The position numbers and the translations under genes were made by a program. Shown one piece after another: positions 1 to 64,000 of a stretch of DNA of 64,000 nucleotides (its first letter is position 1; each line of letters opens with the position of its first letter). The notes under the pieces were generated by a model. That model made no database searches and was not told the origin of the DNA. It worked only from the letters and a program-made list of their open reading frames with translations. The stretch covers positions 240,248 through 304,247 of the forward strand of contig CAYSVK010000003.1 of the NCBI GenBank assembly GCA_964434455.1. The letters are read 5' to 3'. The DNA comes from an uncultured Ferrimicrobium sp. (GTDB lineage Bacteria; Actinomycetota; Acidimicrobiia; Acidimicrobiales; RAAP-2).

Positions 1-2
1 TC

Positions 3-1265
3 GGCAAGAACCTCGTGGACATCATTCTCACGAACAACGGCTACGAGGTGATCAATCTCGGAATCAAAGTCGGCGTCAATGAGATGCTGGCCGCAGTCGA
101 TCAGCACCACGCTGACGCGCTCGGCATGAGCGGACTGCTCGTGAAGTCGACCCTCATCATGCGCGAGAACCTCGAAGTGATGAACGACCTCGGCTACGCC
201 AAGGTTCCAGTACTGCTCGGCGGGGCTGCCCTGACGCGCACGTACGTCGAGCGCGATCTGCGCGAGACCTACCGCGGCCGCGTCTTTTACGGCAAGGACG
301 CCTTCGAGGGACTGCGAGTGCTCGATCGGTTGAACGAACTCAATCGCACCGGCGAAAACGATCCGCTCTTCGGTCGAGAGATCTCCGAACGGCGCGTACC
401 GCGACGCAGCCGTGACGGCGCCCAGCCGGCACCTGACGGTCTGCCCTCGCGCAGCCCGTCGATCATTGCTGACAATCCACTCTTTACTCCGCCGTTCATT
501 GGCACTCGCGTGGCCAAGGGCGTCTCGCTCGACGACATCTCTGAATACCTCAACTTGACGGCGCTCTTTCGCAATCAGTGGGGGTACCGGCCCGAGAACG
601 GCGAAGACGACAAGGCGTTCAAAGAACGCGTCAGCGCGGTGCTGCGCGACCAGCTGGCGACTGCCAAGCGTGAAGGACTGCTCAATCCTCAGGTCGTGTG
701 GGGTCACTTTCCTGTCGCGTCCGAGGGCACCGAGCTCATTGTCTATAGCGACGAGTCGCGCACCACAGAAGCGGCGCGGTTCAACTTCCCCCGCCAGCAT
801 CAAGAGCCCTACTACTGCATCAGTGATTTCTTTCGGCCTCGCGAGTCAACCGACCACGACCACGCGAGTTTCATGCTCGTGACGATGGGCGCCGCGGTGT
901 CCGCGCGCTGCCAGGAGCTGTTCGCGGCGGATCGCTACACCGACTACTTGATGCTGCACGGACTGGGCGTCGAAATGGCCGAGGCGCTCGCCGAGCTGTG
1001 GCACCGTCGCATCCGCGAGGAGCTCGGCTTCGCCCACGAAGACGGACCGACCCTCACGGGTCTGTTCCGCCAGCAGTACCGCGGCGGGCGCTACTCGTGG
1101 GGCTATCCCGCCTGCCCCGATCTCACCGATAACGCCAAGGTGGCTGATCTGCTCGGCGCTGGGCGAATCGGCGTGTCGGTCTCTGAGGGTTACCAGTTGC
1201 ACCCCGAACAAACCACCGACGCGATCATCTGTCATCACCCCCAGGCGAAATACTTCGTCGCATGA
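3..1265 (+). CDS. metH: B12-dependent methionine synthase, C-terminal part (cobalamin-binding and reactivation domains); 5'-truncated by window edge
   Basis: GKNLVDIILTNNGYEVINLG, MSGLLVKST, LLGGAAL and RYSWGYPACPDL motifs; frame open to window start. Confidence 0.95.
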   Translation, partial: GKNLVDIILTNNGYEVINLGIKVGVNEMLAAVDQHHADALGMSGLLVKSTLIMRENLEVMNDLGYAKVPVLLGGAALTRTYVERDLRETYRGRVFYGKDAFEGLRVLDRLNELNRTGENDPLFGREISERRVPRRSRDGAQPAPDGLPSRSPSIIADNPLFTPPFIGTRVAKGVSLDDISEYLNLTALFRNQWGYRPENGEDDKAFKERVSAVLRDQLATAKREGLLNPQVVWGHFPVASEGTELIVYSDESRTTEAARFNFPRQHQEPYYCISDFFRPRESTDHDHASFMLVTMGAAVSARCQELFAADRYTDYLMLHGLGVEMAEALAELWHRRIREELGFAHEDGPTLTGLFRQQYRGGRYSWGYPACPDLTDNAKVADLLGAGRIGVSVSEGYQLHPEQTTDAIICHHPQAKYFVA

Positions 1266-2224
1266 AGCGAACCATCGCCGCCGCTGTACTGTCGGCGTCC
1301 AGCGTGCTCGGCGCTCTTTCGGTACCCGCGAGCGCGGCGTCGGCGCCGTCGGCCACTCTCTCGCAGATTGCGACCTACGTGGCCGCCTCGGTGAAGACCA
1401 TCGTGGTGCCCGACGTCACAGCGACGCTGCCGCCCCTGGCCACGGTGACGGCGTCAGTCGCCCACATTCCCACTCCGTGCTTTAACGATCGCGCAGTCAT
1501 TGCCTTGCCTTCGTCGCCGGCGACGACCTGCGCGTTCGGCGACCGATCGGTGACGCGCCGCATTGTGGTCTTCGGCGACGCCAACGCCGCAATGTGGATC
1601 CCCGCATTTATCAAGCTCGGCCAGCAGCTGCACTGGAAGGTGATCTTTCTCGGCCGGCCGGGCTGCAGCGCCTGGGCGTCACTGCGCTCAGCGGGCACGG
1701 TGAGCTGTCGCACCTTTATCCACGCCGTGGTGCACTACATCGCAACGACCAAGCCGCGTTACGTCATCCCCATTGGCGCCAAGGTGCACTGGCGGGCAAC
1801 AAAGAGGGCCACTCAAGCCCAAATCGAGCGAGAGATCGTTGCCACGATCGACCTCGTGCGCGCGACGGGCTCGCACGTCATCTTGATGTCGCCGGTCCCG
1901 CAGTTCAATCCCGGCTTTACCGAACGCGCACCGACCATCTGCTTCAGCGACAAAGGATCGAATCTGTGGCCGTGCGAACTGGTTATCCGCCACTTCGCGC
2001 ACTCAAGTGCGTTCGTGATTGCCCAATCCACCGTCGCGTACACGCACCACGTGACGCTGATCCCGACCGTGCCGCTGTTTTGCACCGTCACCAAGTGCGC
2101 GGTTTATGTCACCACGCCTGACGCGACGTACCTGGTGTACCGCAACCGCTACGAGATCACCGCCGCGTACATGTCGTTCATTGGTGGCGCCGTGGCCACA
2201 CTGATGCGTCCGAGTTTGCGCTAG
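1262..2224 (+). CDS. Secreted SGNH-hydrolase-fold protein with catalytic residues apparently replaced
   Basis: N-terminal signal peptide; block I reads VFGDANAAMW (usual GDSHA) and block V reads YRNRYEIT (usual DxxH); paired cysteines; ATGA overlap with metH stop. Confidence 0.7.
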   Translation: MKRTIAAAVLSASSVLGALSVPASAASAPSATLSQIATYVAASVKTIVVPDVTATLPPLATVTASVAHIPTPCFNDRAVIALPSSPATTCAFGDRSVTRRIVVFGDANAAMWIPAFIKLGQQLHWKVIFLGRPGCSAWASLRSAGTVSCRTFIHAVVHYIATTKPRYVIPIGAKVHWRATKRATQAQIEREIVATIDLVRATGSHVILMSPVPQFNPGFTERAPTICFSDKGSNLWPCELVIRHFAHSSAFVIAQSTVAYTHHVTLIPTVPLFCTVTKCAVYVTTPDATYLVYRNRYEITAAYMSFIGGAVATLMRPSLR

Positions 2225-3846
2225 CGCCGGGCGCCAAGTGCAACCGGCACCGAGGCGGCCAGTGCGTCGCGAGCGTGATAGCTCGAGCGCGTGAGCGGAC
2301 TGGACTGCACGTGCAAGAGGCCGAGCGCGCGCCCGGCGGCGGCGAGCTCATCGAACTCTTCGGGGTGCCACCACCGCGCGACCGGCAGGTGCGAGGCGCT
2401 GGGTCGTAGATATTGACCAATTGTCACGATCGACACACCAACCGCGTGCAAGTCAGCCAAGGTCTCGATCACTTCGTCCGCACTCTCGCCGAGACCGACC
2501 ATCAGACCGGACTTCGTGGTGAGTCCCGCGGCGTGCGCGCGAGCGAGCACCGTGAGACTTCGCGGATAGGTCGCCGCGCTACGCACCGCGCGCTGCAGGC
2601 GCGCCACCGTTTCGATGTTGTGATTGAGCACGTCGGGCCGCACGTCAATTAGTACCTCGAGTGACTCGCGGTCCCCTCGTAGGTCACTAGTGAGAACCTC
2701 GACGTCAGTACCGGGCCGACGTTCACGAATGGCGCGGACCGTCTCGGCCATCGCTCCGGCGCCGCCGTCCGCCAGATCATCGCGAGCGACGCAAGTAATT
2801 ACGGCGTGGGCGAGATCCAAACGGGCCACCGCCTCGGCGACGCGAGCTGGTTCGGTGGGATCCAGCGGCAGCGGGTGACGCGTGTCGACCAGACAGAAGC
2901 CGCACGAGCGCGTGCAGCGCTCGCCGTTCACCATGAACGTCGCGGTCCCGGCCGACCAGCACTCAAAGATGTTGGGACAGCCCGCTTCTTCACACACCGT
3001 CACGAGACGAAGGTCTTCGGTCAACGTGCGCAACGACTGAAACTCGCTCGAATAGGTCGCGGGGATCCTCAACCATTCGGGCTTGCGCTCGCGCAGCTCG
3101 AGCGACTGATCAACATCAACGCCCGCGCGACGGAGTCGACGGATGCCCGCCCGCTCGGTTCCACCGCGAGCCGCGGAGCGGTCGACCGATTGAAAGGTGG
3201 CTTCGGCGCCCAAGTGTGCGGCAATGGCGGTCGCCAACAGGGGTTCGACATCGGTGGAACTGACATCGATTCCCAGTGAGTTCAGCGATCCGACGGGAAA
3301 GTCGGGGATCCCGCACGGCACGATCACGGAGAATCCCGCGAGATCCACGTCAACGTTGAGCGCAATGCCGTGCAGGGTGCGACGACGACCGCGCGCGTCG
3401 CGCTGAGTACGTACGCCGATCGCCGAGATCTTCACCGGAGCGCTGTCGAGATGGGCCCACACGCCGGGATAGCCCTCATGACGACCAACTCGACCGAGCC
3501 GGTGATCCTCATTCAGCCCCGAGACGACCTCAATCACTGCATCTTCCAGTTGATGCACGTGTGCCGGCCCGGCACCGGGCTCGTCGCTTACCGTGCGAAT
3601 CACCCACGCCACCACCTGACCGGGCGCGTGATAGGTCACGTCGCCGCCGCGATCGGCGGGTTCGACGTCCGCATCGAGTTGACTCGGATCCACGAGGAAG
3701 TTCGACATCTCGGTGCGCACGCCCATGGTGTAGGTCGCGGGGTGTTCCATGACGAGCACGTAGTCGTCGTCGGCATTAAGCAGCCCGTGCTGGAGATCGT
3801 TCGCCTCCGCGAAACGCACGCGGCCGAGTGTGCGCACCCGCAGCAT
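2221..3846 (-). CDS. lipB-lipA: Fused octanoyltransferase (LipB) - lipoyl synthase (LipA)
   Basis: N-half: EHPATYTMG, DRGGDVTYHAPGQ, KISAIG, IVPCGI; C-half: CEEAGCPNIFEC, CTRSCGFC, RSSYHA, all in one 541-aa frame. Confidence 0.93.
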   Translation of the reverse strand: MLRVRTLGRVRFAEANDLQHGLLNADDDYVLVMEHPATYTMGVRTEMSNFLVDPSQLDADVEPADRGGDVTYHAPGQVVAWVIRTVSDEPGAGPAHVHQLEDAVIEVVSGLNEDHRLGRVGRHEGYPGVWAHLDSAPVKISAIGVRTQRDARGRRRTLHGIALNVDVDLAGFSVIVPCGIPDFPVGSLNSLGIDVSSTDVEPLLATAIAAHLGAEATFQSVDRSAARGGTERAGIRRLRRAGVDVDQSLELRERKPEWLRIPATYSSEFQSLRTLTEDLRLVTVCEEAGCPNIFECWSAGTATFMVNGERCTRSCGFCLVDTRHPLPLDPTEPARVAEAVARLDLAHAVITCVARDDLADGGAGAMAETVRAIRERRPGTDVEVLTSDLRGDRESLEVLIDVRPDVLNHNIETVARLQRAVRSAATYPRSLTVLARAHAAGLTTKSGLMVGLGESADEVIETLADLHAVGVSIVTIGQYLRPSASHLPVARWWHPEEFDELAAAGRALGLLHVQSSPLTRSSYHARDALAASVPVALGARR

Positions 3847-5033
3847 CAGCGCTCCGCGTCGACGTCCAAAGCGCCGAGCAGTTCGCCGACGCGTTCGAGG
3901 TATTTCGCGGCGGCGTAGGAGTCACAGATCCGGTGATCGAAACTCAGGCCCAGCACAATCACGCGGCTAAGCTCGACGTGGCCGTCCGCGTTAACAACGG
4001 CCGCCCCGCGCGCCGCGCCAATGGACAGCGCCGCTACTTCAGGCTGAATAATGATCGGCTGGCTCAACAATGTGTGCGGTGACGGCGCACTTACGATCGT
4101 GAACGTTCCACCCATGAGATCGTCGGCCGTGAGTTGGCGCGTGTCCACACGTTCAGCCAAGTCCACGAGTCGACGAGCGAGGGCGCGCAACGTCAGCCCG
4201 GCGGCGGCGTGGATGACCGGGATCAACATGCCGTCGCGATCCGCGTGGCGGGCAAAGCCGAGATTGACCGTGCGGTGCTCCACGATCTCACTGCCCGCAA
4301 ACGTGGCGTTCAGGAACGGGTACTCCCCCAGCGCGCGCACGGCGGCAATCGCCACCACGGCCTCATCGGGGATCGTTGCGCCGTCGCGGGTCATCCGGCC
4401 CCCGCGCTCGAGTGCGTCGAGAAAGCTCGCACTCACTTCAACGGCCACGAACCCGTGGGGGGCGACCTGCGCGGACATCGAGAGGTGCTCGCCCATGCGG
4501 CGCTGGCCCCGCGTGAGTTCCACCGCGACGTCGTCGGTGGGTCCGTTCGCGACCGCCAACTCCGCATCGCGACGGGTAATTGAACCACCCGGACCGCTGC
4601 CACTGACCGACGACGGATCGACGCCGCCATCGTTCAAAATTCGACGCACTACGGGCGAGGCGACCACTCCGGTGGTGTCGGGGGCCGCGGGTGCTGCGCT
4701 CGGAGTGGGTGTGGGTTCGGCGCGCGGCGCAGGAGTGGTCGCAGCGGACGGAGCGGAACTCGCCACGGGTGCAGGTGTAGAGGTTGACGAAGACGCCGCG
4801 GCGTCATCAATGACCGCGAGGCGTGCGCCCACTTCAACGGTGTCGCCTTCTTGCGCCAGGATCGCCGTAATGACCCCCGCACTCGGCGAGGGCATCTCGG
4901 AGTCGACTTTGTCCGTCGAGATCTCCAGAATCGGCTCGTCGCGCTCGACACGGTCGCCGACCTGCTTCATCCAGCGAAGGATGATCCCTTCGGTGACCGA
5001 TTCGCCGAGTGACGGCAGAACAACGTCAGCCAA
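3846..5033 (-). CDS. Dihydrolipoamide acyltransferase (E2) with one lipoyl domain, a PSBD and a divergent catalytic domain
   Basis: STDKVDSE lipoyl-Lys motif; ASPVVRR...GSGPGGSITRRD PSBD; FDHRICD. Confidence 0.9.
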   Translation of the reverse strand: MADVVLPSLGESVTEGIILRWMKQVGDRVERDEPILEISTDKVDSEMPSPSAGVITAILAQEGDTVEVGARLAVIDDAAASSSTSTPAPVASSAPSAATTPAPRAEPTPTPSAAPAAPDTTGVVASPVVRRILNDGGVDPSSVSGSGPGGSITRRDAELAVANGPTDDVAVELTRGQRRMGEHLSMSAQVAPHGFVAVEVSASFLDALERGGRMTRDGATIPDEAVVAIAAVRALGEYPFLNATFAGSEIVEHRTVNLGFARHADRDGMLIPVIHAAAGLTLRALARRLVDLAERVDTRQLTADDLMGGTFTIVSAPSPHTLLSQPIIIQPEVAALSIGAARGAAVVNADGHVELSRVIVLGLSFDHRICDSYAAAKYLERVGELLGALDVDAER

Positions 5034-6444
5034 CGTGCAGTCCTCGCCCCGCCAGGGCGATCAAGGTCTCACCGAACGTCTCTGACAGTGACGGGTGCGG
5101 CTGAATTAACGCGGCCGCCTCTTCCGCGGTCGCCTCCCAGTTGACGGCGAAGTACCCAGCGCCGAGCTGCTCGGTGACCCACGGCCCGGCCATGTGCACG
5201 CCCAAGAGCTGACCGGCCGTGCCGTCGGTGCGCTTTTCGGCGATCACCTTCACCACTCCATCGGTCTCGCCGATGATGCGAGCCCGGCTGTTGCCGCCGA
5301 AGGGATCCTTCTTTACGACGACGTCGTAGCCGCGCTCTTTGGCCGTGGCTTCAGTCAATCCACAAAATGCCACTTCGGGGCTGGAGTAAATGGCCCAGGG
5401 CACGCGGTCGTAGTCGACCGGCAGCGCCGTTTCGCCGAGGATGGTCTTGATCACGATGATCGCTTCGGCGAACGCCACGTGCGCCAACTGGGGCGTGCCG
5501 GCCACGACGTCGCCTACGGCGAACACCGTCGGGTTGCTCGTGCGCATCAGTCCATCGGCGACGACGAATCCCCGATCGTTCACCGTCACTCCGGTGCCGT
5601 CGGCGAGCAGCCCCTCAGTGCGAGGACGTCGGCCCACCGAGACGACTACCAGATCGGTCTCCACATCGTCGTGTCCTTCGACGTGCACGACGGTGCCGCC
5701 CTTTTTCTTCGGCGAGTGGCCGGTCACCTTGGCGTCCACGACGAACTGGACGCCGCGCTTTTTGAGGGCGCGCTGGACTACGGCGGTGACGTCGCTGTCA
5801 CAGCCCGTCAGAATCTGCGGCAACCCTTCGAGCACGGTGACCGAGGTCCCGAGGTCCACGAGCACTGAGGCGAACTCGAGGCCAATGGCGCCCCCGCCGA
5901 TTACGACGGCGCGGCTCGGCAGCGCGCTGAGGTTCAAGAACTCGTCGCTCGTGACCACCGTTGATCCGTCGACCTCAAATCCGGGAATGGTGCGCGGAAC
6001 CGAGCCCGCCGCGAGCACCACGTAACGACCACGCAGCACCGTGCCGGCGTCGGCGCCGTCGCTCACCGTGACGGTGCCGTCGGCTTCGAGGCGCCCCGAG
6101 CCGGAGAGCACAGTGACCTTGCGGCCCTTCAGCAATCCGGACAGTCCCTTAAAGAGTTGGTCGACGACCTCGTTCTTGCGGCGCTGGCTGACCGCGAAAT
6201 CAACCTTGGCCGATCCGGCGGCGAATCCGAACTCGCCGCTGTGCTCGATCGTGCGCGCGACGTGGGCGGTCTCGAGGAACTCCTTCGCCGGCACGCAGCC
6301 TCGGTGCAGGCAGGTTCCACCAACCTTGTCGCGCTCCACGAGCGCGATATTGAGACCACCGGAGGCGCCGTAGAGGGCGGCGGCGTACCCGCCGGGTCCG
6401 CCCCCGATGATCACCACGTCAAACGGCTGAGTCTCGGAGGCCAC
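5026..6444 (-). CDS. lpdA: Dihydrolipoamide dehydrogenase (E3)
   Basis: GGGPGGY FAD motif, GGTCLHRGCVP disulfide, GGGAIGLE, HPSLSE. Confidence 0.95.
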   Translation of the reverse strand: MASETQPFDVVIIGGGPGGYAAALYGASGGLNIALVERDKVGGTCLHRGCVPAKEFLETAHVARTIEHSGEFGFAAGSAKVDFAVSQRRKNEVVDQLFKGLSGLLKGRKVTVLSGSGRLEADGTVTVSDGADAGTVLRGRYVVLAAGSVPRTIPGFEVDGSTVVTSDEFLNLSALPSRAVVIGGGAIGLEFASVLVDLGTSVTVLEGLPQILTGCDSDVTAVVQRALKKRGVQFVVDAKVTGHSPKKKGGTVVHVEGHDDVETDLVVVSVGRRPRTEGLLADGTGVTVNDRGFVVADGLMRTSNPTVFAVGDVVAGTPQLAHVAFAEAIIVIKTILGETALPVDYDRVPWAIYSSPEVAFCGLTEATAKERGYDVVVKKDPFGGNSRARIIGETDGVVKVIAEKRTDGTAGQLLGVHMAGPWVTEQLGAGYFAVNWEATAEEAAALIQPHPSLSETFGETLIALAGRGLHVG

Positions 6445-6520
6445 GGTGCGTCCTTTCCCCGACGAACCTCGTCGAGTGCGCGAGCCAGCCTACCGACGAC
6501 GAGTGGAAATCTTCTCGTTC

Positions 6521-6964
6521 CTAGGGCGCGACACGCGCACGTTGGGCGTCGGCCGCCTGTGTTGCGAGCGCGTCGACGAAATCGTTCATCGGGTCACCGC
6601 TATGACCCTTCACCCACTCAAAGCGCACGTCGCGATCGCTGTCAAAGACCAGCGCGAACAGGTCCTCCCACAGATCGCGATTGGCGACCGGTTGGCCCTG
6701 CGAGTTCTTCCAGCCCTTGCGAAGCCACCCTTCGTGCCACCGGTTCTTAAAGCAGTTCACGACGTACGTCGAATCCGAGACGACGGTGATCTCGCCGTCG
6801 GGATTAGCGCGCAGCGCTTTGATCGCCGCGGTCAGCTCCATGCGCTGATTGGTCGTCGCGCGGTCAAAGCCGCTCGCGAAGATCTCGGCGTTCTCGGCCC
6901 ACGCCCAACCCCCCGGTCCGGGGTTGCCGCGGCACGCCCCATCGGTGTGCACGCGACGCCTCAC
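6521..6964 (-). CDS. rnhA: Ribonuclease HI
   Basis: TDGACRGNPGPGG, TNQRMEL, SDSTYV, WVKGHSG, NDFVD. Confidence 0.95.
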   Translation of the reverse strand: MRRRVHTDGACRGNPGPGGWAWAENAEIFASGFDRATTNQRMELTAAIKALRANPDGEITVVSDSTYVVNCFKNRWHEGWLRKGWKNSQGQPVANRDLWEDLFALVFDSDRDVRFEWVKGHSGDPMNDFVDALATQAADAQRARVAP

Positions 6965-7416
6965 GCGCGCGAGTGCCAGGCGTCAGGGTCTTTGGTGAAT
7001 TGAGTGACCGAGTCGGGCATCTTGCCGCTCACGACGTCGGCCAAGCTCACGTGCTCTAAGACGCCGCGCAGTGCACCACGCACTGCGACCCAGACGTCTT
7101 GGAGGTGCGTGGCGGCACCCTCGTACTGAAGGTTCTCCGGCCGCATGCCGCGCACGCCGGCCATGGGGCCGCCAAGGACACGCAATACATCGGCGATCAT
7201 GATCTCGTTGGCGGGACGCGCGAGTTTGAAGCCACCGTCGGCTCCTCGTTGGCTCGTCACGATCGATCCGCGGCGCAATTCGGAGAGAATCGCTCCAAGG
7301 AATTTCGGCGGCAGTCCCTGCTCGTGGGCGAGGTGGTCGGCCGACACCGAGGCGTCGCTGCTCGCGAGAGTCAGTAGCGCACGGATCGCGTAGTCGGCTT
7401 TCGCCGGGATTTGCAC
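6961..7416 (-). CDS. Rrf2-family transcriptional regulator with no cysteines (CymR-like type)
   Basis: KADYAIRAL, SQRGADGGFKLARPA; CACAAT -10 box 6 nt before GTG. Confidence 0.9.
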   Translation of the reverse strand: MQIPAKADYAIRALLTLASSDASVSADHLAHEQGLPPKFLGAILSELRRGSIVTSQRGADGGFKLARPANEIMIADVLRVLGGPMAGVRGMRPENLQYEGAATHLQDVWVAVRGALRGVLEHVSLADVVSGKMPDSVTQFTKDPDAWHSRA

Positions 7417-7476
7417 CGTGTCATTGTGCCCGACGATCCAGGTGCTCGCGACGATGGCGCCCGTACATTGGGCTTT

Positions 7477-8103
7477 ATGTACGACGTTGCCACTCGACGG
7501 CTCTATCTGTGCTCGGCGTGGCGTGAGGACTGGTCAGAGTTCTTGCGCGCCGTGCTCGACGGTGGTGTTGACATCGTGCAGCTCCGCGACAAAGTCGCCT
7601 CCGACGATCGTCTTCGCGAGGCGGGCACCGTGGCGCTTGATCTCTGTCGGGAGTTTGGCGTTCCCTTCATTGTGAATGACCGCCCCGATCTGGCGCGTGA
7701 GATTGGGGCTGATGGCGTGCACGTGGGACAAGACGACGTCACGGTGAAGAACTGTCGCGATCTGCTGGGGCCCTCAGCGATTGTCGGGCTGTCGACGCAC
7801 GAGCCCGCCCAACTCGAAGCCGGACTGCTCAGCGACGCCACGTATCTAAGTGCGGGTCCCGTTTCGGCGACGCCCACCAAGCCGGGTCGCGAGCCCACCG
7901 GACCCGAGTACGCGGGTTGGGCGACGCAGCGCTCCGACCGTCCGGTTTTTGTCACCGGTGGCGTCACTCCGCACACCATCGAGCCGTTGTGGGCATTGGG
8001 CGTGCGCCACTTTGTCGTCGTGAGGTATCTCACCGAAAGCGACGACCCGGGATGTGCAGCTCGCGAACTTCAACGAGCCGTCGAGCGGGCCGCAACGAAC
8101 TGA
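7477..8103 (+). CDS. thiE: Thiamine-phosphate synthase
   Basis: VQLRDK, FIVNDR, ADGVHVGQDD, GLSTH, TPTKP; start moved to ATG 7477 (TACATT -10 box 7 nt upstream, and avoids overlap with Rrf2). Confidence 0.92.
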   Translation: MYDVATRRLYLCSAWREDWSEFLRAVLDGGVDIVQLRDKVASDDRLREAGTVALDLCREFGVPFIVNDRPDLAREIGADGVHVGQDDVTVKNCRDLLGPSAIVGLSTHEPAQLEAGLLSDATYLSAGPVSATPTKPGREPTGPEYAGWATQRSDRPVFVTGGVTPHTIEPLWALGVRHFVVVRYLTESDDPGCAARELQRAVERAATN

Positions 8104-8131
8104 CGCGAGTGCGCCCGACGGCGCGAGCCGC

Positions 8132-9028
8132 TCAGTCGTGCACGCGCAGGAATTGACTGACGACTTCGAAGTAGTCCGTGGGATTCTCGACAAACGGCAT
8201 ATGGCTGGCCCCGGAGATCACCGTCCACGTGCTGTTCGGTATCCGTTCGGCGAACGGTCGCACCGCGACAGGCGTGGCCTCGTCGAACTCACCGGAAATG
8301 TTCAACGTGGGGGCCTGAATGTGTTGGAGCCGGTCTACGACAGTCCAGTCACGCAACGTACCCACGCACGTGAATTCGTTCGGTCCGTTCATCACGTTGT
8401 ACACCGTCGCATCGGCGCTCAATGCGTCGAAGGTTCGCTGAACTTCCTCGGGTGCGGGCACGACGCGACAGACGTGACGGTCATAGAAGACCTGCTGGGC
8501 CGCCAGGTACTCCGCGGAGTCAAACGTGCCGTCTCGTTCGTGACGAATGAGGGTGTCACGAACGTCAGTTGGCAGCTGCTGGCGTAATTCGAGCGTGCCC
8601 TCGCTCCAAAGTGACATCGCGGCGGGCGAGTTCGACAGCACCAGCGCCCGTAGTCCGCGAGGTCGGGTGATCGCGTGCTCGGCGGCGAGCATGCCGCCCC
8701 AGGATTGGCCGAGCAAGTGGTACCGATCAGCGATACCGAGTGATCGCAACACCTCGTCAAGTTCATCGAGGAACAACTGGACCGTGAAGAACTCACCGCC
8801 GCGATCCGGGAACCGCGTGGACTGGCCACAGCCGATTTGGTCGTAATGAATGACTGGCCGGCCGTCGGAAGCCAGCTCCGTCAACGACAACACGTACTGA
8901 TGGGTCGCGCCGGGACCACCATGCAGCACGACGAGCGGGGTCAATTCACTGGACAGATCACCCGTGACGCGGTACCAGGTCTCACCACCGCCAAACGGCA
9001 CTGTCCCTTCGGTGGTGGCATCTCGCAC
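8132..9028 (-). CDS. Proline iminopeptidase / L-amino-acid amidase family alpha/beta hydrolase
   Basis: VVLHGGPG, GQSWGG, SGEFDEATP, SHMPFVE. Confidence 0.88.
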   Translation of the reverse strand: MRDATTEGTVPFGGGETWYRVTGDLSSELTPLVVLHGGPGATHQYVLSLTELASDGRPVIHYDQIGCGQSTRFPDRGGEFFTVQLFLDELDEVLRSLGIADRYHLLGQSWGGMLAAEHAITRPRGLRALVLSNSPAAMSLWSEGTLELRQQLPTDVRDTLIRHERDGTFDSAEYLAAQQVFYDRHVCRVVPAPEEVQRTFDALSADATVYNVMNGPNEFTCVGTLRDWTVVDRLQHIQAPTLNISGEFDEATPVAVRPFAERIPNSTWTVISGASHMPFVENPTDYFEVVSQFLRVHD

Positions 9029-9055
9029 GACGGCGCACTGTATTGCGAGACGGCC

Positions 9056-9799
9056 CTAGTGGCGGTCCAGCCACCCGACCAACGTGGCGACCATCCGGGG
9101 ATCAGCACGCAGCCAGTGACCAGCCCCCTGAATGATCCGCAGTTCGCCTTTACCATCGGCGGCTTCGAGCAGATCGCGGGCCGCGCTGACTGGAACGTCG
9201 CGATCCTCCGCGCCGTGAGCAATGAGAAACCGTCGCGGCGGAACCATCTTCGCGGCTTCGAGTGGACGCAACGTTGAGACATCGTCAGCCAGGTCGCTCG
9301 GCGACATCACCGGAACCAGTGGATCCATGAGTTCGGCGCGCTCAATGACGCGCACCAGCTCCACCGGATCTCCCATCCACGACGTCATGTCCGATGGCGT
9401 GGCGAACGTCGCGACACCGCGAATTCGCTCGTCGTGCGCCGCGACATCCAGCGCCAACGCGCCACCGAGACCAAAGCCCGCGATCGACAGCCGCAGTGGA
9501 GACTCCGATAAGCGATCGATGATCGCGCGCAGATCCTGGCGCCACTGCGCGATGGAGAATGTGCCCGTTGACTCGCCCACTCCGGAAAGAGTTCCCGTGG
9601 CGACCATCCAGCCCGACTCATTGGCAAGGTGCTCGGCCAGCTCGGGCAGCAGTCCGGTGGCGTGTCGACCCATGCCGGCGAGGCGCGGCAGACCGTGCAC
9701 GAGCACGAGCCCGTGATCGGTAACTGGTCGCGTCGCGGTCGTGGCGACACGTAACTCGAGGCGACTCAGCCCGCTATCGAGCTGCTCGTGCTGCAGCAC
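9056..9799 (-). CDS. Alpha/beta-hydrolase-fold protein lacking the nucleophile serine
   Basis: VLVHG; nucleophile elbow reads AGFGLGG; HGAEDRDVP and GAGHWL present. Confidence 0.75.
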   Translation of the reverse strand: MLQHEQLDSGLSRLELRVATTATRPVTDHGLVLVHGLPRLAGMGRHATGLLPELAEHLANESGWMVATGTLSGVGESTGTFSIAQWRQDLRAIIDRLSESPLRLSIAGFGLGGALALDVAAHDERIRGVATFATPSDMTSWMGDPVELVRVIERAELMDPLVPVMSPSDLADDVSTLRPLEAAKMVPPRRFLIAHGAEDRDVPVSAARDLLEAADGKGELRIIQGAGHWLRADPRMVATLVGWLDRH

Positions 9800-9805
9800 G
9801 AAGAA

Positions 9806-10921
9806 TTAAATGCCGAGTCGCTGGGCTAGCTGCTCGCGGTGATACGCCGGGTCACCGAGCAGCAACTCGGAGCTCTTCGCGCGCTTGAAGTACAGGTGCG
9901 CGTGGTGCTCCCAGGTGAATCCGATGCCCCCGTGGATCTGAATGTTCTCCGCGGCGCAGTGAAAGTACGCCTCGGAGCAGAACGACTTGGCGAGGCTCGA
10001 GGCGATCGGCAACTCGTCGCTGTCCTCTTGGGCGGCCCAGGCCGCGTAGTACGCCGCGGACTTGGCGGACTCGACGTCAAGCAGCATGTCCGCGCACTTG
10101 TGCTTGATCGCCTGAAACGAGCCAATCGGTCGACCGAACTGAATTCGGTTCTTCGCGTAGTCCACGGCGTTGTCCAAGACCCGCTGAGCGCCACCGACTT
10201 GTTCGGCCGCGAGTGATGCAATCGCCATTTGAACGGTGCGCTCCAGACCGGCTTTGGCGCCGCCGGAGGCACCGACGAGCGTCGCAGGCGTATTCGCGAA
10301 CTCGATGCGGCTCTGCTTGCGGGTCTGGTCCATCGTGGCGAGGTTGGTGCGCGTCACGCCGCTGGCTGATCCCTCGACGGAGAAGAGCGAGAGGCCGTCT
10401 GGTGTGGTCGCCGTCACGAGCAGCAGTGAGGAAGTGTTGCCGTCAATCACGTAGTTCTTCACGCCGCTGAGCGTCCAGCCGTCACCGGCCTTGGCGGCCG
10501 TAACTCCGGTCGCCTCGAGGTCCCAACTGCCGGCGTCGTTAGTCATCGCCAATGTCGCAATCGTTGCGCCCGAGGCAATGCCCGGCAGCAACGTCTTCTT
10601 GGCCGCGTCGTCGCCGCTGTTCAGCAGTGCGTTGGCCGCGAGTGCCACGGTCGAGAAGTACGGGGCGCACAGCAGCGCGGCACCCATCTCTTCAAAGACG
10701 ACGTACAACTCAACGGGACCGAAACCTTGTCCCCCGAACTCCTCGGGAATACCGAGACCCTGAAGAGCGAGCTCGCCGGCCATCTGCTTCCAGACGTCGG
10801 GGTCGTAACCCTCTTCGGTGGCCATGAGCCGACGGACCTCGGTCTCGGGGGATTTGTCCTCTAAGAACCGCTTCACCATCTTGCGGAGCTCGTCCTGCTC
10901 CTCGCTGAAGCCAAAGTTCAT
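9806..10921 (-). CDS. Acyl-CoA dehydrogenase family protein
   Basis: RIQFGRPIGSFQAIKH, IQIHGGIGFTWEH; start may be GTG 10930. Confidence 0.9.
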   Translation of the reverse strand: MNFGFSEEQDELRKMVKRFLEDKSPETEVRRLMATEEGYDPDVWKQMAGELALQGLGIPEEFGGQGFGPVELYVVFEEMGAALLCAPYFSTVALAANALLNSGDDAAKKTLLPGIASGATIATLAMTNDAGSWDLEATGVTAAKAGDGWTLSGVKNYVIDGNTSSLLLVTATTPDGLSLFSVEGSASGVTRTNLATMDQTRKQSRIEFANTPATLVGASGGAKAGLERTVQMAIASLAAEQVGGAQRVLDNAVDYAKNRIQFGRPIGSFQAIKHKCADMLLDVESAKSAAYYAAWAAQEDSDELPIASSLAKSFCSEAYFHCAAENIQIHGGIGFTWEHHAHLYFKRAKSSELLLGDPAYHREQLAQRLGI

Positions 10922-10969
10922 CGCGGTCACCTTCCTTCGCGCCTCGCGCCACGGGCGGAGTCGAGATTA

Positions 10970-10986
10970 GTCAAGTTCGACTTGAC
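10970..10986. promoter_or_regulatory. Inverted repeat GTCAAGT-TCG-ACTTGAC, candidate operator overlapping a TTGACC -35 box
   Basis: Perfect 7-bp arms in a divergent intergenic region. Confidence 0.45.
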
Positions 10987-11015
10987 CCCCCGCCGGCTCG
11001 TGGCAGTCTGGCGAG

Positions 11016-11642
11016 GTGGCGGTCATGGACGGAGTGGATCTCATATGGTCGAATGCGGCGGCCGAGGTGCACCGATTCGTCGTCGGTCCGATCGATAACA
11101 ACGTCTATGTCGTGCGGTGCCGACGCAGTGGCGTGGCCGCGCTGATCGATGCCGCCAACGAGCACGAGCGGCTCCTCGGCGTCGCCCGGCACCTGGGCGT
11201 CGCGCTGGTGCTTGAGACCCACGGCCACTGGGACCACATCGGCGCCGTCGAAGCGGTGCGCGAGGCGGGTATCGACGTCTACGTACGCGACGAGGACGCG
11301 GGGCGATTGCCGAGCTACGACCAGCTGCTCGAGGACGACGACGTGCTGAGCGTGGGTGAACTGCGGTTGCGGACGCACCACACACCTGGTCACACCGAGG
11401 GTTCAATCTGCTTCTCGCTCGAAGAGACCCCCGTGCTCTTTACCGGTGACACCCTCTTTCCCGGTGGACCGGGAAATGCCACCTTTGAGGGCGGCGACTT
11501 TCCGACGATCATCCGGTCCATTGAGACCCGGCTCTTTCGGCCATTTTCACCCGACACGATGATTTGGCCCGGCCACGGCGCACCGTCGACAATCGGCACC
11601 GAAGCCCCGCACCTCGATGAGTGGGTCGAGCGCGGCTGGTAA
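11016..11642 (+). CDS. MBL-fold metallo-hydrolase (glyoxalase II-like)
   Basis: THGHWDHIG, HTPGHTEGS, FTGDTLF, PGHG. Confidence 0.9.
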   Translation: MAVMDGVDLIWSNAAAEVHRFVVGPIDNNVYVVRCRRSGVAALIDAANEHERLLGVARHLGVALVLETHGHWDHIGAVEAVREAGIDVYVRDEDAGRLPSYDQLLEDDDVLSVGELRLRTHHTPGHTEGSICFSLEETPVLFTGDTLFPGGPGNATFEGGDFPTIIRSIETRLFRPFSPDTMIWPGHGAPSTIGTEAPHLDEWVERGW

Positions 11643-11676
11643 ATCCAATATGAAGGCTCACCTTTAGCCTCTCACT

Positions 11677-12435
11677 GTGAACGCGCCACTCTTTGAACTG
11701 CGGGACCTGCAGGTTGAAGCGGACGGTCACCCCATTTTGAACGGGGTGTCTCTCACCGTGAACGAGGGCGAAGTCCACGCTCTCATGGGTCCCAACGGCG
11801 CTGGCAAGTCGACGTTGGCCAATGTCGTGATGGGTCACCCTGGCTACGTCGTGACCGGCGGATCGATCCATCTGCGCGGTGAAGAGATCTCCGGCTGGTC
11901 GGCGGACACTCGAGCGCGCGCTGGCATCTTTCTCGCGTTTCAGTATCCCGAGTCCATCAGCGGGGTCTCGGTCATCCAATTTCTGCGCCAGGCCATCGCC
12001 GCGCGCCGTGATCTGAGCGAGTTGAGCGTGCTCGAAGTCCGTCTGGATCTCATGGAGTGGATGGACCGACTCGGCATGGACCGCGCGTTCGCGGAGCGCC
12101 ATCTCAACGAGGGCTTCTCCGGCGGCGAGCGCAAGCGCAACGAAGTGCTGCAGATGGCGCTGCTCGACCCCGATTTGGCGGTGCTCGATGAGACCGACTC
12201 CGGACTCGACATCGACGCGCTGCGCACCGTTGCTCACGGCGTACTCACGGTGCGCGAGCGACGCCCAAAGATGGGCGCCCTCGTCGTGACCCACTACGCG
12301 AAGTTGCTCGAAGAGCTTATTCCGGACCACGTCCATGTTCTCATCGACGGTCGAATTGTTGAGAGCGGCGACGCGTCGCTCGCTCAACGCATCGAGTCCG
12401 CTGGCTACGAGCAGTGGCGCGCGGAGGTCTCGTGA
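11677..12435 (+). CDS. sufC: Fe-S cluster assembly ATPase SufC (copy 1)
   Basis: GPNGAGKST, FLAFQYP, FSGGERKR, LDETDSGLD, VTHY; TAGCCT -10 box 6 nt before GTG. Confidence 0.93.
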   Translation: MNAPLFELRDLQVEADGHPILNGVSLTVNEGEVHALMGPNGAGKSTLANVVMGHPGYVVTGGSIHLRGEEISGWSADTRARAGIFLAFQYPESISGVSVIQFLRQAIAARRDLSELSVLEVRLDLMEWMDRLGMDRAFAERHLNEGFSGGERKRNEVLQMALLDPDLAVLDETDSGLDIDALRTVAHGVLTVRERRPKMGALVVTHYAKLLEELIPDHVHVLIDGRIVESGDASLAQRIESAGYEQWRAEVS

Positions 12436-13667
12436 CGAGTTTTGATTTTCGCCGCGTCCGCGCCGACATTCCGCTGTTGCGCCGCAAGGTCAATGGACGT
12501 CCGATTACCTACCTCGACTCTGCCTCGAGTGCGCTCACGCCCCGTCCGGTCATTGAAGCGATGAGTCGGTACTACGAACTGCGCCACGCCAATGTGCACC
12601 GCGGCGTCTACGTCACCGCTGAAGAGGCCACTGCCACCTACGAGGGCGCCCGCGTGGCGGTGGGCAAGTTTCTCGGAGCCCCTCACCCAGCCGACGAGAT
12701 CGTCTTTACGAAGAACACCACCGAAGCGCTCAATTTGCTGGTTCGCTCCTGGGGCAAGGCGAATCTGACGCGCGACGATGCGGTGGTGCTCACCGAAATC
12801 GAGCACCACGCGAACATTGTGCCGTGGTTTCAGCTGCGCGACGAAGTCGGGTTTGAGATTCGCTGGCTCCGAGTCGGCGACGACTTCCGCCTCGAACTCG
12901 ATGACATTGACACGAAGCTGCGCGGCGCGAAGATCATTTCCCTGGCCTCGATGAGCAACGTGCTCGGCACGATCAACCCGGTGCGCGCAATTGCCGATCG
13001 AGCCCACGAGCACGGAGCGTTGGTGGCCGTTGATGGGGCGCAGTCTGTCGCTCACGATGTGGTTGATCTGAGCGCCCTCGGAGTGGACTTCTTCGCGTTC
13101 AGCGCTCACAAGATGCTCGGTCCCACCGGTATTGGTGCGCTGTGGGCTCACCGTGAGATCTTGCGATCCATGCCGCCGTTTCTCGGTGGGGGTGGAATGA
13201 TCGCGGACGTCTCGACGTCGGGATTTGAGCCCGCTCGCGACGTCAGCCGGTTCGAGGCCGGCACGCCACCAATTGCGGAGTCAGCCGGACTGCACGCGGC
13301 CGTGCGTTACCTCGAGCAACTCGGGATGGCCGAAGTTCGCAAACACGAAGAGGCGTTAACCGCTGAAGCGCTGCGTCGATTGGACGACGAATTTGCGGGC
13401 CGTGTGCAGGTGATCGGACCCTCAGACACGGTTGATCGCGGAGGCGTACTGAGCTTGGATGTCGCCGGAGTCCACGCTCATGACGTAGCTCAAGTTCTTG
13501 ATCAGTTCGGCGTATGTGTGCGGCCCGGACATCACTGCGCAAAGCCGCTCATGAAGCGTTTCGGGCTCGCCGCGACTGCGCGCGCGTCGTTTGGCCCCTA
13601 CTCGGCCAGCGCCGACATCGGCGTGTTGCTCGAAGGACTCACCCGCACCATCGATCTGTTCGGATAG
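12432..13667 (+). CDS. sufS: SufS cysteine desulfurase
   Basis: YLDSAS, ANVHRG, SAHKMLGPTGIG, RPGHHCA; GTGA overlap with sufC. Confidence 0.93.
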   Translation: MTSFDFRRVRADIPLLRRKVNGRPITYLDSASSALTPRPVIEAMSRYYELRHANVHRGVYVTAEEATATYEGARVAVGKFLGAPHPADEIVFTKNTTEALNLLVRSWGKANLTRDDAVVLTEIEHHANIVPWFQLRDEVGFEIRWLRVGDDFRLELDDIDTKLRGAKIISLASMSNVLGTINPVRAIADRAHEHGALVAVDGAQSVAHDVVDLSALGVDFFAFSAHKMLGPTGIGALWAHREILRSMPPFLGGGGMIADVSTSGFEPARDVSRFEAGTPPIAESAGLHAAVRYLEQLGMAEVRKHEEALTAEALRRLDDEFAGRVQVIGPSDTVDRGGVLSLDVAGVHAHDVAQVLDQFGVCVRPGHHCAKPLMKRFGLAATARASFGPYSASADIGVLLEGLTRTIDLFG

Positions 13668-13670
13668 GAC

Positions 13671-14135
13671 ATGAACAACCTCGAAGACCTCTACCGCGAG
13701 ATCATCCTCGACCACTACCGCTCGCCGCGCAACCGCGGTGAACTCACCGTCCCGCCGGCTCATCGCACCGAGGGCTTTAATCCGCTCTGCGGCGACGAAG
13801 TCGTTCTCTTTATCGAAGTGAGCGACGGGAAGCTGTCCGACATCAAGGTGGCTGGGTCTGGTTGCTCGATCTCGCAAGCGTCGGCGTCACTTATGTCGGC
13901 TGCCGTGAATGGCAAGCCGATTGACGAGGTCCACCGTGTCGTGGACTCTTTCAAGCAACTGATGACGGTGCGTGAAGAACATCTCGATGACGACGAAGAG
14001 CCTCAGCCCGTGGACTTGCGAGCGATGGGCGAACTCGCCGCTCTCCAAGGAGTGGTCAAATTCCCCGTTCGCATTAAATGCGCCACGCTTAGTTGGAACA
14101 CCCTGCTCGAGGGGCTCAGCGAAGTCGGTTCGTAA
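13671..14135 (+). CDS. sufU: SufU (IscU-like) sulfur transfer protein
   Basis: LYREIILDHY, NPLCGD, GCSISQAS, RIKCA. Confidence 0.93.
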   Translation: MNNLEDLYREIILDHYRSPRNRGELTVPPAHRTEGFNPLCGDEVVLFIEVSDGKLSDIKVAGSGCSISQASASLMSAAVNGKPIDEVHRVVDSFKQLMTVREEHLDDDEEPQPVDLRAMGELAALQGVVKFPVRIKCATLSWNTLLEGLSEVGS

Positions 14136-15443
14136 CTACTTCGGGGTACAGGGTCGCGGGTTGTAGAACTCGTAGCCCTGCGACGCATCGGTGGTCGTGG
14201 TGACGCCGGTCTTTTTGTGGTGCGTCGTCGAAGTCGAAGTTGACTTAGGCAATCCAATTACTGGTGGCATGTTCGGCTGAAGGTGCGAGTTCGGCGGTGG
14301 TGCCGTCGGTCGCTTGAGCTCGTCCCCAAAAATCTTGACCAGCATTCGCTGCGCCGCGGGCTGGTTCACGACCAACACATCGCCGTACGGAGATACGTAT
14401 CCGGCGCTCGTAGTTGGCAACGTGTACGAGTGCATATTGGCGGCATTGAAGTGTCGGAATGCACCGATGTCGCCGAGAATTTCGTTGGTGCTCCATGACT
14501 GATCGATGGCCACACCTGAGGGAAGCGCTTTGACTAATGCTTGGATCGCGAAGAAGTCAAAGTTGCTGGTCTTGATCTTGACGGCGTTGGCCAGCGCGCG
14601 GATAAATGCATCCTGCCGCTGAATTCGGCCGTAGTCGCTCGTTCCGTCGGCGTACCAGACACCGTGGTACAGGTACTCGTAGTGGCGACTGCGCACCACC
14701 GCGAGCGCCTGGAAATCCTTGATGAGGTGGCAACCGGGCCACTGGTGCAGACGGCTGTAGGCATCGCGCACCTTGTAGGGAAAGTTCAAATAGACGCCGC
14801 CGACGGCGTTGGCCGCCTTGATGACTCCCGCGAAACTGACTTGGACGACATGGTTAATCGGGATTCCAAAATTTGCTTCAATCGTCTTCACCAGCAAATT
14901 GGGACCATCGGAGTAGGTGACGTTGATGCGGTTGTATCTCGTGTAGAGGTTTTGGTGGGCGAGCAACTGCACGAGGGTGTCGCGAGGAATCGACACGACC
15001 GACACGGTGAGTTTCGTGGGATCAACGTGCATGATCTTGACGACGTCTGATCGTTGACCCGAGATTCCTCCAGCGCCCGTCAGCTGCGCGTACTTCCCGC
15101 TCAATCCCTGGCGCGAATCAGAGCCGATCTCCAAGATGTTGAACGGTTTTCCCGCGACGACTGGATAGACGTTGACATTGATGCGATGAAAGCGTCCGAT
15201 CAAGTAGTTGACGTAGAGATAGGCGCCACCAGCCCCTAACACCATGACGATGACCAGCGCGATCGACGTAATTCCCGCGATTCGAGCCTTGGACCTCTTG
15301 CGGCGCCGACGCTTGGGCTGCCCACCGCTCTTGCGAGTTACGGCATCGCCGAGGTCCAGCAGCCGTTGTTCGTTGGCCACTGAACCACCAGCGCTGACCG
15401 CGCCCCCTCGGCCCCGTGGAGCGGGCGGGCGGGGGTCTGACAC
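14136..15443 (-). CDS. LytR-CpsA-Psr (LCP) family cell-wall ligase
   Basis: One TM helix; NILEIGSDSR, RSDVVKIMH, SIPRD, RINVTY, DYGRIQRQ. Confidence 0.9.
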   Translation of the reverse strand: MSDPRPPAPRGRGGAVSAGGSVANEQRLLDLGDAVTRKSGGQPKRRRRKRSKARIAGITSIALVIVMVLGAGGAYLYVNYLIGRFHRINVNVYPVVAGKPFNILEIGSDSRQGLSGKYAQLTGAGGISGQRSDVVKIMHVDPTKLTVSVVSIPRDTLVQLLAHQNLYTRYNRINVTYSDGPNLLVKTIEANFGIPINHVVQVSFAGVIKAANAVGGVYLNFPYKVRDAYSRLHQWPGCHLIKDFQALAVVRSRHYEYLYHGVWYADGTSDYGRIQRQDAFIRALANAVKIKTSNFDFFAIQALVKALPSGVAIDQSWSTNEILGDIGAFRHFNAANMHSYTLPTTSAGYVSPYGDVLVVNQPAAQRMLVKIFGDELKRPTAPPPNSHLQPNMPPVIGLPKSTSTSTTHHKKTGVTTTTDASQGYEFYNPRPCTPK

Positions 15444-15489
15444 GGCGACGAGTTTACGGTCGGGCTCCCGTCGTCTTGGGACCCTCTAC

Positions 15490-16215
15490 TTAAGAAATCG
15501 TTGAGCGAAACGGCTCGTAGCCGCTGATTTCTAACTCTCCCGCAATTTCGGCACCACCGGACCGCACAATGCGACCGTCACTCATCACGTGCACGTGAGT
15601 GGGATGCAACACATTCAACAACCGTTGAAAGTGCGTGATCGCGAGTACTCCGCAGCCGATCTCGCTCACGGCGTTAGTCAGTCGAACTGCGACGTCGTGC
15701 AATGCGTCAACATCCAAACCAGAGTCAATTTCATCGAGCACCGCAATCTTCGGTCGACGCACCACCAATTGGACGATTTCGGCGCGCTTGCGCTCGCCAC
15801 CGGAGAGATCGACATTGATGAATCGCTCCAGAAGCTCTGGCTTGAGTCCGACTCTCACTGACTCCTCGGCGATTAACCGCGATACCGACTGAGGATCAAC
15901 TCCACCCGCGACGAGCATCTGGTCGGTACGAACTCCTGGAACTTCGAGGGGATGCTGCATCGCGAGAAAGAGGCCCGCTCGGGCCCGCTCGGTCGTCGAC
16001 ATTCCAAGTACATCAGCACCATCGAGCGTGACGGTGCCGTCGAGAACGCGATAGCCCGGACGGTTCGCGAGTGCGTGAGCGAGAGTCGACTTGCCCGAGC
16101 CGTTCGGACCCATGACGGCGTGTACTTCGCCGCTCGAAATGGTCAGATCGATGCCCTTCAAGATCTCTTTGTCGCCGACGGCGACGCGCAGGCCGGAAAT
16201 GACGAGCTGGTTCAC
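15490..16215 (-). CDS. sufC: Fe-S cluster assembly ATPase SufC (copy 2)
   Basis: GPNGSGKST, FLAMQHP, LSGGERKR, LDEIDSGLD, ITHF. Confidence 0.9.
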   Translation of the reverse strand: MNQLVISGLRVAVGDKEILKGIDLTISSGEVHAVMGPNGSGKSTLAHALANRPGYRVLDGTVTLDGADVLGMSTTERARAGLFLAMQHPLEVPGVRTDQMLVAGGVDPQSVSRLIAEESVRVGLKPELLERFINVDLSGGERKRAEIVQLVVRRPKIAVLDEIDSGLDVDALHDVAVRLTNAVSEIGCGVLAITHFQRLLNVLHPTHVHVMSDGRIVRSGGAEIAGELEISGYEPFRSTIS

Positions 16216-16529
16216 TCGGCCACCTCAACCAGCACTCGTCCGCTCACCACTGAGACGGGATAGGTCGCCACCGCTTTGGTGGCGGGCAGCGAGGACGGCG
16301 TCCCGTCGCGCAAATGGAACATCGATCCGTGACGATCGCATTCGATTTCGCAGCTATCAATGTCCACTTCGCCCGATGAGAGCGGATAGTCCTCGTGCGA
16401 ACACCGATCCTCTAAGGCGAACACCTCGTCGTCAATTCGCACGAGAACAACCGCGCGTCCGTTGACCTCACGTCGCGTCGCACAACCGTTCTCAAGTGTG
16501 CTCAGCTCGCCAGCGTCAAAGGACGTCAT
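16212..16529 (-). CDS. Rieske-type [2Fe-2S] ferredoxin
   Basis: CSH...CDRH Rieske ligands; coupled to sufD and sufC. Confidence 0.9.
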   Translation of the reverse strand: MTSFDAGELSTLENGCATRREVNGRAVVLVRIDDEVFALEDRCSHEDYPLSSGEVDIDSCEIECDRHGSMFHLRDGTPSSLPATKAVATYPVSVVSGRVLVEVAE

Positions 16530-17779
16530 GACGTCACTCCGACAGCGGCGAGCGCATCGCCGACTTCATCAAGGACCAACGACGCGATCGAGTCCGGCAT
16601 CTCGTCGGTCATCTCGGCGAAGAACCCTTGAACGAGGAGTCGCTCGGCATCAAGCGGCGTCACGCCACGAGATTCGAGGTACCACAGCTGCAGTTCGTCG
16701 AGCGGGCCGACGCTAGAGGCGTGCTGGCAGACGACGTCGTTCTCCTTGATATCGAGATTGGGCACCGTGTCGGCGTGGGCGGTCTTGGAGAGCAACAGAT
16801 TGTGATTGGTCTGGCGAGCGTCGGTGCGCTTGGCGCCCTTCTCGATCTCAATGAGTCCGGTGTAGATCGAGCGCGACTGCTCCGCCACGGCGCCCTTAGA
16901 GAGCAACGTAGAACGGGTTCGGCCCACTCGGTGGAGCTGATGCGTACGAAAGTCGTGTACTTGAGTGCCGGAACCGAGGTAGGTCGTATGCAGCGCACCA
17001 GTGCCGCCCGCTCCCACGTACTCCGCGTCATTGCGCGCGCGGTCGTAATGCGCACCGAGCCCGACGACTGATTGGCGCAGCGAGGCGTTCGCGCCCACGA
17101 TCGCCGTCGTGCGACCGATGTGCCACGCCGACGCGGCCAGACCTTGCAACGTGGCGATGGCGAGCGAGGCGTTGTCGGCGACCTCGTACTCACCGCGCGA
17201 GAGAACGAGGGCGTCATCACCGCCAATGAGGCACTCAATCAGCTGAACGCGCGAACGACGGCCAACGCGAATACGCACCGACGGCGCCACGAAGGATCCG
17301 CTGACCAGTGAGATCAGATAGATCGGCCGGGGCACGACAACATCGTCTGAAATGTCAATGGTCACCAGTTGTGGGCTGAGCGCTAATGACAACAGCGAGA
17401 ACCCGTCATCGCCGTAGCGATCGAGTGGATTCACACCACCCCAGTCAGCACCCGCATCGGTGCTCGACACGGTGACGCCGTCGTGGATCGGCGATCCTTC
17501 GGTGATCTGACCGTTGTGGATCGTGAGCACCAACGCGTTGGGGTCCGACTCCAGCTGCGACTTCCACGTGGCGGCTCGCGGGCTTACTTCCGTCCTGGCG
17601 TCCTGGTCGGAGCGATCGAAGGCTTCCAAGTTGAACTCCGACAGCGGGGCGTACCGCCACACCTCATCGTCCGTCGTCGGCAGTCCGACAGTGTCGAATT
17701 TGGCCATTGCCGTTTGACGCCACGACTCCGAGGATTTCGAGTCAAGAAAAGCGTCGACGGAGTGGCGAAATGAACTCAT
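16526..17779 (-). CDS. sufD: Fe-S cluster assembly protein SufD
   Basis: DEVWRY, QTNHNLLLS, PNLDIKENDVVCQHASSVG, LLVQGF. Confidence 0.9.
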   Translation of the reverse strand: MSSFRHSVDAFLDSKSSESWRQTAMAKFDTVGLPTTDDEVWRYAPLSEFNLEAFDRSDQDARTEVSPRAATWKSQLESDPNALVLTIHNGQITEGSPIHDGVTVSSTDAGADWGGVNPLDRYGDDGFSLLSLALSPQLVTIDISDDVVVPRPIYLISLVSGSFVAPSVRIRVGRRSRVQLIECLIGGDDALVLSRGEYEVADNASLAIATLQGLAASAWHIGRTTAIVGANASLRQSVVGLGAHYDRARNDAEYVGAGGTGALHTTYLGSGTQVHDFRTHQLHRVGRTRSTLLSKGAVAEQSRSIYTGLIEIEKGAKRTDARQTNHNLLLSKTAHADTVPNLDIKENDVVCQHASSVGPLDELQLWYLESRGVTPLDAERLLVQGFFAEMTDEMPDSIASLVLDEVGDALAAVGVTS

Positions 17780-17869
17780 AGTCGGCGCAGGGCCTTGTCA
17801 ATCGTAATGGTGGCCCCTCGGAGAACAACCGACGATGCCCGTAACCTCGCGGGAGTTCAAAGGAGTGAA

Positions 17870-18700
17870 ATGTCATTTTCTTCTGAGGTGCTCGAACTGA
17901 GTGTCGACGATCACGTGGCGACTCTGTGGCTCAATCGACCAGCGCAACGAAACGCTCTCGGTCGCGACTTTTGGCGGGATCTGCCTCTGGCCGCCGCGGC
18001 GGTCTCGGCCGACCGCAACGTAAGGGCCCTCATCCTCGCCGCGAGGGGTCCGCACTTCTCCGTCGGACTCGACCTCAAGGAGATGACGCTCGGACAAAGC
18101 GGCGAACGTGGAGCTTCGTCATCGCGGGCCGCGACCAATCTCGCGACCGTGCGCCAAATCAAGGCCATGCAGGACTCGGTTACGTCGCTCGCCGAGCTTC
18201 GGATTCCCGTCATTGCGGCCGTACACGGCTACTGCATTGGTGGCGGCGTCGACGTCATTTGCGCGTGCGACATTCGACTCGGCGCGTCCGACGCGATCTT
18301 TTCGGTGCGTGAGGCGAAGGTTGCCATCGTGGCGGACCTTGGCACGTTGCAACGACTGCCACACATAGTTGGCGCGGGACACGTAGCTGAACTCGCTTAC
18401 ACGGCAAAAGACATCGACGCCAAGCGAGCCGCCGAGATTGGCTTGATCAATCACGTCCGCCACGGCTCGGCTGATGACGTCTACGTCGCCGCGCGAGAAC
18501 TGGCACTTGAGATCGCGGCGAACTCACCGTTAGCCGTCGAGGGCACGAAAGCCGTGTTGCGAGCGAACGACGGGGCCACAATCGAGCAGGGACTCGACTA
18601 CGTGGCGCGGTGGAACACCGCGTTCATCCAGAGCAACGACCTCGTCGAAGCGATGAGCGCTTTTATGGAACGGCGCGCTCCGACCTTTCGCGGGGACTAG
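17870..18700 (+). CDS. Crotonase/enoyl-CoA hydratase family protein (dienoyl-CoA isomerase-like)
   Basis: FSVGLDL, HGYCIGGGVD, ADLGTLQRLP; AGGAG RBS before ATG 17870. Confidence 0.88.
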   Translation: MSFSSEVLELSVDDHVATLWLNRPAQRNALGRDFWRDLPLAAAAVSADRNVRALILAARGPHFSVGLDLKEMTLGQSGERGASSSRAATNLATVRQIKAMQDSVTSLAELRIPVIAAVHGYCIGGGVDVICACDIRLGASDAIFSVREAKVAIVADLGTLQRLPHIVGAGHVAELAYTAKDIDAKRAAEIGLINHVRHGSADDVYVAARELALEIAANSPLAVEGTKAVLRANDGATIEQGLDYVARWNTAFIQSNDLVEAMSAFMERRAPTFRGD

Positions 18701-18710
18701 TTCGCGCTGA

Positions 18711-19055
18711 CTAACGGCGCCAAAAGCGCCAACCGCGGCCCTTGCGGTCGTTTTGAGCCAGTTCGGCGCGTCGTTCCGCAAACATCTCGGGGGCGACGGC
18801 GTTCACGATTTCTTGGGCGCTGTCGAGCACTTCGCGTCGATCCTCGCTCGAACCGGCGGGCATCGGTTCAACGCCGCGATCAACGAGAGTCCCGTGACTC
18901 CATCCAACGTCCGCCAGACGCGGCTCGTAGGTCACGCAGTTCTCGGGACACGCCCACGGCTGGTCGGGTGCGTTACCGAGAATGCAGAACCGCGCCACTT
19001 CGCCGGACGCGTACGTCCGGGATTGGAAGTGCTTGCACTCCTCACGCATGGGCAC
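18711..19055 (-). CDS. Small hypothetical protein with four cysteines
   Basis: ECKHF...RFC...ACPENC; TACGAT -10 box 6 nt before GTG. Confidence 0.7.
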   Translation of the reverse strand: MPMREECKHFQSRTYASGEVARFCILGNAPDQPWACPENCVTYEPRLADVGWSHGTLVDRGVEPMPAGSSEDRREVLDSAQEIVNAVAPEMFAERRAELAQNDRKGRGWRFWRR

Positions 19056-19098
19056 ATCGTCATCGTAAGTCTCGAAATGCTCTCGATACGCTGCTGGC

Positions 19099-19731
19099 GT
19101 GCCGGTCGCCGATCTGCGCGTCGATCGCGCACCGCTGAGCCCCGACGAAATTGACGAAGCGGCGTTGGTGGCCGTTCGGGGCTTTTATACGGACCCGTTC
19201 TTTCTCTACCTCTCCCCCAAGGCACGTTTGCGCGCGCGCGGACTGTTCTTGTTCTTTCGCACGGCGCTGCGTCACCTCGGGCCCGGCGGACATCTCGTCG
19301 TGGTGCGTGACGGCTCCGGGCGGATCGTCGGCGTCTCGGCATGGCTCGCGCCAGGTGGCTACCCCCAGCCCATCGCCACCCAACTCGCCGCGATCCCCGG
19401 CTCATTTCGTGCTCTGTATCGCCGCCCGCGCGCGCTCGTTGATGGGACGAAGTACTTGAACGAAATCGCGCGCGCTCACCCCAAAGAGCCCCACTGGTAC
19501 TTGTACCTGCTCGTCGCGGATCCCGAGATTCAGCGAGGCGGAGTCGGCTCGCTGCTTGTGAACGATCGGTTGCCCGAGGTCGACGAGGCTGGGGTCGGTA
19601 GCTACCTCGAGACTCAAAAGACTGACAACTTCGCGTACTACCGACGATTCGGCTACGAGCTCGTCAAGCCGCTGAACCCCGTGCCGGGCGGTCCGCCGAT
19701 CTACACGCTGTGGCGTCCGCCACGGTCGTAG
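19099..19731 (+). CDS. GNAT family N-acetyltransferase
   Basis: HWYLYLLVADPEIQRGGVGSLL, YLET...NFAYYRRFGY. Confidence 0.88.
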   Translation: MPVADLRVDRAPLSPDEIDEAALVAVRGFYTDPFFLYLSPKARLRARGLFLFFRTALRHLGPGGHLVVVRDGSGRIVGVSAWLAPGGYPQPIATQLAAIPGSFRALYRRPRALVDGTKYLNEIARAHPKEPHWYLYLLVADPEIQRGGVGSLLVNDRLPEVDEAGVGSYLETQKTDNFAYYRRFGYELVKPLNPVPGGPPIYTLWRPPRS

Positions 19732-19750
19732 GTTGAATCTCGTAGGCGAC

Positions 19751-20257
19751 ATGAGTGACGAACAGGAAATTCCCGGACTGGACCCTGGTCAGTACCCGCA
19801 TCTCGTCAGTCGTCGTTTGCAGTTCGATCAGTTGCTCTGGCAGACCCCAACCCTCGCCCTGACTGGCGAGGCGTTTCTTTTTTCCATCGCCCTCGGTAAC
19901 GGCATCTCACACCTCGCACGCGTGATTGCCTCGGCGCTCGCCTTCGTCGTCTCGTGGGCCAGTTTGCACACTCTCGCCATGCACCGAACCAATGAGTTGG
20001 CCGACGCTCGACTGATCGGCGAATTTGAAGCGGGAACCTCGCGCGTTCCCGTCCACGGTCCGGACTGGCGCGACTACCGCTCGGCGCTGGCTCGACGACA
20101 TGAATCCGTCGACAGTGGTAGCGAGTTGACCGACCGCCTGATCGCGCGTCTAACGAGAATTCGCGGCATCGAGGTGTGGTTCTGGACGCTCTCGTTCATT
20201 GTCGTTCTGAGTCTGGGGCTGTTGGTGGTCGCGATTGTGCGACCGGGCTGGCTGTGA
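19751..20257 (+). CDS. Hypothetical membrane protein (about 3 TM)
   Basis: Hydrophobic segments; fills the gap between GNAT and sufB; start could be 19733. Confidence 0.65.
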   Translation: MSDEQEIPGLDPGQYPHLVSRRLQFDQLLWQTPTLALTGEAFLFSIALGNGISHLARVIASALAFVVSWASLHTLAMHRTNELADARLIGEFEAGTSRVPVHGPDWRDYRSALARRHESVDSGSELTDRLIARLTRIRGIEVWFWTLSFIVVLSLGLLVVAIVRPGWL

Positions 20258-20258
20258 G

Positions 20259-21692
20259 CTAGCCCACCGAACCTTCCATCTGCAGTTCGATCAATCGGCT
20301 CCACTCAACGGCGTATTCCATCGGCAGGGTGCGCGTGACCGGTTCAATGAAACCGTTCACGATCATGCCCATCGCTTGGGCCTCAGTCAACCCGCGGCTC
20401 ATCAAATAGAAGAGCTGTTCGTCGCCGATCTTGGACACGGTCGCCTCATGGCCAATCGACGCGTCCTGCTCACCAACCTCCATGTAGGGCTTGGTTTCTG
20501 AGATCGACTGCTCGTCCAGGATCAGCGCGTCGCAGCGCACGAATGACTTGGCGCCCGTCGCGCCCTCTTCCACACGCACCAGTCCGCGGTACGTGGTCTG
20601 GCCCCCGTCCTTGGAGATGGACTTCGACACGATCGTGGAGGTCGTCTCGGGTGCGCAGTGAATCATCTTCGCGCCGGCGTCTTGGATTTGGCCGGGCCCG
20701 GCGTACGCGACCGAGAGAACTTCCCCGGAGGCCTTCGGTCCCATGAGGTACACCGACGGGTACTTCATCGTGAGACGCGAGCCAATGTTGCCGTCGATCC
20801 ACTCCACGTGCGCTTCAGCTTCGGCGCGAGCGCGCTTGGTCACGAGGTTGTAGACGTTGGTCGACCAGTTCTGGATCGTTGTGTAGGTAATGCGTGAACC
20901 GGGCAGCGCGATGAGCTCGACGACGGCAGAGTGCAGTGAGTCAGTGGAGTACACCGGAGCCGAGCAGCCTTCGACGTAGTGGACCTGTGAGCCTTCATCC
21001 GCGATGATGAGGGTCCGTTCGAACTGACCCATGTTTTCGGTGTTGATGCGGAAGTACGCCTGCAGCGGCTGGTCGACTTTCACGCCAGGCGGCACGTAGA
21101 TGAATGAGCCCCCACTCCAGACTGCGGAGTTCAATGCAGCGAACTTGTTGTCGTTCGGCGGAATCACCGTGCCGAAATACTTCTGGACCAACTCCGGGTA
21201 CTCACGCACCGCGGTGTCCATGTCGCAGAACAGCACGCCCATCGCTTCTAAATCGGCGCGGTTGCGGTGAAAGACGACTTCTGATTCGTACTGGGCCGTC
21301 ACGCCCGCCAAGTACTTGCGCTCGGCCTCAGGGATACCGAGGCGCTCGTAGGTGTTTTTGATCGCGTCCGGCAGGTCTTCCCAGCGATCGACCTGATTTT
21401 CGGTGGGCTTGACGTAGTAGTAGATGTTGTCGAAATCGAGGTCGGGCATTCGCTCGGCGAACCACGGCATCATCGGCTTCTTCTCGAAACGCTTCAGCGC
21501 CGAGAGGCGGAATTTGCGCATCCACTCGGGCTCGGACTTGATGTCGCTCATCTCGCGAACGATCGATTCGTTGAGGCCCTTCTTGGGCTTAAAGACCGGC
21601 AGCGACTCGTCGCTCCACCCCAACTCGTATCGGCTGAAGTCCAGCTGTTCTACGGCCACATCTGCTCCCGCGCGAGTTATTCCTATGTCCAT
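20259..21692 (-). CDS. sufB: Fe-S cluster assembly protein SufB
   Basis: [46 protein letters not shown]; no intein. Confidence 0.96.
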
Positions 21693-21742
21693 AGTAACAA
21701 CTCAGAAGCCGAAAAATACCGCTGAACTGGCAGAGTAAGCGG

Positions 21743-23899
21743 GTGAAGAGCGCCCCCCGAGCCCCCCAACGGCCCCATGAAATCACCCGACACGGCGACA
21801 CGCGGGTCGACCCGTACTACTGGCTCATGGACCGCGACAACGAAGAGGTCCTCGCACATTTGCGCTCCGAGAACGACTTTGTTCGTACCGAGCTCGGACA
21901 CTTAAGTGCGCTGCAGTCCGACATCTTCGCGGAGATCAAGAGTCACGTTGAAGAGACCGACACCTCCGTGCCGGTGCGCAAGGGATCGTGGTGGCACTTC
22001 GAGCGAACGCGCGAGGGATTGAGCTACCCCGTCTCGTGTCGCGCGCCGGTGAGCGGCGACGGTGCGGTGCCGCCAACGATCGATCCGCTCACGACCGTGC
22101 CCGGCGAACAGATCGTGCTCGATGAAAACATTGAAGCGGCGGGTCACGACTTTCTGTCGGTGGGTGTGCTGGCGGTGAGTCCCGACGACCGCTGGGTCGC
22201 CGTCGGCGTCGACTTTGCGGGTCACGAGCGACACACGCTCACCGTGCGGCCTCTGGATGGCCAGGCGGCTCCGAGCGAAGCGATTCCCGACGTCTACTAC
22301 GGCTTTGCGTGGGCCGCGGATTCGACTCACTTTTTTTACACGACTGTCGATGACGCCATGAGGCCGCATCGTCTCTGGCGTCACCAAGTGGGCACTGATC
22401 CCACCGAAGACGTTCTCGTTTACGAGGAGCCCGACGCGCAGTTCACGGTGTCGGTCGGACGATCACGAGATGACGCGGTGATTGTCGTGCAACTGAACAG
22501 TTCCATGACGACCGAAGCGCGGTTCCTGTCGGCGCATCGACCGAACGAAGATCTACAGGTCCTCGACGTGCGCCAACACGGAGTTGAGTACGCCGTCGAA
22601 CACTTCATCGACGCCGATGAGACGGCGTGGTGGTTAAAGGTCACCAATGAAGGTGCGACCGACTTTCGCCTCCTCGCTCGACGCGAAAGTGACACCGAGT
22701 GGACCGAAGTCGTCGCGGAGCGAGCGGGCGTTCGCCTCGATGGGGTCGATGCGTTCCAAGACTTCTGGGCGCTCAGTGAACGGTGCGAAGGATCGGCCGC
22801 CGTCCGCATCGTTCCCCTCACGAGCGGGCGAATCAGCGACGATGTTCTTAGGCAGTCGTATCTCGTGCGTTCTGACGTGGAACCGAGCACGGTGGTCCTG
22901 TCGGCCAATCCCGAGCGAAAGACAACGCAGTTGCGCGTCGTGGTCACCTCGTTAGTCACGCCCAGGCTCGTCGCCGATGTCGACGTCGCCACAGGGCGAC
23001 TCGATGTGCGTAAACAGCAGATCGTTCCGGGGGGCTTTGACGAAAGCCACTACGTCACCGGTCGGCTCTGGGTGTCGGCCAGCGACGGGCACCGCATACC
23101 CGTCTCACTCGTTGCTCGGCGAGATCTCGTCGAAGTTGATGACGTCGGGACTTTGCGGGCCACGTCACCGCAACCGCTGTTGCTCTACGGCTACGGCAGC
23201 TACGAGATCTCCATTGATCCGTCGTTCTCGCCGAGTCGACTGTCGTTGCTGGATCGGGGAATCATCTTCGCTATCGCGCACATTCGCGGTGGCGGCGAAA
23301 TGGGCCGCTCGTGGTACGAGATGGGCAAGCTCGCCCAAAAGCCGACGACCTTCAGCGATTTCGTCGCCGTCGCTCGACACCTCGTTGAACTTGGTTGGAC
23401 CTCGAGCGATCAACTGGCCGCTCGAGGCGGTTCGGCTGGCGGACTGTTGATGGGTGCGGTCGTCAACCTGGCTCCCGAACTGTTCAAGTGCGTCGTCGCC
23501 GAAGTGCCCTTCGTTGACGCTCTCACGACGATGCTCAACGACACGCTGCCGCTCACCGTCGGCGAATGGGAGGAGTGGGGCAATCCCGACGCGTCGCCGA
23601 CGGCGTATCGCACGATGAAGTCGTATTCGCCTTACGACAACGTCGTGTCGCACAATGCCGACGGCACGGCGCGGACGTACCCGCACGTCTACGCGACCGG
23701 CGGACTGAACGACTCTCGCGTTGGCTTTTGGGAACCGGCCAAGTGGGTTTTGGCCCTGCGCTCCGCGAGCGACGACAACGTCGCGTACCTCAAGACCGAG
23801 ATGGGTACCGGGCACGCTGGGCCGAGCGGACGTTACGACGCGTGGCGCGACGAATCCGAAGTGCTCTCCTACGTCGTGAGCGAAATCACGCGCCGCTAG
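21743..23899 (+). CDS. ptrB: Oligopeptidase B (S9A prolyl oligopeptidase family)
   Basis: DPYYWL, LYGYGSY, RGGGEMG, GGSAGG nucleophile, DSRV, GHAG. Confidence 0.9.
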   Translation: MKSAPRAPQRPHEITRHGDTRVDPYYWLMDRDNEEVLAHLRSENDFVRTELGHLSALQSDIFAEIKSHVEETDTSVPVRKGSWWHFERTREGLSYPVSCRAPVSGDGAVPPTIDPLTTVPGEQIVLDENIEAAGHDFLSVGVLAVSPDDRWVAVGVDFAGHERHTLTVRPLDGQAAPSEAIPDVYYGFAWAADSTHFFYTTVDDAMRPHRLWRHQVGTDPTEDVLVYEEPDAQFTVSVGRSRDDAVIVVQLNSSMTTEARFLSAHRPNEDLQVLDVRQHGVEYAVEHFIDADETAWWLKVTNEGATDFRLLARRESDTEWTEVVAERAGVRLDGVDAFQDFWALSERCEGSAAVRIVPLTSGRISDDVLRQSYLVRSDVEPSTVVLSANPERKTTQLRVVVTSLVTPRLVADVDVATGRLDVRKQQIVPGGFDESHYVTGRLWVSASDGHRIPVSLVARRDLVEVDDVGTLRATSPQPLLLYGYGSYEISIDPSFSPSRLSLLDRGIIFAIAHIRGGGEMGRSWYEMGKLAQKPTTFSDFVAVARHLVELGWTSSDQLAARGGSAGGLLMGAVVNLAPELFKCVVAEVPFVDALTTMLNDTLPLTVGEWEEWGNPDASPTAYRTMKSYSPYDNVVSHNADGTARTYPHVYATGGLNDSRVGFWEPAKWVLALRSASDDNVAYLKTEMGTGHAGPSGRYDAWRDESEVLSYVVSEITRR

Positions 23900-24377
23900 G
23901 CGGCACCGTCGTCGTCGTGGTGGTCGTGGTGGTGGTCGTTGACGTCGAAGAGTGCGCCTGGAGGTAAGCACCCGCCCCGATGAGTGCGGCAATCACAAGA
24001 ATGCCGATGATCAAGACGCGCAGAGAGGCCGACGACATCCGACTGCGCCTCGTCGATCGCTCGAGCAGCCACCGTTCGTCGTGACGGCGACGGGCCGCGG
24101 CTGTATCTGCTTCGCCGCTGTCGGTGAAGACCGTTTGGGTCACGTGTTCGAGTCGAGCTCTCGACGGTTCGGCTCGCTGCAGCGGAACCTCACCGGGTTC
24201 AAGCAGTCGCACCCCGCGCGAGGACTCGTACGGCGCGGGCGCCAATGAACTAAGCGACGCGGCGTGGCGTCGTCGAGCTGCCGCAGCCTCGCGCTTGAGT
24301 CGGCGAAAGCGGATCATGGCGATCACCACGGCCAGCGCAATGACACCGAGCAGGGCGCTCGTTACGGCCACAGTCAT
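23886..24377 (-). CDS. Hypothetical two-TM protein with a poly-Thr tail
   Basis: N- and C-terminal hydrophobic helices; STSTTTTTTTTTTTVPP. Confidence 0.6.
   Translation of the reverse strand: MTVAVTSALLGVIALAVVIAMIRFRRLKREAAAARRRHAASLSSLAPAPYESSRGVRLLEPGEVPLQRAEPSRARLEHVTQTVFTDSGEADTAAARRRHDERWLLERSTRRSRMSSASLRVLIIGILVIAALIGAGAYLQAHSSTSTTTTTTTTTTTVPPSGA
23904..23945 (-). repeat. Low-complexity (ACN)n trinucleotide run encoding poly-Thr
   Basis: + strand gtcgtcgtcgtggtggtcgtggtggtggtcgtt. Confidence 0.7.
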
Positions 24378-24444
24378 AGTGAGATCCGGTTGCGCGGCGG
24401 TCGGAAGCGACTCGCCGTCACGCGCGAAGCGTAGTGAAACCCCG

Positions 24445-24921
24445 TTACGAAATGAACGATCCGTAGCCCCCGCGGTAGTACACGAGGGGCTGGCCGTCCG
24501 CGGTGTCCAGGTGCGTCACCGCCGCAATCGCGATGTCGTGATCGCCGTGCGTGACGACGTCCACGATCGTGGCCTCGAGGTGCGCTAGTGAACCCGCGAT
24601 AATCGGCGCTCGATTCTCTCCTTCACGCCACGCGAGACCCTCAAACCGCTCCGCACCCGTGGTCGCGAACACTCGCGCCACCGCTTCTTGACCCTTTTCG
24701 AGAATGTTCACCGCGACGTGGCGCACGTGGCGAATCTTCGGCCACGACACGCCCTGAGATTTGGCCGCAAAGGTCACGAGCACCGGTTCGAGCGACAGCG
24801 AACCGAATGACTGACAGGTAAATCCGGCGGGGCCGTCAGGAGTCATTGCCGTGATGACCGCCACCCCGCTGGCAAAGTGCCCAACGACTTCGCGGTATCG
24901 CGCGATGTCGATGTCAGACAT
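24445..24921 (-). CDS. Flavin reductase family protein
   Basis: YREVVGHFASGVAVIT, GFTCQSFGSLSLEP, GDHDI; start ATG 24921 with TAATGT -10 box 7 nt upstream. Confidence 0.88.
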   Translation of the reverse strand: MSDIDIARYREVVGHFASGVAVITAMTPDGPAGFTCQSFGSLSLEPVLVTFAAKSQGVSWPKIRHVRHVAVNILEKGQEAVARVFATTGAERFEGLAWREGENRAPIIAGSLAHLEATIVDVVTHGDHDIAIAAVTHLDTADGQPLVYYRGGYGSFIS

Positions 24922-24957
24922 TTGGCCGACATTATCGGTGGCCAGTACGTTGAAATC

Positions 24958-25824
24958 ATGAACGAAGTCGTGGTGCAGTTCGATGATGTGGCGCTCAACT
25001 GCGTTGTGGATGGTCCCGAAGACGGGACTCTTGCGCTGTGCCTGCACGGCTTTCCCGACACGCGCGCCACGTTCCGGCACCTCGCGCCCACGCTCGTAGA
25101 TCTCGGGTATCGCGTCGTGCGACCCGCAATGCGGGGCTACGCACCGAGCTCACTAGCGACGGACGACTCGTATCAAGTGGCGGCGCTGGCCCACGACGCG
25201 AATCGGCTGCACGAATATTTCGGCGGTGGCAGCGACGCCGTGCTCATCGGTCACGACTGGGGTGCGGGCGCGACGTACCTCGCGACCTTGGCCGCCCCGC
25301 AGCGGTGGCGTCGCGCCGTGACGATCGCGGTTCCGCCTCTCGGACGCATGGCGGCCGGATTTCTCGACATCGCGCAACTCAAGACCAGTTGGTACATGTG
25401 GCTTGCCGGATCACCGTTCGGCGAGTTCGCGTTCTCAGCCAACGACCTCGCGATCATCACCCAGCTGTGGGCTGACTGGTCTCCTGGCTATGACGGGCGC
25501 GACGATGTAGCGCGCGTGCGCGATGCGCTGGGCGATCCCGGTCGAGTCCGCGCGGCGGTCTCGTACTACCGCGACATGTTCCGGCCCGCCACTAATCCCG
25601 ATGTGATGGCCGTCGCCACGGCGCAAACCAATGCCCCCACCGTTCCGATCCTGTATCTCCAGGGCGATGCGTGCGGTTGTGTCCTCATGAGCACGGTCGG
25701 AGAGCCGTTGACACTGCTCGCGCCCGGATCGCGCTACGAGGTGATTGACGGTGCCGGACACTTCGCGCAACTCGAACAGCCCGAGCGAGTGAACGCTCTG
25801 GTGTCAGAGTGGCTCGCTAACTAG
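24958..25824 (+). CDS. Alpha/beta hydrolase (epoxide hydrolase/dehalogenase-like, Asp nucleophile)
   Basis: HGFPD, MRGYAPS, GHDWGA, GAGHF; start ATG 24958 with TACGTT -10 box 6 nt upstream. Confidence 0.88.
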   Translation: MNEVVVQFDDVALNCVVDGPEDGTLALCLHGFPDTRATFRHLAPTLVDLGYRVVRPAMRGYAPSSLATDDSYQVAALAHDANRLHEYFGGGSDAVLIGHDWGAGATYLATLAAPQRWRRAVTIAVPPLGRMAAGFLDIAQLKTSWYMWLAGSPFGEFAFSANDLAIITQLWADWSPGYDGRDDVARVRDALGDPGRVRAAVSYYRDMFRPATNPDVMAVATAQTNAPTVPILYLQGDACGCVLMSTVGEPLTLLAPGSRYEVIDGAGHFAQLEQPERVNALVSEWLAN

Positions 25825-26651
25825 TTCGACACGCTTAGCCACTCCCCGTCGCGCACAATGAGGCCGTCGCGTTCCAGTGATGCGGTGGCGTCCTCAGTGC
25901 GTTCCCCGAACTGTCGCACTAGGTCCCGTTGGCGTTGCGTGCTCTGAGTCAACGTCCGCAGCACCTGACCGCGCAGCTCGCGCAGTGAGCCGCGAAACGG
26001 GTGCTGCGCTCGAGAGACTCCCGCAGAGCGCGTGGCCGGATCATCGGTGTCGCCGGCGCGCCACGAACACGCCGATCGAAGTGGGCACGATGCACATTGC
26101 GGTTGGGCGCGACAAAACATTGCGCCCACGTCGATGAGGGCCTGATTGATCTCTGCGGAGCGACCGGCGCGCACGAGGTCGTCCGCAAGCCGCTGCGCCG
26201 CTGAGGGTGTGAGGCGAGAACCGCTGGTTCGAGCGAGCACTCGACCAACGTTGGTGTCGACAATGCCGCAGCGCTCGTTGAAACCGAAACTGAGCACGGC
26301 GCGTGCCGTGTACGGGCCGACTCCGGGCAATGCGAGCAGCGACTCCAGCTGGTTCGGCACTTCCCCGTTGTGTTGACCGACGATTTGTTTCGCCGCGAGA
26401 TGCAAGTGGCGCGCTCGGCGCGGATAGCCGAGGCCTTGCCAGAGCGCCAGCACATCGACGAGCGAACTATTCGCGAGATGCGTGGGCGAGGGGAAGCGAT
26501 CAATGAATTCGTCCCAGCGCACACCCACGCGCGACACCGAGGTCTGCTGGAGCATGACTTCGCTCACGAGCACTCGCCACGGCGTGCGACCGTGACACCA
26601 CGGCAGGTGGCGATTCAGTGCTGGCGCGGCGCGCAGCAACCGCCGCCGCAC
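25821..26651 (-). CDS. mutY: A/G-specific adenine glycosylase (short actinobacterial type)
   Basis: VSEVMLQQT, WQGLGYPRRA, LPGVGPYTA, VDTNV, C-terminal Fe-S cysteines. Confidence 0.88.
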   Translation of the reverse strand: MRRRLLRAAPALNRHLPWCHGRTPWRVLVSEVMLQQTSVSRVGVRWDEFIDRFPSPTHLANSSLVDVLALWQGLGYPRRARHLHLAAKQIVGQHNGEVPNQLESLLALPGVGPYTARAVLSFGFNERCGIVDTNVGRVLARTSGSRLTPSAAQRLADDLVRAGRSAEINQALIDVGAMFCRAQPQCASCPLRSACSWRAGDTDDPATRSAGVSRAQHPFRGSLRELRGQVLRTLTQSTQRQRDLVRQFGERTEDATASLERDGLIVRDGEWLSVSN

Positions 26652-26662
26652 TGCGGGCGAGT

Positions 26663-27178
26663 TCAGTTCCAGACGTCCTCGGAGTACGGACGACGTCGGG
26701 CGGGGGCGAAGTCGCGTTTCCAGACCATGACCTTGCGGCGGAAGTAGCAGACCTCGAGTCCGTCCTGATTGAACCCTTTGGTTTCGACCGTCACGATGCC
26801 GCGATCATTCTTGGAGCTCGACGCCACTCGATCGAGCACGTGAGTCTCGGCGTAGATGGTGTCGCCGTGAAAGGTCGGATTCTTGTGGACCAGGGATTCA
26901 ATCTCAAGGTTCGCAATCGCCGCCCCGCTCACGTCGGGCACGCTCATGCCGAGGATGAGTGAGTACACGAGGTTCCCCACCACCACGTTACGACCCTGCA
27001 CCGTTTCGTGCTCGGCGAACCACGCGTTGGTATGCAGCGGGTGATGATTCATCGTGATCATGCAGAACAGGTGGTCGTCGGCCTCGGTGATGGTCTTACC
27101 CGGCCAGTGGCGGTAGATGTCGCCGGGTTCGAACTCTTCGAAGTAGCGCCCGAACGGGCGGTCGTACGTCGTCACCAC
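26663..27178 (-). CDS. MaoC-family (hot-dog) dehydratase, probable mesaconyl-CoA hydratase
   Basis: FGRYFEEF, HWPGKTITEADDHLF, MNHHPLH, LGMSVPDVSG, PTFHGDT; resembles the MaoC of Streptomyces ethylmalonyl-CoA clusters (from memory). Confidence 0.8.
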   Translation of the reverse strand: MVTTYDRPFGRYFEEFEPGDIYRHWPGKTITEADDHLFCMITMNHHPLHTNAWFAEHETVQGRNVVVGNLVYSLILGMSVPDVSGAAIANLEIESLVHKNPTFHGDTIYAETHVLDRVASSSKNDRGIVTVETKGFNQDGLEVCYFRRKVMVWKRDFAPARRRPYSEDVWN

Positions 27179-27182
27179 ACTC

Positions 27183-27611
27183 CTAGCTTTCGATTTCGCG
27201 CGCCGGTCGAGTGGAGAACGCCACCGTCGCACCCGGCAAGGTGTCGCCGTCGATGAACAGTCGCCACTGGAACCTCGACGACGGTGCCAGTTCGAGCGGC
27301 GGAATGCCGAGGGCGATCGGAAAGTCCACGGGCGCTCCGTCGGGCACACCATTTGGTTGTCCCACGGAAAATTCGCCGCGGATCTCGATCGGTTGAAGCT
27401 CTTGACCGACGCGCACCGGTTGACCGTCGGCGTCTTCGAGCACCAACTCCCAGTGATGAACGCGCTCGACTTCGTGACGATCGACGTTGAGCTTGATCAC
27501 GATTGAGGACGGAGAAGGATCCGGTCCCGTGACCGACCAACCGCCCCCGAGGATGTAGAGCTTGCCGTCAGCGATTTGGGCACTGTCAGCGAGCATCATC
27601 AGAACCTGCAC
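27183..27611 (-). CDS. Conserved hypothetical protein (DUF6941-like)
   Basis: MMLADSAQIADGKLYILGGGW; TAGGCT -10 box 6 nt before GTG. Confidence 0.7.
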   Translation of the reverse strand: MQVLMMLADSAQIADGKLYILGGGWSVTGPDPSPSSIVIKLNVDRHEVERVHHWELVLEDADGQPVRVGQELQPIEIRGEFSVGQPNGVPDGAPVDFPIALGIPPLELAPSSRFQWRLFIDGDTLPGATVAFSTRPAREIES

Positions 27612-27667
27612 GCAGCGAGCCTACGAGTCCGTATGGGTTCGAGAAGTTCCTGTGTAACTTGAGTCGC

Positions 27668-29248
27668 GTGACGACCGTCTCACGCGAAACCGACGTCGCG
27701 ACGTCGCTCGTGGCTCACGCGCAGTCCCTCATTTCGAGCGCGGCGCGCCGCCTCGGTGAGCTCGGCGGCCCCGAGATCCACCAGGTCTTGGCCTACGACC
27801 TCGCCCACCTCGCGAGCGCCGTCGCAACCGCGCAGTCCGCCCTGAAGTACGCCGAGCTCGGCGAAGAAGAGCGCGCGCTGGCCAGCGCCTTCATCGCCAT
27901 CGCCCTGGGTGACCTCGGCAGTCGCGTGGTAGGACGCGAGGAGCTCTTTGGCTGGGACGCCAACTTTTTTGATCCGTTTCGCGACTTCGTCAATCGGTAC
28001 CGCAGCCCTGAATTCCTCGCCTCGGTAGCCGAACGTCCCGGCGATCGCCACCTCGATGACTCCTTTGGCATGGTGGCGGAGACCTTTCACCGATTCGCTC
28101 TCGAGAAAGTTCGCCCGTACGCCGAGCACGTGCACCGCGACAATGACGATGTTCCCGAGTCAGTCATCCAGGGTCTCGCCGAACTCGGAGGGTTTGGACT
28201 CTCGGTGCCCGAGGAATTCGGAGGATTCGCTTCGGGCGACGAGTCTGACTACCTCGGCATGGTGGTGGCGACCGAAGAGCTGTCCTGGGGCGCGCTCGGT
28301 ATTGGCGGGTCGCTCATTACCCGACCGGAGATTCTCACGCGCGCTCTCATCGATGGAGGGACTGACGAGCAAAAGGCCACGTGGCTGCCCCAACTGGCCA
28401 GCGGCGAGAAACTCGCGGCGGTCGCGGTCACCGAACCCGACTTCGGCAGCGACGTTGCCTCAATCACAACGACCGCAATCGCCCACGGCGATGCGTTTCT
28501 GATCAACGGCACCAAGACGTGGTGCACATTTGCGGCCCGTGCGGACGTATTGATGTTGCTCGCGCGGACCAACCCTGACCGATCAGTTGGTCGGCGAGGA
28601 CTCTCACTGTTCTTGGTTGAAAAACCGATCGGTGACGGGCACGGGTTCTTGTTCAACCAACCAGACGGAGGTCGACTCGAAGGTCGACCGATCGACACTC
28701 TGGGGTATCGCGGGATGCACTCCTACGAAGTGAGTTTCACCGATTGGATCGTGCCCGCCACCGCGCTCGTCGGCGGCGAAGCGGGATTGGGCCGCGGGTT
28801 CTACCTACAGATGGCTGGATTTGAAAACGGTCGGATCCAGACCGCCGCGCGAGCGATTGGCGTGATGCAGGCGGCGTACGACGCGGCTCTCGAGTACGCG
28901 CGCAGCCGCATGATCTTTGGCCGCCCGTTGCTCGACTACGAGCTCACCCGCGTGAAACTCGGCACCATGGCCGCGATCATCCAGTGCGCCCGCCAGTTCT
29001 CCTATGACGTGGCGCGACTGATGGCCCGCGGTGAAGGCTCGTTGGAGGCGTCGATGGCCAAGGCGTACGTCTGTCGAGCCGCCGAGTGGGTGACCCGCGA
29101 AGCGATGCAGATTCACGGCGGCATGGGCTACGCCGAGGAGTTCCCGGTCAGTCGCTACTTCGTCGACGCCCGGGTGTTATCCATCTTCGAAGGCGCCGAT
29201 GAAACGTTGTGCCTCAAAGTCATTGCGCGGCGGCTCATTGGTGAGTGA
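27668..29248 (+). CDS. Acyl-CoA dehydrogenase with N-terminal extension, probable (2S)-methylsuccinyl-CoA dehydrogenase
   Basis: About 530 aa; VAVTEPDFGSD, GSLITRPEIL, LGYRGMHSYE, FENGRIQTAARA, IFEGADE; start 27668 (TAACTT -10 box) or 27659. Confidence 0.8.
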   Translation: MTTVSRETDVATSLVAHAQSLISSAARRLGELGGPEIHQVLAYDLAHLASAVATAQSALKYAELGEEERALASAFIAIALGDLGSRVVGREELFGWDANFFDPFRDFVNRYRSPEFLASVAERPGDRHLDDSFGMVAETFHRFALEKVRPYAEHVHRDNDDVPESVIQGLAELGGFGLSVPEEFGGFASGDESDYLGMVVATEELSWGALGIGGSLITRPEILTRALIDGGTDEQKATWLPQLASGEKLAAVAVTEPDFGSDVASITTTAIAHGDAFLINGTKTWCTFAARADVLMLLARTNPDRSVGRRGLSLFLVEKPIGDGHGFLFNQPDGGRLEGRPIDTLGYRGMHSYEVSFTDWIVPATALVGGEAGLGRGFYLQMAGFENGRIQTAARAIGVMQAAYDAALEYARSRMIFGRPLLDYELTRVKLGTMAAIIQCARQFSYDVARLMARGEGSLEASMAKAYVCRAAEWVTREAMQIHGGMGYAEEFPVSRYFVDARVLSIFEGADETLCLKVIARRLIGE

Positions 29249-29513
29249 CGACAACTTCGATCTCGGCGACACTTCGATGAAATTCGTTGCGACGCGCGAT
29301 CAGGTGACGATTTACAACGAAGACGGAGCGATTGTGTCGTCGTATCAGCCAGACGCCGGTGCCCGCGTCTTGGTTCCGTGTCTCGGCGGACCTTCGACCA
29401 GTCGGCTAGCGACCTATCCGCCGCCGCTCGAAATCGATGTCGATGGCGGCACGTACGTCTTGGTGGACGACGGTCCGTTCTATGACTGGCGCTACGAGTT
29501 CGTACCGCGCTAG
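29241..29513 (+). CDS. Small hypothetical protein
   Basis: GTG overlapping the upstream stop; ends in a CTAG overlap with the NiCoT gene. Confidence 0.55.
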   Translation: MSDDNFDLGDTSMKFVATRDQVTIYNEDGAIVSSYQPDAGARVLVPCLGGPSTSRLATYPPPLEIDVDGGTYVLVDDGPFYDWRYEFVPR

Positions 29514-30721
29514 CTCGCCGCGGCCTCGTCGTGATCAATGGTGAAGGGCGCGTGCACCGCGCCCAGGGTGATGCCCGCAGAGTGCAAATCCAGAATGTCA
29601 CCGCGCGCGTGCTGGGCGGCCAGTGCGGCTCGCTCCCAGCGCTCTTCGACCTTGCCGAACTTCCACACTGAGAGCGCAATCGCCCAGACCGCCACGAAGA
29701 TGCCGACGATGATGAAGCCGGCGGAGTTGATGTTGAAATTGCGGGCGTAGCCGAACAGTCCGCCGCGCAAATGAAGTTGGGTCGTCACGACTTGGAGTAA
29801 CTCGAGCGTGCCGATGAACAGTGCGACGAAGACAGACAGACCCGTGATCGTGATGTTGTAAAAGACCTTGCGCAACGGCTTGGAGAACGCCCAGCCGTAC
29901 GCGAAGTTCATAAAGCTGCCATCGATCGTGTCCAACAAGCTCATGCCCGCGGCAAAGAGAATCGGCAGACTGAGCAGCGCCCAAAACGGCAGTCCGTTGG
30001 CCACGGCCGAGCCCGCGAGAACCAAGAACGCGACCTCGGTAAAGGTGTCAAAGCCGAGACCGAACAGCACGCCGACGGGATACAGCTTCCACGGAGCGTC
30101 AATGGAGCGGGTGAGGCGTCCAAAGAATCGCATCATGAATCCGCGGGCGTCTAAGTGCTTTTCGAGTTCGGAGTCGTCGTAGCGGCCCTGGCGCATCTCG
30201 AGAAAGACCTTCACAATCCCGATCAAGACGATGAGATTGAGAATGGCAATGACGTAAAGAAAGCTGCCCGACACAATGGTGCCGACGAGGTTGCCTACGC
30301 GGTGCAGCGGAGAGTTGGCGTTGCGGACCTGTCCGCCGAGGGCGCGCGCTCCGAGGCCCAGCAGGATCGTCATGACGAAGACGATTGAGGAATGTCCGAG
30401 CGAGAAGAAGAATCCGACCGACATCGGACGCTTGCCCTCCGACATGAACTTTCGCGTTGTGTTGTCGATTGCGGCGATGTGGTCGGCGTCAAAGGCGTGA
30501 CGCATGCCGAGTGTGTACGCGAGGACGCCCGTGCCCACGCCCAACGTGCTGACTTTGCCGATCATGTAGTGGCGACTGGCGGCGTAAAAGAGAATGCCAA
30601 AGCCCACGACGTGCAACAGCGCGATGAATCCGAACATCAAGTTCAAACGACGCCATTCGTCGCGCGAAAAACTGGCGCGCACGCGGGCCGCGACGGACGG
30701 ACGCTCAATGACGGTGGTCAC
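29510..30721 (-). CDS. HoxN/HupN/NixA (NiCoT) nickel/cobalt permease
   Basis: Signature RHAFDADHI, FSLGHSSIV, LGFDT; about 8 TM; TAAGGT -10 box 6 nt before GTG. Confidence 0.92.
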   Translation of the reverse strand: MTTVIERPSVAARVRASFSRDEWRRLNLMFGFIALLHVVGFGILFYAASRHYMIGKVSTLGVGTGVLAYTLGMRHAFDADHIAAIDNTTRKFMSEGKRPMSVGFFFSLGHSSIVFVMTILLGLGARALGGQVRNANSPLHRVGNLVGTIVSGSFLYVIAILNLIVLIGIVKVFLEMRQGRYDDSELEKHLDARGFMMRFFGRLTRSIDAPWKLYPVGVLFGLGFDTFTEVAFLVLAGSAVANGLPFWALLSLPILFAAGMSLLDTIDGSFMNFAYGWAFSKPLRKVFYNITITGLSVFVALFIGTLELLQVVTTQLHLRGGLFGYARNFNINSAGFIIVGIFVAVWAIALSVWKFGKVEERWERAALAAQHARGDILDLHSAGITLGAVHAPFTIDHDEAAAS

Positions 30722-30765
30722 GGGGTGACCTTAATAGGAGGTTGTTGCATTAGGCCGGGTACCCC

Positions 30766-31638
30766 CTACTGCACTCCTTCAATGGCCGCCTGCACCAAAA
30801 GGACGCGACGCGCCTCTTCGACGTGCAGATTTTCGATCATGCGCCCGTCAACAGTGACGACGCCGCGGCCGTCAGCGCGAGCTTCATCAAACACCGCAAT
30901 CACGCGGCGCGAGTACTCCACTTCGTCCACGCTCGGCGCGAACGCCGCGTTGCAAGGCTCAACCTGACTCGGGTGAATCAGTGTCTTGCCGTCAAATCCG
31001 AAAGCTCGTCCCTGCTCGCACTCTCGTTGGAATCCATCGGCATCGGAGATGTCGTTAAAGACGCCGTCGAGAATCGACTTGTCAGTGGCTCGGGCGGCTA
31101 GTACGCACCACGACAGTGAGGCGAGCAGCGGTGAACGATTGGCAACTCGCTGAGCATGTAGCTCTTTGATGAGGTCGTTGGTTCCCATCACCAGCGTGAC
31201 GAGCCGTTCGCTCGCCGCGCAGATCTCGTGGGCCGACAACACGGCGATGGGCGTTTCGAGCATCGCCCAGATCCGGGTGTGATCGGGTGCGCCAAAGCGC
31301 TCCAGCGCCGACTCCACCGCTCGCACGTCGTCAACCGAATTGATCTTGGGGACGACGACGGCATCGGGGCCAGCAGCGGAAATCGCTTTGAGGTCATCGT
31401 CGTGCCAAGCGGTTCCGATTCCGTTGGCCCGAATCGTTACCTCCTTGCCAGCGAACGTGTGAACAGCCGCGCAGGCCTGTTCGCGCGCGAGATCCTTCAT
31501 GTCGGGACTCACGGCGTCTTCCAGATCCAAAATCAAGGCATCAGCGGGTAGACCCTGCGCTTTTTCCAACGCCCGCGCGTTCGCGGCAGGCATATAGAGA
31601 ACCGACCGTCGCGGGCGAAACCCGCTGGAATGACTCAC
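30766..31638 (-). CDS. CitE-superfamily enzyme, Mcl2-like (3S)-malyl-CoA thioesterase
   Basis: RRSVLYMP, ALEKA, LDLEDAV, AMLETP, MGTNDL, GFDGKTLIHPSQ. Confidence 0.82.
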   Translation of the reverse strand: MSHSSGFRPRRSVLYMPAANARALEKAQGLPADALILDLEDAVSPDMKDLAREQACAAVHTFAGKEVTIRANGIGTAWHDDDLKAISAAGPDAVVVPKINSVDDVRAVESALERFGAPDHTRIWAMLETPIAVLSAHEICAASERLVTLVMGTNDLIKELHAQRVANRSPLLASLSWCVLAARATDKSILDGVFNDISDADGFQRECEQGRAFGFDGKTLIHPSQVEPCNAAFAPSVDEVEYSRRVIAVFDEARADGRGVVTVDGRMIENLHVEEARRVLLVQAAIEGVQ

Positions 31639-31640
31639 AA

Positions 31641-32693
31641 CTACGCCTCGGCGTACAACGCGGCGAGCTGCGGATCACGCTCGGCGAGCTCGTCAGCGAG
31701 CGCGAGCATCACTCGACACTGCTTGACCGACGCGTCATCTTCCATCTTGCCGTTGAGCATCACCGCTCCGGTGCCGTCACCCATGGCCGCGACGACTTGG
31801 CGCGCGTGAACGACGTCCTCACGTGACGGCGAAAATACCCGACGCGCAATCTCAATTTGACTGGGATGCAAGCTCCACGCGCCGACGCAGCCGAGCAGAA
31901 ACGCGTTGCGAAACTGGTCCTCACACGCGACGTGATCGGCGATATCGCCGAACGGTCCGTAGTAGGCGTAAATGCCGTTGGCCCGGCATGCGTCCACCAT
32001 TCGCGCAATCGTGTAGTGCCACAGGTCCTGTTGAAAGATCGCGCGCGGCGCATCAATCGCACCATCGACCGGATCTTCGCGCACCAGGTATCCGGGGTGT
32101 CCTCCGCCGACGCGCGTGGTTTTCATGCGTCGATTGGCGGCCAGGTCCGCGGGACCGAGGGAGAGTCCCTGCATGCGCGGAGACGCGGCGCAGATCTCCT
32201 CGACATTGGCGACACCGCGCGCCGTCTCCAAGATGGCGTGGACCAAAATCGGTCGACTAAGCCGGCTCTTTGCTTCCAGCTGAGCTAGCAGCCGATCCAC
32301 AAAGTGAATGTCCTCGGGCCCCTCAACTTTCGGAATCATGATCACGTCGAGGCGGTCGCCCACCTCAGTCACCGCGGTAACGAGATCGTCCAGACCCCAC
32401 GGTGAGTCAAGCGCGTTGACCCGCGTCCAGAACTGGGTGCGACCGAAGTCGTTTGACCGACCGACCTTTACGAGCCCGGCGCGAGCCGCTTCTTTGTCGG
32501 CCGCGGGAACACCGTCTTCAAGGTTGGCCAACAGCACGTCGACCTGGGGCACCAGCTCGGGCACCTTGTCGGCCATTTTCTGGTTGGAGGCCGGAAAGAA
32601 GTGGATCATTCGCGACGGGCGGAACGGAATCTCCATGAGCGGTGACGGGGCTCCGACCGCAAGGGGTCGAAAGAAGTCTTTGGGTGAACGCAC
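31641..32693 (-). CDS. mcl: Malyl-CoA/beta-methylmalyl-CoA lyase (Chloroflexus-type)
   Basis: [59 protein letters not shown] closely match the Chloroflexus MMC lyase as I recall it; GGGAGG RBS. Confidence 0.85.
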
Positions 32694-32742
32694 CGGACCT
32701 CCCGTCAGGGCAACGGGGCCAGTGTACGAAAGGTGATGATGA

Positions 32743-32761
32743 ACTTTGGACGGTCCAAAGT
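32743..32761. promoter_or_regulatory. 19-bp palindrome ACTTTGGAC-G-GTCCAAAGT, candidate operator upstream of mcl
   Basis: Perfect 9-bp arms about 50 nt upstream of the mcl start, at the -35 position of a TACACT -10 box (32721-32726, - strand). Confidence 0.6.
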
Positions 32762-32763
32762 CG

Positions 32764-32941
32764 AGTTGGTTGAGACGTCAGCGAGTGCCAGTGACGGAGC
32801 GAACGACGCAGATCTCGCTCAATCACAGCCAGTCGGAACAATCCCTGACCTTGGATTATAGAAAAGTTATCTAGGATTTCATCAGGGAATACGTACGTTA
32901 GGACCTCTCCTCGGCGGTCAGAGGACCCGTCTCACCCCACT
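32764..32941 (+). ncRNA. Candidate structured leader RNA upstream of the NlpC/P60 gene (unassigned)
   Basis: 12/14-bp closing stem (32764-32777 with 32928-32941) enclosing three internal hairpins; found by eye. Confidence 0.3.
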
Positions 32942-32945
32942 AGGG

Positions 32946-34076
32946 TTGATCCCCGTGACCGACGTCGGGCGCCTTTGGCGCTCCTCGACGCCGCGGCCAA
33001 GCAGTGGGCGGAGAAACCATCGGTGGACCGTCGCTGCCGTCGCCGTTGTCGCAGTGTTCTTGAGCACTGTGACTCTCTCGTCACGTCCCAGCGCGGCCCT
33101 GACGTTGAAGGATGCCCGCCACCAAGCCGCGGTTCTGTACCGCCAGATGCAGAGCGCGGATCGCAAGGTGGCCCAGCTCGGCCAGCGCTACGACGAGGCC
33201 CAGATCCGCCTCCAAAACGTCCGCCACATGATCACCCACACCCGAGAGATCGTGGCCGCCGCCTCGGCCAAGGTCGCCACCGACCGCTCACAGCTCGAGC
33301 AGGTCGCGCTGCAGTACTACGTCAATAACGGCGCGGCCGCCTCGGCGAATCCCCTCTTTTCGAACAACGAGTCCTCGGTCGCGGCCGCCAACCTGTACCG
33401 CAAGCTGGCCGAAGGCAACCTCTCGGCCAGTGTGGCCAGCCTGCGCAATTCCTCGATCATTTTGACCAGCCAGCGCCAGATCCTGCGCGCCCAGCTGGCC
33501 GCCGCTGGTCAAGCCTCGCGGGCTGCCAACACCGCCCTGCGTGACGCCCAGCGCATCCAGTCCAACATCCACCGGGCGCTCGCCAACGTCTCCAGCGTGA
33601 TCTCGGGCTACATCGCTCGCGCGAAAGCGGCCGCCGAGGCGCGCGCCTTGGCCAACTGGCGCAAGCACCACCACGGTCAAACGCCGGGCCGCCACAACGG
33701 CTTCCCGTTGCCGCCGCCGAACTCGCGCGCCAACATCGCGGTGCGCGCGGCGTTGCACCTCCTCGGCGTGCCCTATGTCTGGGGCGGCGCGTCGCGCTAC
33801 GGCGTCGACTGTTCGGGTCTCGTCATGCTCGCCTGGGACGCAGCCGGCGTCTCGCTGCCGCACTTCTCGGGCGCCCAGTACAACGACACGATCCGCATTC
33901 CGCTGTGGGCTCTTCGACCCGGCGATCTTCTGTTTTACGGGTGGCACGGCGACGAGCACGTGACGATGTACATCGGGCACGGCGAGATGGTCGAAGCGCC
34001 CTACACCGGTCAAGTGGTGCACATCACTCCGGTGCGCCTCGACTACGGATTCGCGGGGGCCGGCCGGGTCCGCTGA
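32946..34076 (+). CDS. Secreted coiled-coil NlpC/P60 peptidoglycan endopeptidase (RipA/PcsB-like)
   Basis: Signal peptide, long coiled coil, LGVPYVWGG, DCSGL, HVTMYIG, EAP; start may be GTG 32955. Confidence 0.9.
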   Translation: MIPVTDVGRLWRSSTPRPSSGRRNHRWTVAAVAVVAVFLSTVTLSSRPSAALTLKDARHQAAVLYRQMQSADRKVAQLGQRYDEAQIRLQNVRHMITHTREIVAAASAKVATDRSQLEQVALQYYVNNGAAASANPLFSNNESSVAAANLYRKLAEGNLSASVASLRNSSIILTSQRQILRAQLAAAGQASRAANTALRDAQRIQSNIHRALANVSSVISGYIARAKAAAEARALANWRKHHHGQTPGRHNGFPLPPPNSRANIAVRAALHLLGVPYVWGGASRYGVDCSGLVMLAWDAAGVSLPHFSGAQYNDTIRIPLWALRPGDLLFYGWHGDEHVTMYIGHGEMVEAPYTGQVVHITPVRLDYGFAGAGRVR

Positions 34077-34077
34077 C

Positions 34078-34857
34078 GTGAGGCCTGTTCCGACCTCGTT
34101 TCACCTCGGTCCCCTCGTCCTTCATACCTACGGTCTCGGCCTCGCCGTCGCGGCGTACATCGCCTTTCTTTACGGCGAGCGGCGTTGGATCGCTCGAGGG
34201 CTGTCAAAGATTCACTTCGGCGCGTTCGCGGCGACGATGATCGTGCTCGGAGTGATCGGTGCGCGCATCGCACACGTCGCCACCAACTGGAGTCACTACT
34301 CGCACCACCTGGGCGACACCGTGGCGCTCTGGCAGGGCGGTCTCGCGAGTTTCGGCGGCATCGCCCTCGCCGCCCCCGTTGGCTACCTGCTCGTGCGACG
34401 TTGGTGGCCCGACGTTCCCGTCCTCACGATGGCGGACGCTGTGATCCCGGCGCTCGTGGCCGGTTGGGCTCTCGGTCGACTCCTCGGTCCACAGTTCATG
34501 TGGCAAGGCGGAGGGCATCTCACGCACCAATGGTTCGGATTGCGCTACGCCGGTCAGGTGGGCAAGCGCGTCCCGGTGCCCCTCATTCAGGCGCTCGAAG
34601 ACGGCGCGCTGTGGCTCTCCTTGATAGTGCTCGAGCGACGCACGACCTGGCGCGACCTTCGCGGGTCAATCACGGCGACGGCGCTGATCGTGTGGGGTGT
34701 CGTGCGCTCCATCGATGAGCGCTTGTTGCTCGGTCAGCAGGGCCACGCCGGCTCAGTGGGCGTGCAGCTGGCCGGAGTGGCTCTCGCGATACTCGGAGTC
34801 ATCATCGGCGCGCGAGTCGCAGTCCGAGCGCGAGCAAGTGGGAAACTGACCACATGA
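34078..34857 (+). CDS. Prolipoprotein diacylglyceryl transferase (Lgt) family protein, divergent
   Basis: LHTYGL, GARIAHV, WQGGLASFGG, LGRL, RSIDE; multi-TM. Confidence 0.72.
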   Translation: MRPVPTSFHLGPLVLHTYGLGLAVAAYIAFLYGERRWIARGLSKIHFGAFAATMIVLGVIGARIAHVATNWSHYSHHLGDTVALWQGGLASFGGIALAAPVGYLLVRRWWPDVPVLTMADAVIPALVAGWALGRLLGPQFMWQGGGHLTHQWFGLRYAGQVGKRVPVPLIQALEDGALWLSLIVLERRTTWRDLRGSITATALIVWGVVRSIDERLLLGQQGHAGSVGVQLAGVALAILGVIIGARVAVRARASGKLTT

Positions 34858-36437
34858 ACTCCGAGCGCGCCTCGGGGTGGGCGCGCTCGCTACGAGATCG
34901 GCGCGAGCGACCCTTCGTGTGGGGAGTGATCGCACTCACAGTGCTCGGTGCGTGGGCGCGCGTTGGTGGACTCAGTCGAGGTTCCCTGTTCCGTGATGAC
35001 GCCTGGGTGGCCCTCACTCGCAAGGTTCCCTGGCACGTCGCGTGGCACATGGTGGGAACCGCACCAGGCTTTGTCCTCTTTGAAAAGGTGTGGGTCTCCT
35101 TCACCGCGCCGAGTACTTGGTGGGCCCAGATCCCGACGCTCGTGGCGTCGATTGTGGCAATCCCGGTCGTGGCGATGGTCGCGCGCTACTTCGGACTGGG
35201 TCGGTGGGCATCACTGCTCGCGTGCTCGTTCATCGTGATCAGCCGAATGGACGTGCAGTACGCGACACATCTCAAGCCGTACGCCCATGATCTCGTGGCC
35301 GGAGCGGTCCTGCTCGCCGCCGCCAAGTGGGCCGATGACGGGCGCTCGGCGTGGCCGTTTGCGACATTGGCGGTGCTCTGCGCGGCAACCTCATTTACGG
35401 TGTTGCCGCTGGTGGCGGGATGCGGACTCGTACTCGCGTGGCGTGCCGCGCGCCGGCGCGACCTTCGGCGTTTCGTGCTGCCGGGCGCGGTCACGCTTGC
35501 GCCGCTGATTGTTTTGTACCTCGCCGTGCGTTCAGGAATCTCGCCGCGGCTACGACAGTCCTGGCAGTCAAATTTCGTCTCGTATCACTCACTGCACGGT
35601 TTCGCACACTCGATCCGCTCGATTGTCAGCGGCGTCGTGTGGGGATTCGCCGATACGACGCCTCACTGGCACGTCCCAGGATTCTCGAAACTCCTCATCG
35701 CGGGCGTGGTTGTCTCGGTCTTGATCGCTGTTTGTCGACGTCGCGAGATGGCTCTGGTGTGGGGAGCACTCGGCGGCGGCGTGTTCGCGGCGGTCGCTCA
35801 CCTCTCCCCGCTTGGCACGGGTCGCACCGACGCCTATCTCTACCCCGCTCTCGCCCTGCTCGTCGCCTCCGGTGTTGAAGCCGCCGTGACGTGGGTGCGC
35901 AGTCGTCGCCAAGAAGTCGCCACCGCACTTACTGCGCTCATCGCCGTCGCCGTGCTCTTCACCGTTGCTGATCGAGTCACACACCGATTCAGCTACCCCG
36001 GCGGGCAGTTCTCACTCGTTGCTGAAGCTGCCGCGAAGACTCTCAATCAGGGAGGTGGCGTTCTGGTGGAGGGCACTGCGCGCTGGCCGTGGACGTACTA
36101 CGAGATCGCCCATCCGCGTCTGGTGTTCTCGCACGCGTACAACACCGGATTCGCCCCGCGGAGCGACGACGCGCGGGTGGTCGTCATGCCTGGCACCACC
36201 ATCGAGGGCGGGTACAACGCGTCCGGCGCCGTCGCGAAGTTGTCGAATTTTTCAACGGTGCTCTACGTGCGCACTGACGACTGGCCCGGACTCGGTGATC
36301 CCCTCGCCGCGGCTTTCACCTCGGCCTGCTTTGCTTCAGTGGCTCACCGACACGTGCCGGGATTCCTGCTCGAAACTCTGGCCCAGCGTCGACCGTGTCA
36401 CTCCCCTACAGCAGTGAATTCCACTCGTCGTCATTGA
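34854..36437 (+). CDS. Polytopic membrane protein, probable GT-C glycosyltransferase
   Basis: About 10-11 TM; acidic FRDDAW in the first loop; KPYAHD; extracellular C-terminal domain. Confidence 0.6.
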   Translation: MNSERASGWARSLRDRRERPFVWGVIALTVLGAWARVGGLSRGSLFRDDAWVALTRKVPWHVAWHMVGTAPGFVLFEKVWVSFTAPSTWWAQIPTLVASIVAIPVVAMVARYFGLGRWASLLACSFIVISRMDVQYATHLKPYAHDLVAGAVLLAAAKWADDGRSAWPFATLAVLCAATSFTVLPLVAGCGLVLAWRAARRRDLRRFVLPGAVTLAPLIVLYLAVRSGISPRLRQSWQSNFVSYHSLHGFAHSIRSIVSGVVWGFADTTPHWHVPGFSKLLIAGVVVSVLIAVCRRREMALVWGALGGGVFAAVAHLSPLGTGRTDAYLYPALALLVASGVEAAVTWVRSRRQEVATALTALIAVAVLFTVADRVTHRFSYPGGQFSLVAEAAAKTLNQGGGVLVEGTARWPWTYYEIAHPRLVFSHAYNTGFAPRSDDARVVVMPGTTIEGGYNASGAVAKLSNFSTVLYVRTDDWPGLGDPLAAAFTSACFASVAHRHVPGFLLETLAQRRPCHSPTAVNSTRRH

Positions 36438-37383
36438 GCCGGCCCACCCGCGGCAGCGGAGTTGGGACCGCGACGAACACGCGGTCCGGACCAAGAAAGC
36501 TCTCGTGAGCCAGTCCCACTCGGTGCCACGATCGAATCGGTCGACGGGCGTGGCCGGCGTTCGTAAAGATCGGTCGCACCAACAACTCCGTCGCTGACGC
36601 GGCCACCACTAACGCGGGACGAACTTTTGACGTGACGGCCAACTCCGCGGGATTGGCCGCATCAAACTCAATTTCGACCGACACGATCTCACCGACCAGA
36701 GGGTGTTCCACGCTGACGCGAGCCGACTCCAGCGGCGTCAGGATCGCCCGTCGGCGATCCAACTTCAGCGGAGTGGCCCGAATTGGCGTACCCGGATCAC
36801 TCGAAGCGGCGACGCGAATTCGGCGATGCGTTGGTGCAGCGGGACGGCTCTTGGCGCGACTTTGTTGTTGTTCCGCGCGACGCTGACGGCGTCGTTCCTT
36901 GACGTCCTCATCAGGTCCGCTGCGACTGACGGACGGCGCGGCCGTCTCTATTACCGGGAGCGCCCAGACATCTCGTTCCTCGAGAAGTCGAAGACAGTGA
37001 GGCGCCGCGGGCACGTTCGCCGCCGCCGCACTCGCCAACATGACGGCGACCAGACGCGGATTACGGCCTTCTTCGAGCATCGCATCGATGGCGTGCACCA
37101 GTTGTTCGTACGTGGGCTTCGCCGAATGTTCTCCGAGCAACTCGACGCATCGATCAAGTTCCCCCTGCGACACCAACTCGGCCATCGTGCGGACCACGGC
37201 GGGTGGCGCGAGGGCCGCGAAGCGATCCGCCCGTCGAGTACTGCGCACCGAGGCGATCGTGGTGCGGGCGATTCCGGTGACGCCCGACTTCGCTGACAGA
37301 TCAACGTCGTCAACGACCGCGAGAAGTTGTTCGGGCACCGCCGTCAAGGATCGTCGAACGAACGAGAGGGGATTCTGTGACAT
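36406..37383 (-). CDS. Hypothetical protein with C-terminal PemK/MazF-like domain
   Basis: C-terminus VGEIVSVEIEF...SKVRPALVV...LVRPI...WHRVGL...RVGRLNDDEW. Confidence 0.6.
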   Translation of the reverse strand: MSQNPLSFVRRSLTAVPEQLLAVVDDVDLSAKSGVTGIARTTIASVRSTRRADRFAALAPPAVVRTMAELVSQGELDRCVELLGEHSAKPTYEQLVHAIDAMLEEGRNPRLVAVMLASAAAANVPAAPHCLRLLEERDVWALPVIETAAPSVSRSGPDEDVKERRRQRRAEQQQSRAKSRPAAPTHRRIRVAASSDPGTPIRATPLKLDRRRAILTPLESARVSVEHPLVGEIVSVEIEFDAANPAELAVTSKVRPALVVAASATELLVRPIFTNAGHARRPIRSWHRVGLAHESFLGPDRVFVAVPTPLPRVGRLNDDEWNSLL

Positions 37384-37415
37384 TGATCAGAAAATCGCGG
37401 CTGAGCCGCGACGAC

Positions 37416-38054
37416 TCAAGCTCCGACGAGCTCGTTGCGCTCCGTGAGGAACTCCCACCACGCGTCAGCGACAACCTTGGCTGCCTCCAGCACGACACCG
37501 TCGTTGGCGCCCAACTCCGCGAGCCCGTTCAGCGTCCATGAGGCGTGCGTCGCCTCGATTCCCCCGTGGACGTCCCAGAACTTCGTGGCCGACTCGGTCG
37601 CACCGTAAAACTCGCGGAGACCTTCGGACTTGGTGGTCGCAATCTCGGCACCCTGCATCTCGTACGCGAGTAGTCCAGCCATCGCCGACTCTGGTCCGCG
37701 ACTTAGGACGTCGCGGTAGGCGTCAACGAGTCGCGCCATCGCCGGCGAGATCGACGCGCGCTGCGCCTCGTAGTGCGACGCGAACTCCTCAAACAGTTCG
37801 AGGTGCGAGGGTGCGCCAACCTCATCGGCCAGGTTGTCGCGCACGGCGTTGCGAGCAGTGCCCTCCGGCAACCGCTCAGCGAGCTCAGCGAGGAAACTCG
37901 GCAAGCACGTCTCGAAGTACCGGTACTGCTCGGCGTACGCGCTGAGCTCGCCGTCTACGAGCGAACCGCTCTCCCACCGTCGATAAAAGGGGTGGTCCAA
38001 GAGGTGACGCCCGTCAAGGGCGGTGTTCATCAACTGCTCGAGGTGTTCGGTCAT
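37416..38054 (-). CDS. CADD/PqqC-like heme-oxygenase-like dimetal oxidase
   Basis: HLLDHPFYRRW, AYAEQY, NLADE...H, AYE, HxxxExxH; TACCGT -10 box 6 nt before ATG. Confidence 0.82.
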   Translation of the reverse strand: MTEHLEQLMNTALDGRHLLDHPFYRRWESGSLVDGELSAYAEQYRYFETCLPSFLAELAERLPEGTARNAVRDNLADEVGAPSHLELFEEFASHYEAQRASISPAMARLVDAYRDVLSRGPESAMAGLLAYEMQGAEIATTKSEGLREFYGATESATKFWDVHGGIEATHASWTLNGLAELGANDGVVLEAAKVVADAWWEFLTERNELVGA

Positions 38055-38132
38055 GCCACGACGGTAATAGATCGGGGGTGGTCAAGGTCGGGAACCCGAA
38101 TAGGTTGGCGCTTCGACCTATGGGGAGGTTCG

Positions 38133-39101
38133 ATGAGGGCGATTGTGGTGCGAGGGACCGGTCCGAGTGCCCGCTTGGAGTTAGCCGACGTGGCCTCGCC
38201 CGCACTTGGCGCGGGTCAAGTTCGCGTGGCCGTGCGCGCCTGTGGCGTGAACTTTCGTGACGTGCACTCCTATGAGGAGTCCGCCGGCGAAGGATCAGCC
38301 AGCATTCCCGGTACCGATTTCTCGGGCGTGGTCACTGAACTCGGTGAGGGCGTCAACGAGTTCGATCTCGGACAACGAGTTTTCGGCGCGGTCCTTGATT
38401 CGGCCTACGCCGACGAAGTCGTCACGGTGCCGACCTTGTTGTTCGCACTGCCGGACTCCATGAGTTTCGCCCAGGGCGCGGCGCTGCCGGTCAGCGGACT
38501 GTCCGCGTCGTACCTCGTAAGTGAGGCCGCACTTTCACCCGGAGAAGTTGGTGTGAGTTACGCCGCCGCTGGGGGGCTCGGCTGCTTCGTGGGCGCGTTG
38601 TGGCACCGTCGCGGCGTTCAGTCGATTGGTCTCGTCTCAACATCGGCCAAGGCCGACGTTGCTCTTGCGATGGGACACAGCGACGTCGTGAACTACAAGA
38701 CCACCGATCCGGTTGAAGAGGTTCGCCGCCTGAGCGGCGGCGGGGCCCACGCCGTCATTGACTCGGTTGGAGGGCCACAGTTCGCCAACAGCTTCAAAAT
38801 GCTGCGCAACGGAGGAACGGTGATTCTGTGCGGGACCTCGGCGGGCGAACCCGACATCGTGCGGGCCGCGGGCGAATTTCTCGGATCGCGGCGCAATCTC
38901 GCGCTGCGCGAGTTTTATCTCGTGACGCACATCTTTGATCACTTCAACGAGGTCGCCGGCCGAGTGTCCGAACTACTCGAACTGTTCACCGTGCACGGAT
39001 TTGACCCGCCCATCGCCGAATTTGAGATGGCCGATTTCCAAAGAGCGCTCGACCTACTGGGCGAGGGTTCGACCGTGGGCAAATTGGTCATCACAACGTG
39101 A
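38133..39101 (+). CDS. Zn-independent quinone oxidoreductase (MDR superfamily)
   Basis: GVNFRD, PGTDFSGVV, AAAGGLG, VIDSVGG, GKLVI; GGGGAGG RBS. Confidence 0.85.
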   Translation: MRAIVVRGTGPSARLELADVASPALGAGQVRVAVRACGVNFRDVHSYEESAGEGSASIPGTDFSGVVTELGEGVNEFDLGQRVFGAVLDSAYADEVVTVPTLLFALPDSMSFAQGAALPVSGLSASYLVSEAALSPGEVGVSYAAAGGLGCFVGALWHRRGVQSIGLVSTSAKADVALAMGHSDVVNYKTTDPVEEVRRLSGGGAHAVIDSVGGPQFANSFKMLRNGGTVILCGTSAGEPDIVRAAGEFLGSRRNLALREFYLVTHIFDHFNEVAGRVSELLELFTVHGFDPPIAEFEMADFQRALDLLGEGSTVGKLVITT

Positions 39102-39105
39102 AACT

Positions 39106-39133
39106 GCCCCCGGTCCCCGAAGGGACCGGGGGC
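39106..39133. terminator. Strong hairpin between convergent genes, likely bidirectional terminator
   Basis: GCCCCCGGTCCC-CGAA-GGGACCGGGGGC, perfect 12-bp stem. Confidence 0.8.
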
Positions 39134-39144
39134 GTTAAAACGCA

Positions 39145-39825
39145 CTACTCGGAGACAGTGACCGTGTCGACCGTTGCTGCCGGCTTCGAACCGCCAAAGA
39201 GGCGCAGGCTGCTCGGCGCGATCTTCTGGTGACCCCAGAAGACGAACCAACTGAGGAACAAGATGTACGCCTGATCGAGCAGGTTCTTAAACGAGTCCAG
39301 CCGCTTCGGGGCGTGATACACGCCCGGCGCGATGATCCCGAACAGCGTCCACAGCATCGTGATTGACACCACGACGAGCACCAGCATCGAGATGAAGCTG
39401 ACGACGGCGACGTAGCTGCGAACTACGCGCTTGGTCGGACTCGAGGGATCGGATTCGCCGTCGGCCAATTCCAGGGCCTTGCGAAAGTGCATCACGTGCA
39501 ACAGTCCGGCCACCAGGGCGATCAACAGACCAACGGTGACGCCGCGGGCAGCCGCGTCGCCGGGCGAGGGCCCGTAGTTCGTGCCGATGAGTCCGATCAG
39601 GCTGCTGATGATGACCACGGAGCCGATGTACGCGGCCCAGAGGAACAAGAACGCGGCGCCGACCAGATAGACGGTGATGGGTCGCTTGCCCGTCGGATCA
39701 GGATCCGCACGGTTGGCGACAACGATGATCAAGTACGTAATCATCGATCCGACACTGCTGACGATCAAGAAGATCACCAGTAGTGACGCCACCCCCGCGA
39801 ATTGAGCGAGTGGGTTGGTGAGCAT
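39145..39825 (-). CDS. Multi-pass membrane protein (DUF5671-like)
   Basis: About 5 TM; RSYVAVVSFISM; GGGAGAG RBS before ATG 39825. Confidence 0.7.
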   Translation of the reverse strand: MLTNPLAQFAGVASLLVIFLIVSSVGSMITYLIIVVANRADPDPTGKRPITVYLVGAAFLFLWAAYIGSVVIISSLIGLIGTNYGPSPGDAAARGVTVGLLIALVAGLLHVMHFRKALELADGESDPSSPTKRVVRSYVAVVSFISMLVLVVVSITMLWTLFGIIAPGVYHAPKRLDSFKNLLDQAYILFLSWFVFWGHQKIAPSSLRLFGGSKPAATVDTVTVSE

Positions 39826-40038
39826 TTCTCTCCCTTCGATCGCAACGGTGCGATCGAAACGGACAGTAATTCGGATAATGCCCAAATTGGTGAATGGTCA
39901 ATTTCAGCGTCATTACCCCGATATGAATTGGAAATCAGTGAGGCTCGTTCATTCGAATTCGCGAGGACGTCGCGACTCATGTGCCGAACGTCAGAATCGA
40001 GCGTTACCCTCAGATCTCTGACTGAAGGAGAGTTCGTC

Positions 40039-40407
40039 ATGGAGTCAATGAAGCTGGGTGCGGTCTCGCTGGACTGTGCCAACGTCCACGAAACCGCCGA
40101 GTTCTACTCCCGACTGACCGGAACACCGATTGGCTTTGAGACCCCGGAGTTCGCGGCGATCCAGATTCCTGGAATGTGGATCGCGTTTCACCACGTCGAC
40201 GGTTATGAATCGCCGAGCTGGCCCGAGAACGATCATCCCAAGCAGATGCACGTCGACTTCGCCGTCGCTGACTTAGATGACGCCGAGGAGTTTGTTCTGC
40301 GCAGCGGCGGCACGAAGGCCGAGCACCAACCCAATCCCGGAGGGTGGCGAGTCTTTCGAGATCCAGCGGGCCACCCGTTTTGCGTGACCGTGCTGATCCC
40401 CAGCTGA
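40039..40407 (+). CDS. VOC/glyoxalase family protein
   Basis: VSLDC, FYSRL, WPENDHPKQMHVDFAV, DPAGHPFC; AAGGAG RBS. Confidence 0.88.
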   Translation: MESMKLGAVSLDCANVHETAEFYSRLTGTPIGFETPEFAAIQIPGMWIAFHHVDGYESPSWPENDHPKQMHVDFAVADLDDAEEFVLRSGGTKAEHQPNPGGWRVFRDPAGHPFCVTVLIPS

Positions 40408-40410
40408 GCT

Positions 40411-40869
40411 TTATCGGCGGTGCGCCAACTCACGATCCAAGGTTTGTGAAACAACTCGGAGATGGGCAAGCTGCACCGCCATGGACCGGACCGCCCGGGG
40501 TTTGTGATAGCGGATCCCGTTGACACACTCCACCCACATGATCTGTTGATCGCGCAAGAAGTCGTGCCACGTTGCACGAACTTTGGCCGTGGGGGGTTTC
40601 GGTTGACTGAGCATCGTCGCGACGTGAGTTCGTCCGCTCATGCACCGCTGCACGATGGTCGCCGTCGACGAATGCCGCGAGATGTGCGAGATCGCGGCGA
40701 AGTCCTGGGCAATCATCACGGCGTCACGCTCTTCGTAGGTCACGATCCAACGGTGCAGAGGCGTGGGGCCAACTTTGGGAGTCGGCCATAGCGCCGCGGC
40801 AACTGACACGCCGATGACCACAACGAGGGCCGCACCAATCAACGCGACACGCGACGCGGCTCGAGCCAT
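40411..40869 (-). CDS. Hypothetical exported/membrane-anchored protein
   Basis: N-terminal TM helix; two cysteines. Confidence 0.6.
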   Translation of the reverse strand: MARAASRVALIGAALVVVIGVSVAAALWPTPKVGPTPLHRWIVTYEERDAVMIAQDFAAISHISRHSSTATIVQRCMSGRTHVATMLSQPKPPTAKVRATWHDFLRDQQIMWVECVNGIRYHKPRAVRSMAVQLAHLRVVSQTLDRELAHRR

Positions 40870-40904
40870 ACCTGAAGTCTGGCTGACCGGGCCGCAGGCG
40901 CCGT

Positions 40905-42260
40905 CTAGGACGTGGACGTCTCGGCGGACTCAGGCGAGATTGTGCTCTTCGGGCCAACGTTCGTCGCTGAGCTCTCGAGAACCAACAGTCCCGCGATGCC
41001 CACAACGATGGCTTGGGGCACCCACACGGGAAGAGTGGAGAGATCCAGTTGGGGCCACCACGTCCACGGGGGAAAGAGAACCGAGGCGACGGCGAACCAA
41101 CCGAGCACTCGCACGCGCAGCTTGCCGAGAACGAAATCTCTGATGACCTGAGCAACAGCGAAAGTCATGAGGTAGTACGAGTACAGATTCACCTCAAACA
41201 AGGTGCGCGCGACGCCGGCCACCGCCAGGACCAAAAGCATTTCGGCGATCGACGCGATCTGTGTGTCGTGAATTCGCCGACGACGAAGTACAACCGTGAC
41301 GATCCCCACGAGCACGATCGGAGTAATTCGCGACACAACAACGAGCGCGTTTCCCGACAAGTGAGTCTCAGAGATCCACGTGTTGAAACTCTGTACCGTG
41401 AATCCCTTGCCCGAGAGGTCGGTCAGAATCCGGCCTGATGTGACAACCCCGAGTGGCACAAGGATCGCCGCGGTGACGACTGCGGCACCTTCAATCAATG
41501 CGCGAAACGATCGACGACGAGACAGCAAGAGCACCGCAACGGCAAACAGAATGGTCGACTGCTGGGTGAGAACCGCGGCCGCGAGCAACGCACCGGCCCA
41601 TCGGAACGACGTTGCGCACATCGCACTGATCGCCCACAACACGAAGCCGAGCGCCAGCACGCATTCGGGGTGAAAGTACTGGGTGAACGACATCGTGACT
41701 GGTGGTGCCACTGCGAGTACCCCCAACGCAACCAGATCCCAGTGGGTGGGCGATCCCCGGACGCGACGCAGTATCGAGAGGGCTCCGGTAGCCATCACTA
41801 ACCAACTGAGCAGACCAGCGTCAAGTAAGAGACGTGTCCCCACAGTCGGATCCGTCAGATTGTGGGTGGCAAACCCGTTTGCGCAGGCGTCCGTTCGGGA
41901 GTTTGGAGAATTCCAGAAGAGTGGACCGGGTCGAACGATTACCGCAATTGGAGAAGTGACCAGTGGGTAGATCGGACCCGCAACCGAGCTGTCGAGACCC
42001 CCCGGGTACATGCACTGGAAGCGGCCGTCAGCGGCGGCGCTCGATGGCAGCAACGTCTCCCACGAATCCAAACGTGACACGCCGCCCATTGATTGCACGA
42101 CTGCGACGAATACGCCAAACGCCAACACCACTCCCACAGCTCGACGTCGAATCGAGAGTGGGCGATTGAGCCACCGCGCCAATGGCCGTTGCCGACGACG
42201 CTGGATCACGCGCCGACAGTAACGAGCCGACTTCGACATCGAGTGCCAGCGCAGGACCAC
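40905..42260 (-). CDS. Polytopic membrane protein, possible GT87-like glycosyltransferase
   Basis: About 10 TM; YPL loop, YFHPECVLALGF, TQQ, FEVNLYSYY; start uncertain. Confidence 0.5.
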   Translation of the reverse strand: MVLRWHSMSKSARYCRRVIQRRRQRPLARWLNRPLSIRRRAVGVVLAFGVFVAVVQSMGGVSRLDSWETLLPSSAAADGRFQCMYPGGLDSSVAGPIYPLVTSPIAVIVRPGPLFWNSPNSRTDACANGFATHNLTDPTVGTRLLLDAGLLSWLVMATGALSILRRVRGSPTHWDLVALGVLAVAPPVTMSFTQYFHPECVLALGFVLWAISAMCATSFRWAGALLAAAVLTQQSTILFAVAVLLLSRRRSFRALIEGAAVVTAAILVPLGVVTSGRILTDLSGKGFTVQSFNTWISETHLSGNALVVVSRITPIVLVGIVTVVLRRRRIHDTQIASIAEMLLVLAVAGVARTLFEVNLYSYYLMTFAVAQVIRDFVLGKLRVRVLGWFAVASVLFPPWTWWPQLDLSTLPVWVPQAIVVGIAGLLVLESSATNVGPKSTISPESAETSTS

Positions 42261-42329
42261 AATTCAGGTCTCCACATTTCGGCAATTGCAGTTCTACGCT
42301 TTGCTAGCCGCCCGAGAATGTGAGGCCTC

Positions 42330-42836
42330 ATGAGTGCTGACAATGTGGCCAGTTGGCCCGTCCCGGACTCTTCAAGCACGGGCCGTACCGCGACGTACGT
42401 GATCTTGGCAGTGATAGCCATCACACTCGCTCTCGGAGGCATCCTCACAGCCACAGTGAGCGACAGCCCGTCGCTGCAGCAAGGTGGCTTCAATTTCGGA
42501 GCGTCCGCCGCATGCAACGCCGACGCAAAGACAATCGAGACCGCCGTCGGTACGTACAACGCTCAATTCACGCCGAGCATCGTGACCGAGCAAGTCGGGA
42601 ATTATGCCGGCCAAATATCACCAGGAAACCCCTCAACGTATTCAACGGGCACCCAAGCGCAGCTGCTCATTGCTAACGGGCTCTTGCGCAGTTGGCCAGG
42701 AGCATCCAACGGATACTCAATGAGTTTGTCGACAACGAAGGCGGGAGACGTAACGGTCTACGTTCCCGCTGACAATCCCGTCGGTACGGACTTCGAATCA
42801 GAAACCAGCACGACGGGTTGCAACGCGCTGTTCTAG
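42330..42836 (+). CDS. Pilin-like exported protein without a class III signal motif
   Basis: TM helix then ACNADAKTIETAVGTYNAQ, LLIANGLLRSWP, terminal Cys. Confidence 0.5.
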   Translation: MSADNVASWPVPDSSSTGRTATYVILAVIAITLALGGILTATVSDSPSLQQGGFNFGASAACNADAKTIETAVGTYNAQFTPSIVTEQVGNYAGQISPGNPSTYSTGTQAQLLIANGLLRSWPGASNGYSMSLSTTKAGDVTVYVPADNPVGTDFESETSTTGCNALF

Positions 42837-42842
42837 ATCAGG

Positions 42843-43985
42843 TCAGCCGAGCAGGCGCTTCGCAATCACGACGCGCTGGACTTGGTTCGTGCCTTCATAA
42901 ATTTGCGTGATCTTGGCATCACGCATGTAACGCTCGACCGGGAATTCTTTGGTGAAGCCGTAGCCGCCAAGGAGCTGCACCGCGTCGGTCGTCACGCTCA
43001 TGGCCGTGTCGCTCGCGAACGACTTCGCCGCCGCGCCGGTGTAGCCGAGCGTGCCGTCCGGGTCGCCGTCGTCGATCATCGAGCAGGCGCGATACACCAG
43101 CGCGCGCGCCGCTTCAGTGCGAATTGCCATATCGGCGAGCATGAAGCGCAGGCCCTGCAGGTTGGCAATCGGCGAGCCGAACGCCTTGCGCTGTTTCATG
43201 TATCCACCCGCGAAGTCAATGGCCGCCTGGGCGATGCCTACCGCTTGAGCGCCAATCGTCGGGCGAGAACGATCGAGCGTATGCATGGCGATCTTGAAAC
43301 CTTCGCCCTCTTCGCCAATGCGATGCGACAACGGCACGCGCACCTCGTTGAGCACGACTTCACCCGTGGGTGATGCCCGCAGACCCATCTTGTTCTCCAA
43401 CTTGGCGATCTCGACGCCCCACTCCTTTTCGACGAGGAACGCCGTGACCCCCTTGGAGCGCTTGGCAGGATCCACGGTGGCAAAGACCGTGTACACGTCT
43501 GAGATACCCGCGTTGGTAATCCAGTACTTCGATCCGCTCAATACGTAGCTGTCGCCGTCACGGACCGCGCGACAGCGCATCGAGGCCACGTCGGAGCCTG
43601 CGTCAGCTTCGGACAAGCAGTAACTCGCTTGAATCTCTCCGCTGGCAATTCGCGGTAGATACGCGCGCTTGAGATCCTCCGAGCCGAAATTCATGACCGG
43701 CAACATCCCGAGCTTCGAGATCAACATCGTGACGGACGTGGACGCGCAACCGCGGGCGATCTCTTCGGTCATGATCGCCTGGGTCACCATGTCCGCGCCG
43801 GCGCCGCCGTACGCCTCAGGAATGCCGAGTGCGGATAGTTCCAATTCGCGACAAGCGTTGAAACTGTCCCAGGGGTAACTCTGCTCGTCGTCGTATCGCG
43901 CGGCGTGAGGCGCAATCTTCTCGTCGACGAATCCGCGCATCATGTCGCGGAACGCCCGCTGTTCAGCGGTGAGGTCGAAGCTCAT
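42843..43985 (-). CDS. Acyl-CoA dehydrogenase (short/branched-chain type)
   Basis: YCLSEADAGSD, GSKYWITN, KMGLRASPT, RYMRDAKITQIYEGTNQ; start ATG 43985. Confidence 0.92.
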   Translation of the reverse strand: MSFDLTAEQRAFRDMMRGFVDEKIAPHAARYDDEQSYPWDSFNACRELELSALGIPEAYGGAGADMVTQAIMTEEIARGCASTSVTMLISKLGMLPVMNFGSEDLKRAYLPRIASGEIQASYCLSEADAGSDVASMRCRAVRDGDSYVLSGSKYWITNAGISDVYTVFATVDPAKRSKGVTAFLVEKEWGVEIAKLENKMGLRASPTGEVVLNEVRVPLSHRIGEEGEGFKIAMHTLDRSRPTIGAQAVGIAQAAIDFAGGYMKQRKAFGSPIANLQGLRFMLADMAIRTEAARALVYRACSMIDDGDPDGTLGYTGAAAKSFASDTAMSVTTDAVQLLGGYGFTKEFPVERYMRDAKITQIYEGTNQVQRVVIAKRLLG

Positions 43986-43989
43986 TGAA

Positions 43990-44484
43990 CTATCGGTGAA
44001 AGTGGCGCAACGCCACGACGGACCCCGGCGTTTGGGCCAAAACCTCGTGGTCAACACCGTCGATAAAGGCGCGCTGCGCGACGTAACTGTGAGCCAGTCC
44101 GGCAAATCGTTGACGGCGGTCGGCGATGACATCGTCGGTCGGAGTGGCGCGAAGTTCAAAGAGATCCATGGCGACTTCCACGTCGCTCAGAGTCGGTCCG
44201 CGACCGTTACGTCCGGCTCGCGTGGCCGCGAGCAGAGCAATGCCCATCTCCAAGTCGTGGAGCGATTCGCCGGTTGACAGGGTTACGCCATGTAGCGAGC
44301 GCGCGGCCAACGTGAGCGCGTACCCGGCGTCCGGCCCCGGCGTTCCGCGGCTCGAACCCGTGGTTCGCCCGGGCCGACCAAGCAGTCCCGCCTTCTTCTT
44401 GCGACCAATTTCCGGCGTCGGGGTGCGCATGGTGGGTCGAACCATCGCTGAATCGGTCACCGGGACGAAGGAGGGTTGGGCCAC
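43990..44484 (-). CDS. Conserved hypothetical protein
   Basis: Operonic between ilvE and the acyl-CoA dehydrogenase; PGPDAGYAL motif. Confidence 0.6.
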   Translation of the reverse strand: MAQPSFVPVTDSAMVRPTMRTPTPEIGRKKKAGLLGRPGRTTGSSRGTPGPDAGYALTLAARSLHGVTLSTGESLHDLEMGIALLAATRAGRNGRGPTLSDVEVAMDLFELRATPTDDVIADRRQRFAGLAHSYVAQRAFIDGVDHEVLAQTPGSVVALRHFHR

Positions 44485-44522
44485 GAGAGAAATTTAGTTC
44501 GGCGGCACCGCCGACAATTTCG

Positions 44523-45449
44523 TTAGACGTGCGTCAACCAGTGCGCGAACTCGGGCACGTCGCCGCGCACCACGTCGTGATAACTCGAGCGAATCTTGTT
44601 CGTAATCGGTCCAGGACGTCCCGTGCCAATGGCGCGGTCATCTACCGACTGAATTGGCACAATCTCGACAGCCGTGCCAGTTAAGAACGCTTCATCCGCG
44701 GTGTAGAGGTCGGTACGCACCATGGCGTCGAAGCGAACTTTGTAACCGAGCGAACAGGCGATTTTGACGACGGAGTCCTGCGTCACTCCCGGCAATGCAC
44801 CGGCTTCTGACGGGGGCGGGGTGATGATCGTGCCGTCGCGCACAATGAACAGGTTCTCGCCTGAGCCTTCTGACACCTGTCCTTCAGGTCCGAGCATGAT
44901 CGCCTCGTCGTAGCCCGACTTAATCGCTTCGATCTTGGCCAAGCCGCTGTTGAGGTACATCCCGGTGGCCTTCGCCGCTGTCGGCATGGCGTTGGGATCG
45001 TGGCGGCGCCACGAAGAGATCTTGAGCCGCGCCCCTTCGGTCTCGGCCTTGGCACCGAGGTAACTCCCCCACGGCCAGGTCGCGATCGCCACGTTGACCG
45101 GGGCGGGTAGCGGATTCACGCCCATCTCGCCGTAGCCGAGAAAGACAATTGGGCGCAAATAGCAGCCGTCAGTGTGCTCATTTACTCGCACGATCTCGGT
45201 CGCGGCGTCAATGAGCTCATCGAGCGAGAACGGAATGTCGATCATGATAATCTTGCAGCTGTTAACGAGCCGACGCATGTGCTCTTTGAGCCGGAAGATC
45301 CCGACACCCTGCTTTGTGGGGTACGCCCGGATCCCCTCGAACGCCCCGGTGCCGTAGTGCAGGCCGTGGCTGAGCACGTGGATCTGCGCCTTGTCCCAAT
45401 CGACCAGCTCGCCGTCCATCCAGATCTTTGAGGTGGGGGTAATGGGCAT
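44523..45449 (-). CDS. ilvE: Branched-chain amino acid aminotransferase
   Basis: LHYGTGAFEGIRAY, AKATGMY, EGSGENLF, LPGVTQ, DEAFLTGTAVEI. Confidence 0.95.
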   Translation of the reverse strand: MPITPTSKIWMDGELVDWDKAQIHVLSHGLHYGTGAFEGIRAYPTKQGVGIFRLKEHMRRLVNSCKIIMIDIPFSLDELIDAATEIVRVNEHTDGCYLRPIVFLGYGEMGVNPLPAPVNVAIATWPWGSYLGAKAETEGARLKISSWRRHDPNAMPTAAKATGMYLNSGLAKIEAIKSGYDEAIMLGPEGQVSEGSGENLFIVRDGTIITPPPSEAGALPGVTQDSVVKIACSLGYKVRFDAMVRTDLYTADEAFLTGTAVEIVPIQSVDDRAIGTGRPGPITNKIRSSYHDVVRGDVPEFAHWLTHV

Positions 45450-46460
45450 CTACATCCTTTGCTTCAGCTGCTCCACGGTACGCGTCAGAGTCTCAAACGG
45501 CGTCCGCGCGCAGTCTTGCACCGCGAGGCTCACGCGGCGCGCGACGTCGAGCTGACCGAGGTGCTCAAGCATCAGCGCCCCGGAGGCCACCGCAGCCAGT
45601 GGATTGGCGCGCCCCGTACCGACGATGTCGTGAGCGGCGCCATGCACGGGCTCAAACAAAGAGGGTCCGGTGCGGGCGGGGTTGAGGTTCGCACTCGCCG
45701 CGAGTCCAATGCCGCCACAGACTGCACCCGCCAGATCGCTCAGGATGTCGCCGAAAAGATTGTCGGTAACGAGCACGCCGTACTGCTGGGGGCGCTCGAC
45801 CAAATGGATGCAGGCAGCGTCGACGTGGTGATAGTTGACGGTCACTGTCGGAAAGTCGCGGGCGACGTCGGTCACGACGCGCTGCCACAATGCTCCGGCG
45901 TAGATGAGGACGTTGGTCTTGTGAACCCAGGTGAGTCGAGGTTCATTGAGCTGTGCCGCACGCTCGAACGCGAATCGAACGCACCGCTCCACGCCGAATC
46001 GAGTATTCACCGATCCCTGGGTGGCAACTTCGTGCGCCGTGCCCACTCGCAGAACTCCGCCTTCGCCGGCGTAGGGACCTTCGGTGTTCTCGCGCACGAT
46101 GTCAAAGACCGCGCCATCACCAATCGATCCCGGCGCCGCGACAAAGGGACGAAGATTGATGTACAGATCGAGTTCAAATCGGAGACGAAGTAGTAGTCCG
46201 CGCTCGAGCAGCCCGCCGGGCAAGCGCGTGTCGCCGAGAGCCGGTCCGATGGCGCCAAGAAAGATCGCGTCTGATGCGCGAAGCGTGGCCATTGATGAGT
46301 CATCGAGAACGGTGCCGTCGCGCAACCAACGGTCTGCGCCGAGATCGAGGTCAATCGTTGCGTAGCTCGCACCAGCCGCGCTCAGCACGTCGAGCGCGGC
46401 ATCAATGATTTCTGGACCAATGCCGTCGCCGCGAATAACGGCAATCACCGGCGTGGACAT
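45450..46460 (-). CDS. leuB: 3-isopropylmalate dehydrogenase
   Basis: GDGIGPEI, VRENTEG, NLFGDILSD, EPVHGAAHDI; start ATG 46460 with CACAAT -10 box 6 nt upstream. Confidence 0.92.
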   Translation of the reverse strand: MSTPVIAVIRGDGIGPEIIDAALDVLSAAGASYATIDLDLGADRWLRDGTVLDDSSMATLRASDAIFLGAIGPALGDTRLPGGLLERGLLLRLRFELDLYINLRPFVAAPGSIGDGAVFDIVRENTEGPYAGEGGVLRVGTAHEVATQGSVNTRFGVERCVRFAFERAAQLNEPRLTWVHKTNVLIYAGALWQRVVTDVARDFPTVTVNYHHVDAACIHLVERPQQYGVLVTDNLFGDILSDLAGAVCGGIGLAASANLNPARTGPSLFEPVHGAAHDIVGTGRANPLAAVASGALMLEHLGQLDVARRVSLAVQDCARTPFETLTRTVEQLKQRM

Positions 46461-46555
46461 CGCTCCATTGTGCCAGCGATCGGCGTTCTCTCCTCGACGA
46501 AGGCTCAAAGTGAGCCCGCCCTAGAATTGACATTCACACGAATCGGAGTTGGGAC

Positions 46556-47032
46556 GTGTCCGTCGATCTGCACCGCATTACTCGCGAGACCCTCGAGAAG
46601 ATCAAGCACGAATTCGAGCACTTGACGACGGTCGGGCGCGCAGAGATCGCTCGAGTCATCGAGGCCGCTCGCATGCTTGGTGACCTCAGCGAGAACGGCG
46701 ACTACCACGCCGCCAAAGACGATCAAGGCAAGATGGAGGCTCGGATCCGTCACCTCGATTCGATCATTCGCAACCACGAAATTGTCGAGAAGGACCACGC
46801 CGCCAACGAGGTGGTGCACGCGTCCGTCGTCACGGTGGTCTACGAGGGTGACACTGAGGACGACGCGCAGGAGTTCTTCATCGGCTCGATTGAGGAAAAG
46901 CCCGATGGAGTTCTCGTGGCTTCGCCGAGTTCTCCACTCGGTGCCGCCCTACTCGGCCACAAAGTCGGCGACATCGTGAGCTACGACGCGCCCTCAGGAA
47001 CGTTGCGCGTCACCATCGTCGCACTGCGCTAG
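46556..47032 (+). CDS. greA: Transcription elongation factor GreA
   Basis: [25 protein letters not shown]. Confidence 0.93.
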
Positions 47033-47039
47033 GCGCGCT

Positions 47040-48419
47040 GTGGCCCGCACGCTGTACGACAAGCTCTACGACGAACACGTCGTCGCGACCGAGTCCGGCC
47101 GACCCCCGCTGCTGTACGTCGACTTGCATCTCATCCACGAGGTGACGAGTCCGCAGGCCTTCGAAGGACTGCGGACCGCGGGGCGCAAGGTGCGGAGACC
47201 CGATCGCACGCTCGCGACGGCCGATCACAATGTGCCCACCGATCCCCTTGCCGTCCCGGTCGCTGACCCGGTGTCGCGCCACCAACTCGAAGCGCTCGAG
47301 GAGAACTGCCATGAGTTTGGCGTGGCGCTCTTTCCGCGCGGACACGCCAATCAGGGCATCGTGCACGTCATCGGTCCGGAGCTCGGCGTGACCCTGCCGG
47401 GTTCGCTCATCGTGTGTGGCGACAGTCACACTTCGACGCACGGTGCGTTCGGGGCGCTGGCCTTCGGGATCGGCACGAGCGAGGTCGAACACGTGCTCGC
47501 AACCCAAACAATTCCCCAGGCCCGCATGAAGACGATGGCCGTGACCATCGAGGGCAAACTCGACGCGACACTCAGCGCGAAGGATCTGGCGCTCGAAGTC
47601 ATCAGCCGTCTCGGCACTGGTGGCGGGCAGGGCTACGTGCTCGAGTATCGAGGCTCTGCGGTGCGTGCGCTCTCCATGGAGGGTCGCATGACCCTCTGCA
47701 ACATGAGCATTGAAGCGGGTGCGCGCGCCGGAATGATCGCGGTCGACGACACCACGATCGAGTATCTGCGTGGTCGCCCCGCCGTCCCGCAGGGCGCGGC
47801 GTTTGACGTCGCGTCAACGAGATGGCGACGCTACGTCAGTGATCCTGACGCGGAGTTCGACGCCGAAATTCAACTGGACGCCGCGACGAGCACCGCGCAC
47901 GTCACCTGGGGGACGAACCCGTCGCAAGTCACCGCCGTGCACGGCACTGTGCCCGCGCCCACAAGTGAGGCTGACGAGCGAGCGCTCACGTACATGGGAC
48001 TGAGCGCCGGTCAACGAATGGACGAAGTCTCCGTCGACGTCGTCTTTATTGGCTCGTGCACCAACTCGCGCATCGAAGATTTGCGCCGCGCCGCCGACGT
48101 GCTGCGTGGCGGCCACATCGCCTCGTCGGTGCGCGCACTCGTCGTGCCGGGATCACGTCGCGTCAAAGAGCAGGCCGAACGCGAAGGTCTCGACACCGTG
48201 TTTTTCGCCGCCGGCGCGGAGTGGCGCGAACCGGGCTGTTCGATGTGCCTCGGGATGAATCCCGATCAGCTCTCTCCCGGCCAGCGCTGCGCGGCGACGA
48301 GCAACCGCAACTTTGAGGGCCGCCAGGGTCGAGGCGGCCGCACCCATCTGGTCTCTCCAGAAGTTGCGGCCGCAACTGCAATTCTGGGTCGCTTCGCCAC
48401 TCCCAACGAGGTCCGCTGA
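47040..48419 (+). CDS. leuC: 3-isopropylmalate dehydratase large subunit
   Basis: [47 protein letters not shown]. Confidence 0.96.
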
Positions 48420-49054
48420 TGCAAGCGGTCACGGTCATTGAGGGGGGCGCGGCACCGCTTGATCGATCCGATGTCGATACCGACCAAATCATTCCCTCGG
48501 AGTGGCTAAAGCGCACCGAGCGCGCGGGATTCGGTCGCGGACTATTCAGCGAGTGGAGCGACGAGCCGTCATTTGTGCTCAACCAGTCCGAGTATCTGGG
48601 CGCGAGCATTCTGCTGGCGGGCGATCGCTTCGGGACTGGATCGTCACGCGAACACGCCGTGTGGGCTCTCGTTGACTACGGCTTTCGCGCCGTGGTGGCT
48701 ACCAGCTTTGGCGACATCTTCATGAGCAACGCCGTGCAGAGTTCTCTGGTCACCGCCACGGTCTCGCGAGCCGACCTCGACGAACTAATCGCCCTCGTAC
48801 GTGAGCGACCGACGACACACCTCGTCGTGGATCTCTCATCACTGCTCATTGAGGCGCCGTCGGACGGTCGCCAATGGCCCTTCACCATCTCTGAAGCCAC
48901 TCGGGAGCGACTGGTTAACGGGTGGGATGACGTCGATCTCGCGATGCGCCATGGCAACGAAATTGCGAACTTCGAAGCGGAGCGCGACGAAGTGGCCATT
49001 CCCGCAGGACAGTTCTTTGATGCCGCAGGCTCGCTCATAAACTTCACCGACTAA
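48419..49054 (+). CDS. leuD: 3-isopropylmalate dehydratase small subunit
   Basis: DVDTDQIIP, FGTGSSREHA, FGDIF. Confidence 0.95.
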   Translation: MQAVTVIEGGAAPLDRSDVDTDQIIPSEWLKRTERAGFGRGLFSEWSDEPSFVLNQSEYLGASILLAGDRFGTGSSREHAVWALVDYGFRAVVATSFGDIFMSNAVQSSLVTATVSRADLDELIALVRERPTTHLVVDLSSLLIEAPSDGRQWPFTISEATRERLVNGWDDVDLAMRHGNEIANFEAERDEVAIPAGQFFDAAGSLINFTD

Positions 49055-49067
49055 CCGGGAAGGAAGA

Positions 49068-49805
49068 ATGGCCGAGTTCACTGAGGTCTTTTCGTCGTTG
49101 CGCGACGTCAATGGCTGGATGACTGAAGACCAGGCTCGCCGGCTGTGGGACAACGCTCGTCCACTTCACGCGGGACAGCGCATCGTCGAAATCGGCAGCT
49201 TCCAAGGTCGATCCACCGTGGTGCTGGCGTCAGCCAGCGCTCCGGGCGTTGAGGTGATCGCAATCGACCCTCACGGAGGCAACGACCGCGGGCCCCAAGA
49301 GATTGAGGGATTCGTCGCTGAAGCCGAGGATGACCACCAGCAGTTCAACGCCAACCTCGAGCGCGCGGGCGTGCGCGACCGCGTCACGCACCTGCGCAAA
49401 TTCTCGAACGCCGCACTCACCGACGTGCCCGGCCAGGTGGACTTGCTCTACATCGATGGAGCGCATCGCTTCGCCCCCGCGAGCCAGGACATCCGCCAGT
49501 GGGGCGACAAGGTCGTCATGGGTGGGCGGATGTTGATCCATGACAGTTTCAGTTCCATCGGGGTCACGCTGGCCCTGTCGGCTACGACCTTTTGGTCGAG
49601 TCGGTGGCGCTACGAGGGCCGCAGCCAGTCAATGACTCAGTTCGTGAAAGGTCCGCTCTCGAGAAGTGAGCGGCTTCGTTCGCTCGGGCGACAAGTGGCC
49701 CAACTGCCGTACTTCGCGCTGAATGTTCTCTACAAAGTGCTGCTCACCGCAAAGTTGACCAAAGTGGCCAAAGCGCTCGGCTCTACCGGAGAGTGGCCCT
49801 ACTAG
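49068..49805 (+). CDS. Class I SAM-dependent methyltransferase (Methyltransf_24-like)
   Basis: VEIGSFQGRST, LLYIDGAH, LIHD. Confidence 0.85.
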   Translation: MAEFTEVFSSLRDVNGWMTEDQARRLWDNARPLHAGQRIVEIGSFQGRSTVVLASASAPGVEVIAIDPHGGNDRGPQEIEGFVAEAEDDHQQFNANLERAGVRDRVTHLRKFSNAALTDVPGQVDLLYIDGAHRFAPASQDIRQWGDKVVMGGRMLIHDSFSSIGVTLALSATTFWSSRWRYEGRSQSMTQFVKGPLSRSERLRSLGRQVAQLPYFALNVLYKVLLTAKLTKVAKALGSTGEWPY

Positions 49806-50419
49806 CGAGCGTCGGCGAAGACCACCACTGAGGTATCGGCCTGGTGGTGCCGGTAGTACGCCAATCCTGCGATCGCGAGGTTGCCCGCCATCGCCATTGC
49901 CGTCGCAAACGCCGGTGCCCAGTTGTGCACACCGGCGTAGTACACGATCCACATCACTGAGCAGAGCGAACCAACGAGCCAACTGCCGACCGAGACGCCG
50001 AGGTCACCGCGGTTACGCGCCAACGTCAAGATCTGGGGCAGACGGTTAAATACCATCGCGACGCCGATGCCGTAAACACCGGCAGTCCAGCCAAACAGCG
50101 CCGCGGGCAACGCCGAGGATGCGCCAATAAAGATCACGGAGCGCACGAGAGCGCGACGATGCTTCAATGGTTCCAGGCGAGAAACGACGTAGATCTGCAT
50201 GGGAGCGACGATGAGCGCTCCGGCAACGATGATCGGCGAGTGCCGATCGATGCCGTAGGTGATCCAGAACATCCCCATCAGAACGAACTGGAACCACGTC
50301 ACGAGCGAGATCCCGTCCACCGAGATTCTGCGAGCGCGATGGAACTGGACGTACGTCGATCCGGCCCCGAGCGAGACGCCCATCCAGCCGACAACGTCAG
50401 CGAAATGCGCCCCGTTCAT
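49802..50419 (-). CDS. PQ-loop/SWEET-like membrane transporter
   Basis: About 7 TM with a duplicated triple-helix pattern; RLPQI, GVSVGSW. Confidence 0.65.
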   Translation of the reverse strand: MNGAHFADVVGWMGVSLGAGSTYVQFHRARRISVDGISLVTWFQFVLMGMFWITYGIDRHSPIIVAGALIVAPMQIYVVSRLEPLKHRRALVRSVIFIGASSALPAALFGWTAGVYGIGVAMVFNRLPQILTLARNRGDLGVSVGSWLVGSLCSVMWIVYYAGVHNWAPAFATAMAMAGNLAIAGLAYYRHHQADTSVVVFADAR

Positions 50420-50468
50420 CGGTCAATCGTACTGAGGCCCCTCGGTATTGCCTCGTCACTGACGGCGA

Positions 50469-52142
50469 TCAGCGCCGTCGATTGGCCGCAGAGATCACCG
50501 CCGCAAGTGACGCGTCAAGGATTGACGAACTCATGCCGACTCCCCACCACGTCGCTCCCGAGGAGTCAGCCGCTTCGACGTACGCCACCGCAGACGCGCC
50601 GGCACCCTCAGTAAGAGCGTGCTCGTGGTAGTCGCGAATCGAGAAGTCGACGCCGAGCTCTTCACGCAGTCCCGCCATGAGCGCGTCAATTGGGCCGTTG
50701 CCTTCACCCTTTACGGTGACGTGAGCGGCGTCGACGAGCAGCTGCGCGAAGATTCGCGTCTGATGGCTGTCGGCAGTGACTTCGCTTGAGAGCAACTGAA
50801 TGGCGGCGGTTTCGGGCAAGTACGTGGTCGAAAAGGCCTGCCAGAGCTCCCCCGGGCTGATCTCGGTGCCGCTGGACTCAGTGATCTCTTGGACCTGTTT
50901 GGAGAACTCCACTTGCAGCGCGCGCGGCAAATCGAGCCCGTGCTCCGCATTGAGCACGTAGGCAACCCCGCCCTTGCCGGACTGGGAGTTGACCCGGATG
51001 ATCGCCTCGTAAGTTCGACCAGTGTGCTTGGGGTCGATGGGCAGATACGGCACCTCCCAGCGCTCGTAGTTATCCCCGAGTGCGGTCATGCCCTTTTTGA
51101 TGGCGTCTTGGTGCGAGCCCGAGAACGCGGTGTAGACGAGTTCGCCGACGTAGGGGTGGCGTGGATGAATAGGCAGGCGATTCGCGTACTCCGCGACGTG
51201 GCGCACCGCGTCAATGTCGCGCAGGTCGAGTTCAGGATCAACGCCCTGGCTGAACAAGTTCAGTGCGAGAGTCACGACGTCGACGTTGCCGGTGCGCTCG
51301 CCGTTGCCAAAGAGGGTCCCTTCGACGCGGTCGGCGCCGGCCAGCACGCCCAGTTCGGCCGCCGCGACCGCGGTGCCGCGGTCGTTGTGGGGGTGCAGCG
51401 ACAGCACGATGGAGTCACGTCGCGAGATGTGCCGGAGGAACCACTCAATCGAATCGGCGTACAGGTTCGGCGAGTACATCTCCACCGTGGCCGGCAAATT
51501 CAAGATGAGCGGCCGCTCGGGGGTTGGGTCGATGACGTCAATCACGGCGTCACAGATCTCCACCGCGTACTCCAATTCAGTTCCCGTGAAACTCTCCGGC
51601 GAGTACTCGTAGAGGAACTCTGTTGACGGCGACGTCGACTCAAGTGAGCGACAGAGAGCCGCCGCGTCGGTGGCGATTTGGGTGATGCCGGCCTGGTCGA
51701 GGCCAAAGACCACACGGCGCTGCAACGTGGAGGTCGAGTTGTAGAAGTGGATGATCGCGCGCGCCGCGCCGTGGACCGACTCGTAGGTGCGACGAATGAG
51801 GTCCTCGCGGCACTGGGTCAGAACCTGAATCGTCACGTCGCTCGGAATCAGGTCGTCTTCGATGATCCGGCGCACGAAGTCGAAATCGGGCTGGCTGGCG
51901 GAAGGAAAGCCGACTTCGATCTCCTTGAATCCCATCTTCACCAGTTGGCGAAACATGGTGAGCTTGCGCTCCTCGTCCATTGGATCAATCAGGGCCTGAT
52001 TGCCGTCGCGCAGGTCCACGCTGCACCACCGCGGAGCGGCCACCAGGCGCCGGTCGGGCCAGATGCGATCGGTGAGGTCCACCGGCACCGTCGCGCGGTA
52101 CTTCGAGAACGCCATCGGACTCGGGTTCTGGGCCGATTTCAC
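50469..52142 (-). CDS. leuA: 2-isopropylmalate synthase (yeast/actinobacterial type)
   Basis: DLRDGNQAL, YSPESF, NLPATVE, HPHNDRG, GNGERTGN, RVNSQSGKGG; start may be GTG a few codons in. Confidence 0.96.
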   Translation of the reverse strand: MKSAQNPSPMAFSKYRATVPVDLTDRIWPDRRLVAAPRWCSVDLRDGNQALIDPMDEERKLTMFRQLVKMGFKEIEVGFPSASQPDFDFVRRIIEDDLIPSDVTIQVLTQCREDLIRRTYESVHGAARAIIHFYNSTSTLQRRVVFGLDQAGITQIATDAAALCRSLESTSPSTEFLYEYSPESFTGTELEYAVEICDAVIDVIDPTPERPLILNLPATVEMYSPNLYADSIEWFLRHISRRDSIVLSLHPHNDRGTAVAAAELGVLAGADRVEGTLFGNGERTGNVDVVTLALNLFSQGVDPELDLRDIDAVRHVAEYANRLPIHPRHPYVGELVYTAFSGSHQDAIKKGMTALGDNYERWEVPYLPIDPKHTGRTYEAIIRVNSQSGKGGVAYVLNAEHGLDLPRALQVEFSKQVQEITESSGTEISPGELWQAFSTTYLPETAAIQLLSSEVTADSHQTRIFAQLLVDAAHVTVKGEGNGPIDALMAGLREELGVDFSIRDYHEHALTEGAGASAVAYVEAADSSGATWWGVGMSSSILDASLAAVISAANRRR

Positions 52143-52180
52143 TGGACTCTCCTGATGCTCACGGTGCTCACTTAGATAAC

Positions 52181-52207
52181 AAAAAACCTCCCGCGGCTGC
52201 GGGAGGT
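52181..52207 (-). terminator. Rho-independent terminator of the leuA attenuator
   Basis: - strand ACCTCCCGC-AGCC-GCGGGAGGT followed by TTTTT(GTT). Confidence 0.85.
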
Positions 52208-52233
52208 GACGGGCCGGCGCGGGTGCGCCAGCC

Positions 52234-52272
52234 CTAGGTAAGAAGCAGTCGGCTGGACAGCGTCCTCAACAT
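52234..52272 (-). CDS. leuA attenuator leader peptide [12 protein letters not shown]
   Basis: 5 of 12 codons are Leu, including a CTG-CTT-CTT run; TACAAT -10 box (52279-52284) 6 nt before ATG; terminator downstream. Confidence 0.85.
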
Positions 52273-52327
52273 GTCGCCATTGTACCGACGCGACCGTGCA
52301 TCTCTCTGTCGGGGGTACTGTCGCGCG

Positions 52328-52513
52328 GTGCCTCGAGTGCTGCGCTCACTTCGCCGAGTTGTTCGACTCGGATCCATCGCCGCCATCACCACACTTGTGA
52401 TCACCGCCGTTCGCGCCAAGTTCAGCCCACCGAAGACCCCCGTGAACTTCGATCAGTGGCCCGAGGTCCCGGCGAATCCCGCCCACGAATCTGCAGCACA
52501 AGGAGAGTCATGA
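52328..52513 (+). CDS. Small membrane-anchored hypothetical protein
   Basis: Basic N-terminus, hydrophobic helix and WPEVP motif; ATGA overlap with the next gene. Confidence 0.5.
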
Positions 52514-53481
52514 CTGATATGGAATATCGCCACTTGGGCCGATCGGGACTGCGCGTCTCGGTTCTGTCGTTTGGAAGTTGGGTCAGCTTCGGCGCTCAAC
52601 TGGACGTCGGATTCGCGGCGGACTGCCTGGCCGCGGCGAAAGATGCGGGCGTCAACTTCTTTGACAACGCCGAGAGCTACGCCGGCGGCGAGTCCGAAAA
52701 GATCATGGGAGCGGCGATTCGCCAACTCGGCTGGGCGCGCCACGAGTACGTGATCTCGACCAAGCTCTTTTGGGGGCTTCACCCCGACGTCAATATGCGC
52801 AACACGCTCAATCGCAAGTACCTCACCCAGGCGATCGACGGCTCACTGCAGCGCTTCGGACTCGATTTCGTTGACCTCGTGTTCTGTCACCGTCCCGACC
52901 CAAAGACGCCAATCGAAGAGACCGTGTGGGCGATGAGCGACATGGTGAGCCAGGGCAAGGCGCACTACTGGGGCACCTCAGAGTGGAGTGCAGACGAAAT
53001 TCGCGCCGCGTGGGAGATCGCCGACCGTCACCACCTCCACAAGCCCGTGATGGATCAGCCGCAGTACAACATCTTCTGGCGAGACCGCGTGGAGAAGGAG
53101 TACAAGCGGCTCTATGAGGACATCGGTCTCGGCCTCACGATTTGGTCTCCGCTCGCGAGCGGACTTTTGACCGGCAAGTACCTCAATGGAGCGCCGGAGG
53201 GCAGCCGGGCGACGCTGCCGGGCTACGAGTGGCTGAACAAGATGTTGACTGACGAGAAGCGCAACGCCAAAGTCGCGGAGTTAGCGGCAATCGCCAATGA
53301 GTTAGGCATCTCGCTCGCCGAAATGTCGATCGCGTGGTGCGCGAAAAATCCGAATGTCTCCACCGTGATTACCGGCGCCTCCAACCCCGATCAAGTCCAC
53401 CAGAACATGAAGTCACTGGCGGCCATTCCTCTGCTCACCAAAGATGTGCTGGACCGAATTGACGTGATCAGCCTCTTTTGA
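52510..53481 (+). CDS. Aldo/keto reductase (Kv-beta-like)
   Basis: [45 protein letters not shown]; AGGAG RBS. Confidence 0.93.
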
Positions 53482-53482
53482 C

Positions 53483-53779
53483 GTGAGCGACGAGCCCGAC
53501 AGTCATCTTTCGATCGCCGAACGCGCTCAGCGCGGTGCGGCACTGCGTCGCAACATGCGGCGCAAGAAATTTGACAAATTGCCCGCACGGATCCCGGGCG
53601 GCATGGCATTCGTGGCGATCTTGACGGCTGGCCTGTTGACGTTCCTCGGGTACTCACTCGCGACGGTTCATTCGAACGGCACGAATCTGCCACCGTGCAA
53701 GAAGGCCGGCGACTCGTTCTTCACCACCACAACGGCGTGCGTATCGACGACCCGGTCCCCGGGAGGGCTCGTCCCCTAA
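53483..53779 (+). CDS. Small membrane hypothetical protein
   Basis: One TM helix and two cysteines in the C-terminal part. Confidence 0.5.
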   Translation: MSDEPDSHLSIAERAQRGAALRRNMRRKKFDKLPARIPGGMAFVAILTAGLLTFLGYSLATVHSNGTNLPPCKKAGDSFFTTTTACVSTTRSPGGLVP

Positions 53780-55347
53780 AGCGAGATCACGTGGATGTCA
53801 GTGATACCGGCCGTCGCGCGCAGTCGAGCAATCGTCGTTGCCGGGGTCGCATCGCTGGTGGAGAGCACCATCATCGCGGTCCCATCGGCCGGACTCGGTC
53901 CCACCGCCATCGAGGAGATCGAGATCTCAGCGTCGCCGAGAGCCGTGCCGACGATGCCGATCATGCCGGGACGGTCGTCGTTGCGCACAACGAGCATCGA
54001 CGCGGCCGGAGGGATCTCGACGCTGTGACCGTCGACGGTAACGATGCGTGGCTCGATCTTGGTACCCACCATCGCCAACGTGCCCGACACCTCATGGCCG
54101 CTGCTGCGCACCGTGATGAGGTTGACGTACTCCTGGGAAACGACGGTCGAGGATTCAGAAAACGACACGCTGTGCTCGCTCGCGAGCGCTGGGGCGTTCA
54201 CAAAGGACACCGCGTCGTGCCCGGTCGCGGCGAAGAGTCCCTTGAGGGCACACAGGGTGAGGATTTTCGTTCCGGCGCCGGCCAGCTCACCTTGGTAGAG
54301 GACCTCGAGGTCGGCCGGTTCACCGTCGAGTAGTCCACCGATGAAGCGGCCGAGTAGTTCGGCGAGTCCCATAAACGGCCGCACCACGTCAGACACGTCG
54401 CCGGCCTTCACGTTGACGGCGAAGGGAACGAAGTCCCCCGCGAGTGCCAAACGCACTTGCTCGGCAATGGTCACGCCCGCTTTGTCTTGGGCTTCGACGG
54501 TGGACGCGCCAAGGTGCGGCACCACCACCACCGAGGGCAGTTCAAAGAGCGGAGATTCTGTGCACGGTTCTTTTTCGAAGACGTCCAATGCGGCGCCTTG
54601 CACGTGACCGCTGCGGATGGCGTCGGCCAGATCTGATTCAACGACAATCCCGCCGCGCGCCACATTGATGATGCGCACACCGCGCTTGGCCTTCGCGAGC
54701 GCCTTGGCATCGATGAGACCGGTCGTTTCTTTGTTCTTCGGTAGGTGAATCGTGATGAAGTCGCTCTGCGCCAACAGGTCATCGAGCGACATCAGCTCCA
54801 CTCCCATATGGCGAGCCCGCTCTTCAGAGACAAAGGGGTCATAGGCCACGAGGCGCATGCCAAAGGCCGAGGCGCGCTGGGCGACGAGCGCTCCAATGCG
54901 GCCGAGCCCCACCACGCCCAGCGTTTTGCCGTGCAGTTCGACGCCCTCCCATTTGGAGCGCTCCCACTTGCCGGCCTTCAGTGCACTGTGAGCTTGGGGA
55001 ATGTTGCGAGCCTGGGCCAACAGCAGTGCGACGGTCTGCTCGGCGGCCGAGAGAATGTTCGACTGCGGGGCGTTGACAACCATGACTCCAAGTTCGGTCG
55101 CCCGTTCGACGTCGACGTTGTCCAGACCGATGCCGGCACGTCCGACGACGACCAACTCACGTCCGGCTTCGAGTGTCGCGCTATCGACTTGAGTCGCGGA
55201 GCGCACGATGATGGCGCTGGCTCCCACAATGGCTTCGAGCAGTTGTTCGGGACTGAGCCCCAATTGCACGTCAACGTCGTGGCCAGCGGCACGAAGATCA
55301 CTGAGACCGGACTCAGCAATCTCCTCGGTGACTAGAACACGGGCCAC
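53776..55347 (-). CDS. serA: D-3-phosphoglycerate dehydrogenase
   Basis: GRAGIGLDNVD, GLGRIG, NVARGG, DVFEKEP, PHLGAST; C-terminal ACT domain. Confidence 0.95.
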   Translation of the reverse strand: MARVLVTEEIAESGLSDLRAAGHDVDVQLGLSPEQLLEAIVGASAIIVRSATQVDSATLEAGRELVVVGRAGIGLDNVDVERATELGVMVVNAPQSNILSAAEQTVALLLAQARNIPQAHSALKAGKWERSKWEGVELHGKTLGVVGLGRIGALVAQRASAFGMRLVAYDPFVSEERARHMGVELMSLDDLLAQSDFITIHLPKNKETTGLIDAKALAKAKRGVRIINVARGGIVVESDLADAIRSGHVQGAALDVFEKEPCTESPLFELPSVVVVPHLGASTVEAQDKAGVTIAEQVRLALAGDFVPFAVNVKAGDVSDVVRPFMGLAELLGRFIGGLLDGEPADLEVLYQGELAGAGTKILTLCALKGLFAATGHDAVSFVNAPALASEHSVSFSESSTVVSQEYVNLITVRSSGHEVSGTLAMVGTKIEPRIVTVDGHSVEIPPAASMLVVRNDDRPGMIGIVGTALGDAEISISSMAVGPSPADGTAMMVLSTSDATPATTIARLRATAGITDIHVISL

Positions 55348-55400
55348 GAACGTACCTCTCTCTTTCGTGTCAAGGCTACGGGGAGCCTCAGAGCGAACGC

Positions 55401-56600
55401 TCAGCCGGCCCCAACGAGCGAGCGGAACCGTTCGAGTCCCTCAACCAGGTCCTCGTCGCCGAGCGCGTACGAGAGGCGGAAGTATCCCGGTGCGCCGAAG
55501 GCCTCGCCGGGAACGACGGCAATCTTCGCGGACTCGAGCAGAACTTCGGCGAGCTCCGCGGAGCTCGTTGAAATCTTTCCCGCGATAGATCGACCGAACA
55601 GACCAGTGACATTCGGGAAGCAGTAGAACGCGCCCATCGGCTCGGTGCAACTGACGCCGTCGATCGCGTTGAGCATCGTGGTCATTGTTGTGCGACGGAT
55701 ATCGAATGCACGACGCATCATCGCGACCGCTTCGAGGTCACCGGTGAGCGCCGCAACCGCGGCCCGCTGAGAGATGTTCGAAATGTTGGACGTCGTCTGG
55801 CTCTGGTAGTTGATGGCGGCGTCGACAACGTCTTGAGGACCAAGCAGCCATCCAATACGCCAACCGGTCATCGCGTAGGTCTTGGCGACGCCGTTGACCA
55901 CGACCCAGCGATCAGCCACTTCGGGCGCCACGACGGGAACCGACACGTGTTGGGCGTCTCCGTAAACCAAGTGCTCGTAGATCTCGTCGCTCAGGACCCA
56001 GATGTTGTGAGCCGCGGCCCACCGTCCAATCGCGGCCACGTCTTCGGGTCGCGCGACCGCTCCAGTGGGGTTGCACGGCGAGACGAAGGTCAACACTTTG
56101 GTCCGCGGCGTGCGTGCCGCCTCGAGATCCTCGACCGTGACGCGAAACCCGTTGCTCTCCTGGCTCATGACGGGCACCGCCACTCCCCCGGCGAGGTAGA
56201 CGGCCTCGGGGTACGTCGTCCAGAACGGAGCGGGAATGAGCACTTCGTCGCCCGGATCGAGCAGGGCCATGTACGCGGAAATCACCGCGTGCTTTCCGCC
56301 GTTGGTAACCATTGATTGAGCGGCTGATACCTCAAGTCCCGAGTCCCGTTTCGATTTGTACGCAATCGCGTCGCGAAGTTCGGGCAGTCCCGCGGTCGGG
56401 GTGTACTTGTGATTCGACGGCTCGTAACAGGCGCGCGCTGCGGCCTCGACAATGTGTTCTGGAGTTGGAAAGTTGGGCTCGCCCGCGCCGTAGCCAATGA
56501 CCGGCTCGCCCGCGGCCTTCAGTGCTTTCGCTTTCGCGTCGACCGCCAACGTCGCCGACGGAGCAAGGCCCCGGAGTCGTTCGCTCACACGGCTCGACAT
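55401..56600 (-). CDS. PLP-dependent class I/II aminotransferase (aspartate aminotransferase family)
   Basis: [38 protein letters not shown]. Confidence 0.92.
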
Positions 56601-56636
56601 GATCGGCTTTTTCCCTTCGGCAGTAAGAATGATTCT

Positions 56637-57761
56637 ATGAGTTCTTCCGACGACATCCGCATCCCGAGCGAGTTGCTGCCGAAGGATGGACGCTTCGGCA
56701 GCGGTCCATCAAAGGTACGCAAGGAGCAGGTCGACGCTCTCGCCGCGCACTGGCAGGACTACCTCGGCACCTCGCACCGACAGGCCACCGTGCGTTCCAA
56801 AGTGGGCGAGATTCGTGACGGTCTCCGTGAGCTGTTTCAACTGCCCGAGGGCTACGAAGTCCTGCTCGGCAACGGCGGCACCACGGCATTTTGGGATTCG
56901 GCCACATTTCACTTGATTGACGCGCAGAGCCAACACCTCAGTTTTGGAGAGTTCTCGTTGAAGTTCGCGACGGCTGTGAAGGAAGCGCCGCACCTCAAAG
57001 ACCCGATCGTGATCACCACTGATCCCGGCTCGCACCCCCAAGCCCAACCGGACTCCAGTGTCGACACATTCGCCCTCACCCACAACGAAACTTCCACCGG
57101 AGTCGCGATGAAGATCGCACGGCCCGCCGGAGACGGTCTCGTGATCGTCGATGCCACTTCCGCCGCCGGTGCGGTGCCGGTCGATCCCACCCAGTTCGAC
57201 TGCTACTACTTCGCACCGCAGAAGTCCTTTGCGAGCGACGGCGGCCTGTGGCTGGCGCTCTGTTCACCCGCGGCGATTGAGCGCATTGAGCGACTTGCGG
57301 CGAGCACCCGCTGGACGCCGGCGTTCTTTAATCTCAAGACGGCGCTGGATAACTCTCGGCTGAATCAGACCTACAACACGCCCGCACTGGCGACGTTGCA
57401 CCTGCTCGCGAGTCAGATCGACTGGTTTAACACCCACGGTGGCATGTCGTTTTCGTCAGGGCGCAGCGCTCGGTCGGCCGAGATCCTGTACAGCTGGGCC
57501 GAGGCGTCGGACTTCGCGCAACCTTTCGTGGCAAATCCAGAGCAGCGCAGCCCGGTCGTTGGCACCATTGATCTGGTCGACGCAATTGATGCCGAAGTGA
57601 TCGTGAAGATCCTGCGCCGCCACGGCGTTGTTGATACCGATCCGTACCGAAAGCTGGGACGGAACCAACTGCGCATTGCCATGTTCCCGAACATTGACTC
57701 CGAAGACATTGCGTCGCTGTGTGCGTGCATCAACTACGTGGTTGGAGCCATCGCTTCTTAA
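56637..57761 (+). CDS. serC: Phosphoserine aminotransferase (actinobacterial type)
   Basis: [50 protein letters not shown]; start ATG 56637. Confidence 0.92.
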
Positions 57762-58416
57762 CGTCGGGAGTTCGCGCACTCTTCGCGCACTTGGCGGCCA
57801 CTTGATTGATGTACTTGGGGGTGATGTTCGGCCCATGCCACACACCGGCGTGAACCTGAATCGCGAGCGTCATCGGCAAGGTCTCGACGTACCTAACTCC
57901 TCGTTCGGTGTAGTCAACGATGAATCCATCGACACACAACAAACCGACGCGGTCAAAGACCACGCGCGCTGCGAGTTGCGCGGACCGACACGGCTGACTC
58001 GGTCGACTCGCGCTCGCTCGATAACACGCGATCTGAGTGAAGCCGGTAAATCCCGCCGCCACTAACTGTTGCTGTGATCCCACTCCGGGGGGATAGGAGC
58101 CCTTCCCCACAGATTGACCGAGCGAATTTGCCGATACCGATTCGCTGTGAGTCACGACATTGGCCGAAGTAATGATCAGTCCCGAGGTCGACCGCGTGGC
58201 TAAGGGCCACGAGACAATCCACGCCGACGTGTTGAGTCGCTGTTCGGCAAGGAGATGGACGTGAAGCGGTCGCTGAATGGAAGTGCCCGGCTTCCCGTTT
58301 CCGTGAATCGCCGTGAACACCAACGTGGCAATGATGCTCGCGACTAGGACGACGAGCAGCTGGCGACCGGCGCGCCGCGGTCGGCGTGCGGGGATCTCAA
58401 AACTGGGCTCACTCAC
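57730..58416 (-). CDS. Hypothetical exported protein
   Basis: N-terminal TM helix; four cysteines; GTGA-type overlap with the ilvC 3' end. Confidence 0.55.
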
Positions 58417-59437
58417 CGCCTGAGGCTTCCGTCACGCTTTCTTTTCCGGCGGTCACAAAGGGCATCATCTCTCGCAGTTTCGCGCCGACTTGCTCAATCG
58501 GGTGTCTCTTGCCCGACTCCTTTAACTCTCGGTATCGGGGACGACCGACTTCATTCTCCTTGATCCATTCGGCCGCGAAGCGACCGTCTTGGATCTCGTC
58601 GAGGATCTTGCGCATCTCGGACTTCACCTGATCGGTGATGACCCGGGACCCTCGAGTGAGATCTCCGTACTCGGCCGTGTCGGAGATGGAGTACCGCATG
58701 CCCGTGATGCCCTGTTCGTACATGAGGTCCACGATCAGCTTCAGTTCGTGCAGGCACTCGAAGTACGCACTCTCGGGTTGGTATCCGGCCTCGACCAAGG
58801 TCTCGTACCCGGCGCGGACCAGCGCCGTCACTCCCCCGCAGAGAACCGCCTGCTCACCGAAGAGATCGGTTTCGGTCTCTTCGGTAAACGTCGTTTCCAG
58901 CACGCCTGCGCGCGTGGCACCCAGTCCGTGCGCGTAGGCCAGCGCCGTCGCGTGCGCGTGACCGGTCGCGTCTTGGTGCACGGCGATGAGCGCGGGCACG
59001 CCGCCGCCTTCAACGAACGTTCGCCGCACAAGGTGACCGGGGCCCTTCGGCGCAATCATGATCACGTCGACGTCGTCGGGCGGAGTGATGAGCCCGTAGC
59101 GGATATTGAAGCCGTGGGCGAACGCCAAGGTCTTGCCCTTGGTCATGTGGCTGGCAACTAGTTCGGCGTACACGTGGCGCTGCTCGGTGTCCGGTAGCAA
59201 CATCATGACGAGATCGGCCTCGCTCGCGGCGTCCTCAATCGAGGTCACCTTCAGTCCCGCGGCCTCGGCCTTTGCCACGGAGTTCGACTCGGCGCGTAGT
59301 CCAACGCGAACGTCGTAGCCACTGTCGGCGAGATTGCGCGCGTGAGCGTGTCCCTGGGATCCATAACCCAGAATCGCGATCTTGCGGCCCTGGAGCACGG
59401 TTGGATCGGCGTCCTTCTCGTAGTACATAGTCGTCAT
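58409..59437 (-). CDS. ilvC: Ketol-acid reductoisomerase
   Basis: [45 protein letters not shown]. Confidence 0.96.
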
Positions 59438-59457
59438 AGTTCTCCTTGGTACTCGTT

Positions 59458-60003
59458 CTAAACGTTGGGGCGTGAGTCGAGGCGCGGCAGCGCGACTCGT
59501 CCCGTTCGATGCAGTTCCACGTTCGCGAAACTTTCAACCCGGCGCTCAAAGGCGTCACAGGCGGCCGGAGGCCCTGAGAGCATGACCGTCACCGAATCCG
59601 TCGCGACGTCCACAATTGACGCTCCGGCGTGCGCCACTGCGTCGAGCACGGCTCGGCGGTTCTCGTCGTTGAGCGCGACGGTTGCGAGCAGCAGTTCGCG
59701 CTCGAGGGCGTTGCGCGGCGAGAGATCCGAAATTGACACCACGTTCACGAGCTTGTCGAGCTGACCCACAATCTGTTCCAGCGGTGTCGACTCGGCGTCG
59801 ACCACGATGGTGATGCGGCTAAAGCGGGCGTGGCCTTCACTCGGCGCCACGGCGAGCGAGTAGATGTTGAATCCGCGCCGAGCGAACAGTCCGGCGACTC
59901 GCGCGAGAACGCCCGCCTTGTTCTCAACCAGCACCGACAAAATGTGGTGCGTCACCGGCTGCTGCGTACTGCCGCCTTCGTACGGCTCGGGGGCCGCGCT
60001 CAT
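59458..60003 (-). CDS. ilvN: Acetolactate synthase small subunit
   Basis: [36 protein letters not shown]; start ATG 60003 overlapping the ilvB stop. Confidence 0.93.
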
Positions 60004-61715
60004 GACTGATCCCCGCGCTGTGAGGGATGCACGACGATCTCGTCGTTCGTCGCTCCGGACGGCACCATGGGAAACACCTTCTCGTGTCGGTCGGTTCGAA
60101 AGTCGATGACGACCGGCACGTCGTTCACGGCGTTGGCCGTTTCGATGACCTCTTTCATCTGCTCGGGCGTGCTCGCGCGCAGTCCGACGCACCCCATGGC
60201 CTCGGCCCACTTCACGTAGTCGGGCAGATCGGGCGAGAGATAAACCTCGCTGTAGCGCTCGTCATAGAACATCTCTTGCCACTGGCGCACCATCCCGAGG
60301 TACGCGTTATTGAGTATCGCGATCTTGACGGGAATGCCTTCCGCTCGCGCGGTCACCAGTTCTTGGGCGGTCATCTGAAAGCAGCCGTCGCCGTCAATGG
60401 CCCACACCGTGCGATCGGGACGGGCCACCTTGGCGCCGATCGCGGCCGGAACTCCAAATCCCATCGTGCCCGCCCCGCCCGAGTTGATCCAGGTACGCGG
60501 TTCGTCGAAGCGCCAATGCTGACTGGCCCACATCTGGTGCTGACCAACGCCGGAGGTCACGATCGTGCCCGGCGCCGCGCTGTGGGCGATCGCTTCAATC
60601 ACTGCCTGTGGCCGAAGTGGTCCGTCGTCGAGCGCGTCGTCGTAGACGAGCGGGTACTCGGACTGCCATTCGCGCAGCTGACGCCACCACGCGGTGAGGT
60701 CGCTCGGCGCACCGAGTCGCGTGATCATCATCTCCATGGCCTCACGAACGTCGCCGTGTACGGCGACGTCGGCTCGACGCACTTTGTTCAGTTCCGCGCG
60801 ATCGATGTCGACGTGAATGATCTTCGCGTGAGGCGCGAACCCGTCCAGGCGCCCAGTGACGCGGTCATCGAAGCGGGCCCCGAGTGAGATCAACAGATCG
60901 CTCGCCTGCATGGCCGCCACGGCGCTGTACATGCCGTGCATTCCCGGCATGCCGAGGTGCGCTGGGCTGGAATCGGGAAACGCGCCGCGAGCCATGAGGG
61001 TGGTCACAACCGGCATGCCGGTGCGGGCCGCCAATGTCGCCAACGCGTCGGTGCCGTTGGCCTTCAGCACTCCACCGCCGACGTAGAGCACCGGGCGTTC
61101 GGCTGCCGCCATAAGTTCCACGGCGCGTTCAATCGATCGAGGATCGATGTCGATGTGCGCGCGATATCCCGGCAGGTCCAGCTCGTCAAGCGACCCGGGC
61201 CACCACCACTCCATCATCGACTGGCTCACATCCTTTGGAACATCGACGAGCACCGGACCGGGGCGACCCGTCGTGGCCAAGTGAAACGCCGAGGCGATCA
61301 CTCGCGGCAGTTCTGCTGCGGACGGGACGAGAAAGTTGTGCTTCGTGATTCCAGAGGTGATGCCGGTGATATCGCACTCCTGGAACGCATCGGTGCCGAT
61401 CGACTTTGTGGGCACCTGACCGGTGATCACGACGAGCGGCGTCGAATCCATGTGCGCATTGGCGATGGGCGTCACGATGTTGGTCGCTCCAGGTCCACTG
61501 GTCACCATGGCCACGCCCGGGCGGCCGCTGGCCATCGCGTAGCCCTCCGCCATGTGACCGGCGCCCTGCTCGTGTCGCACCAAGATGTGGCGGATGCTCG
61601 ACTCGATCAACGGGTCATAGACCGGCAGAATCGCGCCGCCGGGCAGCCCGAAGACCACTTCCACGCCCTCGTGCTCGAGGCTGCGAATGAGAGCTTGCGC
61701 TCCAGTCAGTTCCAC
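60000..61715 (-). CDS. ilvB: Acetolactate synthase large subunit
   Basis: [43 protein letters not shown]. Confidence 0.96.
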
Positions 61716-61738
61716 CTGAGATCCTTTACCTAGATAAC

Positions 61739-61764
61739 AAAAAAGGCCTCCCTTGCGGGAGGCC
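61739..61764 (-). terminator. Rho-independent terminator of the ilvB attenuator
   Basis: - strand GGCCTCCC-GCAA-GGGAGGCC followed by TTTTTT(GTT). Confidence 0.88.
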
Positions 61765-61784
61765 GAAGGTGCAAGTACGTGCGC

Positions 61785-61832
61785 CTACCCTCGGCCGGGA
61801 CCTACCAGTACGAGGATTGAGCACATAGACAT
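61785..61832 (-). CDS. ilvB attenuator leader peptide MSMCSILVLVGPGRG
   Basis: Contiguous Ile-Leu-Val-Leu-Val codons; antiterminator GGCCGAGGGU/ACCUUCGGCC overlaps the terminator 5' arm. Confidence 0.85.
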   Translation of the reverse strand: MSMCSILVLVGPGRG

Positions 61833-61875
61833 CACGGGGTAAGTCTCGCACGGCGACGGCCAAATTGCAACGCGG

Positions 61876-62412
61876 TCACCCTTTGAGGGCTCGAAGACGA
61901 CTCACGCGTTCGTCGCTGTCGCCAACAATTGCCGCCAACTCCTGAGCGACATCGAGCGGTCTGACGGATTTGGCGGTCGCCATCGCTTCGAGATCGACCC
62001 AGTCTTGCGGCCGGTGAAAGAACGCCTTAAAGATCGCGAGATCGTGGCAACTGAGAAATGGAATCTCTCGGCCGTGGAATCGTTCCCGACGTATCCGAGT
62101 CTCCACCACTGCGTGGAAATCGTGCGTGCTGAAAAAGACGTCGACAGGAATTCCGTCAGACCACACTCTCCCCTGTCCGTCTTTGGCGACGGCCGCCTTA
62201 AACGAAGGAACGTCGTCGAGATCGCCGGGCAGGGCGCGAAGGACTTTGGCCACCGACGTCGCGGGCAAAAAGACGTTGACGTCCACGTCCATGGTGGCGC
62301 GAACGCGCTCAGTGCACCAGGCCAGCGCTAAAGCGCCGCCAAACGCGTGCGGGATTTCAGCGCGGGTCAGCCGATCATCCAAATTGACGATGAGCTCGGA
62401 AAGTGTTGTCAC
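61876..62412 (-). CDS. Nucleotidyltransferase toxin candidate (MenT/AbiEii-like)
   Basis: FGGALAL, RATMDVD, IFKAF, RPQDWVDL; GTG 62412 overlaps the upstream TGA (GTGA). Confidence 0.75.
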   Translation of the reverse strand: MTTLSELIVNLDDRLTRAEIPHAFGGALALAWCTERVRATMDVDVNVFLPATSVAKVLRALPGDLDDVPSFKAAVAKDGQGRVWSDGIPVDVFFSTHDFHAVVETRIRRERFHGREIPFLSCHDLAIFKAFFHRPQDWVDLEAMATAKSVRPLDVAQELAAIVGDSDERVSRLRALKG

Positions 62413-62720
62413 GTTCGCGGGAACACAACAGTCGGTGCTGGCCCCACCTTCCATCGGGGATACGAGTCAACGAGCGACAGCACCAGCTCGAGCTCTTCTC
62501 CCTTGGTCATCGTCAGCGCTGGAATCCGAGGTTCGATCCGCACCAAGATCTGAAGTCCCGCGGCGGCGGCGAGTCGCTCGACCGTGGCCGTTGTCGGCGA
62601 GATTCGCCCGTGCTCGTACGCCGAAATCGTGGCCGGTGACGTCCCAGCGATGGCAGCCAACGAACGAAGTGACAACTTTGACTGGCGCCGAATCTCTCGG
62701 ACCGCAGTAGATCCGATCAC
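62409..62720 (-). CDS. XRE/Cro-family HTH protein, putative antitoxin
   Basis: REIRRQSKLSLRSLAAIAGTSPATISAYEHGRISPT; leaderless TAACAT -10 box. Confidence 0.82.
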   Translation of the reverse strand: MIGSTAVREIRRQSKLSLRSLAAIAGTSPATISAYEHGRISPTTATVERLAAAAGLQILVRIEPRIPALTMTKGEELELVLSLVDSYPRWKVGPAPTVVFPRT

Positions 62721-62727
62721 GAACTGA

Positions 62728-62747
62728 TGTTATCGGATCTGATAACA
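62728..62747. promoter_or_regulatory. Palindromic operator TGTTATC-GGATCT-GATAACA overlapping the -10 box of the HTH gene
   Basis: 20-bp palindrome with one mismatched pair, in the 28-bp gap between ilvD and the HTH gene. Confidence 0.7.
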
Positions 62748-62748
62748 C

Positions 62749-63999
62749 TCAGGCCGACGTGACGGCCCCTTTGTCGGCACCTTGAACGAGCCGGGCGAAC
62801 TTCTCCAGGACTCCGGTTGTGTAGCGGGGCCGAAAAGTCAGTTGTGCCCGACGTCGCCGTTCGAGTTCGGCGCTGTCGACGATCAGCTCGATCGATTCAC
62901 TCTCCACGTCGATCACAATTCGGTCACCATCGCGCACGAGACCGATCGGTCCGCCGTCAAGGGCTTCGGGGGCGATGTGGCCCACGCAGAAACCGTGCGT
63001 TCCCCCGCTGAAGCGACCATCAGTAACGAGCGCACAGTCGGCGCCACGTCCCACGCCCTTCATGGCGCCAGTAACGGCGAGCATCTCGCGCATGCCGGGG
63101 CCGGCGCGAGGACCTTCGTAGCGAATGACGACGACGGTTCCCGGAGTGATCCGGCCAGCCATGATTTCAGTCATCGCCGCGTCCTCACCATCGAAGACGC
63201 GCGCCACGCCGTCAAACGTGAGCGAATCAATACCGGCCACCTTCACGACACCACCCTTCGGGGCGAGCGAACCGGTGAGGATCGCGATGCCGCCTCGAGC
63301 GTGGATGGGATTACTCAGGGGGTGGATCACCTTGCCGTCGGGCGCAGGTGGACGCAGAGTGTCGAGTTCCTCGCCGAGCGAGCGACCCGTCACGGTCATC
63401 GCGTCACCGTCAATGAGGCCCGCTTCGAGCAAGTGCGCCAGCACGACTGGTACCCCGCCAATCTGATCGACGTCGACCATATGGAATTTGCCGTGCGGCT
63501 TGGTGTCAGCCAAGTGCGGCACGCGACGCGCCACGCGATTGAAGTCGTCGAGTTCGAGTTCCACGCGCGCCTCGTGCGCGATGGCGAGCAGGTGCAGCAC
63601 GGCATTTGTAGAGCCACCGAGTGCCATGACGACCGCGATCGCGTTGAGAAAGGCCGACTTGGTCATGATCTGGCGCGCCGTGATCCCACGATCAAGGAGG
63701 TGCAGGACTGCGGTACCGGAGTCGTAAGCGAGTTGATCGCGACGCGGATCAATGGAGGGAACTGACGCCGAACCCAGCAGGCTCATCCCGAGCGCTTCGC
63801 CGACGCTGGCCATTGTGTTGGCGGTGAACATGCCCGCACAGCTGCCTTCGCCCGGACAGGCCGAGCGCTCGATCAACGCCAGTTCCGCGTCACTCAATTG
63901 ATCCGCGGCATTGGCACCGACCGCCTCAAAGACCGAGACGATGTCGAGCGCTTCCCCATTGGCGTAACCCGGCAGGATCGTCCCGCCGTACAGAAAGAT
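62749..63999 (-). CDS. ilvD: Dihydroxy-acid dehydratase, 5'-truncated by window edge
   Basis: [46 protein letters not shown]. Confidence 0.95.
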
Positions 64000-64000
64000 C

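Follow-up and report, generated by a model that had tools for sequence, protein, structure and literature searches.

The window, that is, the whole 64-kb stretch of DNA analyzed here, from an uncultured Acidimicrobiales bacterium living on rock, carries a gene for a 212-aa protein with the fold of heme-oxygenase-like dimetal oxidases (HDOs), whose closest kin among validated enzymes are NePabS (NE1434) of Nitrosomonas europaea and CtCADD (CT610) of Chlamydia trachomatis, both self-sacrificing synthases of the folate precursor 4-aminobenzoate (pABA), built from a Tyr and a Lys of their own chain (PMC9522330, PMC11965152, PMC4161248). The protein is probably a pABA synthase of the same CADD/PabS type, sacrificing itself in a single turnover and probably capable of using Fe/Fe; as every residue that those two enzymes need is kept, it probably does the same job. 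Judged from its sequence, it appears to be a mis-annotated relative of an already known kind of enzyme, distant from the validated members.

The gene and its catalytic residues

The ORF, which runs from ATG to TGA (Table 1), is a real gene; GC3 is 0.80 in its frame and higher than in the two remaining frames (0.68 and 0.46), full-length homologues of 210–212 aa were found, and Pfam PF14518 matches the translation with 56 bits. Domain fusions were considered and rejected: longer homologues (263–369 aa) contain no second Pfam domain, and their extensions are probably over-called starts. A terminator-like hairpin 4 nt past the stop codon suggests a monocistronic gene, it being the position alone that is suggestive, as a single terminator-like site is about the shuffle expectation. 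On the other side, a gene for a zinc-type alcohol dehydrogenase/quinone oxidoreductase (38133–39101, plus strand) diverges from the studied gene, and no sigma-70 consensus promoter was found in the 78-bp region between them. A downstream 325-aa ORF was considered as a partner and dropped, because only the two closest relatives have it and it has no Pfam match. Evidence of transcription was not found for the gene, the sequence of which occurs only in DNA runs from rock metagenomes.

Residues were paired with those of CtCADD in a phmmer alignment to PDB chain 1rcw, which has native CT610 numbering, and the positions were verified in Python. The tyrosine pairs, with the query residue given first, are Y24=Y27, Y40=Y43 and Y44=Y47; the metal-ligand pairs are E78=E81, H84=H88, E132=E142, H163=H174, E167=D178 and H170=H181; and the other pairs are K142=K152 and F159=Y170. 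All residues named in a preliminary description of this sequence align at the CADD positions given there, and, because the alignment to 1rcw yields the same pairs, the CADD numbering used there is right; one more pair, Y131=Y141, had been absent from that description.

The set of three His and three carboxylate ligands of the dimetal site is complete, with one conservative change, Asp to Glu (E167). The counterpart of the sacrificial Tyr, Tyr24, lies in an HPFY motif, and the donor Lys is present as K142, ten residues after the bridging Glu E132, at the spacing of CADD K152 and NePabS K159. The redox-active aromatic network linking metal site and Tyr is represented by Y40, Y44 and Y131, and F159 occupies the Y170 position, like F177 of NePabS. 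The role of the sacrificial Tyr has been described for both CADD and NePabS (PMC9522330, PMC11965152), as has that of the amino-donor Lys, Lys152 in CADD and Lys159 in NePabS (PMC11965152).

Table 1. Positions in the window of the putative pABA synthase gene, its key codons and the flanking elements.
Feature	Position	Strand	Evidence or remark
CADD/PabS-like putative self-sacrificing 4-aminobenzoate synthase gene, 212-aa HDO	37416..38054	-	ORF, GC3, Pfam, TIGR04305, PDB matches, AF2
Tyr24 codon TAT (= sacrificial CADD Tyr27, NePabS Tyr25)	37983..37985	-	alignment, codon position, 120/120 homologues
Lys142 codon AAG (= amino-donor CADD Lys152, NePabS Lys159)	37629..37631	-	alignment, 120/120 homologues
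Tyr40 and Tyr44 codons (CADD Y43, Y47), tyrosines adjoining the sacrificial Tyr	37923..37937	-	alignment, conservation
Glu78 and His84 codons, metal ligands (CADD E81, H88)	37803..37823	-	alignment, conservation
Tyr131 (CADD Y141, NePabS F148) and ligand Glu132 (CADD E142) codons	37659..37664	-	alignment, conservation
Phe159 (CADD Y170, NePabS F177), Trp160 and ligand His163/Glu167/His170 (CADD H174, D178, H181) codons	37545..37580	-	alignment
Terminator-like hairpin (stem of 8 bp, 6 of them G-C) followed by TTTTCT	37394..37412	-	4 nt past the stop codon
Divergent intergenic region, 78 bp	38055..38132	.	gene prediction and Pfam matches (identical contig), sequence

Similarity in sequence and structure

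In a single-sequence phmmer search of PDB, the E-values were 1.8e-20 for NePabS (9pj4) and 4.6e-18 for CADD, and a profile built from 68 homologues yielded 3.7e-34 and 2e-32, respectively, and also 1e-13 for BesC and 1.5e-4 for PqqC. The match to NePabS and CADD is far beyond chance, and the E-values place these two as the closest characterized relatives by approximately 20 orders of magnitude. The AlphaFold (AF2) model (pLDDT 97.2) is an all-helical, heme-oxygenase-like seven-helix bundle, best matched by the CtCADD structures 8va9, 8vag and 1rcw (TM 0.88–0.90, rmsd 1.6–1.9 Å), with TM 0.90 and rmsd 1.6 Å for 8va9. Foldseek E-values are about 1e-11 to 3e-11 for CADD and 2e-6 or worse for PqqC, BesC and TenA, those for TenA being 3e-5 or worse. 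The NCBIfam model of the CADD family, TIGR04305, did not accept the protein, its score of 117.3 bits falling below the curated cutoff of 200. The same holds for its relatives, with representatives of the subfamily scoring 106–130 bits and canonical representatives 183–281 bits.

Public annotation of the relatives points to PqqC (PQQ synthase) or a TenA thiaminase/regulator, as JGI calls them “pyrroloquinoline-quinone synthase” and NCBI calls one of them “TenA family transcriptional regulator”; the Pfam superfamily model PF03070 also matches the protein, with 36.5 bits. Such an identity is extremely improbable, and we excluded it on the scores, the structure matches and the dimetal site. The PqqC model TIGR02111 gives 12.6 bits vs a cutoff of 240, structural E-values are 2e-6 or worse vs 3e-11 for CADD, and no TenA chain occurs among the PDB sequence matches even at E ≤ 10. 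The complete 3-His/3-carboxylate dimetal site is present; neither pqqA, pqqB, pqqD nor pqqE is found nearby, and no pqq genes lie within 10 kb on either side. [quoted passage not shown] Closer clustering with TenA or PqqC had been named in advance as the outcome that would speak against a CADD-like oxidase, and the protein is clearly not closer to them.

Conservation and phylogeny of the subfamily

In uncultured Acidimicrobiales the subfamily is large, and about 270 matches were counted among species-representative genomes. Within this one order the gene is widespread, mostly as a single copy, and the relatives come mostly from peat, soil and freshwater MAGs. Complete Acidimicrobiaceae chromosomes carrying it include OY970319.1, OY969907.1, OY970351.1 and OY969792.1.

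No variation was seen at Y24, Y40, Y44, K142, Y131 and the six ligand positions among 120 homologues with 50–68% identity to the query, and the Tyr/Lys/ligand set is kept in 78 intact representatives of 50%-identity clusters, the canonical CADD clade included. The initial reading of the protein as a CADD-like dimetal oxidase in which sacrificial Tyr, donor Lys and Tyr network are all retained is supported. Tyr and Lys seem to serve a single function, because loss of the Tyr in three relatives goes together with loss of the Lys: P0177 and P0178 have F24/F40/F44 and either I or V at position 142, with all six ligands intact, and P0153 has L24, M142 and two changed ligand positions.

Two substitutions that had been singled out as possibly altering the chemistry recur among relatives. 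Phe at the Y170 position is no peculiarity, as the Y131/F159 combination is more frequent in the family than any other (34 of the 58 canonical and all 20 subfamily representatives) and NePabS has Phe as well, where it goes with a preference for Fe/Fe (PMC11965152). At the D178 position, Glu and Asp alternate inside the subfamily (11 E and 9 D among the 20 representatives), and the corresponding BesC column in the MAFFT alignment is also Glu. The position of CADD W91 is occupied by Trp in 57 of 58 canonical representatives and by Phe88 here, accompanied by a reciprocal Phe to Trp replacement at position 160; because of this swap, the electron-transfer route may differ from the canonical one. 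In the NJ tree the query belongs to a separate F88/W160-type group outside the clade holding CADD and NePabS, this canonical clade having 64% bootstrap and the deeper nodes being weak, and the mean identity between the subfamily and the canonical group is 32%. Since the subfamily falls outside the clade of validated enzymes, its function is not bracketed phylogenetically.

This placement, as well as the score below the TIGR04305 cutoff, agrees with an HDO that catalyzes the conversion of a free small molecule (such as an amino acid or aromatic compound), like BesC, UndA or AetD, and uses the Tyr and Lys residues for substrate binding or for protective hole-hopping. Most characterized HDOs do use free substrates (PMC13108848), F88/W160 and E167 are kept and are identical in BesC in the MAFFT alignment, and linkage to folate genes is absent both from the window and from 81 related loci. 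We still consider a free substrate unlikely. By profile E-value, NePabS and CADD are closer to the protein than BesC by approximately 20 orders of magnitude, the BesC-type model NF042919 gives 25.5 bits vs a cutoff of 500, and the full self-sacrifice residue set is invariant across the subfamily (120/120). In the MAFFT alignment BesC lacks Y24, Y40, Y44 and K142; the Tyr differences alone can be relied on, because phmmer pairs a BesC Lys with K142 and MAFFT does not. Moreover, the genomic contexts of the gene are housekeeping and variable, and no neighborhood resembling a biosynthetic cluster was seen.

A metal-binding or protective role against oxidative stress, with the Tyr chain shunting oxidizing equivalents away, would suit the rock-surface habitat (the sequence comes from rock metagenomes) and has a precedent among HDOs in DtpC, a desiccation-tolerance protein of Acinetobacter with a protective role (PMC13232832). 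We regard it as quite improbable, as the protein showed no particular resemblance to DtpC and the closest relatives are pABA synthases, the relatives extend beyond dry habitats, and the invariant Lys beside the Tyr would be left unexplained.

Gene neighborhood, predicted chemistry and known systems

For 81 related loci, every ORF within 7 kb of the gene was clustered, and the commonest were annotated. No neighbor was shared by more than 19 of the 81 loci, and the neighborhood was dropped as functional evidence; the common neighbors (pentose-phosphate genes, a TPR protein, transporters) mirror subclade synteny only. No pab or fol genes were found in the window, which covers 64 kb of a 431-kb contig, and no folate-biosynthesis genes were linked to the gene there or in the 81 loci, where the sole folate-related neighbor is purU (formyl-THF deformylase), the adjacent convergent gene in six relatives. 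Six-frame translations of 1.47 Mb of related loci yielded nothing credible for motifs of chorismate-binding or folate enzymes. The organism uses folate, as shown by metH, inside which the window begins. Folate-gene linkage holds for Chlamydia and Wolbachia and not for NePabS, and is a supportive rather than a defining feature. The NePabS gene is likewise unlinked to folate genes (PMC11965152). A search of the literature on Acidimicrobiia and pABA or folate returned nothing relevant.

On the model of CtCADD and NePabS, we infer the following chemistry, product, metal preference and physiological role for a self-sacrificing pABA synthase. The dimetal center, held by the six ligands E78, H84, E132, H163, E167 and H170, would activate O2, and the oxidizing hole would travel via Y131, Y44, Y40 and possibly W160 to Tyr24, about 14 Å away. 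The released fragment would be oxygenated to the carboxylate and receive its amine from Lys142, and the resulting pABA would enter the synthesis of dihydropteroate and folate. With its Y131/F159 pair the protein equals the NePabS F148Y variant, which is about equally active with Fe/Fe and Mn/Fe; because of this equivalence, Fe/Fe or either metal pair is predicted, with no strict dependence on Mn/Fe.

A wider reading, which we put forward tentatively and hold to be somewhat doubtful, is that a whole abundant order of free-living Actinomycetota from soil, peat and rock has self-sacrificial pABA synthesis as its standard route, which would then no longer be peculiar to parasites and some proteobacteria. 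It would be performed by a sister subfamily keeping residues found in outgroup-like sequences (F88/W160, Glu ligand), the radical route to the sacrificial Tyr would differ from that in CADD and NePabS, and pabABC would have been dispensed with. The self-sacrificing pABA synthases studied so far are, to our knowledge, just two, and they belong to a single clade. If the prediction for the present protein holds, such chemistry would reach into Actinomycetota and into a sister subfamily that hundreds of uncultured Acidimicrobiales species possess. It would then be possible to correct many “PqqC” and “TenA regulator” names, the TIGR04305 cutoff would be missing a functional branch, and natural variants would be available for the metal choice and the hole-hopping path (Tyr141/Phe170, swapped Trp/Phe, Glu/Asp ligand). 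It would also bear on the scoring of folate autotrophy in MAG-based metabolic reconstructions, in which these organisms, if pabABC is absent, would be classed as pABA auxotrophs in error.

Among known systems, NePabS (Fe/Fe) is the best sequence match, with 34% identity over the aligned core. Like the query, it has the sacrificial Tyr (Y25, here Y24), the donor Lys (K159, here K142), all six ligands and Phe at the position of CADD Y170 (F177, here F159), and its gene is in no folate cluster. It has Phe148 where the query has Tyr131, so that the query resembles its F148Y variant; its W/F at the 88/160 pair stands against F/W here, and Asp as the last carboxylate ligand against Glu, and a loop of about ten residues in NePabS is absent from the query, the two proteins belonging to different subfamilies. 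CtCADD (Mn/Fe; PDB 1rcw, 8va9) is the best structural match and shares Y27, Y43, Y47, Y141, K152 and all ligand positions, at 28% identity, but has Tyr170, W91/F171 and D178 in place of Phe159, F88/W160 and E167; its gene lies in a folate operon and its product moonlights in host apoptosis, whereas the host of the query gene is a free-living actinobacterium, in which the gene stands on its own. For BesC (4-chloro-allylglycine synthase, PDB 7twa) the single-sequence E-value is 3e-8; it has the same fold and 3-His/3-carboxylate site and, in the MAFFT alignment, F88, W160 and the Glu ligand in common with the query, but no equivalents of the sacrificial Tyr, Y40 and Y44, the Lys at the K142 position being alignment-dependent. 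PqqC and TenA/THI-4, the source of the current automatic annotations, share the seven-helix fold, but, unlike the query, are metal-free and have no dimetal site; the query scores far below the cutoffs of these families, and their structural matches are five orders of magnitude weaker than the CADD match.

Kinship to validated pABA synthases

The 212-residue protein, which the preliminary description took for a CADD-like dimetal oxidase, matches only broad Pfam models (PF14518, 56 bits; PF03070, 36.5 bits), and its best NCBIfam model is TIGR04305, "CADD family putative folate metabolism protein", matched end to end with 117.3 bits vs a cutoff of 200. The models of BesC, a heme-oxygenase-like dimetal oxidase (HDO) acting on a free substrate, and of PqqC score 25.5 bits (cutoff 500) and 12.6 bits (cutoff 240), respectively. 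The phmmer search of PDB sequences yields whole-length alignments with 9pj4, "4-aminobenzoate synthase" (E 1.8e-20), 1rcw (CT610, E 4.6e-18) and 8va9 (CtCADD, E 5.4e-18), followed by BesC (E 3e-8) and then marginal PqqC matches only. Entry 9pj4 is NePabS (NE1434), as with the 21-residue tag offset Tyr, Phe, Lys and Phe sit exactly at the published NePabS positions Y25, F148, K159 and F177 (PMC11965152). The profile of 68 homologues (mean column identity 54%) retains this order, with NePabS at E 3.7e-34, CADD at 2e-32, BesC at 1.1e-13 and PqqC at 1.5e-4.

The AlphaFold2 model based on the same 68-homologue alignment is all-helical (mean pLDDT 97.2, pTM 0.92), and its best Foldseek match in PDB is CtCADD 8va9 (TM 0.90, rmsd 1.6 A, E 2.9e-11), followed by CtCADD entries 8vag and then 1rcw, while PqqC, BesC, TenA, FlcD and HrmI each have E 2e-6 or worse. 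Hence the initial family reading holds in sequence, profile and structure, and the closer clustering with TenA or PqqC, named there as grounds against it, is seen neither in the scores nor in Foldseek. A PqqC or TenA identity is excluded by scores, structure, metal site and context, and we give it practically no credence; the public names of relatives, "pyrroloquinoline-quinone synthase" and "TenA family transcriptional regulator", are very probably wrong.

With positions indexed on both aligned sequences, the residue pairs proposed from the sequence, including the CADD numbering given there, prove right: ligands E78/E81, H84/H88, E132/E142, H163/H174, E167/D178 and H170/H181, Y24/Y27, Y40/Y43, Y44/Y47 and K142/K152, and F159 at the position of CADD Y170; one further match is Y131, corresponding to CADD Y141. 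In the validated enzymes, CADD Tyr27 or NePabS Tyr25 is cleaved to form the pABA ring, and the amine comes from CADD Lys152 or NePabS Lys159 (PMC9522330, PMC11965152, PMC13108848). The studied protein thus has the fold and the ligand set, strictly conserves the needed residues, and is nearest in kinship to these two enzymes. By analogy, it is probably a self-sacrificing pABA synthase of the CtCADD/NePabS type.

An Acidimicrobiales subfamily and two sequence types

Word-indexed search identified 392 relatives, the best 120 of which are about 211 aa long and 50–68% identical to the protein, the named ones coming from Acidimicrobiales MAGs. Y24, Y40, Y44, Y131, K142, F159, W160, F88 and the six ligands are invariant in these 120 homologues, as are the neighboring H21, F23, Q43 and N74. 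In reference genomes taken one per species, a relative is encoded by 270 stretches; of the best 80, nearly all belong to MAGs of Acidimicrobiaceae or Acidimicrobiales obtained from peat, soil, freshwater or glacier-type samples. The closest of these relatives reaches 64% identity, which means that this set lacks the species of the window. Two gene copies, 63% identical (130/206) and both with the full residue set, are present on different contigs of the Acidimicrobiales MAG SMAG_U13935 (L034 1838–2455 and L047 10001–10606), and are either genuine paralogs or a sign of a mixed bin.

Three DNA runs from rock metagenomes, all of one study, contain the window sequence (94–100% of sampled words), and one freshwater-sediment run contains part of it; no RNA run with it was found in the sampled-word search. 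The rock habitat would suit a DtpC-like protective HDO, but no specific similarity is observed, and this role seems very improbable.

With HMMER, an exhaustive search through 1.84 billion cluster representatives yielded 798 matches at E ≤ 1e-3. Roughly full-length matches among the best 150 were aligned together with CADD, NePabS and BesC fragments, and 78 intact representatives keep Y24, W27, Y40, Y44, K142 and all ligands. Two types can be told apart among them. The canonical type (58 of 78), which includes relatives of CADD and NePabS, has W88/F160 in 57 cases (F88/W160 in P0169) and D167 in all 58, and five of its representatives score 183–281 bits with TIGR04305. In the type of the studied protein (20 of 78), F88/W160 is present in 19, position 167 is E in 11 and D in 9, and four representatives score 106–130 bits. 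The reciprocal aromatic swap at positions 88 (codon 37791–37793) and 160 (codon 37575–37577) may reflect mutual compensation along the electron-transfer path; position 51 is also type-specific, Leu vs canonical Phe. Sequences of different types share 32% identity on average, compared with 39% for those of the canonical clade and 47% for the 16-member core of the other type. In the neighbor-joining tree rooted on BesC, the other type falls outside the canonical clade (bootstrap of this clade 64%, deeper nodes weak). As BesC in the above alignment has F, W and E in columns 88, 160 and 167, as in our protein, and W160 also occurs in P0177 and P0178, F88/W160/E167 may be the older state and W88/F160/D167 derived in the canonical clade, if this weakly resolved tree is followed.

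P0177 and P0178 (about 32% identity) retain all six ligands, with Phe at positions 24, 40 and 44, and Lys142 is replaced by Ile or Val (P0177 scores 71 bits with TIGR04305), and look like an uncharacterised HDO group having lost the whole self-sacrifice set; P0153 has Leu24, Met142 and two altered ligand positions (R84, A163). Joint loss of the Tyr triad and Lys in these three proteins argues that these residues are tied to one function. This loss, the invariance of the set across the subfamily, and the preference of 20 orders of magnitude for pABA synthases over BesC all speak against a catalytic HDO working on free substrate, an alternative we consider unlikely despite the residues in common with BesC, the TIGR04305 score below the cutoff and the position outside the clade of validated enzymes.

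The enzyme class is already known, and putative homologues were noted in "diverse bacteria", among them Chloroflexi, Sphingomonas, Wolbachia and Rickettsia (PMC11965152). Our literature search brought up neither Actinomycetota nor Acidimicrobiales in this connection. The novelty, though modest, is real: an order-wide sister subfamily, missed by curated models and misnamed by automatic pipelines, its hallmarks being the exchange of Trp and Phe and a natural Tyr141/Phe170-type site.

Genomic setting

The reading frame is supported by GC3 of 0.80 vs 0.68 and 0.46 in two other frames (GC content across the window is 58–66%), and by end-to-end coverage by homologues of 210–212 aa. The overlapping plus-strand ORF 37538–37945 and the 5' extension of the plus-strand ORF 37773–39101 were rejected as shadows.

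Features of the window and of related loci
Feature	Position	Strand	Remarks
metH, 3' part	1–1265	+	cut by window edge; B12-binding and activation domains; first residues GKNLVDIILT
lipB-lipA-like ORF, 541 aa	2221–3846	-	LipB/LplA-type domain 24–208, radical-SAM domain 309–465
PDH E2	3846–5033		adjoins lipB-lipA-like ORF
PDH E3	5026–6444		
MaoC/mesaconyl-CoA-hydratase-like	26663–27352		
Acyl-CoA dehydrogenase	27659–29248		
NicO nickel/cobalt transporter	29510–30721		
Two adjacent HpcH/HpaI-type genes	30766–32693		malyl-CoA/citramalyl-CoA lyase-like
Predicted membrane protein, 527 aa	34854–36437	+	after lgt and NlpC/P60 gene; conserved in nearest relative; no Pfam match on record on identical contig
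Ala/Arg-rich ORF, 325 aa	36406–37383	-	next gene downstream of the studied gene
Terminator-like hairpin	37394–37412		8-bp stem, 6 G-C pairs, TTTTCT tail
Studied gene	37416–38054	-	ATG to TGA, 212 codons
Zinc-type alcohol dehydrogenase, 322 aa	38133–39101	+	call on identical public contig
Predicted membrane protein, 451 aa	40905–42260	-	394 aa on identical contig; no Pfam match on record there
purU, locus L015	10649–11497	-	
purU, locus L003	10730–11578	-	four other loci also

The gene looks like a stand-alone unit, given the divergent alcohol dehydrogenase gene (78-bp spacer), the 3' hairpin and the downstream ORF, which has no Pfam match and whose only counterparts (40% identity, same position) are in L004 and L005, the two closest relatives. 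The hairpin lies four bases past the stop codon; as chance gives about as many such sites in the region, it is suggestive through its position alone.

The gene content of the window is of an ordinary housekeeping kind. The 541-aa ORF looks like a putative lipB-lipA fusion, with thiE in the same stretch; suf genes, cysteine desulfurase, prolyl oligopeptidase, leuCD, leuA, leuB with an adjacent Aminotran_4 gene (likely ilvE), greA, serA and aminotransferases are also present, and the 26663–32693 region may be a C4/C5-dicarboxylate CoA-ester module. The cobalamin-dependent methionine synthase gene metH shows that the organism uses folate, in the form of methyl-tetrahydrofolate, and B12. The 64-kb window contains no pab or folate-biosynthesis genes.

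Settings of individual relatives differ (TetR regulators, Lon and transporters; purU; synteny with the window; dnaG-rpoD), and flanking-ORF clustering in 81 related loci revealed no neighbor in more than 19, the recurrent ones being pentose-phosphate genes, a TPR protein, transporters and purU. The latter, encoding formyltetrahydrofolate deformylase (ACT and Formyl_trans_N domains), is the only folate-related neighbor, convergent and immediately adjacent in 6 of 81 loci. Gene context provides no positive support for the pABA role; this weighs little against it, since NE1434 is not clustered either (PMC11965152).

Proposed reaction and metal preference

By analogy with CtCADD and NePabS (PMC9522330, PMC11965152, PMC13108848), O2 would react at the dimetal center held by E78, H84, E132, H163, E167 and H170, and the oxidizing equivalent would pass to Tyr24 via Y131 and the Y44/Y40 pair, perhaps with W160 too. 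Tyr24 would then lose its side chain by cleavage, leaving Gly, and the fragment would be oxygenated to the carboxylate and aminated at the cost of Lys142. The product would be pABA, one molecule per polypeptide in a single turnover, and the physiological role and metal preference are likewise predicted from these two enzymes.

Neither of the two substitutions flagged initially sets the protein apart. Phe at the position of CADD Y170 is no peculiarity, as Y131/F159 is the commonest combination in the family (34 of the 58 canonical representatives, all 20 of the other type), with the CADD pair YY in 19 and the NePabS pair FF in one of the 58. The Asp-to-Glu change, initially proposed as one that could alter cofactor chemistry, is conservative variation at the last carboxylate ligand and no marker of new chemistry, since E and D alternate within the subfamily and Glu matches the BesC residue in this column.

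NePabS, with F148/F177, has a preference for Fe/Fe; the F177Y substitution shifts it to Mn/Fe, and F148Y works about equally with Fe/Fe or Mn/Fe (PMC11965152). With its Y131/F159 pair, the studied protein corresponds to a naturally occurring NePabS F148Y, and we therefore predict that the activity is Fe/Fe-competent or cambialistic.
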